A stretch of 64,000 nucleotides of DNA, taken from NCBI GenBank assembly GCA_963705105.1, contig CAVPIW010000008.1, positions 1-64,000 on the forward strand, read 5' to 3'. The notes under the pieces are model-generated. The model was not told the DNA's origin. It made no database searches and saw only the letters and a list, made by a program, of their open reading frames with translations. The stretch comes from an uncultured Nitrospiraceae bacterium. Lineage in GTDB: Bacteria > Nitrospirota > Thermodesulfovibrionia > Thermodesulfovibrionales > Dissulfurispiraceae. Position numbers and translations under genes: made by a program. Shown here in pieces: positions 1-64,000 of the stretch (its first letter is position 1; every line of letters begins with the position of its first letter).

Positions 1-753
1 CAATTTGCCCTGAGATTCCAGAATGAGCATTTTCCTGATGACCAACATGACCGGCAGGAAGAGCAATGTCCCGTATCCGACGAGTTCCGCCGTCTCTTGA
101 ATATCTTTCGTGAAATAGTGAACGAGGACCAAGCAGATGATGGGCAGTAGGACCATCTGAAAAATGATGTTCTGCCGCCTGTTCTCTGTCGTTGTCTCTT
201 CCTCGCCGTGTTCATCGCTGATTGAGACTGGAGAAAGTGTTCCATCGGTATTGACGGAATCTGCGACCATAGGCGCCGGACGATTGGCCAGTGTGTGCTT
301 CCTGACCGTGGCCTCAAATTCGTCCAATCCTTCCCATGAATCCATAGTTTCACAATTCATGATGAAATCAACGACCTTTATTCTCTTCTTATTGGCCCCT
401 CTTATGTCGAGGTGTTTGCCTCCCCTCATGAGTTCGAAATCCGCTGAGTACTTCAGTCTGACGGCATATACTTCGTTCCACTGCAGATCAAGATTTTTAA
501 AGAGTGATCTATAGATTATTCCCCTCTCATCAATCAAAATTCTGACTGAAAGTTTACTGATCATCAATATGAAAGGAACCATGAAGAAAGGCAACATGGA
601 AGCAAGTACATACAGAAAAGCCTCAAGGGCGTCTTCTCTCGGGTGATTAATTAAAAACGCCATGTACGACAGCACGCCTGAAATCGGAATGATCATAAAT
701 GACCCATAGAGAAACAACGCGCGCAACCTTGAATATCTATAGCGTTCTTTCAT
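1..753 (-). CDS. Hypothetical membrane protein, runs off the window start
   Basis: Manual translation from ATG at 753 (MKERYRYSRLRALFLYGSFMII...) stays open to base 1 and has several hydrophobic segments. Not in the ORF track because the stop is outside the window. Confidence 0.7.
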   Translation of the reverse strand, partial: MKERYRYSRLRALFLYGSFMIIPISGVLSYMAFLINHPREDALEAFLYVLASMLPFFMVPFILMISKLSVRILIDERGIIYRSLFKNLDLQWNEVYAVRLKYSADFELMRGGKHLDIRGANKKRIKVVDFIMNCETMDSWEGLDEFEATVRKHTLANRPAPMVADSVNTDGTLSPVSISDEHGEEETTTENRRQNIIFQMVLLPIICLVLVHYFTKDIQETAELVGYGTLLFLPVMLVIRKMLILESQGKL

Positions 754-1142
754 AGCTCATCGTGTCTGTGTTCGGACTATCCGGTGGACGGCGCCAAGAA
801 AGTCTCTGCGTATGCCAATCGGGCATACGAATCACCGCCATACTGAGGCTCTTTTTATTTGTCGAGGATCTGACCGGCTTCTTGAGCTATCTGCGATTTT
901 AATCACCGGGGGGGCACACTTAGGGATGGGTTGTCAGGATCGTGCAGATATGATCCCTTTGCTTTTGTAATATGTCGCTCTTATGCGAGGGGGTTCAGCC
1001 ATTGGTGGCTTGTTTTCGCCAAGCCGGTATCTTTCTCCAGGGAAACTGCCTGGGTTCTTGGCGCAGACCTGACATTGAACCGGTGAATTGGATTCATTAC
1101 ATGTGTTATCATGCTTAAAAGAGTGTAATCACCGGAGGCATC

Positions 1143-1391
1143 ATGATACGGACGCAGATCCAGCTTACCGAGGAGCAGGCAGAGGCGCTGAAGCGCATCG
1201 CATCTTCGCGGCGCGTTTCCGTTGCCGAAGCGATACGCGATGCGGTCGACTCGATGATCAGGGCGACGACCACCATTGACATGGAAGAGAGGCGGAAAAG
1301 GGCACGCGCGATCGCCGGAAAGTACCGCTCCGGGAAAAAAGACATCTCCGCCAGACACGATGAATACCTATCAGAATCAATAGGAGAATGA
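1143..1391 (+). CDS. vapB: Ribbon-helix-helix (CopG-like) antitoxin
   Basis: MIRTQIQLTEEQ...SVAEAIRDAV RHH pattern and DISARHDEYL tail; GGAGG RBS; overlaps the PIN toxin. Confidence 0.85.
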   Translation: MIRTQIQLTEEQAEALKRIASSRRVSVAEAIRDAVDSMIRATTTIDMEERRKRARAIAGKYRSGKKDISARHDEYLSESIGE

Positions 1392-1786
1392 GGGTCTTTA
1401 TCGATACATCGGCTTTCTTCGCCCTGCTTGATGCTGACGACGCCAACCACAAAAAAGCAGAAGAGTCGTGGAGCAATGTGCTCATCCCGGAGAACGTCCT
1501 CGTCACAACCAACTATGTCCTTGTCGAAACCTTCGCCCTGGTGCAGCACAGACTCGGCATGGATGCGGTCAGGGCATTTGAGATGGACGTTACGCCTCTG
1601 CTGAATATTGAGTGGGTCACCCCGGCGATGCACAGGTCAGGGATAAGCGCCCTTTTGGCTGCATCAAGGCGCCGTCTGAGCCTGGTCGATTGCATAAGCT
1701 TCGAGGTCATGCGCAGCCTTGGGATAGAGAACGCCTTCGCTTTCGATCCTCATTTTGAAGAACAGGGTTTCAGAAGCATACCCTGA
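1388..1786 (+). CDS. vapC: PIN-domain toxin
   Basis: VFIDTSA, LSLVDCISF and AFAFDPHF PIN motifs. Confidence 0.9.
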   Translation: MRVFIDTSAFFALLDADDANHKKAEESWSNVLIPENVLVTTNYVLVETFALVQHRLGMDAVRAFEMDVTPLLNIEWVTPAMHRSGISALLAASRRRLSLVDCISFEVMRSLGIENAFAFDPHFEEQGFRSIP

Positions 1787-2057
1787 AACACCCTGAGGCG
1801 AACAGTCTCAGGCCTGCAGATTTGCCGCCCCTATAGAACCTTGTAATTTCCCGGCGGCATCAGATGCTAACCGCAGTTTTCATATTGAAAAGGTATGTCT
1901 TTTTCTTATATTATAAAGACCTGTCATTCGAACGAGCCGGGAATTGTCGTCATCCCTTGCGACCCCGTTCCGGACCCCGGCATGAACGTCTGCGACACGG
2001 CGCCCTCCGCGCGCGGTGTCTTTATCGACCAATTCTGCAAGCAGTGAGGAGGAGTGT

Positions 2058-3254
2058 ATGAAGAAGCTGATTCTTGTGTTGCTCGTCGCATTCTGTATGG
2101 TCTTTCAGGGCGCTGCATGGGCCGATGACATCTGGTTCGGCGCCGCCCTGTCTCTCACCGGGAAGCTGGCGAAGGAAGGCAACCTCGTCAAAAACGGGTA
2201 CGAACTGTGGAAGGAGACGGTCAACAAGAAGGGCGGCATCAAGATTGCGAACAAACAATACAAGATCAACATCAAGTACTATGACGACGAGAGCGACCCG
2301 AACAGGGGCGCCAAGCTCGTCGAAAAGCTGATCACCGAAGACAAGATCAAGCTCATCCTCGGTCCTTACGGCAGTGAGTCCGTCTTCGCGACGAGCGCGA
2401 TCACCGAGAAATACGGCGCCCTCATGGTGCAGGGCGGAGCGGCCGCCGACAAACTGTACACACGGGGATTCAAAAACCTTTTCGGTATTTACACCGTCGC
2501 GACGGAGTACATGGATGACACACTGGAGATGCTGAAGGACAAGACACCGAAGCCGACGACCGTCGCGATCATATACTCCAACGACATCTTTTCGACCCAG
2601 GTCGCCCAGGGGGCGAAGGCCTCTGCGGAGAAACACGGATACAAGGTCGTGACGTATCAGGATTATCCGAAGGGCACTCAGGACCTCTCGACGGTGGTCG
2701 TCCAGATGAAGGCGAAGAACCCGGACATCATCCTCGGCTGCGGCCATTTCCAGGACACGATCATCATCGTGAAGCAGACAAAGGACTACAAGGTGAGCCC
2801 AAAGGCGCTCGCCTTTTCCGTCGGCCCGACCCTCCCCGATTTCGTCAACTCGCTGAAGGGTGACTCCGAGCATGTCTTCGGTTCGGCCCAGTGGACGATG
2901 ACCCTTCAGTACAAGGACCCCGTTTTCGGGAACAACCAGGATTTCGTGAAGGTCTACAAGGCCAGATTCAAAGAAGACCCGAACTACCATTCCGCCGGCG
3001 GGGCCGCTGCTGCCGTCATTTTCCAGCGGGCCATCGAAAAGGCCGGCACAAAGGACGACATCAACAAGGTGCGTGATGCCCTCCTGGCCTTCAATGAAGA
3101 AACCCTCTACGGGAAGATCAAGTTCGACAAGACCGGCAAGGTCGTGGGCAAAGGCATGCCGGTGATCCAGATCCAGAAGGGAGCCCAGAAGACTATCTAC
3201 CCGGAGAACGTGGCTGAAAGCAAGCTCGTCTACCCGAAGCCGGCCTGGAAATGA
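2058..3254 (+). CDS. Branched-chain amino acid-type ABC transporter substrate-binding protein
   Basis: Signal peptide MKKLILV; LSLTG, YYDDESDP and LILGPYGS motifs; GAGGAG RBS before ATG 2058. Confidence 0.9.
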   Translation: MKKLILVLLVAFCMVFQGAAWADDIWFGAALSLTGKLAKEGNLVKNGYELWKETVNKKGGIKIANKQYKINIKYYDDESDPNRGAKLVEKLITEDKIKLILGPYGSESVFATSAITEKYGALMVQGGAAADKLYTRGFKNLFGIYTVATEYMDDTLEMLKDKTPKPTTVAIIYSNDIFSTQVAQGAKASAEKHGYKVVTYQDYPKGTQDLSTVVVQMKAKNPDIILGCGHFQDTIIIVKQTKDYKVSPKALAFSVGPTLPDFVNSLKGDSEHVFGSAQWTMTLQYKDPVFGNNQDFVKVYKARFKEDPNYHSAGGAAAAVIFQRAIEKAGTKDDINKVRDALLAFNEETLYGKIKFDKTGKVVGKGMPVIQIQKGAQKTIYPENVAESKLVYPKPAWK

Positions 3255-3273
3255 CCGGTAATCCCGGGCAAGC

Positions 3274-4152
3274 ATGATCATCCTCCAGATCCTCATAAAC
3301 GGCCTCCTTCTCGGCGGGTTCTACGCCCTCATCGGGATAGGTTTCTCCCTCGTCTGGGGTGTCACGAACATCATCAACCTGGCCCACGGCGCCGTGGCAC
3401 TCCTCGGCGCCTATCTCACCTATTTCCTCTTCCAGCACTGGCACGTGGACCCCTTCCTCACGATCCCGATCACCTTTATCTCTCTTTATTTCTTCGGCTA
3501 CGGCCTGCAGCGCTATGTCATGAACCTCGTCGTGAAGGCCCAGATCTTCATGCTCCTCATCCTCACCTTCGGACTCGAGATCTTTCTTGTCAACTTCATG
3601 ACCACCTTCTTCTCCGCCGACTTCCGGTCCGTCACCCCCGACTACGCCGGAGAAAGCCTCATCATGGGAGACATCGTCATCCCCTACATCCGACTCGCCG
3701 TTTTCGGGATCTGCATCCTCATCGCCGCCGTCATGGGCTTCTTCCTCGACAGGACCTGGACCGGCAAGGCCATCAAGGCCACGTCCCTCGACAGAGAGGC
3801 GGCCATGATGACCGGCATAAACCCGGCGAAGATCTACGCCATCACCTTCGCCCTCGGCTCCGCCCTTGCCGGCGTCGCCGGGACGCTTCTCACCCTCACG
3901 CAGGCCTTTTCCCCGACCATCGCCGGCGGCCTGACCCTCAGGGCCTTCATCGTGAGCATCCTCGGCGGTCTCGGAAGAATTGAGGGCGCCCTCATCGGGG
4001 GCCTCCTGCTCGGCGTGATCGAAACCTTCAGCTCCTATTTCATCGGCGAGAGTTACAAGAACGCCATCGCCTTCGGGCTCATGGTCGTCATGCTCATCCT
4101 CCGGCCCTCGGGCATCATGGGGAGAAAATATTACGCCGAGGTGAAACATTGA
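3274..4152 (+). CDS. livH: BCAA ABC transporter permease
   Basis: NGLLLGGFYALIGIGFSLVWGVTNIINLAHG signature. Confidence 0.9.
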   Translation: MIILQILINGLLLGGFYALIGIGFSLVWGVTNIINLAHGAVALLGAYLTYFLFQHWHVDPFLTIPITFISLYFFGYGLQRYVMNLVVKAQIFMLLILTFGLEIFLVNFMTTFFSADFRSVTPDYAGESLIMGDIVIPYIRLAVFGICILIAAVMGFFLDRTWTGKAIKATSLDREAAMMTGINPAKIYAITFALGSALAGVAGTLLTLTQAFSPTIAGGLTLRAFIVSILGGLGRIEGALIGGLLLGVIETFSSYFIGESYKNAIAFGLMVVMLILRPSGIMGRKYYAEVKH

Positions 4153-5108
4153 ACAAGAGACATCTCCTGCTCTTCGGCGTCTTCATCGTCGTCCTCTTCG
4201 TGCTGCCCTTTGTCGTTTCCGGATACTGGCTCAGGGTGCTCACGCAGACCTTTCTCTTCGGCGCCATCGCTTCGGGCAGCAACATCATCATCGGGTACAC
4301 GGGATACCCCGCCTTCGGCAATATCGCCTTCTTCGGTGTCGGCGCCTACGTCACTGGCGTGCTCATGACGAAATACGGACTGCCCTTCATCGCGACGCTC
4401 CCCTTTTGCGCGCTCTCGGGGGTCATTCTTGCGACGGTCCTGGGTCTGCCGATCCTGAGGCTCAAGGGACACTATTTCGCCATCGCCACCGTCGGCGTGA
4501 TGGAAACAATCCGTGAGATCGTCGACAACATGACGGAACTCACCGGAGGCGGCCTCGGGATGACCCTTCCGATCATGCAGGGAGAACCGGAATTCATCTA
4601 CAAGTTCTTCTACTATGCCATGCTTTCATGCATGCTCTTCGCCCTCTTCGTCTCCTTCGTCGTCTCACGGATCAAGCAGGGCTACGCCCTGAGGGCGATC
4701 CGCGTCGACGAGGACGCCGCGAGCGTCATGGGGATCAACACGTCCCTGTACAAGACCTTCGCCTGGGCGGTGAGCGCGTCGATCGTCGCATTCGCGGGCG
4801 GCATTTACGCCTATTGGCTGAGCTACATCGATCCCCATACCGTCTTCGTGGGGACCTATTCCGTCAAGATGTTCGCCATGATCCTCCTCGGAGGCGCTGG
4901 CACCGTCATGGGTCCCCTCCTCGGAGCCTTCATCCTCGAGCTCATCTCCGAGATCATCTGGAGCAAGTTCATCGCGATCCACGGCATGGTCCTCGGTCTT
5001 CTTATTATCTTCATCATCCTCTTTATTCCGAAGGGTCTCTTTGAGACTTTCAAGGGCGGGTTCAGCTTCAGGAAGATGATGGCGAACCTCCGGGAAAACA
5101 GCCTGTAG
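4149..5108 (+). CDS. livM: BCAA ABC transporter permease
   Basis: GYTGYPAFGNIAFFGVGAY and LRLKGHYFAIAT; TTG start overlaps the upstream stop. Confidence 0.9.
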   Translation: MNKRHLLLFGVFIVVLFVLPFVVSGYWLRVLTQTFLFGAIASGSNIIIGYTGYPAFGNIAFFGVGAYVTGVLMTKYGLPFIATLPFCALSGVILATVLGLPILRLKGHYFAIATVGVMETIREIVDNMTELTGGGLGMTLPIMQGEPEFIYKFFYYAMLSCMLFALFVSFVVSRIKQGYALRAIRVDEDAASVMGINTSLYKTFAWAVSASIVAFAGGIYAYWLSYIDPHTVFVGTYSVKMFAMILLGGAGTVMGPLLGAFILELISEIIWSKFIAIHGMVLGLLIIFIILFIPKGLFETFKGGFSFRKMMANLRENSL

Positions 5109-5120
5109 GGGCCTGCAACG

Positions 5121-5858
5121 ATGACACTGCTCGAAGCGAAGAATGTGGCAAAGAATTACGGGGGCCTCACGGTCCTCACCGACGTGAACTGCAAGGTCGA
5201 ACAGGGCGAGATCGTCGGCATCATCGGGCCCAACGGGGCGGGAAAGACGACGTTCATGAACCTCATATCCGGTCTCACCGACATCACCGGCGGCGTCATC
5301 GTTTACAAGGGAACGACGATCAACGACAAGAAAGCCTACGAGATATCGAAGATGGGCATCGCAAGGACCTTCCAGGTCGTCAAGCCCTTCGGGGGACTGT
5401 CGGTGATCGAAAACGTCATGGTCGGCGCCTTTTACGGCCGGAGGGGGGCGAAATCCAGGCAGGAGGCGAGGGACGCCGCCATGGAAGCCCTCATCATCGC
5501 CGGCCTGGAGGAGCTGAAGGACAAGGATCCACACACCCTGCCTCTCGCAAAAAGGAAGAAGCTCGAGGTCGCCCGGGCCCTTGCCATGGACCCCGAACTC
5601 CTCCTGCTCGACGAGGTGATGGCGGGGCTGGACGCGAAGGATCTCGCCGAAATGATGTCGGAGATCATGAAGCTCCGGGAAAAGGGGATCACCATGCTCG
5701 TCATAGAGCATGTCATGAAGGCGATCATGGGCATCTCGGACAGGATCATCGTCCTCCACCTGGGCAAAAAGATCTTCGAGGGCAAACCTGCAGAGGTCGT
5801 GAAGGAGCCCGCCGTGATCGAGGCGTACCTCGGAAGCAAGTACGCCCACAAGGAGTAG
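5121..5858 (+). CDS. livG: BCAA ABC transporter ATP-binding protein
   Basis: GPNGAGKTT, GIARTFQ, LLLLDE, IEH and EAYLG. Confidence 0.9.
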   Translation: MTLLEAKNVAKNYGGLTVLTDVNCKVEQGEIVGIIGPNGAGKTTFMNLISGLTDITGGVIVYKGTTINDKKAYEISKMGIARTFQVVKPFGGLSVIENVMVGAFYGRRGAKSRQEARDAAMEALIIAGLEELKDKDPHTLPLAKRKKLEVARALAMDPELLLLDEVMAGLDAKDLAEMMSEIMKLREKGITMLVIEHVMKAIMGISDRIIVLHLGKKIFEGKPAEVVKEPAVIEAYLGSKYAHKE

Positions 5859-5865
5859 AACAGCG

Positions 5866-6576
5866 ATGGCGCAGGCACTGCTGGAAGTGAAGAACCTCAA
5901 TGCCGGCTACGGGGACCTCCAGATCCTGAGGGACGTGACCCTTGCCGTAAACGAAGGCGAAGTCGTCGCCCTCCTCGGATCGAACGGGGCCGGCAAGTCG
6001 ACGTTCATGCGCACCCTCGTCGGCAGGATCAGGGTCTGGAGCGGAGAGGTGACCATGAGGGGCGAAAACCTGACGAACGCCCTCTCCGAGAGGATCGTCC
6101 AGTCCGGCATCAGCATCGCCCCTGAGGGCAGGAGACTCTTCGCCGGCATGACGGTGACGGAAAATCTCGAGATGGGGGCGTTCTGCAGGCGGAAGGATAT
6201 CAAGACCCGGATGGACAAGATCTTCCAGATGTTCCCGAGACTCTACGAGCGGCGCAACCACCTTGCCGGCGACCTCTCCGGCGGCGAGCAGCAGATGTGC
6301 TCCATCGGCCGGGCCCTGATGAACGAACCCAAGGTGCTCCTCATTGATGAATTCTCCCTGGGACTCGCCCCCGCCATTGTGGACATCCTAATCAACGTCG
6401 TCAACGACATCAATAAACAGGGTGTCAGCATCCTCATCGTGGAGCAGGATGTCCAGATGGTCCTCGAGCTGAGCACGCGGGCCTACGTCATGGAGGTGGG
6501 CGCCATCACCCTCTCCGGGGCATCCAGGGATCTCCTCGACAACCCCAAGATCAAAGAAGCATACCTGGGGATGTAA
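5866..6576 (+). CDS. livF: BCAA ABC transporter ATP-binding protein
   Basis: GSNGAGKST, PEGRRLF, LSGGEQQM and VEQ. Confidence 0.9.
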   Translation: MAQALLEVKNLNAGYGDLQILRDVTLAVNEGEVVALLGSNGAGKSTFMRTLVGRIRVWSGEVTMRGENLTNALSERIVQSGISIAPEGRRLFAGMTVTENLEMGAFCRRKDIKTRMDKIFQMFPRLYERRNHLAGDLSGGEQQMCSIGRALMNEPKVLLIDEFSLGLAPAIVDILINVVNDINKQGVSILIVEQDVQMVLELSTRAYVMEVGAITLSGASRDLLDNPKIKEAYLGM

Positions 6577-6587
6577 AGCGAAACGGC

Positions 6588-6743
6588 GCATACGCTTTCC
6601 GGAAAGGCGGGGTGTATGCGCCGAAAACCTTGCTGCGGCGACACCGTAACATAATAAGAAAGGTGGGCATATGCTGACACTCACACTGTCACTGGCACTA
6701 TTTTTCAGAGCGCTTCGCCCCGCCTTTCTATGCAACTACAGGG
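6588..6743 (+). repeat. Inverted-repeat (MITE-like) element, copy A, internally deleted
   Basis: GGAAAGGCGGGGTGTATGCGCCGAAAACCTTGCTGCGGCGACACC ... CTGACACTCACACTGTCACTG ... CAGAGCGCTTCGCCCCGCCTTTCTATGCAAC matches the copies at 51438, 59165 and 63732. Confidence 0.9.
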
Positions 6744-6797
6744 GAAAGCTAAGCGGTGCAGAATAGACAGGCTTTGAACCATATCTGCCGTCCCGGT

Positions 6798-6849
6798 ATC
6801 AGCAAGATCCGGAGGCGCATTGCCCTGCCTTTTCATGCAGCAATAAGGT
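6798..6849 (+). repeat. Remnant end of the same element family
   Basis: ATCAGCAAG...GAGGCGCATTGCCCTGCCTTTTCATGCAGCAATAAGGT resembles the right arm of the copies at 28403 and 14193. Confidence 0.6.
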
Positions 6850-6857
6850 AACCCACG

Positions 6858-8279
6858 ATGTCGCGCGTCCCAAGCCCAAGCTACAGCATCACCATCCGCG
6901 CCGAAATCGACAACAAGATCGGCATGTTCGCCCGGATCGCCCTGGCCATCAGCCAGACAGGCGGCGATCTCGGCTCCGTCGATATCGTCAGGGGCAGCAG
7001 GGAGACGATCGTCCGGGACATTACGGTCAACGCCCGTGACGAGAAGCATGAGCAGGAAATCGTCAGGTCCATCCGCCAGATCAGCGGCGTCAAGGTGCTC
7101 AGGGTCTTGGACCGCACCTTCTCGGCCCACCTCGGCGGCAAGATCGAGATCCATACCAAGTTCCCCATCAGGGACCGCGAAGACCTGTCCAAAGTGTACA
7201 CGCCCGGCGTCGCCCGGGTCTGCATGGACATCCATGAATGCAGGGACCACGCCTACCGCTACACGATCAAGGGCAATTCCGTCGCCGTCGTGACGGACGG
7301 CTCGGCCGTCCTCGGTCTCGGCGACATCGGCCCCGAGGCGGCCATGCCGGTCATGGAGGGCAAGGCGATGATATTCCGGGACTTTGCCGGCATCGACGCC
7401 TTCCCCATCGCACTCAGGACGAAGGTGCCGGATGAGATCATCGCGACGGTCATCAACATCTCCCCTGCCTTCGGCGGCATCAATCTGGAAGACATCTCGG
7501 CGCCGCGCTGCTTTGAGATCGAGACGAAACTCCGGCAGGCCCTCGACATCCCGGTGATACACGACGACCAGCACGGCACCGCCGTCGTTGTCCTCGCGGC
7601 CCTCATGAACGTCTGCCGTCTCCTGAAGAGGGACCTCTCCTCCTTCAGGATCGTCATTTCCGGCGCCGGCGCTGCAGGTATCGCAACGGCAAGCCTGATC
7701 CTCGCCTCGGGCACGCCGGACATCGTCGTCTGCGACCGTCACGGCGCCATATACAGGGGAAGGCGCCAGGACATGAATCCTTACAAGAAAGCCCTCGCCG
7801 CAAGGACCAATCCACGGAGGATCAAAGGGAGCCTGTCATCGGCCCTCACGGGAGCCGACGTCTTTATCGGCCTCTCGGCGCCGAACCTCGTCACTCCCGA
7901 CGACATCAGGAAGATGGCAAAGAACCCTGTCGTTTTCGCCCTCGCGAACCCGGAGCCGGAGATCGCGCCCGAGGATGCCCTTCCCCTCGTGAGCATCCTC
8001 GCCACGGGCAGGTCGGACTACCCGAACCAGATCAACAATATGCTGAGCTTCCCGGGCATCTTCAGGGGCCTCCTCGATGTGAAGGCGAAAGAAGTGAACA
8101 ATCACGTCAAGGTGGCGGCGGCCCGGGCCATCGCTCACTGCGTGAAAGACGACGAACTCCACGAGGACTTCATCATCCCGAGCATCTTCGACAGGAAGGT
8201 CGTCTCCGCCGTGGCCCACGACGTGGCGGAGGCGGCGGAGAGCACCGGTATTTCCCGGAAAGAGGCCGCGAAGAAATGA
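6858..8279 (+). CDS. NAD(P)-dependent malic enzyme with N-terminal ACT domain
   Basis: [51 protein letters not shown] and [11 protein letters not shown]. Confidence 0.95.
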
Positions 8280-8962
8280 TGTCGCTCAGGGAATTCCTCG
8301 GGAGCTCCGTCGGGGGGAAACTGGTCATGGCCTCCACCGGCGGCATCCTTGTCCTCTTCCTCGCGGGGCACCTCCTCGGAAACGTTTCCGTCTTCAGCGG
8401 GCAGGAGAGCATGAACGCTTACGCCTTCAAGCTCCACGGGCTCGGTCCCTTCGTCTGGATCTTCCGGATCGTCATGATCACCGTCTTCTGCCTCCATGTC
8501 TTCTTCGGCATCCGGCTGAGCCTCCAAAACAGGGCTGCCAAGCCGCAGGGATACGCCGTCAGGCACCATCTCAGGGCGACCTTCGCCTCGAAGGCGATGC
8601 TCCAGAGCGGGCTCGTCATCCTCGGTTTTGTCAGCTACCATCTCGTCCACTTCACCTTTCAGATCATCGATCCGGCCGTCGCCGCCAGGATGAACCAGGA
8701 CGGCCTGGGAAGGCCCGACGTCTACCGCATGCTCGTCCTGAGTTTCCAGGGAGCGCTCCATTCGATCCTCTATATGGTCGCCCTCGCCATGGTATTCCTT
8801 CACCTGAGCCACGGCGTCCAAAGCGTCGCCCAGACCTTCGGGCTGACCAACGACAAGACACTGCCGGCCATCGAAAAAGCCGGAATGGCTGCGGCACTCA
8901 TTCTCTTTGCCGGGTTCTCCGCCATCCCCCTGGCGATCCTGGCGGGACTGGTGAGGATTTAG
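8276..8962 (+). CDS. sdhC: Succinate dehydrogenase/fumarate reductase cytochrome b subunit
   Basis: [18 protein letters not shown] and HLSHG heme-ligand pattern; directly precedes sdhA. Confidence 0.9.
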
Positions 8963-8970
8963 GAGGGATT

Positions 8971-10884
8971 ATGATACTCGACGGAAAATGCCCCTCAGGA
9001 CCGCTGCAGGACCGCTGGCTCAGGCACCGCCAGGACCTGAAGCTCATCAATCCCGCCAACAAGAGGAAGTACCGGATCATCGTCGTCGGGACGGGCCTCG
9101 CAGGGGCCTCGGCGGCGGCGACACTGGGGGAGCTGGGTTACAACGTCGATGCCTTCTGCTACCAGGACACCCCGCGGCGCGGTCACAGCATCGCCGCACA
9201 GGGCGGCATCAACGCGGCGAAGAGCTACCCGAACGACGGGGACAGCATATTCCGTCTCTTCTATGACACGGTCAAGGGCGGCGACTTCAGGGCCCGTGAA
9301 TCGAATGTCTACCGCCTGGCCGAGATCAGCAACAGCATCATCGACCAGTGCGTGGCCCAGGGGGTGCCCTTTGCGAGGGACTATGCCGGGTATCTCGACA
9401 ACCGCTCCTTCGGCGGGGCCCAGGTCTCCCGCACCTTTTACGCCCGCGGACAGACGGGTCAGCAGCTCCTCCTCGGGGCCTACTCCGCCCTGTCACGGCA
9501 GGTCAAGGCCGGGACGGTGAGGCTCCATCCCCGCACGGAGATGCTCGACCTCGTCGTGATCGACGGCGAGGCGAAGGGGATCACGGTCCGCGACCTCGTC
9601 ACCGGAGAGATATCCTGTTATGCCGCCGACGCGGTCTGCCTCGCCACGGGAGGGTATGCGAACGTTTTCTATCTCTCGACCAACGCGATGGGGTCGAACG
9701 TGACAGCCACGTACCGGGCATACAAGAAAGGGGCCTTCTTCGCCAACCCCTGCTTCACCCAGATCCACCCCACCTGCATACCCGTCAGCGGGTCCCATCA
9801 GTCAAAGCTCACCCTGATGTCCGAGTCGCTCAGGAACGACGGCAGGATCTGGGTGCCCAGGACGAAGGGCGACGGGAGAAGGCCCGGCGAGATCCCCGAA
9901 GGCGAGAGGGACTACTATCTCGAACGGAAGTACCCGAGCTTCGGCAACCTGGCGCCCCGCGACATCGCCTCGAGGGCGGCGAAGGAGGTCTGCGATGAGG
10001 GTCGCGGAGTCGGTCCCGGCGGCCTCGGGGTATACCTCGATTTTGCCGACGCCATCGGCCGCCTCGGCAGGGACAAGATCCGCGAGCGCTACGGCAACCT
10101 CTTCGACATGTACAAGATGATCACCGGCGAAGACGCCTACGAGACGCCCATGCGGATCTACCCGGCGCCCCATTACACCATGGGTGGGCTCTGGGTGGAT
10201 TACAACCTTGAGAGCAATATTCCCGGTCTCTTCGTGCTCGGTGAAGCGAACTTCTCGGACCACGGAGCGAACAGGCTCGGCGCCAGCGCCCTCATGCAGG
10301 GCCTCGCCGACGGGTATTTCATCATTTCACACACCATCGCCCATTACCTGGCCGGGACGACGCCCGGCAAGGCGACGACAGGACATCCCGAGTTCAGGAA
10401 GTCGGTCGAGGACATCAGTGCCGTGACACGAAAGCTACTGTCCATCAACGGCAAGAAGACGGTCAGTGAATTCCATAGGGACCTGGGCCGTCTCATGTGG
10501 GATAATGTCGGGATGGGCCGCAGCGAGGAGAGTCTGAAGATGGCACTGGCGGAGATCCCCGTCCTGAGGGAGGAATTCTGGCGGAACGTGCGCATCCCCG
10601 GCAGCGGCGACGAGCTGAACCAGCAGCTCGAAAACGCCGGCCGCGTCGCCGACTTCCTCGAATTCGCCGAGCTCATGGCCTTTGACGCCCTGCACCGGCG
10701 GGAGTCCTGCGGGGGCCATTTCCGCCACGAGTACCAGATGCCCGACGGCGAGGCGAAGCGTGACGACGAGCATTTCTGCTATGCCGCCGCATGGGAATAC
10801 AAGGGCGCGGGCAGGGAGCCGGAACTGCACAGGGAGCCGCTCACCTTCGAGACGGTCCACCGCACCATAAGGAGCTACAAGTAA
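8971..10884 (+). CDS. sdhA: Succinate dehydrogenase/fumarate reductase flavoprotein subunit
   Basis: [36 protein letters not shown] and ESCGGH. Confidence 0.95.
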
Positions 10885-11624
10885 TGAACCTCACCCTCTT
10901 TGTCTGGCGGCAGAAAGGTCCCGGCGACCAGGGGAAGCTCGAACGGTACGAGGCGAAGGACGTGAGCCCCGACGAGTCGTTCCTGGAGATGCTTGACGGC
11001 GTCAACGAGGCCCTCATCCACAAGGGCCTGGAGCCCATCGCCTTCGACCACGACTGCCGGGAGGGCATCTGCGGCGCCTGCTCCCAGGTCATCAACGGCG
11101 TCCCCCACGGGCCGCAGGGAAAGTGCACCGTCTGCCAGCTCCACATGAGGCATTTCAGGGACGGCGACAGCATCTACATAGAGCCTTTCCGGGCGCTCGC
11201 CTTCCCCGTCATCAGGGACCTGATCGTCGACCGGAGCGGCCTCGACCGGATCATCCAGGCCGGCGGTTATGTCTCATGCCACACCGGCGGCGTGCCCGAC
11301 GCCAACGCCATCCTCATCGCCAAGAAGGATGCCGACACGGCCATGGATGCGGCGGAGTGCATCGGCTGCGGCGCCTGCGTGGCCGCATGCCCGAACGGAT
11401 CGGCCATGCTCTTCACGGCCGCCAAGGTGTCGCACCTCGCCGTGCTGCCCCAGGGCCGTCCCGAGGCGGCCGAACGGGTCAAGGCGATGACAGGAGCAAT
11501 GCGCAGTGAGGGGTTCGGCCACTGCTCCAACCACTACGAGTGCCAGGCCGTCTGCCCCAAGGGGGTCAAGGTCACCTTCATCGCCCGCCTGAACAGGGAA
11601 TTCATCAAGTCGCAGATCACGTAG
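10884..11624 (+). CDS. sdhB: Succinate dehydrogenase/fumarate reductase iron-sulfur subunit
   Basis: [21 protein letters not shown] and [12 protein letters not shown]; start at the TAATG overlap ([10 protein letters not shown]). Confidence 0.95.
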
Positions 11625-11804
11625 ACGCCCCGGTATTTCCGTACTCATTCCTATTGATTTCGATGGCGGGAAAGCGGCTCACGCGCTGACCGCCACTCGT
11701 TGAACTCCGACGAACTCGGTGGTTGCGGGTTGTTCCACTTCGAGACAAAGCTCCGGCATTCGAACAGGTCATCCAGAGCCAGACTTTATAAAGTGTGGAT
11801 CGCA

Positions 11805-11940
11805 CTTGGTCAGACAGTGTCTGACTTTTTGGTAGTAATTGTGCAGACTCTGTCTGCACAATTGAGCGGCCCTGATATATCGAATAAAACTGCCGCATAT
11901 ACTCAAGGTTACGCTTGGAGAAACCGTTTCTCTTCTTCAT
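11805..11940 (-). pseudogene. Fragment of a DUF1016/YhcG-family gene
   Basis: GFSKRNLEYMRQFYSIY...IVQTESAQL matches the YhcG N-terminal motif; similarity is lost on both sides. Confidence 0.75.
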
Positions 11941-12001
11941 ATATTTTTCTGAAGACCAGAAAGCGGTGAAAAGCGAAGCGCATTGCAGAAGCATGGACGT
12001 G

Positions 12002-12040
12002 TGTATTAGTATACAGAAAAATGATGTGTATATGAATACA
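12002..12040. promoter_or_regulatory. Two TGTAT-N4-ATACA palindromes, probable TA autoregulatory operators
   Basis: TGTATTAGTATACA (12002-12015) and TGTATATGAATACA (12027-12040, overlapping the antitoxin ATG). Confidence 0.65.
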
Positions 12041-12271
12041 GCAAGATTGAACATAACATTGCCTGAAGATGTCGTGAAGATGTTAGCCGGCGTAAAAAAC
12101 AAATCGGCCTATATCGCAGACGCGATAAAACAGAAGAAGAAGATGGAAGACAAAGAGGCGTTGAAAAGGACCCTCGAAGCTGCGTATAAGGAGGCCGTGC
12201 ACGAAGATTATGAAACCTATAAGGAATGGGAGGACACGCTGAAGGACGGCCTCGAAGATGAATCGAGGTGA
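12032..12271 (+). CDS. RHH-type antitoxin of a MazEF-like module
   Basis: RLNITLPE...NKSAYIADAI and acidic tail WEDTLKDGLED; overlaps the toxin. Confidence 0.85.
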   Translation: MNTARLNITLPEDVVKMLAGVKNKSAYIADAIKQKKKMEDKEALKRTLEAAYKEAVHEDYETYKEWEDTLKDGLEDESR

Positions 12272-12614
12272 CGTTTACCTCGTTGACTTCGAGCCTTCCG
12301 TCGGGGCTGAAATCAGGAAGAAAAGGCCCGCCGTGATAATCTCATGCAATGAGGCCAACAAACACCTGAGAACCGTGATGGTAATCCCCTTTTCATCCAA
12401 AACCGGCAAGGTTTATCCCTTTGAAGTCCTGGTCAGGAAAGAGCAAAGCGGGCTGAATGTCGACTCAAAGTTAAAGATACCTCAAATGTGCTCTGTCGAT
12501 AAATCCAGACTTACAAAGCATATTGGAACTCTCGACGACGATCTCCTTTCCGAGACCGAAAGGGCGATCAAACTGCATCTTGCGATGGAAGATCGTTTGA
12601 CTCAGGGAGGCTGA
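12258..12614 (+). CDS. mazF: PemK/MazF-family toxin
   Basis: RGDVYLVDFEPSVGAEIRKKRPAVIIS and QMCSVDKSRL. Confidence 0.92.
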   Translation: MNRGDVYLVDFEPSVGAEIRKKRPAVIISCNEANKHLRTVMVIPFSSKTGKVYPFEVLVRKEQSGLNVDSKLKIPQMCSVDKSRLTKHIGTLDDDLLSETERAIKLHLAMEDRLTQGG

Positions 12615-12759
12615 TCACCCGATGACCTACGGCTTTTAGCCCAAATCCTCGAAGTCCTCGGTGGTCAGCCGTGGAAGACAGGAGCTGCGACAACGTGGGG
12701 GCTGACTTGAGGGGTGACTTGGGGGCACTACGTAAATCGAGGTTCTGGAAAGACAGAAG

Positions 12760-13074
12760 ATGAAACAGATAAAACCGTTTACCGGAAAGTGGCGTATCGC
12801 CGAAATGGAGGTGTGGGACCAGGATTACGTCGATATGGAAGAGCAGGGATACATCCGGATCGGCTCAGATGGGACGGGACAGGTTCAGTTCGGGCTGGTA
12901 TCCGGGATATCGACGGCCGCGTGGAACAATGCGGCAGTACGCCACGCTTTAAATTCTCCTGGTCGGGACAGGATGAAAATGATCGGCGACCGGCGGGTTA
13001 TTTACAGATTGAAGAGGGAACAGCATGTTGTAGAGATAATAGCAATACTTCCACGGGGCGACGCTTACAAATGA
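12760..13074 (+). pseudogene. Chimeric remnant: frameshifted hypothetical gene joined to a RelE/ParE toxin C-terminus
   Basis: FTGKWRIAEMEVWDQDYVD...QFGLVSG continues in another frame as DIDGRVEQ...FSWSGQDEND, then switches to IGDRRVIYRL...VEIIAILPRGDAYK (RelE-like tail). Confidence 0.65.
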
Positions 13075-13169
13075 TTCAGCAACCAATCAGGGGATTGCGA
13101 TAAAGCTGCTACGAAGGGTTGAAATATTCCATTCACTCACACTCGCACTGACACTCTCGCTGTTTTTCC

Positions 13170-13266
13170 TGCAGTCTTTCCTTGCTTCATAACTGCAGTT
13201 ATTTCACTGCACCAAACCTTTTAATCATTGATTATTAATCTTTCTTTCTCTGGCATACCTTGTGCA
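13170..13266 (+). promoter_or_regulatory. Sigma54 promoter with tandem upstream activator sites
   Basis: TGGCATACCTTGTGCA (GG-N10-GC) at 13251; TGCA-N9-TGCT at 13170 and TGCA-N10-TGCA at 13194. Confidence 0.75.
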
Positions 13267-13360
13267 TGACTCCAGTAATTGAATACCTGCACCAGTGCCA
13301 TTGCCGCATTCCCGCACTGCCGGGGATAAGAAGCGGAATGACGAAGAGGAGGTTGAAGCG

Positions 13361-14158
13361 ATGAAGATCATGACCGTGTACGACGGGACCGGGTACGGGA
13401 AAAGCGCTCTGCGTTATGCAATACAGAAGGCGGGGGAAAAGGGTGCCGAACTGATCGCCATCCATGTGTTCGACAGGGACCTGTTTCTCGTCTATGACGC
13501 CGTGCCCCGTGTGGAGGACTTCGCGCGGAAGGAATCGTCCCATCACGTCTCGGAGGTGGAAGAGATCATCAAGGCCGAGGGAAAGGGACTCAAGGCGAGC
13601 ATCTATGAAATCGAGGGTAACCCCGAGCGCGAGATCGTCAAGCTCGCGAAGGAGGAACAGGCCGATCTCCTCTTCGTCCCTCCCCGCCTGCGGTCTGTCA
13701 AGAAGAAGTCGCCCTGCCCAGTATCGGTCATTCCCGGGACCATCCTTGTCCCCGTCGATCACTCGACGGAGGCCATCGTCGATCTCGGTCATCTCGTGAG
13801 CGAGGCCAGGGCAACCGCCTCGGCGGTCCTTCTGCTCGGCATCATCCCCATTCACCTGTACAGCAGGGACGAAAAGGACGAAGTCGACAGGATAACGTTG
13901 CAGACCTCCATCACCGTCAAGGGTCTCTGGAAGATCCTGACGGAGAAGGGGATCGATACGAAAGAGGTCATCCGCTCGGGCTATCCCGACGAGGAGATCC
14001 TGAAGGCCGCCGACGAGAACAACGTCTCGATGATCGTCTTTCTCACGGGGAACAAGAAGCCCTCTGAGCTTGCCAAGGCGGAGACGATCATCCAGGACGA
14101 GCGCCAGAGACTGCGCGTGCCCGTCTTCGACGTTCCGGCGCACTGGCAGCCTGCCTGA
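13361..14158 (+). CDS. Universal stress protein, two USP domains
   Basis: MKIMTVYDGT, GNPEREIVKLAKEEQADLL, ILVPVDHS and GYPDEEILKAA; GAGGAGG RBS. Confidence 0.85.
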   Translation: MKIMTVYDGTGYGKSALRYAIQKAGEKGAELIAIHVFDRDLFLVYDAVPRVEDFARKESSHHVSEVEEIIKAEGKGLKASIYEIEGNPEREIVKLAKEEQADLLFVPPRLRSVKKKSPCPVSVIPGTILVPVDHSTEAIVDLGHLVSEARATASAVLLLGIIPIHLYSRDEKDEVDRITLQTSITVKGLWKILTEKGIDTKEVIRSGYPDEEILKAADENNVSMIVFLTGNKKPSELAKAETIIQDERQRLRVPVFDVPAHWQPA

Positions 14159-14192
14159 AAGGGAGCACAAAGAGTATAATGAAGTCATAGAA

Positions 14193-14397
14193 TTTGCAGG
14201 AAAAGGTGGGGCAAAACGCCTCAAAGCCTCGCTGATAGCGAGATTGATCATTCTAAGTTCGTTGATCAGGAGTCGATTCTTCGTGACATCGATCGTTTAC
14301 TTGAAAGGTTCCTCTTGGGAAGGCAAAGGTTTCGCAGCACCGATGCTTTTCGGCGCCTTTGCCCCACCTTGCCTGATGGCGTATGCAATGATACGGT
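14193..14397 (-). repeat. Inverted-repeat element, copy B (variant arms), abutting the kinase start codon
   Basis: TTGCAGGAAAAGGTGGGGCAAAACGCCTCAAAGCC ... TTTTCGGCGCCTTTGCCCCACCTT...TGCAATGATACGGT. Confidence 0.8.
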
Positions 14398-16057
14398 GAA
14401 TATAAGGGGAAAAATTTTTCTCGGCGGCGGGACCTACGTGTTTCTCGCCGCCCTTATCGGTTTTCTCGCCTTCCAGGAGATGCGCACCGTCACGGGGAGG
14501 GTGACGGTGCTGGAGCTTGCCGATGACATGACCCATTACATCGGAGAGGCGCGGAGATATGAAAAGAACTACCTCCTCTATGCGCAGCCCGAAGACCTGG
14601 ACGGGTTCAAGCGCAATCTCGGTCTCCTCAACGAAAACCTGGACCGTCTCCAGCCGAGCATCGTAGCCGCCATCAGCTCCGAGGACCAGGCAAAGATCAG
14701 GCAGGGACTAACGGACTACGGCCGTCTCTTCGATGAGGTCGGTCAGGTCCTGCGATCACAGGACGACAAAATCAAAAACCTCCTGACCCACGAAAAGAGC
14801 ATCGAGGGTGAACTCCATGACCGGTCGCTTCGTTCTTACATGACGATCAGAGACCATCTGCGCCACTTCCTGCTCAGCGAGACACCGGAGAGTTACCAGG
14901 CACTCATGAAAGATCTCAGCACCATCAAATTAAACGGCAAGGAGTATGCCAGATACCGGAACACGATCGATGAGCTGCACGGGCTGTACCAGCGCGAACG
15001 GAATACAGTGCTCAAGATGCGCGGCATCGCCCGTGAGATCCAGAGCTTTTTCGAGGGACTCGCCAAACGGGAGCGTGATGCCATCCACGTCGCCATGAGC
15101 CGTTCTCTGAACCTGCTCCTCTTCGCCCTCCTGTCGGCGCTTGTCCTCGGCGCCTTTGTCAACACGAAGCTGGCAGTGAGCATCGCAAACCCGATCCAGC
15201 GGATGGAGCGGATCACGAAAAAAATCGCAGACGGCGACTTCTCCGAGACATTGGAGGTGAAGGGGAGCGACGAGATCGCCTCCCTTTCAAAGTCCTTCAA
15301 CCAGATGGTGGAGCGGCTCACGGAGGCGCGCGCCTCCCTGGAGGACAAGATCACCCAGCTCAGGGAGAAGCAGATGCAGCTCGTGGAGGCGGAGAAGCTC
15401 GCTTCCATCGGGAAGCTCTCCTCAGGTATCGCCCACGAGATCAGCAACCCCCTCACATCGGTGCTGACCTTCTCGAACCTCATGCTCGAAAAGACGCCGG
15501 AAGACCATCCCGATTACGGCAAGCTCAGGATGATGGTCCGGGAGACGGAAAGGGCCAGGGACATCGTCCGGCAGCTCCTCAGTTTCGGCAGGGAGCTCCC
15601 GATCAATCCCGTAAAGAAGAACATCAACGAGCCGGTGAACGAGGCGCTCCAGTCCATGATCGCCCAGAACGTCTTCAGTAACCTGCGGCTCAATGTGACG
15701 CTGGCCGACAACCTGCCCGATGTCCTCATCGATCCCGAGCGCATCAGGCAGGTCGTATCGAACATCCTCATCAACGCCGTTCATGCCGTCATGCCGAAGG
15801 GAAGCATCGAGGTGGCGCCCCATCTTGACAGCGGCTTCGTGGAGGTCATCATTTCCGACACCGGCCACGGCATCCCGAAGGAGCATATGGGCAGGGTCTT
15901 CGACCCCTTCTTCACGACGAAGGACAAGTCACGGGGCACCGGCCTGGGGCTTGCCGTCAGCTATGGTATCATCAAGAAACACGGCGGCTGCATCAATGTA
16001 CAGAGCGAGGTCGGCACAGGATCGATTTTCACCGTGAGGCTGCCCGTCAATGTTTAA
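14396..16057 (+). CDS. HAMP-domain sensor histidine kinase
   Basis: Two TM segments, HAMP, IAHEISNP H-box, ISDTGHG, FDPFFTTK and GTGLGL. Likely GTG start at 14396; the upstream extension lies inside the repeat. Confidence 0.92.
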   Translation: MNIRGKIFLGGGTYVFLAALIGFLAFQEMRTVTGRVTVLELADDMTHYIGEARRYEKNYLLYAQPEDLDGFKRNLGLLNENLDRLQPSIVAAISSEDQAKIRQGLTDYGRLFDEVGQVLRSQDDKIKNLLTHEKSIEGELHDRSLRSYMTIRDHLRHFLLSETPESYQALMKDLSTIKLNGKEYARYRNTIDELHGLYQRERNTVLKMRGIAREIQSFFEGLAKRERDAIHVAMSRSLNLLLFALLSALVLGAFVNTKLAVSIANPIQRMERITKKIADGDFSETLEVKGSDEIASLSKSFNQMVERLTEARASLEDKITQLREKQMQLVEAEKLASIGKLSSGIAHEISNPLTSVLTFSNLMLEKTPEDHPDYGKLRMMVRETERARDIVRQLLSFGRELPINPVKKNINEPVNEALQSMIAQNVFSNLRLNVTLADNLPDVLIDPERIRQVVSNILINAVHAVMPKGSIEVAPHLDSGFVEVIISDTGHGIPKEHMGRVFDPFFTTKDKSRGTGLGLAVSYGIIKKHGGCINVQSEVGTGSIFTVRLPVNV

Positions 16058-16451
16058 CGTCAGGGCCATCGTCATTGATGATGAGGAGAGCGTGCTTGAG
16101 GCGGTCAAGGCGATCCTCGAGACGGAGCACATCGACGTGGACATCACGGCGAGCAGCCTGAAGGCCCTGGAGATGATTCGGCAGACACGCTACGAGCTGA
16201 TCATTTCCGACATCAAGATGCCGGAGCTCGACGGCATGACCCTGCTCGAGATGGTCCGTGATATCTCGCCGGAGAGCATCGTCATCATGATTACGGCATA
16301 CGCGACGCGGCAGTCCCAGGCAGAGGTGCTCGTCCGGGGGGCCGACGACTACATCCCCAAGCCGTTCACGCCGAATGAGGTACGCGCGCCCGTCAGAAGG
16401 GCCTTCGAGCGGAGGAAACACAGGAAACACACAGGGAGGGAGCATGGATAA
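16050..16451 (+). CDS. Stand-alone response regulator receiver
   Basis: VIDDE, ISDIKMPELDG, ITAY and PKPF. Confidence 0.9.
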   Translation: MFNVRAIVIDDEESVLEAVKAILETEHIDVDITASSLKALEMIRQTRYELIISDIKMPELDGMTLLEMVRDISPESIVIMITAYATRQSQAEVLVRGADDYIPKPFTPNEVRAPVRRAFERRKHRKHTGREHG

Positions 16452-17844
16452 ACTGAAGGTCCTGGTCGTCGATGATGAGATCAGCGTGCTCGAGGCGGTC
16501 AAGGCGATCCTCGAATCGGAGGGGGTGGAGATCTTCACGACGGCGAGCAGCCTCAACGCCCTCGATCAGATGAAGACCGAATCCTACGACCTGATCATGT
16601 CGGACTTCAAGATGCCCGAGATGGACGGCCTCCAGCTCTTCGAGAAGGTAAAGGAGGTTTCGCCGGACAGTCTCTTCATCATCATCACCGCCTTCGGCAC
16701 GATCCAGTCCGCCGTCGACGCCATCAGGCGCGGCGTCTATGACTATATTCCCAAACCTTTCAGTCCCGACGAAGTGCGGATTCCCGTGCGCCGGGCCCTG
16801 GAACAAAAGCGGCTCGAACGGGAGAACATCGCCCTGAAATCCCAGATCGAATCACGCTACTCTTTCCAGAGCATCATCGGCAACAGCCCGGAGATGCACG
16901 AGGTCTTCCGGGTCATGCGCCATGCCGCCTCGAGCGAGAGCAACGTCCTCGTCACGGGAGAGAGCGGCACGGGAAAGGAACTGGTGGCCCGGGCCATTCA
17001 CAGCAACAGTGTGCGGGCGAAGAGGAAATTCGTCACCGTCAATTGCGGCGCCGTGCCCGAAGGCCTCATGGAGTCGGAGCTCTTCGGCCATGCGAAAGGC
17101 GCCTTCACCGGCGCGATCGCGGAAAAACGGGGCCTCGTCGAAGAGGCTGACAAGGGGACCCTCTTCCTCGACGAGATCGGCGAACTTCCCCTCGTGCTGC
17201 AGGTGAAACTGCTGCGGGTGCTGCAGGACGGCGAATTTCTCAGGGTCGGTGATGTCACCCCCCGGCGGGTCAACGTGCGGCTCATCGCAGCGACGAACAG
17301 GAACCTCGCAGTCGAGATCGCCGAGAAACGATTCCGGGAGGACCTTTATTACCGCCTGAACGTCATTCCCATCGAACTGCCCCCCCTGCGGAAGAGGAAG
17401 GACGACGTCCCTCTCCTGGTATCCCATTTCATCGAAAAGCACCGCTCGAAGGCGGTCCTGAAGAATGTGGTCGCCCTATCCCCGGAGGCGATGCAGGTGC
17501 TCATGGCCTATCACTTCCCCGGCAATGTGAGGGAGCTCGAAAACGCCATCGAATATGCCATGGCCTTCACCGGCGGACCCACGATCGAGAGGGGGGACCT
17601 GCCGAAATATATCCTCGACGGCAAGAAAATGAGCGACGAAGCAAAATCCATACCGCTCATGCCTCTCCGGGAGGCCAAGATCCAGTTCGAGCGGGGTCTC
17701 GTCGCGGCGGCCCTTGTCGAGGCCGGCGGAAACATCTCGGAAGCGGCAAGGCTGCTCAATATCCACCGCCAGAACCTTCAGCAGAAGATCAGGCTGCTCA
17801 ACCTCGACGTCTCCGCAATCCTCACAACTCAGCACGAGAACTGA
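16444..17844 (+). CDS. NtrC-family sigma54-dependent response regulator
   Basis: Receiver domain, GESGTGKE, GAFTGA, FLDEIGE, FPGNVREL and Fis-type HTH. Confidence 0.95.
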   Translation: MDKLKVLVVDDEISVLEAVKAILESEGVEIFTTASSLNALDQMKTESYDLIMSDFKMPEMDGLQLFEKVKEVSPDSLFIIITAFGTIQSAVDAIRRGVYDYIPKPFSPDEVRIPVRRALEQKRLERENIALKSQIESRYSFQSIIGNSPEMHEVFRVMRHAASSESNVLVTGESGTGKELVARAIHSNSVRAKRKFVTVNCGAVPEGLMESELFGHAKGAFTGAIAEKRGLVEEADKGTLFLDEIGELPLVLQVKLLRVLQDGEFLRVGDVTPRRVNVRLIAATNRNLAVEIAEKRFREDLYYRLNVIPIELPPLRKRKDDVPLLVSHFIEKHRSKAVLKNVVALSPEAMQVLMAYHFPGNVRELENAIEYAMAFTGGPTIERGDLPKYILDGKKMSDEAKSIPLMPLREAKIQFERGLVAAALVEAGGNISEAARLLNIHRQNLQQKIRLLNLDVSAILTTQHEN

Positions 17845-17884
17845 TTCACATACCCGGCAGGATTCCTTTCCAACCTTGTATGGT

Positions 17885-17971
17885 TGTCATTCCCGCACCC
17901 CGCACTTGATGCGGGGGCGTCGGGAATCCTCCTGAAAAAACAAGAGAGATTCCGGACAAGCCGGAATGACA
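17885..17971 (+). repeat. TGTCATTCCCG...GGAATGACA double-hairpin repeat with an extra hairpin in its first loop
   Basis: Aligns to the reverse complement of 59469-59529 apart from a ~22 nt CCCCGCACTTGATGCGGGG insert. Confidence 0.85.
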
Positions 17972-18003
17972 GAACAGTGCACTCTGATGGTGTAAGAAGA
18001 GGA

Positions 18004-18063
18004 GTAGGGTCTGCTCCCCGAGCAGACTGCACATGTAGGGGCCGTTCGGGGAACGGCCCCTAC
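18004..18063. repeat. GTAG-type REP doublet
   Basis: GTAGGGTCTGCTCCCCGAGCAGAC and GTAGGGGCCGTTCGGGGAACGGCCCCTAC. Confidence 0.85.
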
Positions 18064-18134
18064 AGTTACTTGATTTCATTCTTTGTATTGTCCCCAATTG
18101 CCCTTTAACGAATGCCTTCCCAAGTGTGAACCCC

Positions 18135-18232
18135 CGCAGTAAAAACTTGCATGTGCCTTTGCAGTGAATGTGTGACAGGTTCCTTTTTTATATCTTCATA
18201 TCAAGCACTTAATAGATGGCATGCCGCTTGCT
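18135..18232 (+). promoter_or_regulatory. Sigma54 promoter with tandem activator sites and IHF consensus
   Basis: TGGCATGCCGCTTGCT at 18217; CGCA-N9-TGCA at 18135; TGCA-N9-TGACA at 18160; TATCAAGCACTTA (WATCAR-N4-TTR) at 18199. Confidence 0.85.
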
Positions 18233-18283
18233 TTTATGGATATCAAGAGTTGAAAAACAAGAAAATCCGACGGAGGCGGCACA

Positions 18284-18712
18284 ATGAAAATATTAGTTGC
18301 ATACGACGGATCGCTCAACGCCAAGGAGGCACTGAGGCACGGCATCGAGAAGGCGAGAGAGAGGAACGCCGAGGTCATCGCGCTCCACGTCTTCAACAGG
18401 GACATCCTCCCCTTCTATGACAGCCTTCCCGGCATCGCGGACAGGTTCGAGAGAGATGTCGCCAGGGTCGTCGGAGAGGCCGAGGCGATCATGCGCGCCG
18501 AAGGCACGGGTGTCAGGTCGCGCATCATCCAGTACGAAGGGAGCCCCGAGGACGTGATTCTCTCCTTTGCGAGAGAAGAGGAAGTGGACTTCCTTCTCTG
18601 CCCGTCGACCTTCAAATCCCTCTCGAAGAAATTCTCCGTCGCCCTCCACGAGCGGGCACTCGCCGTGGAGCGTGCCGCAAGAGAGGTAGCTCCTCAGACT
18701 GCCGCCTCGTAG
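18284..18712 (+). CDS. Universal stress protein
   Basis: MKILVAYDGS and GSPEDVILSFAREEEVD. Confidence 0.85.
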   Translation: MKILVAYDGSLNAKEALRHGIEKARERNAEVIALHVFNRDILPFYDSLPGIADRFERDVARVVGEAEAIMRAEGTGVRSRIIQYEGSPEDVILSFAREEEVDFLLCPSTFKSLSKKFSVALHERALAVERAAREVAPQTAAS

Positions 18713-18799
18713 AGCGACCCAATCAATTCACATGAGCCCGCGTCTCTCCCGGCATGCGGCCGGGGAGCGCGGGCCCGCACAATTTCCCGAGGGGGTGAC

Positions 18800-19321
18800 A
18801 TGCAGAACCACAAAACAGTAAGAGACATCATGGGCAGGGTCCTCGACTTTCCCTTCGCCCCGCAGTGGTGCACAGTCAAACAGGCCATTGACATCCTCCA
18901 AAAGGCACTGCCCGAGACCGGCGGGAGCGTCCATCCCATCGGTCTTCTTGTTTTCGACGAGAGAAACAACCTGCTCGGCTCCCTGGGCATCAGGGAGATC
19001 CTGAGGGGGCTCGAACCCCGCTTCCTCAGTCCTTCAAAGGAAGCGCAAATGCCGGAGCAGAGCGAAATGGAGCTGTCCCTCATCTGGGACACCCTGTTTG
19101 ATTCTCAGGCGAAGGATCTCGCCGATCACAAGGTCAGCGAGTTCATGATACCCGTCCGGTTTTTTCTCGACCCCGAGGACCCCGTCACCAAGGCGGCGTA
19201 CCTCATGGTCCATAACAATCTCACCTTTCTTCCCGTTCTGGAGGAGAAGAAGAAGCTCGTCGGGGTTGTCAAAATGGTCGATGTTTTTCAGCAATTGTCA
19301 AACTTATTATTACAGAAATAA
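18800..19321 (+). CDS. CBS-domain protein
   Basis: TVRDIM, KVSEFMIP and LPVLEEKKKLVGVV CBS pair. Confidence 0.85.
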   Translation: MQNHKTVRDIMGRVLDFPFAPQWCTVKQAIDILQKALPETGGSVHPIGLLVFDERNNLLGSLGIREILRGLEPRFLSPSKEAQMPEQSEMELSLIWDTLFDSQAKDLADHKVSEFMIPVRFFLDPEDPVTKAAYLMVHNNLTFLPVLEEKKKLVGVVKMVDVFQQLSNLLLQK

Positions 19322-19330
19322 GGAGCGCAC

Positions 19331-20851
19331 ATGATGGCAGAAGCGACGAAATATGCACCAAGAGGTTTTATCGAGGTACCGGCCGAGATCATATTCGCGC
19401 CGCCAAGGGCGGCCTTCGACTGGAAGAGGGTCTTCTTTATCGCCCTCGGCATCGGGCTCTTTCTTGCCATTTACTTCATGCAGGCCTGGCCTGCGGCAGT
19501 CGATCCCACGGGGAAGGCCTTTCCCCTCTCCCAGCAGGGCAAAGGAGCGATCGCCCTCTTTCTCCTGGCAGGCATCTGGTGGGTCTTCGAAGTCGTCCCC
19601 ATCGGCGTGACAGCCATCGCCATCGGCGTCTTTCAGGCATTGTTCAACATACGCCCCGCGAAGGACGCCTTCAAGGATTTTATGGACCCCTCGGTCATGT
19701 TTATCTTTGCCTCCGTCGTTGTCGGACTGGCCTTCACCAGGACAGGCCTGACGAAGAGACTCGCGTACAAAATGCTGGCCGTCGTGGGCGAGAAGACGAG
19801 CATGATCCTCCTGGGGGCCCTCGTCGTCACGGCCGGGCTGGCCCATGTCATGGCGCATACGGCAGCGGCGGCGACGGTCTTCCCGATTCTCCTGGCGATC
19901 TACGCCCTCTATGGTGAAGGCGACAGACAGACAAACTTCGGCAAGTCGCTCTTTATCGGCATGGCCTACGCGGCGGGCGCCGGCAGCGTCATCACGTTCC
20001 TCGGATCGGCCCGGGCCGCGGCAGGCGCCGGTATGTTCCAGGAGTTTACGGGCCGGACGGTCGGCTTCTTCGACCTAACCAAGTTTTCCATTCTGATCGG
20101 GTGGATCATGGTCTTCCTGATCTGGGCCTATCTCATGGTGTTCCTGAAGCCGGAAAAAAATGTCATCCCGGGACTGAAGGAGCGGGTGAAGAAGCTTTCC
20201 AGCCAGCTTGGTCCCATGACGGCGAACGAGAAGTTCGTTATCGGAACGGTTCTTGCCGCCATCGCGGCGATGTCGTTGCAGTCCTTCGTGCCGGCCCTGA
20301 AAAACCTTGATCGCGCCGCCATCATGCTCGTGTCTACTCTCCTCTTTTTCGTGTTCAAGGTGCTCACGGTCAAGGAACTGGAGGAAATACCCTGGAACAT
20401 CATCCTCCTCTTCAGCGGCGCCATGAGCATCGGCTTCTGCCTCTGGCAGACCGGCGCCGCCCAGTGGATGGCCGTGAACTGGCTCATCATGTTCCAGGAG
20501 GCCCACTGGCTCGTCTTTGTGCTGAGCATCGCCACCTTCGTGCTCATCATGACGAACTTCATCATGAACGTGGCAGCCATCGCCATCTCGCTGCCCGTGT
20601 CACTCGTCATTGCACAGTACCTCGGCGTGTCGCCCGATGTCATCTTTTACTCTTCCCTGATCACCGCCGGCATGCCCTTCGTCCTGCTCATCGGGGCGGC
20701 TCCGAACGCCATCGCCTATGAGTCGAAGCAGTTCACTCCGGGCGAGTTCTTCAAGCATGGCATTCTTTTAAGTATCATACTCATCGCCATCATCGGCGTT
20801 TTCATGCTCACAATCTGGCCGCTCATGGGAATGCCGATCCTGAGCAAGTGA
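19331..20851 (+). CDS. DASS/SLC13-family anion or dicarboxylate transporter
   Basis: Multi-TM; WWVFEVVPIGVT, IPWNIILLFSGA and APNAIAY motifs. Confidence 0.88.
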   Translation: MMAEATKYAPRGFIEVPAEIIFAPPRAAFDWKRVFFIALGIGLFLAIYFMQAWPAAVDPTGKAFPLSQQGKGAIALFLLAGIWWVFEVVPIGVTAIAIGVFQALFNIRPAKDAFKDFMDPSVMFIFASVVVGLAFTRTGLTKRLAYKMLAVVGEKTSMILLGALVVTAGLAHVMAHTAAAATVFPILLAIYALYGEGDRQTNFGKSLFIGMAYAAGAGSVITFLGSARAAAGAGMFQEFTGRTVGFFDLTKFSILIGWIMVFLIWAYLMVFLKPEKNVIPGLKERVKKLSSQLGPMTANEKFVIGTVLAAIAAMSLQSFVPALKNLDRAAIMLVSTLLFFVFKVLTVKELEEIPWNIILLFSGAMSIGFCLWQTGAAQWMAVNWLIMFQEAHWLVFVLSIATFVLIMTNFIMNVAAIAISLPVSLVIAQYLGVSPDVIFYSSLITAGMPFVLLIGAAPNAIAYESKQFTPGEFFKHGILLSIILIAIIGVFMLTIWPLMGMPILSK

Positions 20852-20875
20852 CATGGACAAACAAAAAAGAATATC

Positions 20876-20909
20876 CGAACCGTCGTCTCCTCCGGGAGGC
20901 GGCGGTTCG
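20876..20909 (+). terminator. Intercistronic stem-loop
   Basis: CGAACCGTCGTCTCC / GGAGGCGGCGGTTCG stem with G-U pairs and no clear U-tract. Confidence 0.5.
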
Positions 20910-20947
20910 CCTCGTCTTAACTATATAGACTACTAAGGAGAGCCTGA

Positions 20948-21757
20948 ATGGCATACAGGGATGTGCTCAAACAATACTTTGACGATGTTTTGGAAGAGCG
21001 TTCATTCATCGGCGAGACGTACCGCATGCTGAACGGATTCGGCTTCAACGCAGCCAACACCATCGCCTGCGTCGCCTGCTGCCGCGACGAGATTTCCCAG
21101 ACCCTGAAGAGGTCCGTTATGGAGACCTGGGGCGAATCCTTCAACCTCTCCAGTCTCGCCGGGCTATTCACAGCCGGGAAGACGGGCCTCATGGCAGCCA
21201 TGCACCACGCGCCCCATGAAGACGACAGGGAGCGGTACGTTTTTTATGCCTTCCCCCACATCGCCGTTGACGGCGAGGGAAGGATCGGCGTCTGCAGGAG
21301 AAAGGGCATGCTGCGGGACTCCGTCGCCTGCGGCGCCCTCAACGCCTTCCAGAAGGAGATCGCCGGCGGCAGGGTGAACCTCTCGATCGACAACGGCGAC
21401 ATCGAGCAGAGCCTGCTCAAGATGCGGCTCATCAAGGAGATACCGTACGGGTCGGTGCCGGATCTGCTGCACCTGACCTTCCTGACCCGGCAGGTGATCC
21501 AGAACGACCTCGAGGCGGAGCTGCATGCCGTCGTCGATATGGGCAGAAGCGACTATGCGGTGATCACAGGGGTGCAGATCCACGGACCAAACGGTAATTT
21601 CATCTGGCCGTCAGTGTCCTATGCCGTTACGGAATATGTCAGGCAGGACATCACCTTCCGATGCCCCTCTCACGGCGATACCCCGGGCGAGGAAAGACGG
21701 GCATTCACGCCTCTCTTCGGCGCCGGTGACTTTCTGTCCGGCGCCATGAGCGCATGA
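20948..21757 (+). CDS. LCIB/LCIC-family beta-carbonic anhydrase
   Basis: CCRDEI, FNLSSLAG..GKTG..AAMHHAP, YAFPHIAVD and S.ACGAL give the Cys/His/Cys zinc-ligand pattern of the LCIB family. Confidence 0.8.
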   Translation: MAYRDVLKQYFDDVLEERSFIGETYRMLNGFGFNAANTIACVACCRDEISQTLKRSVMETWGESFNLSSLAGLFTAGKTGLMAAMHHAPHEDDRERYVFYAFPHIAVDGEGRIGVCRRKGMLRDSVACGALNAFQKEIAGGRVNLSIDNGDIEQSLLKMRLIKEIPYGSVPDLLHLTFLTRQVIQNDLEAELHAVVDMGRSDYAVITGVQIHGPNGNFIWPSVSYAVTEYVRQDITFRCPSHGDTPGEERRAFTPLFGAGDFLSGAMSA

Positions 21758-21819
21758 GATAGGGTACTCTTCCAGATGATAATTCTTTTTGGGGAATATA
21801 ATATTCAGCGGGGGATGAA

Positions 21820-23556
21820 ATGAAGAAACACGCCTTACTGACTATCAGCCTGTGTCTTTTTGTGATCGTCGCGTGGGTTGCTCAATCCCATGCCTCAACA
21901 GGTCCGGCATCGGAGGAGACATTTTTTGTTGCCGGGACCATCACCGATTCCCATAAGGAGCCGGTGAAGGATGCCCGCCTGAGGCTCCTTGTCAACGGGA
22001 CGCCTCACAAGCTCCTCACAGACCACAAGGAATCGGACGAGACGGAAACGTCCAACAAGGGTACCTATCAGTTCAGTTTCCGCCTGCCTGCCGATCAGGT
22101 TGAGAAAGCACGCATGCAGCTCGAGGTGTCGAAGACGAGCTACCGGACGACCGTCACAGAGCTCGGAAAAAAGGATTTCTCGACGGGGAACAGTTTTCTC
22201 GCCTTCAAGAACGTGGAACTGGCCCGTTATCTGGGACCCGCATTTTATATAGCGACGGGTGTGTTCCTTCTTGCGTATGTCCTCATTTCCTTCGAGCTCC
22301 TCCACAGGACGATTGCCGCCATGCTCGGGGCGGCTGCCATGCTCCTCATCACGTATACCTTCGGGACCCTCAACGCCGATTACCACATCATCTCCTTTGC
22401 CCGGGCCATGCAGGCCATCGACATGAACGTCATCTTTCTTCTGATGGCGATGATGATCATCGTCGGCGTCCTCAAGCATACGGGCGTGTTTCAGTGGTGC
22501 GCCTACATGTCCTTCAAACTTGCGAAGGGTAACGTCTTCGTGCTCTCCGCGATCTCCATGGTCTTCATCGCCACGACGTCGGCCTTTCTCGACAACGTCA
22601 CCACCATGCTCCTCTATACGCCCGTCCTCATCCAGATCGCCGTCAGCCTGGGGATATCTCCTCTTATACTTCTCATCCCCGGCATCATGGCGTCCAACGT
22701 GGGAGGAACGGCAACCCTCATCGGCGACCCTCCGAACATCATGATCGGCTCGTACACCGGCTTTACCTTCATGCAGTTTGCCCAAAACCTGACCCTTGTC
22801 TGCATCATCGCCATGGTGGCCCTTGTCGTCTATTCGAAATTCTATTACCGAAAGGAGTACGGAGGCACGAAGGTCAAGGACATCGACGCTTTCATCGCCG
22901 AACTGAAGGAAAAATACAGGATCACCGACAAGACACTCCTCGGATACGGCCTTGTTATCATGGCCATCGTCGTTGCATTTTTCCTCACCCACGGATACTG
23001 GCACATGGAGGTGAGCATCCCGGCCCTCTTCGGCGCGGGGGTCCTTTTCACGTATGCCATCCTCACGAAAAAAGTGAAGATGCTGGAGCTCATCGAGAAA
23101 GACATCGAGTGGACGACGCTCCTTTTCTTCATCTTCCTCTTCGTCATCGTCGGCGCTGTCGAAGAGGCGGGACTTCTGTCGGTCATCGCCGACTGGGTCT
23201 TTAACCTGTCCCAGGGGAACCTCATCGTCGCCATCGGCATGATCCTCTGGGTCTCGGCCATTATGAGCGCCTTCGTCGACAACATCCCCTTCACGGCGAC
23301 GATGTTGCCCATTGTCGCCTACCTGACGAAGGTGATCCCCGGCGCCGAGTCGAACGTCCTCTGGTGGGCCCTCGCCCTTGGAGCGTGTCTCGGCGGCAAC
23401 GGCACGATGATCGGCGCCAGCGCGAACGTCGTCACCATCGGCATCGCCGAGGCTGCAGGACACCCGATAAAGTTCTTCGGTTTCATGAAGTACGCCTTCG
23501 CCTACATGCTGATCAGCGTCGCCATCTGCCACGCCTGGCTGCTCATTTTCTATTAG
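21820..23556 (+). CDS. ArsB/NhaD-family (ion transporter superfamily) permease with N-terminal exported soluble domain
   Basis: Signal peptide, ~110 aa beta-rich domain, then SAFLDNVTT, GGTATLIGDPPNIMI, SAFVDNIPF and LGGNGTMIGASAN. Confidence 0.88.
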   Translation: MKKHALLTISLCLFVIVAWVAQSHASTGPASEETFFVAGTITDSHKEPVKDARLRLLVNGTPHKLLTDHKESDETETSNKGTYQFSFRLPADQVEKARMQLEVSKTSYRTTVTELGKKDFSTGNSFLAFKNVELARYLGPAFYIATGVFLLAYVLISFELLHRTIAAMLGAAAMLLITYTFGTLNADYHIISFARAMQAIDMNVIFLLMAMMIIVGVLKHTGVFQWCAYMSFKLAKGNVFVLSAISMVFIATTSAFLDNVTTMLLYTPVLIQIAVSLGISPLILLIPGIMASNVGGTATLIGDPPNIMIGSYTGFTFMQFAQNLTLVCIIAMVALVVYSKFYYRKEYGGTKVKDIDAFIAELKEKYRITDKTLLGYGLVIMAIVVAFFLTHGYWHMEVSIPALFGAGVLFTYAILTKKVKMLELIEKDIEWTTLLFFIFLFVIVGAVEEAGLLSVIADWVFNLSQGNLIVAIGMILWVSAIMSAFVDNIPFTATMLPIVAYLTKVIPGAESNVLWWALALGACLGGNGTMIGASANVVTIGIAEAAGHPIKFFGFMKYAFAYMLISVAICHAWLLIFY

Positions 23557-23566
23557 AGGAGGTCTC

Positions 23567-24499
23567 ATGACACAACGGTGCGTGATTTCAAAGATACTGC
23601 TTCCCATAGATCTCAGTGCGGGGTCGAAAACGGCCGTCGAATACTGCAGCAGCCTGGCGCCCTCTCTCGGCGGTGTGCTGACCGGCATTTCGCTGCTCTA
23701 CGTGAGCCCCGTCGGCTATTTCGGCCGCCACATGGGGAACGTCGATTTCAGAGGCGAGGATATTACTCAGACGGACGACTTCCGGAAGATGAGGGACCTG
23801 CACATGCAGCGTGACATCATTCCTTTAATGGAGGATGCCGAAAAAGCGATTTCGGCAGCGGCGCCCGGTGTTCCCGTCGAGCGAATCGTCGCGGAAGGTG
23901 ACCCGGCGGCCGAGATCGCCCGCGTCGCCGAAGAGGGAAAGTACTCGACAATCCTGATCGCCTCACGGGGACTCACGGAAATCAAGAGGCTTTTCCTGGG
24001 CAGTGTGACGAGGAAGGTCATCGGCTATGCCCATTGCGATGTCCTCGTCGTTCCTCCCGGCGCCCCCTTCGACTTCAAGACCATCCTCGTCCCGACGGAC
24101 GGGTCTTTCTACAGCGAATCGGCGGCACATCACGCGATTAACCTTGCGAAAGCGCAGGGCGGCTGCCTCATCGCCCTCGCCGTTGTGCCGTCGGGATCGG
24201 GCGTGGTGGAACTGCCCGTGGACCTTGTCGAAGAAGAGGGTGAGGGAGAGGCCGCGGCGTTCGTCAAGAAAGTCCAGGCCATCGGAACGGCCGAAGGGAT
24301 GGCCATAAAGGGCATCATCACGTCAGGCACTCCCTATGAGGCCATCGTCGACACGGCCCAAGAGTACAATGCAGACCTCATCGTGATGGGCAGCCACGGC
24401 CGGACAGGCATCAACAAGTTCCTCATGGGAAGCGTCACCGAAAAGGTCGTCTCCCTCTCCACCCTGCCGGTGATGGTCGTGAAGGCGGTATGCGTGTAG
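23567..24499 (+). CDS. Universal stress protein, two USP domains
   Basis: KILLPIDLS, LFLGSVTRKV, ILVPTDGS and IVMGSHGRTG...GSVTEKVV. Confidence 0.92.
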   Translation: MTQRCVISKILLPIDLSAGSKTAVEYCSSLAPSLGGVLTGISLLYVSPVGYFGRHMGNVDFRGEDITQTDDFRKMRDLHMQRDIIPLMEDAEKAISAAAPGVPVERIVAEGDPAAEIARVAEEGKYSTILIASRGLTEIKRLFLGSVTRKVIGYAHCDVLVVPPGAPFDFKTILVPTDGSFYSESAAHHAINLAKAQGGCLIALAVVPSGSGVVELPVDLVEEEGEGEAAAFVKKVQAIGTAEGMAIKGIITSGTPYEAIVDTAQEYNADLIVMGSHGRTGINKFLMGSVTEKVVSLSTLPVMVVKAVCV

Positions 24500-24502
24500 G
24501 CG

Positions 24503-24558
24503 GGTTGCGCGTTGCGAGTTACGAGTTTCAGGGGCAGGGGCCGTTCCCCGAACGGCCC
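24503..24558. repeat. Heptamer tandem repeat followed by a REP-like palindrome
   Basis: GGTTGCG CGTTGCG AGTTACG AGTTTCA then GCAGGGGCCGTTCCCCGAACGGCCC. Confidence 0.7.
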
Positions 24559-24599
24559 GGATATTCCTTCACTCACGCGGACACTGATCTAAGGAACAT

Positions 24600-25931
24600 A
24601 TGCTGAACGTTCTCATCGTTTCCGGTAACGGCATTCAGGTCCAGGGAGACCCGTCGGCTGAGGGCGTCCGCCTCCATCGCGGTCAGATGAGGACCGGCCG
24701 AAAGGGTAAGGGGTTCGAACTCACCGGGTATGACCTGGCCTTCGTCGATCTCGATGCGGAAGGATGGCAGGAGAGGCTGCTGGAATTGAGACCTCATATG
24801 CCTGTCGTCGTTTTTTCGACAGCCGATATCCGCCTCGCCGTCGAGGCGATGAGGCTCGGCGCCGTCGATTATATCGAGAAGCCCCTGACGGAAGAGGGGA
24901 TCCATGAGGTCGTCGAACGGTACCGCCACCAGGTCCTCGACCACCGCTTCGGTTTCGACGAAATGCTCGGAACGAGCGCCCTCATGCAGGAAGTGTTCGC
25001 CCTCATAAAACGTGCTGCCGCGAGCGAGAGCAACGTCCTGATCACCGGCGAGAGCGGGACGGGAAAAGAGCTGGTGGCCCGGGCGATCCATCGCTGGAGC
25101 CGCAGGAAGGACCGCGACTTCCTGACTATTAACTGCAGCGCCATACCGGACAGCCTGCTCGAGTCCGAGCTCTTCGGACACAAGAGGGGGTCCTTCACAG
25201 GCGCTGTCCAGTCCAAAAAGGGCATCCTTGAGCTTGCCGACGGCGGGACCGTTTTCCTTGACGAGATCGGGGACGTGTCCCCCCTCTTTCAGACGAAGAT
25301 CCTGAGGGTCATCCAGGAGGGCGAATTCATGCGCATCGGCGGAACGCACCAGATAAAGGTAGACGTGAGGATCATCTCCGCCACAAACAGGGACCTCCTG
25401 AAAGAGATCGGCAGCGGAAAGTTCAGGGAGGACCTCTTCTACCGCCTCAATGTCATCAACATTCACCTGCCTCCCCTGAGGGAGAGGATGGAGGATATCC
25501 CCCTCATGGTGCGGCACTTTCTGAAAAAACATGCAGACAAGAGACAGGATCTCCCCATCAGGAGCGTAGCGCCGGAATCGCTCCAGATACTCATGTCCTA
25601 TGCCTATCCCGGCAATGTCAGGGAGCTGGAGAATATCATCGAGCGGGCCGTATGCCTGGCCAACTCCGGGGAGATCCTGCCCCAGGACCTGCCCGCCTCG
25701 CTCTCGTCAGCGACGGGAGCGATGAAATTGCCGCCGTCACTTGTCCTGAAAGATGCCATCAGGAGCGCAGAACGGGACACCATAGAGACCGCCCTGAATC
25801 AGACGGGATGGAACATCTCGCACGCCGCCGCCATGCTCGGCATCTACCGCCAGCAGCTCCAGAGAAAGATCAAGACCCTGAGACTTCACCCTCCGACAGA
25901 CAGTCTTCAGCCTTTAGTCGGCAGTCGATAG
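24600..25931 (+). CDS. Sigma54 enhancer-binding protein with atypical receiver domain
   Basis: GESGTGKE, GSFTGA, FLDEIGD, YPGNVREL and HTH; the receiver lacks the N-terminal DD pair. Confidence 0.92.
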   Translation: MLNVLIVSGNGIQVQGDPSAEGVRLHRGQMRTGRKGKGFELTGYDLAFVDLDAEGWQERLLELRPHMPVVVFSTADIRLAVEAMRLGAVDYIEKPLTEEGIHEVVERYRHQVLDHRFGFDEMLGTSALMQEVFALIKRAAASESNVLITGESGTGKELVARAIHRWSRRKDRDFLTINCSAIPDSLLESELFGHKRGSFTGAVQSKKGILELADGGTVFLDEIGDVSPLFQTKILRVIQEGEFMRIGGTHQIKVDVRIISATNRDLLKEIGSGKFREDLFYRLNVINIHLPPLRERMEDIPLMVRHFLKKHADKRQDLPIRSVAPESLQILMSYAYPGNVRELENIIERAVCLANSGEILPQDLPASLSSATGAMKLPPSLVLKDAIRSAERDTIETALNQTGWNISHAAAMLGIYRQQLQRKIKTLRLHPPTDSLQPLVGSR

Positions 25932-26047
25932 TCCACAAGTTCAACAAGATCACGAGCAGTCCCTTCTCCCTGCCTTGTCATGTAATTGTGCGAAGAAAGC
26001 ATGCCCTATCCTCGTGTCAGATAAATTTTGAATTTCCCGTGAGTTGA

Positions 26048-26344
26048 TGCATTTTTTTGTTGCATTCGTCACAATCCACCCGGCGCCGCAACCATCAACG
26101 ATCTTCACCCGGAACTGACCTTCCGGCCGAACCATACTCGTTTTCGGTGCAACATAAATATGCATCTTCTTCGCCCCCTTTTCGCAGGGCCTTCCCCCGT
26201 CTATCGTTGATACGCAGGCGGTCTTCCCGGAGGGGAATGACAGGAACACCCCAAAAGATGCATAATAATGTTGCATCGGCCCTGCGATGAATGACATACA
26301 TTCATTATAAATCAGCAACTTAGCGAAATGGCACGGCTCTTGTA
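26048..26344 (+). promoter_or_regulatory. Three TGCA-N9-TGCA sites, IHF consensus and sigma54-like promoter
   Basis: Sites at 26048, 26148 and 26259; AATCAGCAACTTA at 26310; TGGCACGGCTCTTGT at 26329 (GT variant at -12). Confidence 0.7.
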
Positions 26345-26371
26345 ATATACATCTTCAGAAGAGAGCGGACA

Positions 26372-26557
26372 ATGAAAAGACTCGTGAAGACATCCAAGGG
26401 CATCGTGATCAGCATCACACTTCTGAATCCGGGAGAATACGACCGGGCCAGGGAGTCTTTCATCAGGTCCGCAGCAGGCATGGCCTGTCACCAGCATACA
26501 GCAGTTCAGTGTCCTGACCGGAACAAGCAGAGGAGAGAGAAATGGAACAGACAGTAA
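26372..26557 (+). CDS. Small hypothetical protein
   Basis: ATG just downstream of the sigma54-like promoter; no recognisable motif. Confidence 0.4.
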   Translation: MKRLVKTSKGIVISITLLNPGEYDRARESFIRSAAGMACHQHTAVQCPDRNKQRREKWNRQ

Positions 26558-26751
26558 ACACAGCATACGCGCTTGCCGTATCGATGACCCTTATACTCGT
26601 CACCATGTTCCCGCAGGAGTCGCACAACCTGTGGCTCTATCCCCTGAGGGCCTGGAATTCTATTAAGGCAAGGTGGCTGGTGATGAAGGAGAGGGGTTCC
26701 GAAGGGAAGGCCAAGCCCTTCATCGAAGTGGACATGAGGGATTTCCGCTAA
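26542..26751 (+). CDS. Small membrane protein
   Basis: GAGGAG RBS, one hydrophobic helix, followed by a terminator-like hairpin. Confidence 0.6.
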   Translation: MEQTVNTAYALAVSMTLILVTMFPQESHNLWLYPLRAWNSIKARWLVMKERGSEGKAKPFIEVDMRDFR

Positions 26752-26792
26752 GCTCCGCGTTCAGCTTCCGGCAAATTGACGCATAGAAAGGG

Positions 26793-26820
26793 AAGGGGGT
26801 GCATTGCCATGCGCCCCCTT
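26793..26820. terminator. Hairpin between convergent genes
   Basis: AAGGGGGTGCAT-TGCC-ATGCGCCCCCTT. Confidence 0.65.
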
Positions 26821-26829
26821 CAATATTTT

Positions 26830-27270
26830 CTACCAACTCTTCGACAGCAGTATCTCTTCCACCTGTTTCTGATGTTTCTTTTCGAGAACGAGGATCTTTC
26901 TCTCCTGGGCTTCTTCGATCTTCTCGAGCAGTTTGTTGAGATCGACGGGCTTTTCCATGAAGTCCAGGGCGCCGCTCTTCATCGCCTCCACGCCCGCCTG
27001 CAGCGTCCCGTGACCGGTCAGTATAATAATCTGCAGGTCCGGGTTCTGGGCCTTCATTTTTTTGAGAGCTTCCAGTCCGCTCATCCCCGGCATCGAGAGA
27101 TCGAGGACAATGGCGTCAAAATCCCTATTCCGGGCACGCTGGACGGCGTCCTCGCCCGTAGCGGCGGTATCGACCTTCATGCCCCGTGTTTCGAGCCTCT
27201 TGGAGAAAACCTGGAGAAACCTCTCCTCGTCATCGACGAGCAGTACGTTTGCGTTTAGTTCTTCCGTCAT
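26830..27270 (-). CDS. Stand-alone response regulator receiver
   Basis: LLVDDE, VLDLSMPGMSG, ILTGHG and EKP; AGGAGG RBS. Confidence 0.92.
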   Translation of the reverse strand: MTEELNANVLLVDDEERFLQVFSKRLETRGMKVDTAATGEDAVQRARNRDFDAIVLDLSMPGMSGLEALKKMKAQNPDLQIIILTGHGTLQAGVEAMKSGALDFMEKPVDLNKLLEKIEEAQERKILVLEKKHQKQVEEILLSKSW

Positions 27271-27321
27271 ATGTCAATCTCCTCCTTATGTGGATGTATT
27301 GCGTTCAGGACTATTCAGCTT

Positions 27322-27428
27322 CCCCTATCGTTGCACACGCCCACCGGAAAGGCGGGGCGTATGCGCCGAAATGCCTCGGTGGTGCGAAACCTTTACCTTC
27401 TCATACAGACGAATTCAGGCCGGTTGTC
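27322..27428 (+). repeat. Inverted-repeat element, copy C, left arm only
   Basis: CCTATCGTTGCACACGCCCACCGGAAAGGCGGGGCGTATGCGCCGAAA...GTGCGAAACCTTTACCTTC. Confidence 0.8.
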
Positions 27429-27499
27429 TGTCAGTCCCGTGCAGACGGGAATCCAGTCAGTTTCCTGCAGTCTGGATACCCGCCTTCGCGGGTATGACG
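27429..27499. repeat. Double-hairpin (TCCCG..CGGGAATCC) repeat
   Basis: TGTCAGTCCCGTGCAGACGGGAATCCAG...CTGGATACCCGCCTTCGCGGGTATGAC. Confidence 0.8.
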
Positions 27500-27552
27500 A
27501 CTTTCTGCGAATCCATGAATTTCTTAAAGACGTAATAAACCAGGCATGAATT

Positions 27553-27568
27553 AGCAAATTATGAGCCA
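27553..27568 (-). promoter_or_regulatory. Possible sigma54 promoter for the minus-strand receiver gene
   Basis: Minus strand reads TGGCTCATAATTTGCT (GG-N10-GC). Confidence 0.5.
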
Positions 27569-27776
27569 TGACAAATCAATTGGGGAGGCGCATGCACAGG
27601 TGGCTGCCCTCTGTCCGGTTTCCCATGCCCTTAACGGTCCTCGAAATCATCATTTATCTCTGATTATACGGGGTCTTTGGCCGGTAACCTGCCATCCCCT
27701 CGATGCCTCATACCCCATCTGTCCATGAGGGACCAAATGACATCCCCGATTCCCCGGTAGAACAAAATCGACTCCC

Positions 27777-27875
27777 TGCAGCACTTTCTTGCATGGCCAC
27801 CTGCAGCAAAAGGGCTTCACAGGGGGCTTCCGAAGGCGTCATTTCGCCCTTTCCGGCCCTGGCATGACACGTGCT
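27777..27875 (+). promoter_or_regulatory. Sigma54 promoter with tandem activator sites
   Basis: TGGCATGACACGTGCT at 27860; TGCA-N9-TGCA at 27777 and a second TGCAG at 27802. Confidence 0.75.
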
Positions 27876-27917
27876 TATGACTTATAGACCGATAAAATTT
27901 CCAAATGGGAGGCGGCC

Positions 27918-28322
27918 ATGAAAATTCTCGTAGCATACGATGGGACGTTGAGCGCCAGGGAAGCCCTGCACTACGGCATACACAGAGCCGGTATGACCGG
28001 CGGCAAGCTGTACGTCCTTAACGTATTCAATCACCACCTCTTCATCGATTACGAGGGTATCGGCGCCGAGGAGAAGGCCCGCTCGGTGAGTGAAGGCCAC
28101 ATCGCTGAGGCCAAAAAAATCCTCGCAGAATCGGCAAAGGGCATCGAGTCGAAAGTCTATTCCGTCGACGGTCTGCCCGAAGAAGAGATCCTGCGCTTTG
28201 CCAGGGAAGAGCGCGTCGACCTCATACTCGCCTCCCGGCAGTACCACGGCGTTCTTCGCTCAGCGCCATGCAGCGCCACCGTCGTCCCTCACAGGGGAGA
28301 AGCGCTGGAGAAGGCCCTTTAG
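27918..28322 (+). CDS. Universal stress protein
   Basis: MKILVAYDGT and GLPEEEILRFAREERVDLI; paralog of the USPs at 18284 and 13361. Confidence 0.85.
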   Translation: MKILVAYDGTLSAREALHYGIHRAGMTGGKLYVLNVFNHHLFIDYEGIGAEEKARSVSEGHIAEAKKILAESAKGIESKVYSVDGLPEEEILRFAREERVDLILASRQYHGVLRSAPCSATVVPHRGEALEKAL

Positions 28323-28402
28323 GATTGCCCGCCTCCGGGAACCATACATCGGGCGGGGTGGCAATCGAAACACCCCACCCGATTTTCCACCGCCCACTCT
28401 CC

Positions 28403-28760
28403 GCCTCATCGTCATATGTGCCTTTCGGAAAGGCGGGGCAAAGATGCCGAAAAGCCTTGATGCTGCGAAACCTTTGCCTTCCCGTACAAACTATCTCAGG
28501 CTGATGGTCGATGACAGGTCGGATGAATTCCTGATACACCAATAATTCCTGACTAGACAAACAAGAAGAGGCCTATCCTCGCGCCAAGACGCCAAGGTCG
28601 CCAAGAACGGCAAATGCACAATTGCATAAAATCTTCTTTCAGGATGAAGGTCTTTATCTTTCTTTGCGCTCTTTGCGGCTTTGCGTGAGAATAAACAATC
28701 ATGCTCTCTATCAGCAAGGCTTTGAGGTATTTCGTCCCGCTTCTTCATTTAAGATCAGGG
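28403..28760 (+). repeat. Inverted-repeat element, copy D, with a nested CGC(C/A)AAG inverted-repeat unit at 28578-28690
   Basis: GGAAAGGCGGGGCAAAGATGCCGAAAAGCC ... CTATCAGCAAGGCTTTGAGGTATTTCGTCCCGC. Confidence 0.8.
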
Positions 28761-28808
28761 CTTGACCTCTTTCCCTGCTATACTTAGAATAGACCGGAGG
28801 TTGCCGCG

Positions 28809-30206
28809 ATGAACGAATCCCGCATCGAACGCGATTCACTCGGGGAGGTTTCCATTCCCGCCGGTGTCCTTTATGGTGCGCAGACGCAGCGGGCCGTGGA
28901 GAACTTTCCGATCAGCGGCATTACCTTTCCCCGTGTCTTCATCAGGGCCCTCGGCCTGATCAAAGGAGCGGCAGCAAAGGTGAATGCCGATCTCGGCCTG
29001 CTTGACGAAGGGAAGGCACGCGCGATCCGGCAGGCTGCCGATGAAGTGGCCGAAGGCAGGTGGGATGCACACTTTCCCGTCGACATCTTCCAGACCGGCT
29101 CGGGCACGTCGACGAACATGAACGCCAACGAGGTGATCGCCGCCAGGGCGTCGCAGATCCTGGGAGAAGACACCGACACCCGGCTTGTCCATCCCAATGA
29201 CGACGTCAACCGTTGCCAGTCCTCAAACGATGTCATCCCCTCGGCGGTCCACGTCAGCGCGGCCCTCCAGCTCCAGGAGCTTCTCCTGCCCTCTCTCCGC
29301 CATCTCTACTCGACATTGAAGCGCCGCGAGTCCGAACTGGCCCATGTCGTCAAGACGGGCCGCACCCACCTTATGGACGCGCTGCCCGTCACTTTCGGAC
29401 AGGTCATCAGCGGGTGGGCGGACCAGGTTATGCAGGCTATCGAGCGAATCGAGTCGACGCTGCCGCGGATCATCAGGCTCGCCCTGGGCGGCACAGCCAT
29501 CGGCACAGGGGTGAATGCCCACCCTGAATTCGCCCGCCGCGTCGCGAAGGAACTCTTCGAATCGACGGCGATCCCTTTCATCGAGACGGACAGCCATTTT
29601 TCAGCCCAGTCGACGATGGACACGGCGACGGAGCTGAGCGGGCATCTCAAGACAACCGCCTCGTCCCTCTTGAAGATCGCCAACGACCTCCGGTGGATGA
29701 ACAGCGGGCCCCTCTGCGGACTGGGCGAGATAACCCTTCCGGCGCTGCAGCCCGGATCGAGCATCATGCCGGGGAAGATAAACCCCGTCATCTGCGAATC
29801 GATGATGATGGCCTGCGCCCAGGTCATCGGCAACGACGCGGCCGTCACCACGGGCAACCAGCACGGCAATTTCGAGCTCAACGTCATGATGCCGCTCATC
29901 GCCCATAATCTCCTCCAGTCGATCACCATCCTCGGAAACGCCTCGGCCGTCTTTGCCGACAAGGCCGTAGCGGGATTCACCGTCAACAGGACAAGGGTCA
30001 CGGAGCTCCTCGGCAGGAACCCGATCCTCGTCACCGCCCTGAATCCCGTCATCGGATATGATAAGGCGGCTGAAATAGCCAAGAGGGCCTACAAGGAGGG
30101 CCGGAGCATCAGGGAGGTGGCCTCCGAGATGACCGGCCTGTCCCAGGACAAACTGGCGAGGCTTCTCGATCCCGTCAGGATGACGCAGGAGAAAGGGCAG
30201 GACTGA
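28809..30206 (+). CDS. fumC: Class II fumarate hydratase
   Basis: YGAQTQRA, QTGSGTSTNMN, KTGRTHLMDA and GSSIMPGKINP. Confidence 0.93.
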   Translation: MNESRIERDSLGEVSIPAGVLYGAQTQRAVENFPISGITFPRVFIRALGLIKGAAAKVNADLGLLDEGKARAIRQAADEVAEGRWDAHFPVDIFQTGSGTSTNMNANEVIAARASQILGEDTDTRLVHPNDDVNRCQSSNDVIPSAVHVSAALQLQELLLPSLRHLYSTLKRRESELAHVVKTGRTHLMDALPVTFGQVISGWADQVMQAIERIESTLPRIIRLALGGTAIGTGVNAHPEFARRVAKELFESTAIPFIETDSHFSAQSTMDTATELSGHLKTTASSLLKIANDLRWMNSGPLCGLGEITLPALQPGSSIMPGKINPVICESMMMACAQVIGNDAAVTTGNQHGNFELNVMMPLIAHNLLQSITILGNASAVFADKAVAGFTVNRTRVTELLGRNPILVTALNPVIGYDKAAEIAKRAYKEGRSIREVASEMTGLSQDKLARLLDPVRMTQEKGQD

Positions 30207-30216
30207 GGGAAACCCC

Positions 30217-32097
<1,881 letters not shown>

Positions 32098-32115
32098 GGC
32101 AGAAGGAGGCGCACC

Positions 32116-32388
32116 GTGTTCACCCTCATCATCGTCATTCTCATTATCGCCTTTGTCACCATTTTTTCCGTGCAGAACGCGACGCCTGTGGCCATATCGC
32201 TGATTACGTGGAAATTCGAGGCCTCCCTTGCGGTGGTCGTTTTTCTGTCCGTCCTCGCCGGCGTTCTCATCGGTTCGATCATCACCTCCGTCATGGTCGC
32301 GAAACGCACCCGGAGAAAGAAACTCAAGGCCCTTCAGTCAAAGCCTCCGCCGCCCGAGAAGCCCGAGGCGCCTACCCTGAGCAACTGA
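32116..32388 (+). CDS. LapA/DUF1049-like small membrane protein
   Basis: FSVQNATPV motif, two TMs, basic tail; AGGAGG RBS. Confidence 0.8.
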   Translation: MFTLIIVILIIAFVTIFSVQNATPVAISLITWKFEASLAVVVFLSVLAGVLIGSIITSVMVAKRTRRKKLKALQSKPPPPEKPEAPTLSN

Positions 32389-32469
32389 GCGGACGATCAT
32401 GTCAGGGCGAGGCTTCTATCGGGGAACGTCCAATTCTGGAAGTTCTCTGATGAAGTCCGCCCCGAGTCC

Positions 32470-32529
32470 ATCATCCCGGCTTGCCCGGGATCCTTCTTGA
32501 AGAGAGATTCCCGACAGGCGGGAATGACA
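32470..32529 (-). repeat. Double-hairpin repeat (same family as 59469 and 17885)
   Basis: TCATCCCGGCTTGCCCGGGATCC...GATTCCCGACAGGCGGGAATGACA. Confidence 0.85.
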
Positions 32530-32682
32530 TGGACGTAGTGGCTTTACCTTTGCATACGCCGGACCGGAAGGGTAGGGTAAAGAAAGCACGTATCTGGCAA
32601 TAAATTGTCACCCATTGGTATAATCATTGAATTCAGTCAGTTGATCTTCTTCAATAATGTTCGAAGTGCAAGGAGGGAATCG

Positions 32683-33378
32683 ATGGCACGGAAGGTGGGA
32701 ATCTGGTTCACAGGATTTTGTTTCATCATGGTATGCGTCTTCTCCGGGTTTTTCGGCAGCGGCGGGACTGCATGGGCCGATGTTTACCAGGACATATCGA
32801 AAGACCTGGGAAACGACAACTGGAAAATCAGGTTTGCAGCGGTCCAGAAGCTGGGTACCATGCGGGACGACACGAGGACCGTCGACATGCTTATGAAGGT
32901 GGCGGACGACAAGGTCGAGTACTGGCCCGTCAAGATCGAGGCGATAAAAATCCTCGGCGAGATCGGCAACCCGAAGTCCGTCGATGTCATCCTCAGTGTG
33001 TACAACGACACATTCCTCAACAATGAGTGCCCCTCGATCAAGTCTTTTGCTGCGGCTGCCCTCGGCGGCTTCAAGAGCGAGCGAAGGGTTATCGAAGCCC
33101 TCATCGAGGGGATCAACGATCCGGAGGTTCTCACGAGGGAAGCCGCGATACAGTCTCTGGGCAAGCTGAAGGACCCGAGGGCCGTCCCCCCCCTGATCAG
33201 TGCCCTGAACGACCGGAACTATACGGTCAGGCTGAATGCGATCATCTCTCTCGGCAAGATCCAGGATCCCCAGGCGATCCCCCATCTCCGGAAGATCTCG
33301 ACGGTCGAGGAAGACCAGGTCCTGAAGGACACGGCCCTCCTGGCATTAAGGAGCTTTCCCTCCGAAAAGGATCGCTGA
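32683..33378 (+). CDS. Exported HEAT-repeat protein
   Basis: Signal peptide; repeats such as REAAIQSLGKLKDPRAVPPLISALND. Confidence 0.85.
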   Translation: MARKVGIWFTGFCFIMVCVFSGFFGSGGTAWADVYQDISKDLGNDNWKIRFAAVQKLGTMRDDTRTVDMLMKVADDKVEYWPVKIEAIKILGEIGNPKSVDVILSVYNDTFLNNECPSIKSFAAAALGGFKSERRVIEALIEGINDPEVLTREAAIQSLGKLKDPRAVPPLISALNDRNYTVRLNAIISLGKIQDPQAIPHLRKISTVEEDQVLKDTALLALRSFPSEKDR

Positions 33379-33608
33379 TCCCGAATACCGGGTGGTCAGC
33401 ATAGAGCGACGGATTACGCAGGGCCGTTCTCCGCGTGCAGTCGGGCATGCCGGAGACGGCCTTTTTCCATCCCTGAAACAAATCCAACCGCGGCGATTGC
33501 CGGAATCTGCAGAGCGGAATAGAGAGCCCCATGACGGCGAGGGGACGCTTGATGACGGCGCCCTCTGATCGTTTTGCCCTTGATACATCGCGTGATGGAG
33601 CCGGAGGC

Positions 33609-36305
33609 ATGATGGGCGAAGCTTCTGAAAAGGAAATCACTAAGTGGTATCAACTGTCAGCGAAGGAGGCGCTTGCCAAACTCGGCGCCGACGAGCACGG
33701 CCTAACCGAGGATGAGGCCCGTGAGCGCCTTCTCCGGTTCGGTCACAACAAACTCTTTGGCGAAGAGAGGATCAGCAGACTGAAGCTGGTCCTTCACCAG
33801 TTCACGAGTCCCCTCATTTACGTCCTTCTCATTGCCGCCGTCGTGACTTTCGTCCTTGGGGAGCGCATCGACACGGGGGTCATTCTCGCCGTCGTGGTCC
33901 TCAACGCGATCATCGGCTACACACAGGAATACAAGGCCGAGGAGAGCGTCCGGGCGCTCAAGAAAATGGTGGTGCCGAAGGCGCGGGCCCTGCGCGGGGG
34001 CAAAGAGAAAGAGATCAACAGCGAGGACCTCGTTCCCGGCGACATCGTGCTTCTGGCCTCAGGCGCGAAGGTGCCGGCTGACCTGCGCCTGATCAGGACC
34101 ATCGAGCTCAGGATCGACGAGGCGATGCTCACCGGCGAATCCGTTCCCGCCGAGAAAACACACGGGGCGCTGAAGCAGGAGAATCTCACGCCCGGTGATC
34201 AGAGAAACATCGCCTTCATGGGGACGGTCGTCGTTAACGGGAGGGCCACCGGCGTCGTCGTGGAAACGGGAACCCACACCGTGCTCGGCAGTATAGCACG
34301 AGAGGTGACGGAGATCGGCTTCGTCAAGGCGCCTCTCCAGGAGAAGATCCATCGCTTCGCGCAGACGATCGGCCTGATCGTCATGGGCGCTTCGGCTGCT
34401 CTCTTCGGCATCGGCATCCTCCTCGGGGAAAGTGTGAAGGACATGTTCATGACGGCTGTGGCCGCCGCTGTGGCGACGATTCCCGAGGGGCTGCCCATCG
34501 TCGTGACGATCGCCATGGCTGTTGGTGTAGCCCGCATGGCCAGGCAGAACGCTATCATCAGGAAGTTGCCGGCAGTCGAGACCCTGGGCAGCACCACCGT
34601 GATCGGGTCGGACAAGACGGGGACCCTCACGAAGAACGAGATGACGGTGAAGCTCGTCTATGACGGAACGGACACCTATGAAATAACAGGGAGCGGCTAT
34701 GAGCCGAAGGGGGAGATAGTGCATGACGGACTGCCTGTGGACAAACAGGCGGTGAAAGGACTCACTCCTCTATTCAGGATCGGACTTCTTTGCAATGAAT
34801 CAGCCCTTTATGAGGAAGAAGGCCAGTACAAGATCGACGGCGACCCGACGGAGGGTGCGCTCATCGTCTCGGCGAGGAAGGCCGGGATGAACACCGGGGA
34901 GGAAAAGGAGCACTATCCGCAGATCGGTATCATTCCCTTCGAGTCCGACAGGGGCTTCATGGCAACGCTTCACAGGCACCGGGGAAAAAAACTCATTTTC
35001 GTCAAAGGCGGCCCCGAGAAGATTCTGGATATGTGCGCATCCGCTCCTGACGGCGCGGAACTGGACAGGAAGGGCATCCTGCATGTGGCGTCCGCCTTCG
35101 CCGCCGAGGGACTGCGTGTCCTCGCCTTAGCCTTCAGGGAAGGGCCCGATGATATGGAGGACCTCACGCACCATGACGTGGAATCGGGTCTCGTCTTTGC
35201 GGGCCTGCAGGGGATGATCGACCCGCCGAGACCCGAGGTGATCGAGGCTGTCGCGGGATGCCAGAGTGCCGGCATCAGGGTGGTGATGATAACGGGCGAC
35301 CATGCGATCACAGCCCGGGCCATAGCGAAGAAGCTCGGCATTGTCGGGGAAGACGCGGAGGTCCTGACGGGAAAGGAGCTCGAGGGACTTGACGATGAGA
35401 CGCTGTTCAGGAGGGTGCGGGACGTTTCGGTGTACGCGCGCGTCTCCCCCCAGCACAAGCTGCGCATCGTGCAGCAGCTCAAGGAGCATGGGCACATCGT
35501 TGCGGTGACGGGAGACGGGGTGAACGACGCTCCGGCGCTCAAGGCGGCCCACATCGGCGTGGCCATGGGCAGGTCGGGGACGGACGTGGCGAAGGAGGCA
35601 TCGGACATGGTGCTTGCCGACGACAACTTCGCCAACATCTTCAACGCCGTGAAAGAGGGCAGGATCGTCTTCGACAACATCCGCAAGGTCACCTTCTTCC
35701 TCATCCCGACGGGTGTCGCCGCAATCGGTTCGATCATCATGACGATGATGCTGGGCATGCCCATACCCTTTGTGCCGGCCCAGCTCCTCTGGATCAACCT
35801 CGTGACGAACGGGCTGCAGGATGTGGCCCTGGCTTTTGAACCGGGAGAAAAGGGGGTCATAAAGAGGCGTCCGAGGGACCCGAAAGAGGGAATCATGAAC
35901 AGGCTCCTCATCGAGAGGACCATCCTTGTGGGGCTCGTCATCTCCATAGGCGTCGTGTTCAATTTCATGACGTCCGTCAATGCCGGGTCTTCCGTGGAGA
36001 AGGCGAGAACGGTCGCCGTGACGACGATGGTCCTCTTCCAGTTCTTCCAGGCCTGGAACTCACGATCGGAGCATCAGTCGATCTTCACCATAAATCCGCT
36101 GAGCAATCCATTCCTCTTTGTCAGCATGATCGCGGCATTCCTCGCACAGCTTGCCTTTGTCTATGTGCCGGCCCTCCAGTGGGTCTTCAGGACCGAGCCC
36201 ATCACCGCGGCTGACTGGATCAGGATTGTCGCCGTCTCCCTGAGCATCGTCCTTGTCGTCGAGATCGACAAGATGGTCCGGAGACGGAGGCGGGGTGCGT
36301 CATGA
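33609..36305 (+). CDS. Cation-transporting P-type ATPase (type II)
   Basis: TGES, IPEGLP, DKTGT, TGDH and GDGVNDAPAL; GGAGG RBS before 33609. Confidence 0.95.
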   Translation: MMGEASEKEITKWYQLSAKEALAKLGADEHGLTEDEARERLLRFGHNKLFGEERISRLKLVLHQFTSPLIYVLLIAAVVTFVLGERIDTGVILAVVVLNAIIGYTQEYKAEESVRALKKMVVPKARALRGGKEKEINSEDLVPGDIVLLASGAKVPADLRLIRTIELRIDEAMLTGESVPAEKTHGALKQENLTPGDQRNIAFMGTVVVNGRATGVVVETGTHTVLGSIAREVTEIGFVKAPLQEKIHRFAQTIGLIVMGASAALFGIGILLGESVKDMFMTAVAAAVATIPEGLPIVVTIAMAVGVARMARQNAIIRKLPAVETLGSTTVIGSDKTGTLTKNEMTVKLVYDGTDTYEITGSGYEPKGEIVHDGLPVDKQAVKGLTPLFRIGLLCNESALYEEEGQYKIDGDPTEGALIVSARKAGMNTGEEKEHYPQIGIIPFESDRGFMATLHRHRGKKLIFVKGGPEKILDMCASAPDGAELDRKGILHVASAFAAEGLRVLALAFREGPDDMEDLTHHDVESGLVFAGLQGMIDPPRPEVIEAVAGCQSAGIRVVMITGDHAITARAIAKKLGIVGEDAEVLTGKELEGLDDETLFRRVRDVSVYARVSPQHKLRIVQQLKEHGHIVAVTGDGVNDAPALKAAHIGVAMGRSGTDVAKEASDMVLADDNFANIFNAVKEGRIVFDNIRKVTFFLIPTGVAAIGSIIMTMMLGMPIPFVPAQLLWINLVTNGLQDVALAFEPGEKGVIKRRPRDPKEGIMNRLLIERTILVGLVISIGVVFNFMTSVNAGSSVEKARTVAVTTMVLFQFFQAWNSRSEHQSIFTINPLSNPFLFVSMIAAFLAQLAFVYVPALQWVFRTEPITAADWIRIVAVSLSIVLVVEIDKMVRRRRRGAS

Positions 36306-37360
36306 TAGACGGAGCGGCAACTCCGGTGGAATATCATAAGATCCTTGCGGGCAAGGGAAAGTATTACATTCTCGTCATCATGGTTCTTACGGGACTGATA
36401 ACGTATCTGCACCTGGCGGTGTTCCGGGAGCCCTTTACCTACGTTGTCCTGGAGGAGTTTTACTATATTCCGCTGCTGATCGGGGCGCTGAAGTTCGGTC
36501 TGAAAGGCGCTCTCGTCACGTACCTCTTTGTTTCGGCCGCTTACTTGCCGTTTTTTTTCGCACCATGGACGGAGACAATAGGCGCTTTTGCGGACAGGGC
36601 GCTGCACCTGCTGTCTTCGGGCCTGTTCAGCGCCCTCGCCGGCGTCCTCGTGGACAGGGAGGAGAGATATCGCAGGCAGTCGGAGAAGGATCGGCACCTC
36701 GCAAAGATCGGTCAGGTGGCCGCAATTATCGTGCACGACCTGAAAAGCCCCCTGATCTCCATTCTTGGATTCGGGAAAAGACTGCAGGAGGGAAAAGGGG
36801 ACATCCTGTCGGCAGCGGAAGCGATAACCGAGTCTGCACAGAACATGCAAAAAATCGTCAACAGCGTCCTCGATTTGTCGAAACCTCTCCAACTGGAAAT
36901 GACGCAGAAAGATCTCAGAGAGGCCGTAAGGCAGGCATCCGAGTCTTGCCATGCAAAGGCCGATGAGAAGGGGATAAAACTGTCAGTCGAGGTCCCTGAT
37001 GCGCCAGTAATCTCGATAATGGACCACGGCAATATTCGGAGAGCGCTGGTCAACCTCATCGACAACGCCGTCGACGCTTCAGCCAGGGGACAGGACGTCA
37101 TGATCAGCCTTGGGACGAAAAAGCGCGGCATCGCCGTTCTGATAAAGGACAACGGTGAAGGGATGGACCCCGAGACGGCTGACAACATCTTCATCCCGTT
37201 CTTTACGAGGAAGGCGGGCGGCACGGGTCTCGGCATGGCCATCGCCAAGAAGATCATCGAGGAGCATCAGGGACATATCCGCGTCGAGAGCCGTCGGGGA
37301 AAAGGGACCACGATAACAATCACTCTGCCTCGCGAAGCCGCCGTCGAAGAGACGGGATAG
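36302..37360 (+). CDS. Membrane sensor histidine kinase
   Basis: N-terminal TMs, VHDLKSP, NLIDNA, DNGEG and GTGLG. Confidence 0.92.
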   Translation: MIDGAATPVEYHKILAGKGKYYILVIMVLTGLITYLHLAVFREPFTYVVLEEFYYIPLLIGALKFGLKGALVTYLFVSAAYLPFFFAPWTETIGAFADRALHLLSSGLFSALAGVLVDREERYRRQSEKDRHLAKIGQVAAIIVHDLKSPLISILGFGKRLQEGKGDILSAAEAITESAQNMQKIVNSVLDLSKPLQLEMTQKDLREAVRQASESCHAKADEKGIKLSVEVPDAPVISIMDHGNIRRALVNLIDNAVDASARGQDVMISLGTKKRGIAVLIKDNGEGMDPETADNIFIPFFTRKAGGTGLGMAIAKKIIEEHQGHIRVESRRGKGTTITITLPREAAVEETG

Positions 37361-37443
37361 CTGTCGTCATCGTCGCGTCCGGCATGATGGGCTGACGGCT
37401 TGTGTCGGCGAACGTGAAAACGGGCAGAAACCGGAGGCATGCC

Positions 37444-38386
37444 ATGAACGGGACATTGTTTCAGGGAGCATGGAAAATCGGCTCGGTATTTGACATTCCC
37501 GTCAGGGTGCATGTCACATGGTTCATTGTTTTCGGCCTCATAACGTGGTCGTTATCGACCTATTATTTCCCCGAGGCGCCGCCCGAGTTGCCCCCCGCCG
37601 CCCACTGGGTGGAAGGCGCCGTCGCGGCTCTTCTCCTCTTTGCTTCCGTCGTCCTGCCCGAAATCGCCCATTCCGGTTTAATGGTTTCCATGGAACATAT
37701 TCTCTTGGGCGCTTTTGTTCTTGTTCTTCTCAGTGTCGTTGCGAGCAAGGCATTCCTCGGCGTGGGGATGCTCGCCGGCGCCAACGGCCAGGGCGGCATA
37801 CATTTCGACGACCCCTGCCTCACGCTGACCTTTGCGTTTGAACGTAATGTCATCCGGAGACATGAAAGGGGGCGCTGATGATGGCGTTTGAAAACATCTT
37901 CCAGCAGACCGCTTTGCTGCTCTTGGCGGCCTCGGCGGCGAGCGCACTGCTCCTGTGGCTGCTCCAGCCCCTGATTGTCGCATACATCCTTGTCGGCATT
38001 CTTACGGGACCTTCCGTGCTCGGCATTATCACCGTCTTTGAGAGAAGGGTTCACGAGCGGGAGGACGCCACGTTGCCGTGAGGAGCAAACAGGGGTTTCG
38101 CGTGTGCTACGGAGATGTGGAAGACCCCGAATGTCCGGCGGCCCTGCCGCTGAACCGGGCGCAGTTGATTGTCAGTACTATCCCGCAGCTTGACGTAAAC
38201 CTCGCGCTTCTCGAGGCGCTCAGGCAGCACGGCTATGAGGGCCGCAAAGTCCTGACGGCTCACTCGGAGTACGATGCCTCGAGATTGAAAGAGTCGGGCG
38301 CTGACATGATCCTGTCGCCTTTTATCGACGCAGCAAGAGAGGCTGCCGACACAATGGCCGCAGCAGTCCCGAAAGGAGATGGGTAG
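37444..38386 (+). pseudogene. Deletion scar with fragments of a site-2 (M50) protease, a CvrA-like K+/H+ antiporter and a Kef-like antiporter with TrkA-N domain
   Basis: IPVRVHVTWF...FASVVLPEIAHS; MEHILL...FLGVGMLAG...GGIHFDD; QPLIVAYILVGILTGPSVLG; YGDVEDPE...[13 protein letters not shown]. Confidence 0.75.
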
Positions 38387-38388
38387 GT

Positions 38389-40101
38389 ATGAAACGAAAA
38401 AATGGAGCGTTACGGTCTGTCGCCTATTTTTCCATGGAGATAGGCATTGACGAGAGGATTCACACGTACAGCGGCGGACTGGGAGTGCTGGCAGGAGACA
38501 CGATCCGCTCTGCGGCCGATCTCAAGGTGCCCATGGTCGCGGTCACTCTTCTGTACCGCAGGGGTTACTTCCGCCAGAAGCTCCTGGCGGACGGATGGCA
38601 GGAGGAACAACCCGATCCGTGGACAGCCGGGGAATTGCTTCACGAGGAGTCGGCCAGAGTATGGGTCACAGTGGAAGGACGGACCGTTCAGCTGCGGGCG
38701 TGGCGATACACCGTGAAAGGAGTCGATGGCTTTACGGTCCCGGTTTATTTCCTCGATGCCGACCTGCCGGAGAATATGGAATGGGACCGGGGCCTGACAC
38801 AGTCTCTGTACGCTGGGGACGATCACTACCGGTTGTCCCAGGAGATGATTCTGGGAGTGGGCGGTGTCAGGATGCTCCGCGCCCTGGGCCATGGGAACAT
38901 CAAAAGCTTTCACCTTAACGAAGGCCATGCCGCTCTCCTGACGCTGGAACTCCTGGACGAGGCGGCGCGAGCGGCCGGCCGGGCGTCGGTAACGGAGGAA
39001 GATTGCGAAGCGGTGCGAGAGAAATGCGTCTTCACGACCCACACCCCCGTGCCTGCCGGGCATGACAAGTTCCCCATCGGTCTGGCGCGACAGGTGATCG
39101 GTGAACGAAATGATTTTCTTGAACTGGAGGGTGTCCTATATGAGGGAAATAGCCTGAATATGACCCACCTTGCCCTCAATATGTGCCGTTATATCAACGG
39201 GGTGGCCCGAAAGCACGGGGAGGTCTCCCGGCTGATGTTCGCCGGCTATTCCATCGATGCCATCACCAATGGAGTCCATGCCGCGACCTGGGTTTCAAGG
39301 CCTTTCGCATCTCTTTTCGACCGGCATATTCCTCTCTGGCGGCGCGACAATTTCAGTCTTCGCTCTGCGTTGAGCATTCCCGGCAAAGAGATCTGGAATG
39401 CCCACATGCAGTGTAAGAAGATGCTGATTGACCTTGTCAAGCGGGAAACTGGCGTTGGCATGGATGAGAACGTCCTGACTATCGGATTCGCCAGGCGTGC
39501 CACGACGTACAAAAGGGGGGACCTGCTTTTCCGGGATATGGAGCGGCTTAGGAGGATATCAAATAACGTCGGTAAAGTCCAGGTGATCTTCGGCGGCAAG
39601 GCCCACCCCAGGGACCGCGACGGGAAGGAAGTGATCAAGAGGATATTCCATGCGATGCACGTCCTGCGGAATGATGTTCCCATCGCCTACCTTGAGAATT
39701 ACAATATGACGCTGGGTGCCATGATAACGTCCGGTGTCGACCTTTGGCTCAATACTCCGGAGCCCCCCATGGAGGCGTCGGGAACGAGCGGGATGAAGGC
39801 ATCCCTGAACGGTGTTCCCAATCTCAGCGTTCTGGATGGCTGGTGGATTGAAGGGCATATAGAAGACGTGACGGGATGGGCAATCGGGGAGATGGCTCCG
39901 GGGAAAGGAGTCGACCGGGATCATTCCCGGGATGCACCCGCCCTCTACGATAAACTGGGGAATGTCGTTCTTCCCCTCTTCTACAACAACAGGGAACGAT
40001 TCATCGACGTGATGATTAACGCAATCGCCATAAATGGATCGTTTTTCAATACTCACAGAATGATGCAGGAATATGTCCTCAACGCATACTTCGGCAGTTG
40101 A
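38389..40101 (+). CDS. glgP: Alpha-glucan phosphorylase
   Basis: [36 protein letters not shown] and [10 protein letters not shown]. Confidence 0.95.
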
Positions 40102-40127
40102 GCCAATAAAGGGCAGGGAGGCTATTG

Positions 40128-40538
40128 ATGATGCTTGAATATATGAAACGATTCGAGAGGATCATAACGGCTTCACTCGTTGTCATGCTGGCGATTATCG
40201 TTTTTCTTGCAACGTTGGAACTCGGCTGGCTCATCGTGCAGGACATCATCAGTCCGCCGCTTTTTCTCCTCGAAATAGGGGAACTCCTGGATATCTTCGG
40301 CCTTTTTCTCCTTGTCCTGATCGGCATCGAGCTCCTTGAAACGATCAAGGCGTACCTGAAAGAGAGCGTGGTCCACGTCGAAGTCGTGTTTATCCTGGCC
40401 ATGATCGCCATCGCGAGAAAGGTGATCATCCTCGATATCAAGGATGTCGATGCCCTGACCCTGATCGGCATAGGAGTCATCATCATTGCTCTTTCGGTGG
40501 GATACTGGTTCGTTCGTCAAGCGCGCCCTCGGCAGTGA
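40128..40538 (+). CDS. PsiE-like membrane protein
   Basis: FLLVLIGIELLETI and AMIAIARKVII. Confidence 0.85.
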   Translation: MMLEYMKRFERIITASLVVMLAIIVFLATLELGWLIVQDIISPPLFLLEIGELLDIFGLFLLVLIGIELLETIKAYLKESVVHVEVVFILAMIAIARKVIILDIKDVDALTLIGIGVIIIALSVGYWFVRQARPRQ

Positions 40539-40551
40539 CGTCCGGCAATGA

Positions 40552-40767
40552 ACCTTGTAGTCGCATTGAAAGGGCGGGGCGAAGCGCCTCAAAGCCTTGC
40601 TGAAGGCGACGATGAGCCTCGTTATGCTTGTGCGTCAGGATCCCACCCTTTGTGTGATCGACCATCGGCTTGAAACGTGGCCGTCCGTACCGGTTATGGT
40701 GTCGCCGCAGCAAGGTTTTCGGCGCATACACCCCGCCTTTCCAGAGGTCCTATTGCAACGATAAGGT
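40552..40767 (-). repeat. Inverted-repeat element, copy E, both termini present
   Basis: ACCTTGTAGTCGCATTGAAAGGGCGGGGCG ... CACCCCGCCTTTCC...TTGCAACGATAAGGT. Confidence 0.9.
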
Positions 40768-40816
40768 AACCAAGGGGTAAGACCTGCACAGGCCGTATCG
40801 TTGGTGAGGAGGAAGA

Positions 40817-41128
40817 GTGAAGATCATAGAGGTGATCGCAGATAAAAGCACTTCCGGCGTCGTATCAGCGGTTGCGGAGAAGCACGAGACATATGATTTC
40901 CGTTTGGGGCACGAAGGGGAAAACGGCCGGCAGGTGATGCAGCTTCTCGTGCGCGATGACAGAGTGCAGGAAGCGATTGACGCCTTGCAGGGCGCCCTGG
41001 AGGGACAGCCGTCGGCGAGGATTCTCGTTGTTCCCCTGGATGTGGTGCTGCCGATGCCTCCCGAAGAAAAGCGCACCAAAGAAGAGGCTGCATCGGCCGC
41101 ACGGGAGAAACTCTATCTTGATATATGA
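40817..41128 (+). pseudogene. Truncated TIGR00341/DUF389-like gene, N-terminal soluble part only
   Basis: MKIIEVIAD...AREKLYLDI stops where the membrane domain would begin; flanked by repeat copies E and F. Confidence 0.6.
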
Positions 41129-41142
41129 TCTTTTAAAAAATA

Positions 41143-41269
41143 ATCCACCCCTTGTGTCATCGACCATTGGCTTGAAAGGTTGTCTTTTGTAAGGGTTACG
41201 GTGTCGCCGCAGCAAGGTTGTCGGCGCATACGCCCCGCCTTTCGCGGGAGTGTATTGCAACGATAAGGT
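41143..41269 (-). repeat. Inverted-repeat element, copy F, partial
   Basis: TCGACCATTGGCTTGAAAGGTTGTC...GGTGTCGCCGCAGCAAGG...CGCCCCGCCTTTC...TTGCAACGATAAGGT. Confidence 0.9.
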
Positions 41270-41307
41270 ATATTTAAATTAGAACTTTGAACATTTCAGG
41301 AGGCTGC

Positions 41308-41796
41308 ATGAGAGCAAAGGACCTGATGGTGCCTCTTGCAGAGACGCTGAAGCCGCAGGATACCCTGAAGGACGCGGCCCGCCTTTTAAGGACGGTCAGG
41401 AGAGGAGAAGAAACAATCGGCGTCAAAGCATTGCCTGTGACGGACGAAAAGGGACGTCTCGCCGGCATCCTTTCGATCGGTGACATCCTGAAGGCTGTCT
41501 ATCCGCCTTACATGTACTTCTCCTCTCTCGGTGACTTCGCCTGGGACGGCATGGTGGAAGCCATCGCCGCGCGCATGGCCGAGAGGAGGGTGGAGGAACT
41601 CATGACAAAGCCGGTTATCACGGTCAGCGAAAATGCGACCCTCATGGAATGCATCGACCAGATGCTCCGGAATGACGTCAAGAGGGTCCCCGTCCTGAAT
41701 GATGAAAAAAAGGTCGTCGGCATGCTGTACGAACGGGATGTCTTCTATGCCATCACGAAGGCCATGCTGTCCGAAAAGAACGAGGGGGAGAAATGA
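41308..41796 (+). CDS. CBS-domain protein
   Basis: AKDLM, LPVTDEKGRLAGIL, ELMTKPVITV and RVPVL; AGGAGG RBS. Confidence 0.9.
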   Translation: MRAKDLMVPLAETLKPQDTLKDAARLLRTVRRGEETIGVKALPVTDEKGRLAGILSIGDILKAVYPPYMYFSSLGDFAWDGMVEAIAARMAERRVEELMTKPVITVSENATLMECIDQMLRNDVKRVPVLNDEKKVVGMLYERDVFYAITKAMLSEKNEGEK

Positions 41797-43163
41797 CGCA
41801 GGAATCCGCACAGGCAGCACGGTCTTTCGTCATGGATGCGACCTTCTGGACGGCGACGGCCATTTTTGTCCTGGGATATGTGCTCATCGTGTCCGAGAAG
41901 GTGCACAAGACCGTAGTCGCCGTCGCCGGCGCTGCTCTCGTCCTTGTGCTGGGGATCCTCGATCAGCACGAGGCGTTCCATGTCGAAGAACTCGGCGTCG
42001 ACTGGAACGTCATCTTTCTCCTCATCTCGATGATGATCATCATCAATCTCATGCGTCCCACAGGCGTTTTCGAGTACATAGCCATCAGGAGCGCAAAATG
42101 GGGAAAGGGCGAGCCCTTCAGGATCCTGGCGATCTTCGCTGTCGTGACGGCAGTGCTCAGCGCGCTGCTCGACAATGTCACGACGGTTTTGCTGATCACC
42201 CCCGTGACGATATTCATCGCCGACGCCCTGGAGGTCGACTCGACACCCTACCTCATCTCCTGCGCCCTGTCGTCGAATATCGGGGGCACCGCCACCCTCA
42301 TCGGCGACCCCCCCAATATCATGATCGCGTCGAAGGCGGATCTGACATTCATGGATTTCATCTATCACCTTGCGCCGCTCGTCGTCGTCGCCATGGTTTT
42401 TTACATCGCCCTCATCTGGCTTATCTGGGGAAAGAAACTGGTCACGACGGAGGAGCACAAGAAGAGGATACTGGCAATGGACGAAACGAAGGCCCTGAAG
42501 GACCCTTCGATGCTGATGAAGTCTCTTTCCGTTCTTGCGATCGTCCTTGCCGGTTTCGTCCTTCACGGTGTCCTCCACCTGCAGCCCGCCACGATCGCGC
42601 TCTTCGGAGCGGGACTTCTCCTGCTGCTCCTGCGGGTCGAAGAGCCCCATCATGTCCTGGCCGAAGTGGAATGGCCCACGATCTTCTTCTTCATCGGCCT
42701 TTTCATCATCGTCGGCGCCGTCGTGAAGGTCGGCCTCATCCGGTGGCTGTCGGTGCAGATGCTCGACCTGACGGAGGGGAATTTCTTCGCCACTTCTATG
42801 GTGCTGCTCTGGTTTTCCGCCTTTGCCTCTGCTATAGTTGACAATATACCCTATGTCGCGACGATGAACCCCCTCATCGTCGACATGGCCGAGCAGCTCT
42901 GGCCGAATCTGACCGGAACGGCACGTCTTCACCATCCCGATCTCATGCCGCTCTGGTGGTCACTGGCGCTGGGGGCCTGCCTCGGCGGCAACGGGTCCGC
43001 CATCGGCGCCTCGGCAAACGTCATCGTCGTGGGCATGTCGGAAAAGGCGGGAAGGAAAATATCCTTCCTGAAGTTCATGGCGTACGGCATGCCCGTCATG
43101 ATACTGACGGTGCTCCTTTCAACGGTCTATGTCTGGCTCCGGTACTACGTCATTGCAGTGTAA
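41793..43163 (+). CDS. ArsB/NhaD-family permease
   Basis: SALLDNVTT, GGTATLIGDPPNIMI, SAIVDNIPY and LGGNGSAIGASAN. Confidence 0.9.
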   Translation: MTQESAQAARSFVMDATFWTATAIFVLGYVLIVSEKVHKTVVAVAGAALVLVLGILDQHEAFHVEELGVDWNVIFLLISMMIIINLMRPTGVFEYIAIRSAKWGKGEPFRILAIFAVVTAVLSALLDNVTTVLLITPVTIFIADALEVDSTPYLISCALSSNIGGTATLIGDPPNIMIASKADLTFMDFIYHLAPLVVVAMVFYIALIWLIWGKKLVTTEEHKKRILAMDETKALKDPSMLMKSLSVLAIVLAGFVLHGVLHLQPATIALFGAGLLLLLLRVEEPHHVLAEVEWPTIFFFIGLFIIVGAVVKVGLIRWLSVQMLDLTEGNFFATSMVLLWFSAFASAIVDNIPYVATMNPLIVDMAEQLWPNLTGTARLHHPDLMPLWWSLALGACLGGNGSAIGASANVIVVGMSEKAGRKISFLKFMAYGMPVMILTVLLSTVYVWLRYYVIAV

Positions 43164-43227
43164 ACCTTATCGTTGCATACGCCCCCGGAAAGGCGTTTCG
43201 CCCCGCTTTTCTATGCAAGGTAAAGTT
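43164..43227 (+). repeat. Minimal collapsed copy G of the inverted-repeat element
   Basis: ACCTTATCGTTGCATACGCCCCCGGAAAGGCG joined directly to TTTCGCCCCGCTTTTCTATGCAAG. Confidence 0.85.
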
Positions 43228-43394
43228 CCTACGATCCTCATTTCGTGATACAATGCTCATAGGACGCTCCCTTGTCTTTAATGACAAGGGCCCAACGGTT
43301 CTGGAACGCGCACAGGCGATCGTCTTTTCCCTGTGCGACGTATTCAATAACTTCCCTTTCGGAAATTATGCCTATGCGCACGAGGAGGATCATC

Positions 43395-44636
43395 ATGGCA
43401 AACCCTGATATTCTTGCTTTTGTTCTTGCCGGCGGCAAAGGGGAGCGTCTCTTTCCCCTGACCGCCTTCCGTTCGAAGCCTTCCGTACCCTTCGGAGGCC
43501 GTTACCGGATCGTTGATTTCGTCCTGAGCAACATGGTGAATTCGAAGATCTACTCGATTTATCTGCTCGTTCAATACAAATCGCAATCCCTCATTGAGCA
43601 CGTGAGACGGAACTGGGCGCTGTCGTCTGTGATGAAGGACCATTTCGTGACAATCGTTCCGCCTCAGATGCGGATCGGACCGGAGTGGTTCCAGGGAACG
43701 GCCGATGCCATATTCCAGAACATCGATCTCATCAGGCAACACGCGCCTGAGCTTGTCGTCATCTTCGGCGCCGATCACATTTACCGGATGGATCTCCGGC
43801 AAATGGTCGATTTCCACATCGCTTCCGATGCGGCCGTCACCGTTGCGGCTCGCCCCGTCCCCGTCGAACAGGCGAGCGCCTTCGGCGTCATCGTGACGGA
43901 CGGAGAGAAACGCATCACCGGTTTTCTGGAAAAACCGAAAAAACCCGTCCCCATGACTGACGACCCGAACCGTGCCTATGTATCGATGGGCAACTACATC
44001 TTCTCGACGGACACCCTCATCGAGGCGCTTATCAGGGCGGAGAGAAAAAAACAGCATGACTTCGGAGCCCATATCCTGCCCGATCTCGTAAAGGGCGGCA
44101 GGGTCTTCGCCTATGATTTCGAAATGAACAACGTGCAGGGTGTACAGGAGTATGAAGAAAAGGGCTACTGGCGCGATGTCGGGACGATCGCCGCCTATTT
44201 CGAAGCGCACAGGGACATGCTGAGCTATTTCCCTTTGTTCGAAATCAACAATCCCCTGTGGCCGATCCACCCGTCTGGTTACCAGGGACCGGCATCCAAG
44301 GTCTTCAAGGCGAACATCGAGAACAGCATCATCGCGGAAGGTGTAATAATCCAGGACGCGACAATCCGCAACTCCGTCATCAGGAGCGGTGTCGTCATCG
44401 AGGAGGGCGTCACCCTCGACGACTGCATCATCATGGACGAGGTCGTCCTCAAAAAGGGATGCAAACTAAAAAACGTCATCGTCGACAAACAGAACGTCAT
44501 CGCCGAAGGAGAGCAGATCGGGTACGATCAGGAGAAGGACAGGTTTCATTGCCATATTGACGCATCGGGGATATCGATCGTCCCCAAGAAGGGCAAGCTC
44601 AAGAAATCGCCGAAGGCGTTTTTTAAGAATGTTTAA
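43395..44636 (+). CDS. glgC: Glucose-1-phosphate adenylyltransferase
   Basis: LAGGKGERLFPLT, KPSVPFGG, FQGTADA, ADHIYRMD and YWRDVGT. Confidence 0.95.
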   Translation: MANPDILAFVLAGGKGERLFPLTAFRSKPSVPFGGRYRIVDFVLSNMVNSKIYSIYLLVQYKSQSLIEHVRRNWALSSVMKDHFVTIVPPQMRIGPEWFQGTADAIFQNIDLIRQHAPELVVIFGADHIYRMDLRQMVDFHIASDAAVTVAARPVPVEQASAFGVIVTDGEKRITGFLEKPKKPVPMTDDPNRAYVSMGNYIFSTDTLIEALIRAERKKQHDFGAHILPDLVKGGRVFAYDFEMNNVQGVQEYEEKGYWRDVGTIAAYFEAHRDMLSYFPLFEINNPLWPIHPSGYQGPASKVFKANIENSIIAEGVIIQDATIRNSVIRSGVVIEEGVTLDDCIIMDEVVLKKGCKLKNVIVDKQNVIAEGEQIGYDQEKDRFHCHIDASGISIVPKKGKLKKSPKAFFKNV

Positions 44637-44646
44637 AGCGATCCCG

Positions 44647-44683
44647 GGGAGGTGGGGCCGTTCGCGGAACGGCCCCACCTCCC
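44647..44683. repeat. REP-like long hairpin between convergent genes
   Basis: GGGAGGTGGGGCCGTTC-GCG-GAACGGCCCCACCTCCC, a 17 bp perfect stem. Confidence 0.8.
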
Positions 44684-44695
44684 TGCCCGACAGGG

Positions 44696-45349
44696 TTACC
44701 CTTCTTTCAACGCCCCGGCGATCCTGAGTCCAAGGTCACGGGCCGCGGCGAGGGCCGGCTCCTGGTCTTCAAACCTGTTTTTCGCCACGCTGTCCACCGT
44801 GGCATCGGGCCCGAAGATCATTTTGAGACCCGACATGTCGCAGAGGTCGCCTTTGCCGCAACTGATGCACGGCACATTGCCCTGGACCCTGACGGACCCG
44901 AGGAAATTCATCCCCTCCTCCATCATATAGAACATGACTGCGTTGATGCCCATCTGGCAGGCCGGGGGCAGCATCTCAACGCCCTCGGGGATGGCGCAGG
45001 TGACGACGGCGCCTCCCGGTTTGCCCCTCATGAAACCCTTCAAGTGACGTAGCGGATAGAGACGTTCGAGAAAGGCCTTCGTCCTCGCGTCGAGCGTCGA
45101 ATAGGGGGTGAAGCCGCCGACAACGAGGGCATCGGCCTCCTTCGCCTTTTCGGCCAGCATGATGCCGTCGTCCTCGATCACGCAGCGGTTCGTCTCGACA
45201 CATCCGAGACAGGCCCTGCAGGGCTCTACCGTGAAATCAGCGAGTTTAATGAATTCCGTCTCCAGGCCCGTCGCGTCAAGGACCGCCCTGAGGGCCCTGT
45301 CGGTATTGCTGTTGGGAATCGGGGACCCTGAAACTCCCAGTACTTTCAT
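44696..45349 (-). CDS. Iron-sulfur flavoprotein / flavodoxin-family protein
   Basis: MKVLGVSGSP..SNT, CRACLGC...C and KAFLERL; AAGGAG RBS. Confidence 0.88.
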   Translation of the reverse strand: MKVLGVSGSPIPNSNTDRALRAVLDATGLETEFIKLADFTVEPCRACLGCVETNRCVIEDDGIMLAEKAKEADALVVGGFTPYSTLDARTKAFLERLYPLRHLKGFMRGKPGGAVVTCAIPEGVEMLPPACQMGINAVMFYMMEEGMNFLGSVRVQGNVPCISCGKGDLCDMSGLKMIFGPDATVDSVAKNRFEDQEPALAAARDLGLRIAGALKEG

Positions 45350-45791
45350 GTCATCTCCTTTCAGCCTGAATGATCCGTCCTTCTTTTTCTCCGGCGACAT
45401 ATGTCCGGATGCTCTCCTGCCATTATACCCGATCATCGGGGAAAGCTTGAGATTATTTCGAACAGGCCCGTGTCGGATTGACTTGTCTGACGGCCTCTAA
45501 GGATAATAGAAACAGAGAGAAAAGCCGGGGAGAACGTATTCGGCATACCGTTGCCGTGCACGAAACGAGGCTGTCAACCAGGCGCTGCTCCGGACTTTCA
45601 ATTTTCCGTTTTTCCGCGGAAGGGTTGTTTTTTTGCCCATGAGACGGGACGGCGGACATTATCGCCGTGATACAATTCGTCGATAATTAATGAAAAAGTG
45701 CTCATTGACCGCTGATGCCGGATTCCTCCGGACAGAGGCGCTTCGCCCTGCTTTTATCATGCAGATGGAAATTTGACACGCAGGTTTTCGG

Positions 45792-47183
45792 ATGGAGAGC
45801 GAACAGAGGAAAGACAATAAACCGTTCCTGCGACGGTTCATACCGCCGTTCCGCCTGAGCATTGCAAACAAGCTCCTGGCAGGGTTTCTCATCAATGCGT
45901 TGCTTCTTATCATCATCGCGGCTTTCAGCCTGTCGAATCTGAACCGCCTCAACTCGATCAACGACAGCATCATTCAGGCGGACATGCCCCTCATCGATGC
46001 CACGGAAAGAATGATTGACGCGGTCCTTGCACAGGAATCCTACGGGAAGCGCTACATGATCCTGAAGTCCTCTGACATGCTCGACCTCTTCTGGCAACGG
46101 AGCGAGGAATTCAGATCAATCATCGACAGGGTCAGGGGGCTTCCGAATGCCGGGGAGGTCCCCGTTGATCGTCTCACATCCCTCCATACCGAGTATGACA
46201 CTCTCTTCAGAAATGCGTTCTGGGAGCGCGCCGCATCCTCAGCAGCGCCCCAGGCCTATGATGAGCCGGTCAAGAGGAAGCAGGAAGAACTCGTTTCTCT
46301 TCTCCAGAATATCGCCTCACAGACCCGTCAGCATCAGAACGCGAAAAACCGTTCGACGATGGCCATCGGGAAGGAAACGTTCAGGATCACCCTTGCCCTG
46401 TGCGTCCTCGCCGTGCTTTCCGGCATCGTTTCCGCAATGGCTATCACGAAGAGCATATTGGCGCCGATCCTGCGGCTGAAAAAAGCGACGAAGGAGGTCG
46501 CAGAGGGAAGATTCAACCGTGTCCCCCTGTCCCTGAACCAGGATGAAATCGGCGACCTCTCGGTGGCCTTCAATGAAATGACGAGAAGATTGAAAAGACT
46601 CGAAGAGATGTATCTTGACGCAAGCCCCCTGACGAGGCTTCCCGGCGGCATCGCCATCGAAAACGTGCTCAGGAAGAGGCTCAGCGCCCGGGTTCCCCTC
46701 GCTTTCTGCCTCCTCGATATGGACAATTTCAAATCCTTCAACGACCGATACGGGTATGCGCGGGGCAGCGACGTCATCCTCGCCACGTCCCGGATCATCC
46801 TTGGAGCGGTCGCGGAATGCGGAAAAGAAGAGGATTTCGTGGGTCACATCGGAGGGGACGACTTCGTCATCATCACGGTGCCGGAGCGTTATGAAGCGGT
46901 ATGTGCCCGTGTTGTCGACGACTTTGACAGGATCATTCCCGATTTCTACGACCCCGAGGACAGGGAAAGAGGCTACATCGTCGGGAAGACCAGGCAGGGC
47001 CAGGGAATACGGTTCCCCCTCATCACCCTCTCCATAGCCATTGTCACGAACGAGAACCGCTCCTTTACGAGTCACCTCCAGATCGGGGAAATTGCCGCGG
47101 AGCTGAAGGATTACGCAAAAAAAATCCCGCGCAGCATCTATATCATAGACAAGAGGAAAAAACAGGCCGAAACAGGAGTATAA
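45792..47183 (+). CDS. Membrane HAMP-GGDEF diguanylate cyclase
   Basis: Two TMs, HAMP, SPLTRLPG, DMDNFKSFNDRYG and HIGGDDF. Confidence 0.88.
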   Translation: MESEQRKDNKPFLRRFIPPFRLSIANKLLAGFLINALLLIIIAAFSLSNLNRLNSINDSIIQADMPLIDATERMIDAVLAQESYGKRYMILKSSDMLDLFWQRSEEFRSIIDRVRGLPNAGEVPVDRLTSLHTEYDTLFRNAFWERAASSAAPQAYDEPVKRKQEELVSLLQNIASQTRQHQNAKNRSTMAIGKETFRITLALCVLAVLSGIVSAMAITKSILAPILRLKKATKEVAEGRFNRVPLSLNQDEIGDLSVAFNEMTRRLKRLEEMYLDASPLTRLPGGIAIENVLRKRLSARVPLAFCLLDMDNFKSFNDRYGYARGSDVILATSRIILGAVAECGKEEDFVGHIGGDDFVIITVPERYEAVCARVVDDFDRIIPDFYDPEDRERGYIVGKTRQGQGIRFPLITLSIAIVTNENRSFTSHLQIGEIAAELKDYAKKIPRSIYIIDKRKKQAETGV

Positions 47184-47212
47184 TAGAATATCTGCCCTGG
47201 AAAGGAATAGCG

Positions 47213-47797
47213 ATGATCACATACAGAATGTTCTCTTTTGTTTTTGGTTTGTTCATGCTCTTTGCGTTCTCCCATTGCGGGCTGAGGGTTGAACCGATAC
47301 CGCCACCTACACCTAAGATAATTGATTACGAACTCGAAACGGCCAGCTACGAGGCGTTGAGCCGGGACCCGCGGCCGGGCGTCGCCGCTGATGCATACCT
47401 CCGGCTCGCCTGGCTCTACGTCGACAATGAGAACCCGAAAAAGAGTTATCCGAAAGCCCTTGAGGCATTGAGCATTTACAGCGAGCTCGAACCTGAAAAG
47501 GCGAAGGAAGGGAATGTCCGGAACTGGCTTGAGGTGCTTCAGGAAATGTCACAGGAAACAAAAAGGGCCGACTCCTGCGACGAGGAGCTGGACAAGTCGG
47601 GCAAGGAATCGAAAAGGCTCAAGACCAGGTCTGATCAGCTGTCGAGAGAAGTGGGGGATTTGAGGGAAGCGAACGACCAGCTCCAGAAGAAATACCAGAA
47701 ACAGCAGGAGACGATCGAAAAGCTCCAGGAAACGATCGAGAAACTGAAGCATCTCGATCTGCAGCTCGAGGAAAAGAGAAGAAAAAGCATCAAGTAG
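47213..47797 (+). CDS. Putative lipoprotein with coiled-coil C-terminus
   Basis: FSHC lipobox-like motif; heptad region ending IEKLKHLDLQLEEKRR. Confidence 0.75.
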   Translation: MITYRMFSFVFGLFMLFAFSHCGLRVEPIPPPTPKIIDYELETASYEALSRDPRPGVAADAYLRLAWLYVDNENPKKSYPKALEALSIYSELEPEKAKEGNVRNWLEVLQEMSQETKRADSCDEELDKSGKESKRLKTRSDQLSREVGDLREANDQLQKKYQKQQETIEKLQETIEKLKHLDLQLEEKRRKSIK

Positions 47798-47804
47798 CGG
47801 ACAG

Positions 47805-48287
47805 ATGACGCGTTTCCTCATCATTGTCCTTTTGCTCTCCCTTTTATCCGGCTGCGCCCACGTCGTATCGCGGGAAATGCGGGACCGGAGCGATCAGGTC
47901 ACACCACTCGGCGAAATCTTCGGCGACCCTGCCCGTCACGAAGGCCGGATCGTGATTCTTGGCGGCATCATCATGAGCACGTGGAACACAGATGAGGGAA
48001 CATACGTGGAGGTCCTTCAGAAGCCCCTTGATTACCGGGGAAGGCCGACCCAGACGGACAGCACACTGGGAAGGTTCCTCGTGCTCCACAGGTCATACCT
48101 CGACACGGCGATATACGCGACCGGCAGGGAAGTGACCGCCGCCGGCGAAGTCATCGGCCGGAGGACGCTCCCCCTGGGGGAAATCGACTATCCCTATCTG
48201 CTCATCGAGGGCCGTGAGATCCATCTCCACTCCCCGGGAATGTCCTTCCCCGTCTTTTTCTCCATCGGCGTCGGGGTAGGTTTCTGA
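47805..48287 (+). CDS. Slp-family outer-membrane lipoprotein
   Basis: LSGC lipobox; VILGGII, EVLQKPLD..GRP and YLDTAIY..GREVT. Confidence 0.85.
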   Translation: MTRFLIIVLLLSLLSGCAHVVSREMRDRSDQVTPLGEIFGDPARHEGRIVILGGIIMSTWNTDEGTYVEVLQKPLDYRGRPTQTDSTLGRFLVLHRSYLDTAIYATGREVTAAGEVIGRRTLPLGEIDYPYLLIEGREIHLHSPGMSFPVFFSIGVGVGF

Positions 48288-48438
48288 ACTGCATCGCCAT
48301 CGGGCCGGATCATATTTTGATGACTCAATGACCAATGACTTGATGACTTAGATTAGACGGTGGCATCTTCACGCCGCTATTTCCCGGGATCTTTGTCAGC
48401 GACGAGGTTCATCGCCGGGGCCTGTTTGCCCCCGGGCC

Positions 48439-48467
48439 TTGACATTTCCCTGCCGATCTGGTAAAAA
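48439..48467 (+). promoter_or_regulatory. Sigma70 promoter
   Basis: TTGACA, 17 nt spacer, TAAAAA with an extended TG. Confidence 0.7.
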
Positions 48468-48473
48468 AGGAAC

Positions 48474-48557
48474 ATGATTCACGAAGGGAATATCTCCTTC
48501 GCCCTTGCCTTCTGGTACGGCTTCATTTTTCTGTCGTCTACCCCTGGCAAGGTTTGA
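48474..48557 (+). CDS. Aromatic-rich attenuator leader peptide (27 aa)
   Basis: MIHEGNISFALAFWYGFIFLSSTPGKV*, with 4 Phe, 1 Trp and 1 Tyr clustered, upstream of DAHP synthase. Confidence 0.8.
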   Translation: MIHEGNISFALAFWYGFIFLSSTPGKV

Positions 48558-48586
48558 ACGGAGAGTAAAAAAACCGAGCAACTGCG

Positions 48587-48623
48587 AAAGCCGAGGGTAG
48601 ACGGACGGGCCCCGGCTTTTTTT
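48587..48623 (+). terminator. Attenuator terminator
   Basis: AAAGCCG(A)GGG / CCCCGGCTTT stem followed by a T7 run; overlaps the antiterminator arm GGGTAGACG. Confidence 0.8.
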
Positions 48624-48695
48624 CGCATATGCCAATTGGAGAGGCCGGGTGCATAGCCCGGCCTCTCTCGTTTTTCGGACAATGAGGAGAAGAGC

Positions 48696-49715
48696 ATGAT
48701 CATCGTAATGAAGACAACGGCGACGAAACGGGAAAAGGAAGACGTGATCAGACGGATCAAAGAACTGGGGTATAAACCGCATGTCATACGCGGCACGACA
48801 CGGGATGTCATCGGCGCCGTCGGTGACGAGAGGGGCAAGGTCGTCCTCCAAACCATCGAATCGATGCACGGTGTCGAAAGCGTCGTGCCGATTCTCAAGC
48901 CCTATAAGCTTGCATCACGTGAAGTGCGGCGCGAAACGAGCATCGTGGAGATCACCAAGTCCGTTTCCATCGGCGGCAGGGAAATCATCGTTTTCGCAGG
49001 TCCCTGCGCCGTGGAGAGCGAGGGGCAGATCCTCGAAACGGCCAGGGCCGTGAAGGAGGCAGGCGCCCAGGTGTTCCGGGGCGGTGCTTACAAGCCGAGG
49101 ACGTCTCCGTACAGTTTCCAGGGGATGGGAGAGGAAGGGCTGAAGCTCCTCGCCAAGGCCCGCGAAGCGACGGGCATGCCTGTCATCACCGAAGTCGTCA
49201 ATCCGGAAACGGCGGAACTCGTGGCCGAGTATGCCGATGTTCTCCAGATCGGGACGAGGAACGCCCAGAACTTCGAACTCCTGAAACGCGTCGGCATGCT
49301 GAGAAAGCCCGTGCTCCTGAAACGGGGCATGTCCATGACCGTCCAGGAGTTGCTGATGAGCGCCGAGTATATCCTCAGCGAAGGCAACCAGTCGGTCATT
49401 CTCTGTGAACGGGGGATCAGGACCTTCGAGACGGCGACACGAAACACACTCGATCTTTCGGCGATCCCGGTCCTGAAGGAAAGGACCCACCTGCCCGTCG
49501 TCGTCGACCCCTCCCATGCGACGGGACATCACCGGTATGTGGCGCCCATGGCCTATGCCGCTGTCGCTGCAGGTGCGGACGGTCTCATGATCGAGGTGCA
49601 CCCCGATCCGGAACACGCCGCTTCGGACGGTCCCCAATCTTTGACGCCGAAGAATTTCGCAGAGGTGATGGCGAAACTGCGGTCCTTTGCGGAGGTGTCA
49701 GGCAGAAGCCTCTGA
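48696..49715 (+). CDS. aroF: DAHP synthase (type I-beta, with N-terminal regulatory domain)
   Basis: [48 protein letters not shown] and DPSHATG. Confidence 0.95.
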
Positions 49716-49716
49716 T

Positions 49717-50064
49717 CTAAGAGCCTTCCTCTATCGAAAAGAGCGGGTCCTCCAGCGCTTCGTTGCGGCAGACGGGACATCGTCCGGGTTTCTTCATGCG
49801 GTCCCTCTTCGTGAAAACGAAACCGCATTTCCTGCAGGCAGCGGCAATGACGACAAGCGGGTGTCCGGTCCTGCCCAGAGACCGGTGTATGTGCTCGAGG
49901 TGTTCATAGACCTCGCGCTCGGGCAGTCTCACGGCCGCGGATATCTCCCGCGCCGTCACGGCCCCCTGGTGAAGCAGGGCCATGATCTGTTGCCTGATCG
50001 TTTCGTGCCGCTCTGCCGGGACGGGCGGTTCCCTGTCTCTCTTTTTCACCGGACATAACCCCAT
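49717..50064 (-). CDS. HTH plus zinc-ribbon predicted transcriptional regulator
   Basis: TIRQQI...EREVYEHLEHI, CRKCGFVF and PGRCPVC; exact start uncertain. Confidence 0.8.
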   Translation of the reverse strand: MGLCPVKKRDREPPVPAERHETIRQQIMALLHQGAVTAREISAAVRLPEREVYEHLEHIHRSLGRTGHPLVVIAAACRKCGFVFTKRDRMKKPGRCPVCRNEALEDPLFSIEEGS

Positions 50065-50148
50065 GCGTTCAAGGTCTATTCTTGGAAGGGTTTTGAACTA
50101 TATCTGGCTTCCCGGCGTCAGCCATTGGTGTCCAAAATGATCTGAAAC

Positions 50149-50183
50149 GAGGCACTTTGCCCCGCCTTTGCTCTGCAATGTAA
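50149..50183 (+). repeat. Remnant right end of the inverted-repeat element
   Basis: GAGGCACTTTGCCCCGCCTTTGCTCTGCAA. Confidence 0.6.
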
Positions 50184-50200
50184 ACCCTGCGCAGCCGGAA

Positions 50201-50440
50201 TCAGGTTTCCCAGATGTTGTATTCGTGGAGAAGCCTGATGCCCATGTAGTAGCAGCAGTGGTTATGATTGAGATCGTTGATGAAGGACCGTTCGCTGCCG
50301 TCCTGAAAGAGTATCCGTACAAAGCAGAACCCCCCGGGTAAATCCGAGTGGCGCTCCTCGACGACCTCCCCCGAACCCCAGGATATATGTCTCAGATGCC
50401 TTACCCTGTCTCCGACCTGAAGGAACAGTCTTTTCCGCAT
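50201..50440 (-). CDS. Small SH3-like (DUF3553-like) protein
   Basis: VGDRVRH...WGSGEVVEE; TGGTATAAT 7 nt upstream of the ATG. Confidence 0.7.
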   Translation of the reverse strand: MRKRLFLQVGDRVRHLRHISWGSGEVVEERHSDLPGGFCFVRILFQDGSERSFINDLNHNHCCYYMGIRLLHEYNIWET

Positions 50441-50470
50441 TACCTGTATTATACCAAAGGGTCCTTTGAC

Positions 50471-51361
50471 CTACCGGATACGGGTACCGTACATCGAATA
50501 GACAAAATGCCCCGTAATGGTGAAGGTGTCGCTCCCCCATTCATCGGGAAGAGGCCAGTAAGGCTCGGCATCCCTGAGGGCCCTGATCGCCGCATCGTCG
50601 AGGCTCCTGTGCCCGGACGTGCGGACCAGCTCGACGGACCCCAGTTTGCCGTTCTTCGTGATGGTGAACCGGATGTAGAGGTCCCCGTAGATGCCGTTTC
50701 GGGCGGCATCCTCCGGGTATCGCCAGATATGCTCGATCCGCTCCCTCAGTCGCTGGAGATACCCGTGATAACGGAAATCTTTCGTGTTGAAGGTGATCCC
50801 GCCGCTGTCCGGGCGCGAGCCGCCCGGTTCTCCCCTCTGGGGGAGCTTTGCTATGACATCGCGGTCAAAGATCTTGTCCCGCGTGCTGCCGGGTCCGCTG
50901 CCCGGCGATGGGACTTTCCGGGATGTCCCTGGTCCATCGGGTTTTCCTGCGCCCTGTCCGGGGATACCGCCCTTTGTTGATAAGACACCGTCAGGACTTT
51001 CTTTTACCCGAGGCGACGCCGTGTCGGTCTGTGAGGGGACATCGCGGGACGGCGCCGGGGCCTGACTCCGTCTCGCCTCCTGCTGTTCCGCCCGCGGGCG
51101 GGTCTCTCTGCGTGAAGGCGTGCTCTTCGGCGCCGGAACGGCAGGGGCGCTTCTCTGCCGGGGGGGGCTGACCTGCGCCGGCGGCCGCGGTTGCACGGGC
51201 CGGGAACCCCGGGGAGCGCTTTCAGTCCTCATTTCTTCGGGAGTTACGATCCGGGCGTACAATGGCGGCGTTCTCCTGGTCTTGTCTTCCTGAACGAAGA
51301 TAAGTGCCAGGATCAGCAGGAGAATATGCAGAATGCCTGAGTAGAGGACGAACCTTTTCAA
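50471..51361 (-). CDS. TonB-family energy transducer
   Basis: N-terminal TM with S-x3-H, Pro-rich linker, YPEDAARNGIYG and SGHRSLDDAA. Confidence 0.88.
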   Translation of the reverse strand: MKRFVLYSGILHILLLILALIFVQEDKTRRTPPLYARIVTPEEMRTESAPRGSRPVQPRPPAQVSPPRQRSAPAVPAPKSTPSRRETRPRAEQQEARRSQAPAPSRDVPSQTDTASPRVKESPDGVLSTKGGIPGQGAGKPDGPGTSRKVPSPGSGPGSTRDKIFDRDVIAKLPQRGEPGGSRPDSGGITFNTKDFRYHGYLQRLRERIEHIWRYPEDAARNGIYGDLYIRFTITKNGKLGSVELVRTSGHRSLDDAAIRALRDAEPYWPLPDEWGSDTFTITGHFVYSMYGTRIR

Positions 51362-51437
51362 ACTTTTCTATTTTACCACAGCGGGTAAGACCGCACCGAA
51401 CCGGCAAAGGCGGGAGGGACAGTATGGATTTTCCTCC

Positions 51438-51675
51438 CAGTTGCGCAAGAAAGGCGGGGCGTATGCGCCGAAAACCTTGCTGCGGCGACACCAATGGTCA
51501 GCCACGCAAAGAGTGGAATCCCGTAGGGGCCGTTCCCCGAACGGCCCGACATCGATGAAGCTATTTCAGGCCGACGGCTGAAAAAGGTGAACTTTTTGCT
51601 GACACTCACACTGTCACTGACACTGTATTTCAGAGCGCTTCGCCACGCCTTTCCATGCAACTCCTACTACAAGGT
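51438..51675 (+). repeat. Inverted-repeat element, copy H, containing a GTAG REP
   Basis: Closely matches 63732-64000 and the reverse complement of 59165-59448, with a ~30 nt internal deletion; its terminus overlaps the TAA of the adjacent gene. Confidence 0.92.
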
Positions 51676-52844
51676 TAAAGCAGGTGACGGAGAAACTGCA
51701 TGTACGAAATGAGGCCCCCCCTCCCTGATTCCTTTCTCAGAAATATCCGCATCGCAATCTCCCGGACTTCCGGCCGCTTATGGAGTAGCACCCATTTTTC
51801 GATGAGGTCATCGCTGCCGAAGAGGAGTTCTCTTAACGTATTCATAAGGAGGAACCTCTTCCTGAACGCATGTTCCCAAAGCTTGCGGTACATAGAGGGG
51901 CTGCTTTCACAGATCGCCTGAGCCGCGAACTCCCCTGATTTCATGGCATAGTAGATCCCCTCGTAGGTGATCGGCATGACCATGCCCGCGGCGTCGCCGG
52001 TGAAGATCACGTTCTTCCAGGAAAAAAGGGGGGACTTCCCCGAGGGAATCCTGAAGGTCCTTCTCTTCATTCCCCGGGATTCTTCCGGTAAGGCATCGGG
52101 CCTCCCGCCGAACCGCCGGTCGAGAAAGACCCTGAAGAGCGGGCCGAGGTCTCCTGAAGCGGTGCCGCCCGTCCCGATTGAAAAGCCGTCACCGGACGGG
52201 AAGACCCAGGAGTAAAACCCGGGCGCATGGCGCCTGCCGAACCAGAACTCGCAGCAGTCTCCGGGCTCACGGACGCCGTCGCTCCCTGAAAAGGTCTCCG
52301 ATGTGATATGTGTACTGATCGTCGGCAGGGAAGGGGGCCTGGGAATGCCGAGGGCGGATCCGACTTTCCCGGTGACGCCGTCGGCCGCGACGATATAGTC
52401 CGACTCGACCTCTACGGTTTGGAAAGACTTTCCATTGCTTCCGGCGACATTTCTCCGGATCGTCGAAACGATGGTTTTGCCGGTCCTCGAAAATCCCGAG
52501 AATTCGCCTTCCATGACCACCGCACCTTCGCGGCCGGCGAGTTCACGAAGCACCTCGTCAAAGAGGCCCCGGTCCGTCATTGCCAGGTATCCTCCCGTGA
52601 GCGCTATCTCCTGTGCCTCGCCGCGCGGTGACACGACGAGGATCTTTCTCGCTTCCTTCCTGACAACTGTGTGGGGGATCTTGAATTCTTCGAGGGCTGT
52701 GGAGGGGATCCCCCCTCCACAGGGTTTGACGAACGACATATTCCGCTCGACGAGTATCGTCTCCCTGCCTTGTCCGGCAAGAAACCGGGCAGCCGTGGCG
52801 CCGGCAGGTCCTCCGCCGATGACGAGGGTGTGGGTCCTCACCAT
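51675..52844 (-). CDS. Geranylgeranyl reductase-family FAD oxidoreductase
   Basis: GGGPAG, KPCGGGI, ADG, YSWVFP and GDAAG...EGIYYAMKSG. Confidence 0.88.
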   Translation of the reverse strand: MVRTHTLVIGGGPAGATAARFLAGQGRETILVERNMSFVKPCGGGIPSTALEEFKIPHTVVRKEARKILVVSPRGEAQEIALTGGYLAMTDRGLFDEVLRELAGREGAVVMEGEFSGFSRTGKTIVSTIRRNVAGSNGKSFQTVEVESDYIVAADGVTGKVGSALGIPRPPSLPTISTHITSETFSGSDGVREPGDCCEFWFGRRHAPGFYSWVFPSGDGFSIGTGGTASGDLGPLFRVFLDRRFGGRPDALPEESRGMKRRTFRIPSGKSPLFSWKNVIFTGDAAGMVMPITYEGIYYAMKSGEFAAQAICESSPSMYRKLWEHAFRKRFLLMNTLRELLFGSDDLIEKWVLLHKRPEVREIAMRIFLRKESGRGGLISYMQFLRHLL

Positions 52845-52881
52845 GAATGACGGTCAGTGCAGAACAGACGGCGAATCTAAC

Positions 52882-53325
52882 TTACGACTTCCCCCGTACC
52901 GTCATGACAGGACAAGTCGCATTTCTCACAACTCTTTCGGCCGTGCTTCCGAAAAGGACCCTGTCGAGACCCTTTCTCCCGTGGGTGCCTATCACGATAA
53001 GATCGACGGCGTTTTTCTCTGCAAATTTAAGGATTTCCTCATAGGGCACGCCCCGCAGGACGGTGAATTCAATATCCTTCATGTCCCTGCGCAGATCGAG
53101 GCCAAACCTCTCGAGTTCCTTCCGGGCGCTCGCCTCCATTTCCTTGTACATCTCATCGACTGAAATGTGAGGAATATAGAGACCGGAAGATGTTGAGATG
53201 TCGTACATAACGTGGAGCATCGAGAGTTTCGCTCCGTAACTCTTCGCCAGATCGACAGCGTAGGGGAGTGCATTGAGAGCCCCTTCGGAAAAATCGGTGG
53301 GGAAAAGAATCTTTTTAACCTCCAT
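52882..53325 (-). CDS. Universal stress protein
   Basis: KILFPTDFS and IGTHGRKG...FGSTAERVVR. Confidence 0.92.
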   Translation of the reverse strand: MEVKKILFPTDFSEGALNALPYAVDLAKSYGAKLSMLHVMYDISTSSGLYIPHISVDEMYKEMEASARKELERFGLDLRRDMKDIEFTVLRGVPYEEILKFAEKNAVDLIVIGTHGRKGLDRVLFGSTAERVVRNATCPVMTVRGKS

Positions 53326-53425
53326 ATGGCCTCCTTATGCGTGTTTCCCGCATCCCATCGGGATGCAATAGTATACATCATTCCGGAATCGAAACAAAGA
53401 TCGAATCATACCCATCAATCGTCAC

Positions 53426-53495
53426 ACTTTCACTTTGTATGAAAAGGCGGGACAAAGTGCCTCAAAGCCTTGCTGATAGCGAGCATGATCATTTG
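53426..53495 (-). repeat. Inverted-repeat element, copy I, right arm only
   Basis: TTGTATGAAAAGGCGGGACAAAGTGCCTCAAAGCCTTGCTGATAGCGAGCATGATC. Confidence 0.8.
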
Positions 53496-53520
53496 AAATT
53501 GGATATCGGAGATCCCAATG

Positions 53521-54318
53521 TCATGAGCCCTCACCTTTCCTCATCCTCAGATGGATGAACCGCATCCCTTCGAATGTGAGCGCCGGGATGACACGATGAT
53601 GCCTCCCGATGAGGGGAGCGACCAACTCCACCGCTCCGCCGGTGAGCACGAGCGCAAGGGAGAAGCCCAGTTCACGCTCCATGTCGCCCACAAGCCGTTC
53701 AACAGCGCCCGCCGTCCCGCACACGATGCCGGCCCTGATCGAGGACAGCGTGTCCCGGCCCGGCAGGCTCAAGGGCTGACGGAGGTCGACAGCAGGGAGC
53801 TTCGCCGTTCCAGTGTGGAGAGCCCTTTCCATAAGCCAGATCCCCGGAAGGATCGCCCCTCCGATGAGGTCCCTCCGCCGTCCGACAACGGTGATCGTCG
53901 TCGCCGTGCCGAAATCAACGATCGCAGTCGGTCCGTCGATGAGCACGACAGCTGCGACGGCATTGGCGATCCTGTCCGATCCCGTCTGCCCGGCATTGTC
54001 GACGGCGAACGTCAGGCCCGTATCGAGCCTGTGACTGACGATCAGCGGCTCCCTGCGACAGAGCCCCCTGAGGGCCTCGATGATCCTCTTCGTGACGGCC
54101 GGCACGACAGAGGAGACGACGGCATCGAGATCACCGACACCGGCCGCCGGAGCCATGCCGGTCTGTGTAGCGATGAAACCGGCGATCCTTTTTCGATAGG
54201 CTGCAACAGTCTGAAGGGGATTGAGAGGAACCTGAGAGGTCGCGCACCTGCTGCTTTCCGGGTCACTGTAGACACAGAGATTGATGGTGCTGTTGCCGAT
54301 ATCCGCACAGAGGAGCAT
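53521..54318 (-). CDS. coaX: Type III pantothenate kinase
   Basis: DIGNS, SSVVP, GSDR, VDFGTATT, GGAILPG and LTGG. Confidence 0.92.
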   Translation of the reverse strand: MLLCADIGNSTINLCVYSDPESSRCATSQVPLNPLQTVAAYRKRIAGFIATQTGMAPAAGVGDLDAVVSSVVPAVTKRIIEALRGLCRREPLIVSHRLDTGLTFAVDNAGQTGSDRIANAVAAVVLIDGPTAIVDFGTATTITVVGRRRDLIGGAILPGIWLMERALHTGTAKLPAVDLRQPLSLPGRDTLSSIRAGIVCGTAGAVERLVGDMERELGFSLALVLTGGAVELVAPLIGRHHRVIPALTFEGMRFIHLRMRKGEGS

Positions 54319-54337
54319 GGACCGGGCGGGGCGACGA

Positions 54338-55168
54338 TCAGGGCCGGAGATGGGCAAAGGACGGGTTCGGCGACTCCATCCTGAGGACCGTCACGTCTCC
54401 GGCGCTGATCTTTGAAATGGACTGGTCAGGCAGCCTGAGTATGAGCAGGCCTTCTTCGTCGATCCCCTCGGCGACGCCCGTCATCTCCGATTCCGCCATC
54501 GCGACCCGCACGGCGCGGCCGAGCGTCGAGCAGAGCCGGACCCACTCCGACAGGACAGGGCCTTTACCCTCCCGCATCAGGATGTCATACCACGAGTCGA
54601 GCTCGCTGATCATTGATGCGGCAAGCCGGGACCGTGAATGGGTTTCTCCTGTCTCATCCCTGAGGGATGTCGCGGCGGACCTGATTTCATCGGGAAAGTC
54701 CTCTGCCGTACCGTTGACATTGAGACCGATGCCGATGACGGCAGCCTCGATCCGGCCGGCCGAAGACCTCGTTTCCGTCAGGATGCCGCCGAGCTTCTTC
54801 ACGCCCACCATCATGTCGTTCGGCCATTTGATCGTCACGGGCACCGGCACACTCCGACGGATTGCCGATACGGAAGCGACAGCCGCCAGGAGGGTCAGGA
54901 CGGGCGCGTCGCGGGGGAGCATCTCCGGTTTCAGGAGGATGCTCATGGAGATGTTTTTCCCTGGCGGCGACACCCAGGTCCTCCCGAGCCTCCCCCTGCC
55001 ACTGTTCTGGCTGTCTGCAATAAAGACGGTGCCGTCGGCGAACCCGCTCCGGGCATGTTCCATAGCCAGCGTATTCGTCGAGCCGGCAGTGTCGAAACAG
55101 AAGATCTCCCTGCCGACAATTTTTTCCTCGCCGGAGAGGGCATGCCTGATGTCAGCCACGGAAATCAA
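54338..55168 (-). CDS. birA: Biotin--acetyl-CoA-carboxylase ligase, no N-terminal HTH
   Basis: STN, QNSGRGRLGRTW, KWPND, KLGGIL and GIGLNV. Confidence 0.93.
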   Translation of the reverse strand: MISVADIRHALSGEEKIVGREIFCFDTAGSTNTLAMEHARSGFADGTVFIADSQNSGRGRLGRTWVSPPGKNISMSILLKPEMLPRDAPVLTLLAAVASVSAIRRSVPVPVTIKWPNDMMVGVKKLGGILTETRSSAGRIEAAVIGIGLNVNGTAEDFPDEIRSAATSLRDETGETHSRSRLAASMISELDSWYDILMREGKGPVLSEWVRLCSTLGRAVRVAMAESEMTGVAEGIDEEGLLILRLPDQSISKISAGDVTVLRMESPNPSFAHLRP

Positions 55169-55177
55169 CGGGTCAGA

Positions 55178-55792
55178 TCACTCCTGCTCCAGGATGACGA
55201 CGTCGATCTTCCCCTTCAGGGCCTCTGCGAATTTCACCGCGTCTTTTTTATCGCCGACGATGGCGCCGTAGTGCATGGGTATGGCAACTTTCGGCTTGAT
55301 GTCGAGCGCCGCCTGTACCGCTTCGTCAGCAGTCATGACGTATGTCCCTGAGACGGGCAGAAGGGCGATGTCAACCTTGTATGTTTTCATCTCCGGAATG
55401 TAGTCCGTATCTCCCGCCAGGTAAATCCTCTGACCGTTCACCGTGAATATATATCCGACCCATCCCTTGTCCTTCGTGTGAAACTGCTTGTTCGTGTTAT
55501 ACGCGGCAACAGCTTCGACCTGTATCCCGCCCACATTTATCGTTTCGCCCGGCTTTATCACCTTGATATTTCCCTTCAGTTCCTCGGCGCATCCCTTCGG
55601 CGTGACGATGACCGTCTCCGGCCCCTGGATCATCTTCACGTCGTCGGGCGAGCAGTGATCAAAGTGTTCATGGGTGATGAGGATGATGTCCGCCTTGTCT
55701 TTCTTCTTCAGCTTGAAGGGGTCGGTATAGATGACCTTTTCGCCGGTGATCTTGAATGTGTCGTGCCCCAGCCAGTGAATGTTCTGCACCAT
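55178..55792 (-). CDS. MBL-fold metallo-hydrolase
   Basis: WLGH, THEHFDH, YLAGDT and IPMHYG. Confidence 0.9.
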   Translation of the reverse strand: MVQNIHWLGHDTFKITGEKVIYTDPFKLKKKDKADIILITHEHFDHCSPDDVKMIQGPETVIVTPKGCAEELKGNIKVIKPGETINVGGIQVEAVAAYNTNKQFHTKDKGWVGYIFTVNGQRIYLAGDTDYIPEMKTYKVDIALLPVSGTYVMTADEAVQAALDIKPKVAIPMHYGAIVGDKKDAVKFAEALKGKIDVVILEQE

Positions 55793-55965
55793 GGATCTGC
55801 CCTCCTTTTTCGCTCCGTGTAGAATAGCGGGAAACAAGCATTAAACGACAGCATAAAAGGCGAATAACTGCAATCTCCGCATCGGTTTCATCCTTATTCG
55901 AAGTGTAGTATATCACGGGAAAAACTGCAATCATTTTCTCATACATCTATTTGCTATAATGTGTG

Positions 55966-56889
55966 ATGACTCTCTACCTCATAGACGGCAGCTCCTATAT
56001 CTATCGGGCCTATCACGCCATCAGGGGCCTGAGCAGCTCGAAGGGCTTTCCCACCAATGCGATCTTCGGATTCACGAACATGCTGATCAAGATCATCAGG
56101 GAGAAGCGGCCCGAAGCCCTCTGCATCGTCTTCGACTCGCCTGTCCCGACGGAAAGGCATAAGCTGTATGAACAGTACAAGGCCCAGAGACCGGAGACCC
56201 CCAATGACCTCGTCGTCCAGATCCCCCACATCAAGGAGATCATCCGGGCCTTCCGCGTGACAGCCATCGAGATGCCCGGATACGAGGCCGACGACATCAT
56301 CTGCACCGTCGCGCGCAGGGTCTCCGAGCAGGGCATGGACGTCTTCATCGTCAGCAGCGACAAGGACATGATGCAGATCGTCAGCGAGAGAGTTCGCATA
56401 TTCGATCCGATGAAGGATGTCGTCATAGACGAAAAAACGGTCCTGGAGCGTTTCGGCCTGCCGCCGGAACGATTGAACGAGCTCATGGCGCTCACGGGCG
56501 ACGCGATCGATAACATCCCCGGAGTGAAGGGGATCGGGGAGAAGACGGCGAAGGAGCTGCTTCAGAGCGCAGGGAGCATCGACGATCTCCTCGACAATCC
56601 GGGGGCCATCAGGAAAGAGAAACTCCGCGCGCTCATCACGGAAAACAGGGATATCATCAGGCTGAGCAGGACATTGGCGACTGTCAATGCCGACCTGCCC
56701 GTCCATATCGACCTGGAATCGCTGAAAGCCCGTGAGCCGGAATGGACTGAGATCCTCCGCCTTTTCAGGGAATTCGAATTCAGGAGCCTCATGAACCGCA
56801 TACCCGCCGTCAGGGGAGAGCCGCGGGGGACGTACAGGACCGTCATGACCAGGGAGGAGCTCAGGGAGCTCATCGGGAGGATGGGATGA
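55966..56889 (+). CDS. polA: DNA polymerase I, 5'-3' exonuclease part
   Basis: LIDGSSYIYRAYHA, YKAQR, GYEADD and GDAIDNIPGVKGIGEKTA; ends at a TGA overlapping the next ATG. Confidence 0.9.
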   Translation: MTLYLIDGSSYIYRAYHAIRGLSSSKGFPTNAIFGFTNMLIKIIREKRPEALCIVFDSPVPTERHKLYEQYKAQRPETPNDLVVQIPHIKEIIRAFRVTAIEMPGYEADDIICTVARRVSEQGMDVFIVSSDKDMMQIVSERVRIFDPMKDVVIDEKTVLERFGLPPERLNELMALTGDAIDNIPGVKGIGEKTAKELLQSAGSIDDLLDNPGAIRKEKLRALITENRDIIRLSRTLATVNADLPVHIDLESLKAREPEWTEILRLFREFEFRSLMNRIPAVRGEPRGTYRTVMTREELRELIGRMG

Positions 56890-58643
56890 TCCAGCCCGGT
56901 CTGTTCGGCGCCGGAGATGCCGGGACACTCCGCCGCGAAATCGCCCTCGACATCGTCGCCGCCGGCGCCGGTCCCATGGACGGCCGGATCATCGGGGTCG
57001 CCCTCTGCATGGAGCAGCACGTCGCCTCCTACATCCCTGTCCGCCATGCCCACGGCCCCAATGTTGACGATGCACTTGTCCTGCTGAAAGACATCTTTGA
57101 GGATGAGGCGATGGCGAAGATCGGCCACAATCTGAAGCAGGCCATCCTCCTTCTCAGGCAGGAGGGAATCGACATGAAAGGTGACCTGTATGACGCCATG
57201 GTGGCGGCTTATCTCCTCAACCCGAACACGCAGAGCCATGGCATCGAGGATGTGGCCCTTGAACACCTCGCCTGCAAGAAGCCGTCCGCCGCAGAAGTGC
57301 TCGGCAAGAGGACCTCCTGGGAGGATGTCGGGATTGATGAGGCAATGCAATTTGCCGCGGAAAACGCCGACATCTCTTTCGAACTGAAGAATGTCCTGTT
57401 CGATGCCTTGCGCCGGGAGGAGCTCGACCGGCTCTACTTCGATATTGAGATGCCCCTGATCCGCGTCCTCGCCGGCATGGAAGAGGCAGGGGTGAAGATC
57501 GACGTCAACCGGATCGCGCAGTTGTCCGAAGAGCTCGAACGGGGACTTGCGACGCTGCAGCAGACGATATACGACGTCGCGGGAGAGGAGTTCAACATCA
57601 ATTCCCCCCGCCAGCTCGGCGTCATCCTCTTCGACAGGATAGGACTGAAGCCTCTCAAGAAGACGAAGACCGGCTACTCCACAAGCGTCGAGGTGCTGGA
57701 GGAACTCGCCCTGAGCCATGATCTGCCGCGGGAGATCCTCTCGTACCGGACGCTGAACAAGCTGAAAACGACATACATCGATACCCTTCCCAGGCTCGTC
57801 AACAAGCGCACCGGCAGGATCCACACATCCTTCAACCAGACGGCCACCGCCACGGGCAGGCTGAGCAGCAGCGACCCGAACCTCCAGAACATCCCGATCC
57901 GAGGCGAATGGGGTCCGAAGATGAGGGAGATCTTCATCGCCGATGAGGGGTGCATGCTCCTGTCCGCCGATTACTCGCAGGTCGAGCTGCGCGTCCTTGC
58001 CCATGTAAGCGGCGACGAGGGTCTCGTCGAGGCCTTCAGGAGCGGTATCGACATCCATACGCGGACGGCTGCGGGGATCTTCGGCGTCCCTCGGGAGGAG
58101 GTGACACCCGACATGAGGAGAGCGGCGAAGGTCGTGAACTTCGGCATCGTCTACGGCATCACACCCTTCGGTCTCTCCGAAGCCCTGGGTATCGCTCCCG
58201 CCGAGGCCGGACAGTACATCACTCAGTACTTCGAAACGCACAGGGGGGTGAAACGGTACATCGACGAGACCGTTGACGCGGTGCGCCGGTCCGGCTTTGC
58301 CGTCACGCTGCTCGGCAGAAAGAGGCCGATCCCCGACATCGGCAGCGCCAATGCGACGGTGAGGCAGCAGGCCGAGCGGCTCGCTGTCAACACCCCCATC
58401 CAGGGCACCGCGGCGGACCTCATAAAGAAGGCGATGATCGACATAGGGAACACGATCCGGGACCGGAAGCTCAGGACGCGCATGGTGCTTCAGATCCATG
58501 ACGAGCTTCTCTTCGAAGGCCCCTCCGGTGAGATGGAGGAGGTGCGGGAGATCGTCAGGGAGGGCATGGAAAATGTGGTACCTCTTTCGGTTCCCCTGAG
58601 GGTCGACATCGGCTCGGGAAAAAACTGGGCCGAGGCGCATTGA
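56886..58643 (+). CDS. polA: DNA polymerase I, Klenow-like part
   Basis: TGRLSSSDPNLQNIP, ADYSQVELR, RRAAKVVNFGIVYG and QIHDEL. Confidence 0.92.
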   Translation: MIQPGLFGAGDAGTLRREIALDIVAAGAGPMDGRIIGVALCMEQHVASYIPVRHAHGPNVDDALVLLKDIFEDEAMAKIGHNLKQAILLLRQEGIDMKGDLYDAMVAAYLLNPNTQSHGIEDVALEHLACKKPSAAEVLGKRTSWEDVGIDEAMQFAAENADISFELKNVLFDALRREELDRLYFDIEMPLIRVLAGMEEAGVKIDVNRIAQLSEELERGLATLQQTIYDVAGEEFNINSPRQLGVILFDRIGLKPLKKTKTGYSTSVEVLEELALSHDLPREILSYRTLNKLKTTYIDTLPRLVNKRTGRIHTSFNQTATATGRLSSSDPNLQNIPIRGEWGPKMREIFIADEGCMLLSADYSQVELRVLAHVSGDEGLVEAFRSGIDIHTRTAAGIFGVPREEVTPDMRRAAKVVNFGIVYGITPFGLSEALGIAPAEAGQYITQYFETHRGVKRYIDETVDAVRRSGFAVTLLGRKRPIPDIGSANATVRQQAERLAVNTPIQGTAADLIKKAMIDIGNTIRDRKLRTRMVLQIHDELLFEGPSGEMEEVREIVREGMENVVPLSVPLRVDIGSGKNWAEAH

Positions 58644-58681
58644 ATCAAAGGGGCGTAAAAAAACATCAGGCAGGTGACGCG

Positions 58682-59020
58682 ATGGATGACAGTATATCGA
58701 ATCGGAGACGGTTTCCCAGGATCAATGACCGTCTGAAGTTCAAATTGAGAGATCAGAAAACGGGCTGGACGGAGGACACGGTCAACATCAGCGCCGGCGG
58801 CTTGAGGTTTCGGACGGACGTGGAGCACCGTGTGGGCGATGTTATAGGCGTCGACATCATCAAGGGGGGGGTCGGTGTGCCGAATACGTACCTCCGGGTA
58901 ACGGGAAGAGTCGTCAGGGTGATCGAAAGATCGGGGATGTTCGAAGTCGCCATAGAGTACACGGACATGAACGAGGACCTGAAAAAGGGCTTTGAGCGGT
59001 TCGTCCACCGGAAGGAATAA
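58682..59020 (+). CDS. PilZ-domain protein
   Basis: RRRFPR and NISAGG motifs. Confidence 0.85.
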   Translation: MDDSISNRRRFPRINDRLKFKLRDQKTGWTEDTVNISAGGLRFRTDVEHRVGDVIGVDIIKGGVGVPNTYLRVTGRVVRVIERSGMFEVAIEYTDMNEDLKKGFERFVHRKE

Positions 59021-59048
59021 TGAAACGCCGGATCGACGGCCGTGAAGA

Positions 59049-59131
59049 GCGAGAGTGGCGGAACTGGCAGACGCACCAGACTTAGGATCTGGCGGGCAAC
59101 CGTAGGGGTTCGACTCCCCTCTCTCGCACCA
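59049..59131 (+). tRNA. tRNA-Leu (anticodon TAG)
   Basis: GCGAGAG/CTCTCGC acceptor stem, TGGCAGACGC D-arm, CCAGA-CTTAGGA-TCTGG anticodon arm, long variable arm, GTTCGAC and encoded CCA. Confidence 0.97.
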
Positions 59132-59164
59132 CATTTTTCTTTTACATCCTGAGACAATTACTTA

Positions 59165-59448
59165 ACATTGCAGTTGCGCAAAAAGGCGGGGCGAAACGCT
59201 CTGCAATACAGTGTCAGTGACAGTGTGAGTGTCAGCAAAAAGTTCACCTTTTTCAGCCGTCGGCCTGAAATAGATTCATCGATGTCGGGCCGTTCGGGGA
59301 ACGGCCCCTACAGGATTCCACTCTTTGTGTGGTCGACCATTGGTTTGAAAGGTTGTCTTCTGTGAGGGTTATGGTGTCGCCGCAGCAAGGTTTTCGGCGC
59401 ATTCACCCCAGCCCCGCCTTTCCCGGAAGTGTATTGCAACGATAAGGT
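59165..59448 (-). repeat. Inverted-repeat element, copy J, full length
   Basis: Reverse complement of 63732-64000 with few differences. Confidence 0.93.
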
Positions 59449-59468
59449 GACATGATGCAGCCCGTACC

Positions 59469-59529
59469 TGTCATCCCGGCTCGTCCGGGATCCTTCTTGA
59501 AAAATGATTCCCGACAAGCGGGAATGACA
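59469..59529 (-). repeat. Double-hairpin repeat
   Basis: TGTCATCCCGGCTCGTCCGGGATCC...GATTCCCGACAAGCGGGAATGACA. Confidence 0.88.
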
Positions 59530-59584
59530 AGGATGTCATGACGTATATTAGGTGCTCCTTGGTATAATAGGAGTTGGGGATGAC

Positions 59585-60565
59585 GTGGACGACAACAGCA
59601 GGACAAAAGAAGATCTTCTGAAAGAACTTGAGGAACTGAAGCGCCGGTTCGGCCTTTCCGACGGCCCGGGGCGTCCCGGACCGTGCCTGGGCAGCGAGGA
59701 GCGCTACGGCGACCTTTTCGAGAACGTGAACGACCTGATCCAGTGCATCAGCGCCGAGGGGCGCTTCGTTTACGTCAACCAGGCGTGGAGAGAGACACTC
59801 GGCTATGCCGCTGAAGAGATCGAAAAACTCACCGTCTTCGACATAATCGACCAGGAAAGCATCGAACACTGCATGGACGTATTCGATCGTCTCAGGAAGG
59901 GGGAGAAAATCGACAGGGTCGAGGCTATCTTCCGAGCGAAGGATGGGAGCAGGGTCATGCTCGAGGGGAGCATCAGCACACGGTTTACCAACGGACAGTT
60001 GATATCGACCCGAGGCATTTTCCGCGACATCACGAAACGCAAGCGGCTTGAAGAGGAACTGCGCGCCCTCTCCCTGACCGACGATCTGACGGGCCTCCGC
60101 AACAGGCGCGGATTCCTTACCCTTTCGGAGCAGCAGTTGAAGGTGGCCAGGCGGCTGATGAAGATGATGGTCCTCTTCTTCATCGACATCGATGGGATGA
60201 AAAAGATCAACGATACTCTCGGCCATCCCGCAGGCGACCGGGCACTCACCGAGACCGCCGAGGTGCTGAGAGGCAGCCTGCGCGAGTCCGACATCATCGC
60301 GCGGATCGGCGGCGACGAGTTTGCCGTCTTTTCCCTGGAGGGAGCGAGCCCCGATGTGGAGGGCATCCTGTCGAGGATCAGCGAAAGTATCAACAGCCTG
60401 AATTCAACGGAGGGACGTCCCTTTGCCCTCTCCCTCAGCATCGGCGTCGCGCGCTACAGTCATGATACGTCGCTGTCCGTCGAGGAGATGATCGCCGAAG
60501 CGGACCGCGCCATGTACGAACAGAAACGCAGCAAACAGAAACAATCCACACCCGGCTTGGCCTGA
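59585..60565 (+). CDS. PAS-GGDEF diguanylate cyclase
   Basis: PAS/PAC (DITKRK), DDLTGLRNRR and RESD...GGDEF (I-site and active site intact); probable GTG start. Confidence 0.92.
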   Translation: MDDNSRTKEDLLKELEELKRRFGLSDGPGRPGPCLGSEERYGDLFENVNDLIQCISAEGRFVYVNQAWRETLGYAAEEIEKLTVFDIIDQESIEHCMDVFDRLRKGEKIDRVEAIFRAKDGSRVMLEGSISTRFTNGQLISTRGIFRDITKRKRLEEELRALSLTDDLTGLRNRRGFLTLSEQQLKVARRLMKMMVLFFIDIDGMKKINDTLGHPAGDRALTETAEVLRGSLRESDIIARIGGDEFAVFSLEGASPDVEGILSRISESINSLNSTEGRPFALSLSIGVARYSHDTSLSVEEMIAEADRAMYEQKRSKQKQSTPGLA

Positions 60566-60624
60566 TCAGGACAATCCGCGCAAATCCTCAACGGACCGGC
60601 AGGTCCGGCGGATCTGCCCCCTGC

Positions 60625-62340
60625 CTATTTCATGAAAGGAAACACGTTATATCCCTCTGTGTCGAACAAAATCAGAGGAATCGCCCTGTTCTTTATCGTG
60701 AAGGATTCTGCGGTCGCGGGTGAAGAAGCCGGCATGACCAGGCCCTGCGCAGTTCTGGGCCTGCAAAGCCCCCCCGATCCCGGTATCGGTTCATATCCAG
60801 CGTCGCAGCAGCGGTTCACATCGGGATGACAGAGAGCCACGGACGTACAGCAAGTCTTTCCGTCGGGACAGGCGACATTGCCCTCCCTACAGCAGAATCC
60901 CTCTCGCACACACCATGCACCGGGGTTGCAGCAGCCGTTGCCGCAACAGGGGTACCCGGGGGGACAGGCGCTGTTCCCGCAGCACGTCCAGAAATCCGGC
61001 CAGCATTGGCCGCCGCAGACCTTCTCATCAGCTGCGCATCCTGTCAGAGTCACGGAGATGGATGCGCTACCTGTTACAGATTGTCCGGCGCCGTCTTTCA
61101 CCGACACCGTAACGGCATATGTGCCCGCGCTGTTGTAAATGTGCCCGGCGGCCTGGGAGACCGAATCGACCCCCGAAAAAGTCGTTTTCCCACCGTCTCC
61201 CCAATCAAACGAATAATCGTATGGGCCTGTCCCTCCGGACGCCGTCGCCGTGCACATGGCGTCTTTCCCTACCTCCGCCTGAGAAACGCAGGAGAGAGAC
61301 ACGGCCATGGGCTCTCTGACCTGCAGTGCGATCGTCACGAGTCCAAATGCGAAATTGCTGTCATTGGCATAAAATTGCACATAATGCATGCCGGGTGTGT
61401 CGAACGAGCGTGAGCAGGATTGACCCTCTGTCCATCCCGACGAACTGCAGACCGTCTTGTAGTGGTAAGGAGGCAAGCCCCCCGAGGCTTCAGCGGTCCA
61501 CATGCCGCCTTCACCGACATCAAGCCATATGGGGCCGCTTGTCCCTAAGACCAGATTCTGTTTCCTTACAGATAAGAAGGTCTCGCCATAGCCCTGCCTG
61601 CCCTGCGCATCACGAACCTTCACATTAATATGTGCCCAGCCATTATACGAGAAACTCTTCACCTGAGTATCCGTCGTTGCACTTGTCGTGATTTCACGGG
61701 ATTCCCCCGCAAGGTTCCATGCAAAAACAAGGGGAGGGACGGGAGCCCCGTCATTCTCAAAGGCCGAAACGACTCCCGTAAAGGAGACATCTTTCTCCGC
61801 ATCGATAGTTTGCGCTGGCTTCGATATCGCCACTGAAAGAATTTTCGTAACAGCGACTGCGTAAGAGGTTGTGCCTGTGCAGACAGCTTCTTTTCCTTTC
61901 ATGGCGAGAAAGGTTACCTTTACGTTGTCGATATGATCGAAGCGGTCGGGCGCCTCGTCATGCCACACGTAAAGTCCGTTGCCCATGGGGACAGCGGTTC
62001 CACTTGTCTCCCCCTTGATCTCGACAAAGTCTATCTCGTCGCGCCAAAGGGCGGGGATCCGGACTTCAACCGTCACAGTTCCGCCATCGTTCACCGAATA
62101 CTTATCGAGCGTGATGCTCCCTGCACAGGTCTGGCCTTTCGTGCCCTGTCCCGCCGACGGAGGGGCAGGCGTGGCTTCAGTCTCGTCGGCGTACCAGTCG
62201 AGCTGGGGCTCGGCTGAAGATGCATACAGAGGCATTGTGAGCAAGACGAGAGCAACCGTCACCGCGGCAAGAGCCGTCGCACATAGAGAAAAATATCGAC
62301 GTCCTGATCTGTCTATCACGTTGAGTTCCGTCTTTACCAT
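60625..62340 (-). CDS. Secreted PKD/Ig-repeat protein with cysteine-rich C-terminus
   Basis: Signal peptide; ASGGTGPYDYSFDWGDG...HIYNSAGTYAVTVSVKD PKD motif; 20 Cys in ~95 C-terminal residues. Confidence 0.85.
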   Translation of the reverse strand: MVKTELNVIDRSGRRYFSLCATALAAVTVALVLLTMPLYASSAEPQLDWYADETEATPAPPSAGQGTKGQTCAGSITLDKYSVNDGGTVTVEVRIPALWRDEIDFVEIKGETSGTAVPMGNGLYVWHDEAPDRFDHIDNVKVTFLAMKGKEAVCTGTTSYAVAVTKILSVAISKPAQTIDAEKDVSFTGVVSAFENDGAPVPPLVFAWNLAGESREITTSATTDTQVKSFSYNGWAHINVKVRDAQGRQGYGETFLSVRKQNLVLGTSGPIWLDVGEGGMWTAEASGGLPPYHYKTVCSSSGWTEGQSCSRSFDTPGMHYVQFYANDSNFAFGLVTIALQVREPMAVSLSCVSQAEVGKDAMCTATASGGTGPYDYSFDWGDGGKTTFSGVDSVSQAAGHIYNSAGTYAVTVSVKDGAGQSVTGSASISVTLTGCAADEKVCGGQCWPDFWTCCGNSACPPGYPCCGNGCCNPGAWCVREGFCCREGNVACPDGKTCCTSVALCHPDVNRCCDAGYEPIPGSGGLCRPRTAQGLVMPASSPATAESFTIKNRAIPLILFDTEGYNVFPFMK

Positions 62341-62356
62341 GGTATCATTCTCCTCC

Positions 62357-63577
62357 TTACCGCGACGGGATCACGAAGACAAGCCTGTCGCCGGAAAACC
62401 CGAACACGATGCCGTCGTAGATGAAGTGCTTGTCCGTCCTGAACAGGTCGAAGAACTTGCCGCTGCCCGGCGGAGACGATGTCATCGACAACGGCTGACC
62501 GTGAAGTGCGAGGATGCCCTCCGTCGTCATGTCAAAGGAGTAGTTCTCCGGCCGGAGCTGCGCAGGCTGAGGCGTCAGGCCGGCAGTGTCAACCTGGACC
62601 TCTTTCATGAAGATACCGTTTGTGAAGAACTCCCGCACCCCCCGGGTGATATAGATCCAGGCCTCGTCAATCCTGATCACACCGCCCTGCTCCCTGAATG
62701 TCTTGATGAATTGCTGGGGGTAGCCGATTTTATTGACGAAGGCCTGCTGGGCCGGCGAAAGTTTGTCAAAGGACAGGACCGAAACAGCGGCGTTGCTTGT
62801 CCATGTATTCACGTCAAAGAGGTTGGCGAAATTGCCGACCATCACTCCGGCAAAGATGTAATCACCGGAGAGAAGCGACGAGGGCAAAACAATGTCGGGA
62901 AGGATCGAGCCGGTCTCTTTCACCGGGTTGACGCCGATCTGATAGGGAACGATCTGATCGGTCACGCCGTAGCCGGCCAGAAACAAGGGAGGCAGTCCCG
63001 GCGCTATCAGGATGACATAGAGGTCCGACGGACCCGTCATCGTCCCGGGCGTGACGTCAAAATCCCAGCGGAAAGTATTGCCCGGCCCGGCCGCCGCTGA
63101 GCTTAACGGCATGTCGAGTTTGTGTTTGGTCTCTGCCGGAGCCGCGTCGACGGTTGCCGTGACGGTGAAGTCGATGGGGAACAGGATCTGACTCACGTTG
63201 ACGGGTGTGATGTACCACCGCCCCTCCCTGAGGGGAGGTGTCGAGGTCGGGGTGACCTCGATCCGCTCGTGGGAGTCGACGGCCGTCGAAACGAAGTCGG
63301 CCCCGTCGTACAGTTCTCCATAGTTGGCCCCCTGCAGGGGCGCACCGTACTTCAGGAAGAGGTCGAGGTCGCCCCGGTCCGCCGCGAGGGTCACTGTCAG
63401 CCTGGTCGCCCGGGCGGGCACCTCGATGTAGTGGTTGGTGTATGTGCCCATAGAGAGGGTCAGCGAGACGGGCACACCGCTCTGGAGCGCCGTCTGGGCA
63501 TAGACCGGCGTCATCAAGAGCATCAGGTCTGCGCATATCAGCAGAAAAACAAAGATGAAATGAAGAGATCTTTTCAT
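62357..63577 (-). CDS. Secreted protein with a PPC-like (pre-peptidase C-terminal) domain
   Basis: Signal peptide; IEVPARATRLTVTL...GDLDLFLKYG...GRWYI. Confidence 0.75.
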   Translation of the reverse strand: MKRSLHFIFVFLLICADLMLLMTPVYAQTALQSGVPVSLTLSMGTYTNHYIEVPARATRLTVTLAADRGDLDLFLKYGAPLQGANYGELYDGADFVSTAVDSHERIEVTPTSTPPLREGRWYITPVNVSQILFPIDFTVTATVDAAPAETKHKLDMPLSSAAAGPGNTFRWDFDVTPGTMTGPSDLYVILIAPGLPPLFLAGYGVTDQIVPYQIGVNPVKETGSILPDIVLPSSLLSGDYIFAGVMVGNFANLFDVNTWTSNAAVSVLSFDKLSPAQQAFVNKIGYPQQFIKTFREQGGVIRIDEAWIYITRGVREFFTNGIFMKEVQVDTAGLTPQPAQLRPENYSFDMTTEGILALHGQPLSMTSSPPGSGKFFDLFRTDKHFIYDGIVFGFSGDRLVFVIPSR

Positions 63578-63613
63578 GGCTTCCGTCCTCACGATACTGC
63601 GGAATTTGCCGGT

Positions 63614-63722
63614 TGTTATACCCGCAACCCCTCACTTGATGCGGGGCGTCGGGAATCACCCTGAAGCAAAGAAAGATTCCGGACCGATCCTCGGCTGTGC
63701 GAGGGCAAGAGCCGGAATGACA
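63614..63722 (+). repeat. Double-hairpin repeat with extra hairpins in both loops
   Basis: TGTTATACCCGC[...CCCCTCACTTGATGCGGGGC]GTCGGGAATC...TTCCGGAC[...CCTCGGCTGTGCGAGG...]AGCCGGAATGACA. Confidence 0.8.
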
Positions 63723-63731
63723 GCACTGTAT

Positions 63732-64000
63732 ACCTTATCGTTGTAACACACTCCCGGAAAGGCGCGGTGTATGCGCCGAAAACCTTGCTGCGGCGACACC
63801 ATAACTCTCACGGAAGACAATCTTTCAAACCAATGGTCGACCACACAAAGGATGAAATCGTGTAGGGGCCGTTCCCCGAACGGCCCGACATCGATGAAGC
63901 TGTTTCAGGCCGACGGCTGAAAAAGGTGAACTTCTTGCTGACACTCACACTGTCACTGACACTGTATTTCAGAGCGCTTCGCCCCGCCTTTCCATGCAAC
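63732..64000 (+). repeat. Inverted-repeat element, copy K, cut by the window end
   Basis: ACCTTATCGTTGTAACACACTCCCGGAAAGGCG...CGCCCCGCCTTTCCATGCAAC. Confidence 0.93.

Follow-up and report, generated by a model that had tools for sequence, protein, structure and literature searches.

Control of transcription by a ribosome that stalls on a leader peptide is a textbook principle. The trpL and pheL leaders of Escherichia coli each respond to one amino acid, switch one terminator and begin translation of the leader peptide behind a Shine-Dalgarno (SD) sequence. Leaders of this kind are already known, and leaders rich in aromatic codons have been published for DAHP synthase genes of other lineages. 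Vitreschak 2004 and Lopatovskaya 2010 reportedly present predicted attenuators, which may include a prediction for Geobacter. In Corynebacterium glutamicum, the leader peptide aroR, with its aromatic codons, precedes the DAHP synthase gene aroF, and stalling raises transcription (Mentz 2013, PMC4046766); of its Phe-Tyr-Phe codons only Phe limitation acted, with no Tyr response according to the cited part of a summary of Neshat 2014 (PMC11802643). In the uORFC-13-1 motif of Acholeplasma, a predicted upstream ORF (uORF) containing Phe codons and a terminator precede aroF (Brewer 2021, PMC8632094), attenuators have been predicted before aromatic operons, including Thermus aroA-Iβ (PMC1173090), and tandem terminators occur in some rimP leaders (PMC2965389). 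The leader of hisL in E. coli and Salmonella folds into the stem-loops AB, CD and EF, and terminates by default when it is not translated (PMC10989985, PMC11805395). Finally, a conserved element of 192/272 nt, Gmet_R0069/GSUR082, lies 5′ of a DAHP synthase gene of the Thermotoga maritima type in several Geobacteraceae; it was listed as a predicted short RNA with a possible regulatory role, and the cited part of that paper gives neither leader peptide nor mechanism (Aklujkar 2009, PMC2700814).

The locus described here lies in a window (the whole stretch of DNA analysed, 64,000 nt) from an uncultured Nitrospiraceae bacterium. An earlier note on this DNA had proposed a leaderless attenuator with Phe, Trp and Tyr codons upstream of a DAHP synthase gene, and its coordinates for the promoter, the ORF, the complementary segments and the U7 tract all proved correct when checked against the sequence. 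Judged from the sequence, the aroF leader is very probably a leader-peptide transcription attenuator: it combines an in-frame uORF rich in codons for products of the pathway, an intrinsic terminator and a mutually exclusive antiterminator whose 5′ arm a stall would free. The features are collected in Table 1, where the five mutually exclusive helices (protector, A:B, B:C, C:D and D:E) are named after arms that we labelled A–E.

Table 1. Positions of the aroF leader elements and of aroF in the window; helices are predicted.
Feature	Coordinates	Strand	Description	Evidence
Sigma70-type promoter	48439..48467	+	-35 TTGACA, 17 nt, extended -10	sequence; conserved TTGAC-to-ATG distance
Leader ORF	48474..48557	+	27 codons, predicted leaderless	sequence, conservation, masked folding
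Protector helix	48503..48552	+	48503-48509 with 48546-48552; inner 48514-48521 with 48533-48542	folding of truncated transcripts
Antiterminator A:B	48531..48608	+	48531-48548 with 48590-48608, 17 bp, -25.4 kcal/mol	folding; pair changes
Terminator 1, B:C hairpin	48586..48623	+	12 bp, -17.1, U7 tail 48617-48623	folding, sequence
Relay helix C:D	48611..48649	+	48611-48622 with 48638-48649, 12 bp, -17.1	folding; pair comparison
Hairpin 2, D:E, terminator-like	48638..48676	+	48638-48668, 13 bp, -27.8, interrupted U-rich tail	strict scan, folding
aroF Shine-Dalgarno	48684..48689	+	GAGGAG, about 15 nt past hairpin 2 and not covered by it	sequence
aroF	48696..49715	+	full-length type I-beta DAHP synthase of 339 aa	profile matches and PDB 1rzm alignment

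The -35 element (48439–48444) and the -10 element TAAAAA (48462–48467), with its extended -10 TG (48459–48460), leave only 6 nt between the -10 and the ATG at 48474, and transcription is predicted to start at or adjoining that position; a strict consensus scan did not call the promoter (0 found). The leader ORF ends at the TGA 48555–48557. Its sensing codons are predicted to be F9, F13, W14 and Y15, with F17 borderline and F19 non-sensing. The leader folds more stably than its shuffled versions (z = -3.99; as stable in 0 of 200). Rfam returned seven matches, the best at 20.6 bits and all under every gathering score; no T-box, riboswitch or Trp, Phe or His leader family thus matched at that level, and the seven included no leader family at all. 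A genome scan with a narrow pattern, a TTGAC-ATG leader with a terminator-like tail, gave 7 hits among 254 candidates, of which only the aroF leader resembled a leader of an amino-acid gene.

The downstream gene is indeed a DAHP synthase gene, as had been claimed: its product lies over the cut-offs of PRK08673 (514.9 bits) and TIGR01361 (404.4 bits), the type I-beta enzyme. It has the T. maritima-type N-terminal part, and an aroF orthologue aligns from residue 1 to PDB 1rzm. The nearest named copies, at 78–81% identity, come from Nitrospirota and Geobacterales records, which by itself would make a Nitrospirota host probable. On the 5′ side, a gene for a Slp-family lipoprotein ends at 48287, and between it and the promoter lie short imperfect repeats (48318–48352; atgact/gacttga units), similar to tracts that follow hisC in some relatives. 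The 3′ neighbour of aroF is on the opposite strand; this convergent ORF (49717–50064, minus strand) encodes a small protein that looks like a helix-turn-helix protein and has a zinc ribbon (CxxC...CxxC) at its C terminus, and a strict scan called no terminator between the two. Further downstream, at 55963–58643, translations inspected by eye show DNA polymerase I as two overlapping ORFs, one 5′-3′ exonuclease-like (55963–56889) and one polymerase-like (56886–58643). In three RNA runs (10 were found; small shares of 0.07–0.25, contigs only), reads reached parts of aroF but not its leader. Matches to PF00793 in the genome are confined to aroF and kdsA, and PF01474 has none. We nevertheless rejected as unproven the idea that aroF is the sole DAHP synthase gene of the genome, the pheA-hisC operon being cut by the end of contig C14. 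This pair (G000:C14:316557-318261 = L209:3058-4762) runs off the contig, and a second aroF, which stands 3′ of hisC in relatives, may be unassembled.

The leader accompanies aroF among its close orthologues. We searched 40 relatives and fetched 160 further loci; in all, 190 loci had an aroF match, and 172 of them were unique with at least 300 nt upstream. The earlier note had proposed aligning the upstream regions of relatives, and both the aromatic codons and the helices, with compensatory changes, turned out to be conserved. At 68% aroF identity or more, 54 of 58 unique loci have a leader ORF with at least five F/W/Y codons in 12, as compared with 75 of 2320 shuffled controls (3%); the loci are kin and non-independent, so that shuffle counts overstate significance. 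The carriers belong to Nitrospirota, Geobacterales and Desulfuromonadales. The four misses comprise a weaker leader (L112), a leader with a probable GTG start (L039), a locus that has lost the ORF and arm B (L117) and one without a leader (L046). The proportion falls to 7 of 14 loci at 62–68% identity and to 19 of 100 at lower identity, and the ORF is found in none of the 16 aroF paralogues that stand behind hisC inside an operon (L015–L030). Among the 40 relatives, five carry an aroF copy of at least 70% identity, each of them behind an F/W/Y-rich uORF, and the leader ORF was also present in 14 of 14 further genomes (three of which repeat earlier loci). At L117, some 150 nt before aroF, the ORF and arm B are gone and arms C, D and E are kept; this would leave C:D unopposed, as a natural constitutive variant or through an assembly error.

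What is conserved within the leader is its reading frame and its geometry. In frame, W and Y make up 4.9% and 8.3% of the codons; the corresponding values are 0.5% and 0.3% for frame +1 and 2.4% and 3.0% for frame +2. Outside the aromatic block the peptide varies freely. The Trp codon stands exactly 23 nt 5′ of the core of arm A in 39 of 45 scored leaders. TTGAC was found in range in 39 of 55 leaders, and the leader ATG lies 35–38 nt downstream of it in 36–37 of these 39 (of two leaders tallied at 38 nt, one also has an ATG at 35). No SD match precedes the ORF in 53 of 55; the exceptions are L002, whose match is too distant from its ATG, and L006. Spacing and missing SD both fit the predicted leaderless start of the leader ORF. 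Locus L006 differs in its surroundings: its leader lies behind a tRNA-Pro gene (2686–2759, minus strand), has an SD, only 14 codons and a single terminator. An SD behind a tRNA gene is what one would expect if the other leaders start leaderless.

In a FastTree phylogeny of 171 proteins, one clade of 57 (SH 97) holds 56 leaders. Within the tree, the Geobacteraceae copies stand amid Nitrospirota-type copies and apart from those of Desulfuromonadales, which suggests, as far as sequences can tell, that aroF and its leader were transferred together between lineages. Other leaders are found before more distant aroF copies. An F/W/Y leader with a single U-tailed terminator occurs at L085, L091, L103, L106, L168, L169, L186, L187, L188, L134 and L010; the carriers include Desulfomonilaceae and Planctomycetota and are scattered over the aroF tree, so that these leaders probably have several origins. 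A more distant aroF of a same-order genome (L007) has, at 175 nt upstream, a leader with few aromatic codons and two U-tailed hairpins. Phe/Tyr-rich uORFs also precede aroF on archaeal contigs (L093, L100, L101 and L144, 150–210 nt upstream, and L104). Three of these contigs are labelled Methanosarcinales, yet their aroF groups with copies from Woesearchaeota/Nanoarchaeota and the neighbouring genes look archaeal. No clear terminator pair was seen in these five leaders, which are candidates for an archaeal counterpart of attenuation.

Folding of the window leader is consistent with a switch. The segment CGTCTACCC (48535–48543) is exactly complementary to GGGTAGACG (48595–48603), as the earlier note had seen, but the predicted antiterminator extends beyond these 9 bp to the 17 bp of A:B. 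The claimed U7-tailed terminator between the leader ORF and aroF is recovered by folding as the predicted B:C hairpin; the strict scan did not list it because its 10-nt loop exceeds the limit of 8. Two elements had been overlooked: the predicted protector helix, which in truncated transcripts masks arm A when no ribosome is present, and a second terminator-like hairpin, which the strict scan does list. The unmasked transcript, taken through the U7 tail, folds into the protector helix and terminator 1. With a ribosome mask at codons 8–17 the antiterminator forms (P about 0.98), and with the mask at codon 19 or later the terminator forms. The sensing range originally given as codons 9–19 therefore holds for codons of about 8–17 but not for codon 19, since the antiterminator arm already lies under a ribosome stalled at F19; F17 fails as well if the longest of the footprints tried is assumed.

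The same behaviour is seen across the family. Folding with and without a masked ribosome, one of the checks that the earlier note had suggested, was extended to 54 leaders (L006 was left out). In transcripts cut before arm C, a ribosome at the Trp codon lets A:B form in 53 of 54 leaders, and one placed three codons later does so again in 53 of 54, as compared with 7 of 54 at the last Phe codon, none at the stop codon and 17 without a ribosome. At equilibrium, a fully made terminator 1 prevails in 32 of the 54 leaders even with the ribosome at Trp, so that co-transcriptional kinetics would be needed for the switch in these 32. The window leader itself switches cleanly under masking. On 32 aligned leaders of the 55, A:B and C:D together are 85% paired, with 20 cells changed on both sides, a level as high in none of 500 shuffles, and B:C and D:E are 87% paired; five Desulfuromonadales rows of alignment A1 are shifted at arm B, which makes the A:B and B:C counts rough. 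Of 50 leaders, 42 have five or more U within 8 nt in the tail of terminator 1. Taken together, conservation, covariation and masked folding strongly support the predicted leader-peptide attenuator.

We consider it likely, from the modelled folds, that aroF is governed by a ribosome-stalling attenuator in which a predicted leaderless ORF would signal a lack of charged Phe- and Trp-tRNA, and probably Tyr-tRNA, by disabling two terminator-like hairpins arranged in series. Without a ribosome, the protector helix would hide arm A and terminator 1 would form. A ribosome that has moved past codons 18–19 would cover A, so that B:C forms and transcription stops at U7, and a polymerase leaking past terminator 1 would meet D:E as a second stop. 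By contrast, a ribosome stalled at codons 8–17 would melt the protector and leave arm A free to form A:B; the freed arm C would then capture D on its emergence, D:E would not form in time and aroF would be transcribed. In this scheme we infer the transcription start site, translation of the leader ORF, termination at both hairpins and the amino acids that count. Control of aroF translation by hairpin 2 is not favoured, its SD lying about 15 nt beyond that hairpin in the window and the aroF start 26–81 nt past the stem in relatives.

The role of the second hairpin is where a simpler account competes. The relay helix C:D joins the 3′ arm of terminator 1 to the 5′ arm of hairpin 2, and since arm D can pair with freed arm C, one stall likely disables both terminators. 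On balance, and on the strength of modelling, we favour hairpin 2 as a terminator relayed in this way. An ordinary single-terminator attenuator, with hairpin 2 as a stability or pause element and C:D as a by-product of similar stems, for instance after a duplication, seems unlikely to us, although several results fit it. In the full leader of the window no helix is more stable than D:E, which prevails at equilibrium in all states; once E is complete it beats C:D, across a barrier of only 7.4 kcal/mol. Hairpin 2 follows terminator 1 in 51 of 55 leaders (L006, L040 and L043 lack it, and that of L005 is degenerate), and some second tails are weak (8 of 50 with fewer than five U in 8 nt), that of the window being poor. 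With the ribosome at the stop codon, C:D is present at equilibrium in 20 of 50 leaders, the window included (0.88), as against 34 of 50 when stalled, and its presence in unstalled leaders weakens the idea of hairpin 2 as a fail-safe. On the other hand, second hairpins reach five or more U in 8 nt just as often as first hairpins, in 42 of 50 leaders (in all counts of 50, L139 was dropped, and L002 and L004 were kept although mis-anchored at C). Tails are clean in L125, L174, L070, L072 and L065, and in L133 the first hairpin has no U tail and the second has seven U. Arm D moreover follows the changes of C from one stem type to another: C:D duplexes average -18.0 kcal/mol with their own partner, -12.6 with partners of other stem types (the own one being better in 49 of 50) and -10.3 with 84 further terminator-like hairpins from the genome. 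The advantage is small among leaders of one stem type (-18.0 versus -17.2; own better in 32 of 50), and in 12 hand-chosen leaders of several stem types the own D gave -14.4 and the others -11.5, own ranking 5th–9th for four of them. Distant leaders with other stems (L125, L174, L070, L065 and L052) keep the coupling. In 26 of 47 leaders terminator 1 contains a mispair at one particular position of arm C; this position pairs with D in 43 of 47, and the C:D pair there switches between C-G (27) and G-C (12). C:D alone is 90.6% paired on the 32 aligned leaders, with both sides changed in three of nine pairs, and the window transcript ending at 48650 folds as A:B plus C:D. A Geobacteraceae subgroup (L066, L135, L137, L139, L140, L142 and L146) combines an arm C made up of a run of C with a weak terminator 1 (P about 0.5); there, hairpin 2 may be the main stop.

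Which amino acids are sensed is a separate matter. An attenuator that senses mainly Phe and Trp, its Tyr codons being incidental to a U-rich, Phe-rich stretch, is a possibility that we regard as somewhat doubtful, if less so than the single terminator. It would fit the presence of Phe in the sensing windows of all 55 leaders (at least three in 49), as compared with Tyr in 39 (at least two in 13), and all three residues in 37; Trp is present in 52 of 55, but this figure is circular, the windows being centred on Trp. Tyr has no fixed place, following Trp in only 14 of 47 leaders, and the window leader has a single Tyr codon, like its single Trp codon; the C. glutamicum aroR leader, as the summary cited above reports, responds to Phe and not to Tyr. 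Yet Tyr accounts for 10.2% of sensing-window codons where shuffling of these letters yields 3.9%, Leu for 0.9% where it yields 17.2%, and both Tyr codons are used (TAC 64, TAT 56). Tyr sensing is accordingly the weakest part of the three-amino-acid reading; integration of all three tRNAs by one leader is plausible, and a measurable response to each of the three amino acids is, by a narrow measure, what we would expect. Two further explanations do away with the sensing ORF altogether. A translation-independent RNA switch (a riboswitch, T-box or protein-binding leader), the ORF being an accident of pyrimidine-rich sequence, could appeal to the cited part of the 2009 Geobacter paper, in which a probably identical element appears only as a predicted short RNA (PMC2700814); it is very improbable, given that no Rfam family reaches its gathering score and that the start codon, the frame, the Trp codon and the spacing from Trp to arm A are conserved amid otherwise variable letters. 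If anything still less probable is that the leader peptide itself is the functional product, a small membrane or regulatory protein. The peptide is hydrophobic, and trans-acting leader peptides such as peTrpL of Sinorhizobium meliloti have been described (PMC12612679), but its length ranges from 14 to 36 codons, its ends are not conserved and its C-terminal residues follow the RNA helix.

In its protector, antiterminator and terminator logic, the ribosome-stalling attenuator of aroF resembles trpL and pheL of E. coli. In trpL the sensing codons end about 15–20 nt before the antiterminator arm, a spacing like that of the aroF leader, which differs from both in its mixed codons, its second hairpin and its predicted leaderless start. 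The alternative pairings BC and DE of hisL correspond to A:B and C:D. As in hisL, the predicted off state has three sequential hairpins (protector, B:C and D:E) and the on state two alternative helices. The parts of the hisL accounts cited above, however, describe uridines only after the last hairpin, whereas most aroF leaders have U tails on the middle and the last one, and the aroF leader is predicted to be leaderless and mixes three codon types instead of a run of His codons. It would thus work like hisL without being a member of the hisL type, both hairpins being U-tailed and the codons F/W/Y. With the C. glutamicum aroR leader, as described in the cited sources, it has in common an aromatic leader peptide before a DAHP synthase gene, a likeness of function only; here there are 4–8 Phe codons, a near-invariant Trp, variable Tyr, a type I-beta enzyme and two terminator-like hairpins. 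The uORFC-13-1 motif, with 24 representatives (Acholeplasma and environmental), a ribosome-binding site and one terminator, is set apart by its description in the cited part of PMC8632094.

The earlier note knew of no such leader for this type of gene. The literature searched, which covered few subscription papers, yielded no account from these lineages of such an aroF leader peptide or of two terminators coupled in a relay, but the Geobacter element listed in 2009 without a mechanism, in the cited part of PMC2700814, is probably identical. Gmet_R0069/GSUR082 probably belongs to the aroF leader family because its length fits and the other paralogue of genome G041 has about 150 nt upstream without such an ORF; the two DAHP synthase paralogues are about 51% and 50% identical to that of T. 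maritima (hand count).

It is tempting to speculate that the aroF leader is a leaderless three-amino-acid sensor in which a domino of helices switches two intrinsic terminators at once, and which travels with one aroF clade through Nitrospirota and Desulfobacterota, its stems rewritten and its coupling kept; we hold this full version only tentatively, as somewhat short of an even prospect. The question bears on the capacity of one leader to integrate three tRNAs (Tyr was ignored by the one aroF leader that has been tested) and on that of a single stall to switch two terminators. If true, it would provide a mechanism for an element that has been listed without one since 2009, and a natural attenuator of two stages, whose dynamic range would exceed that of the single-terminator design of the textbooks. 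It would also show how these anaerobes set the flux through the shikimate pathway at the level of transcription.
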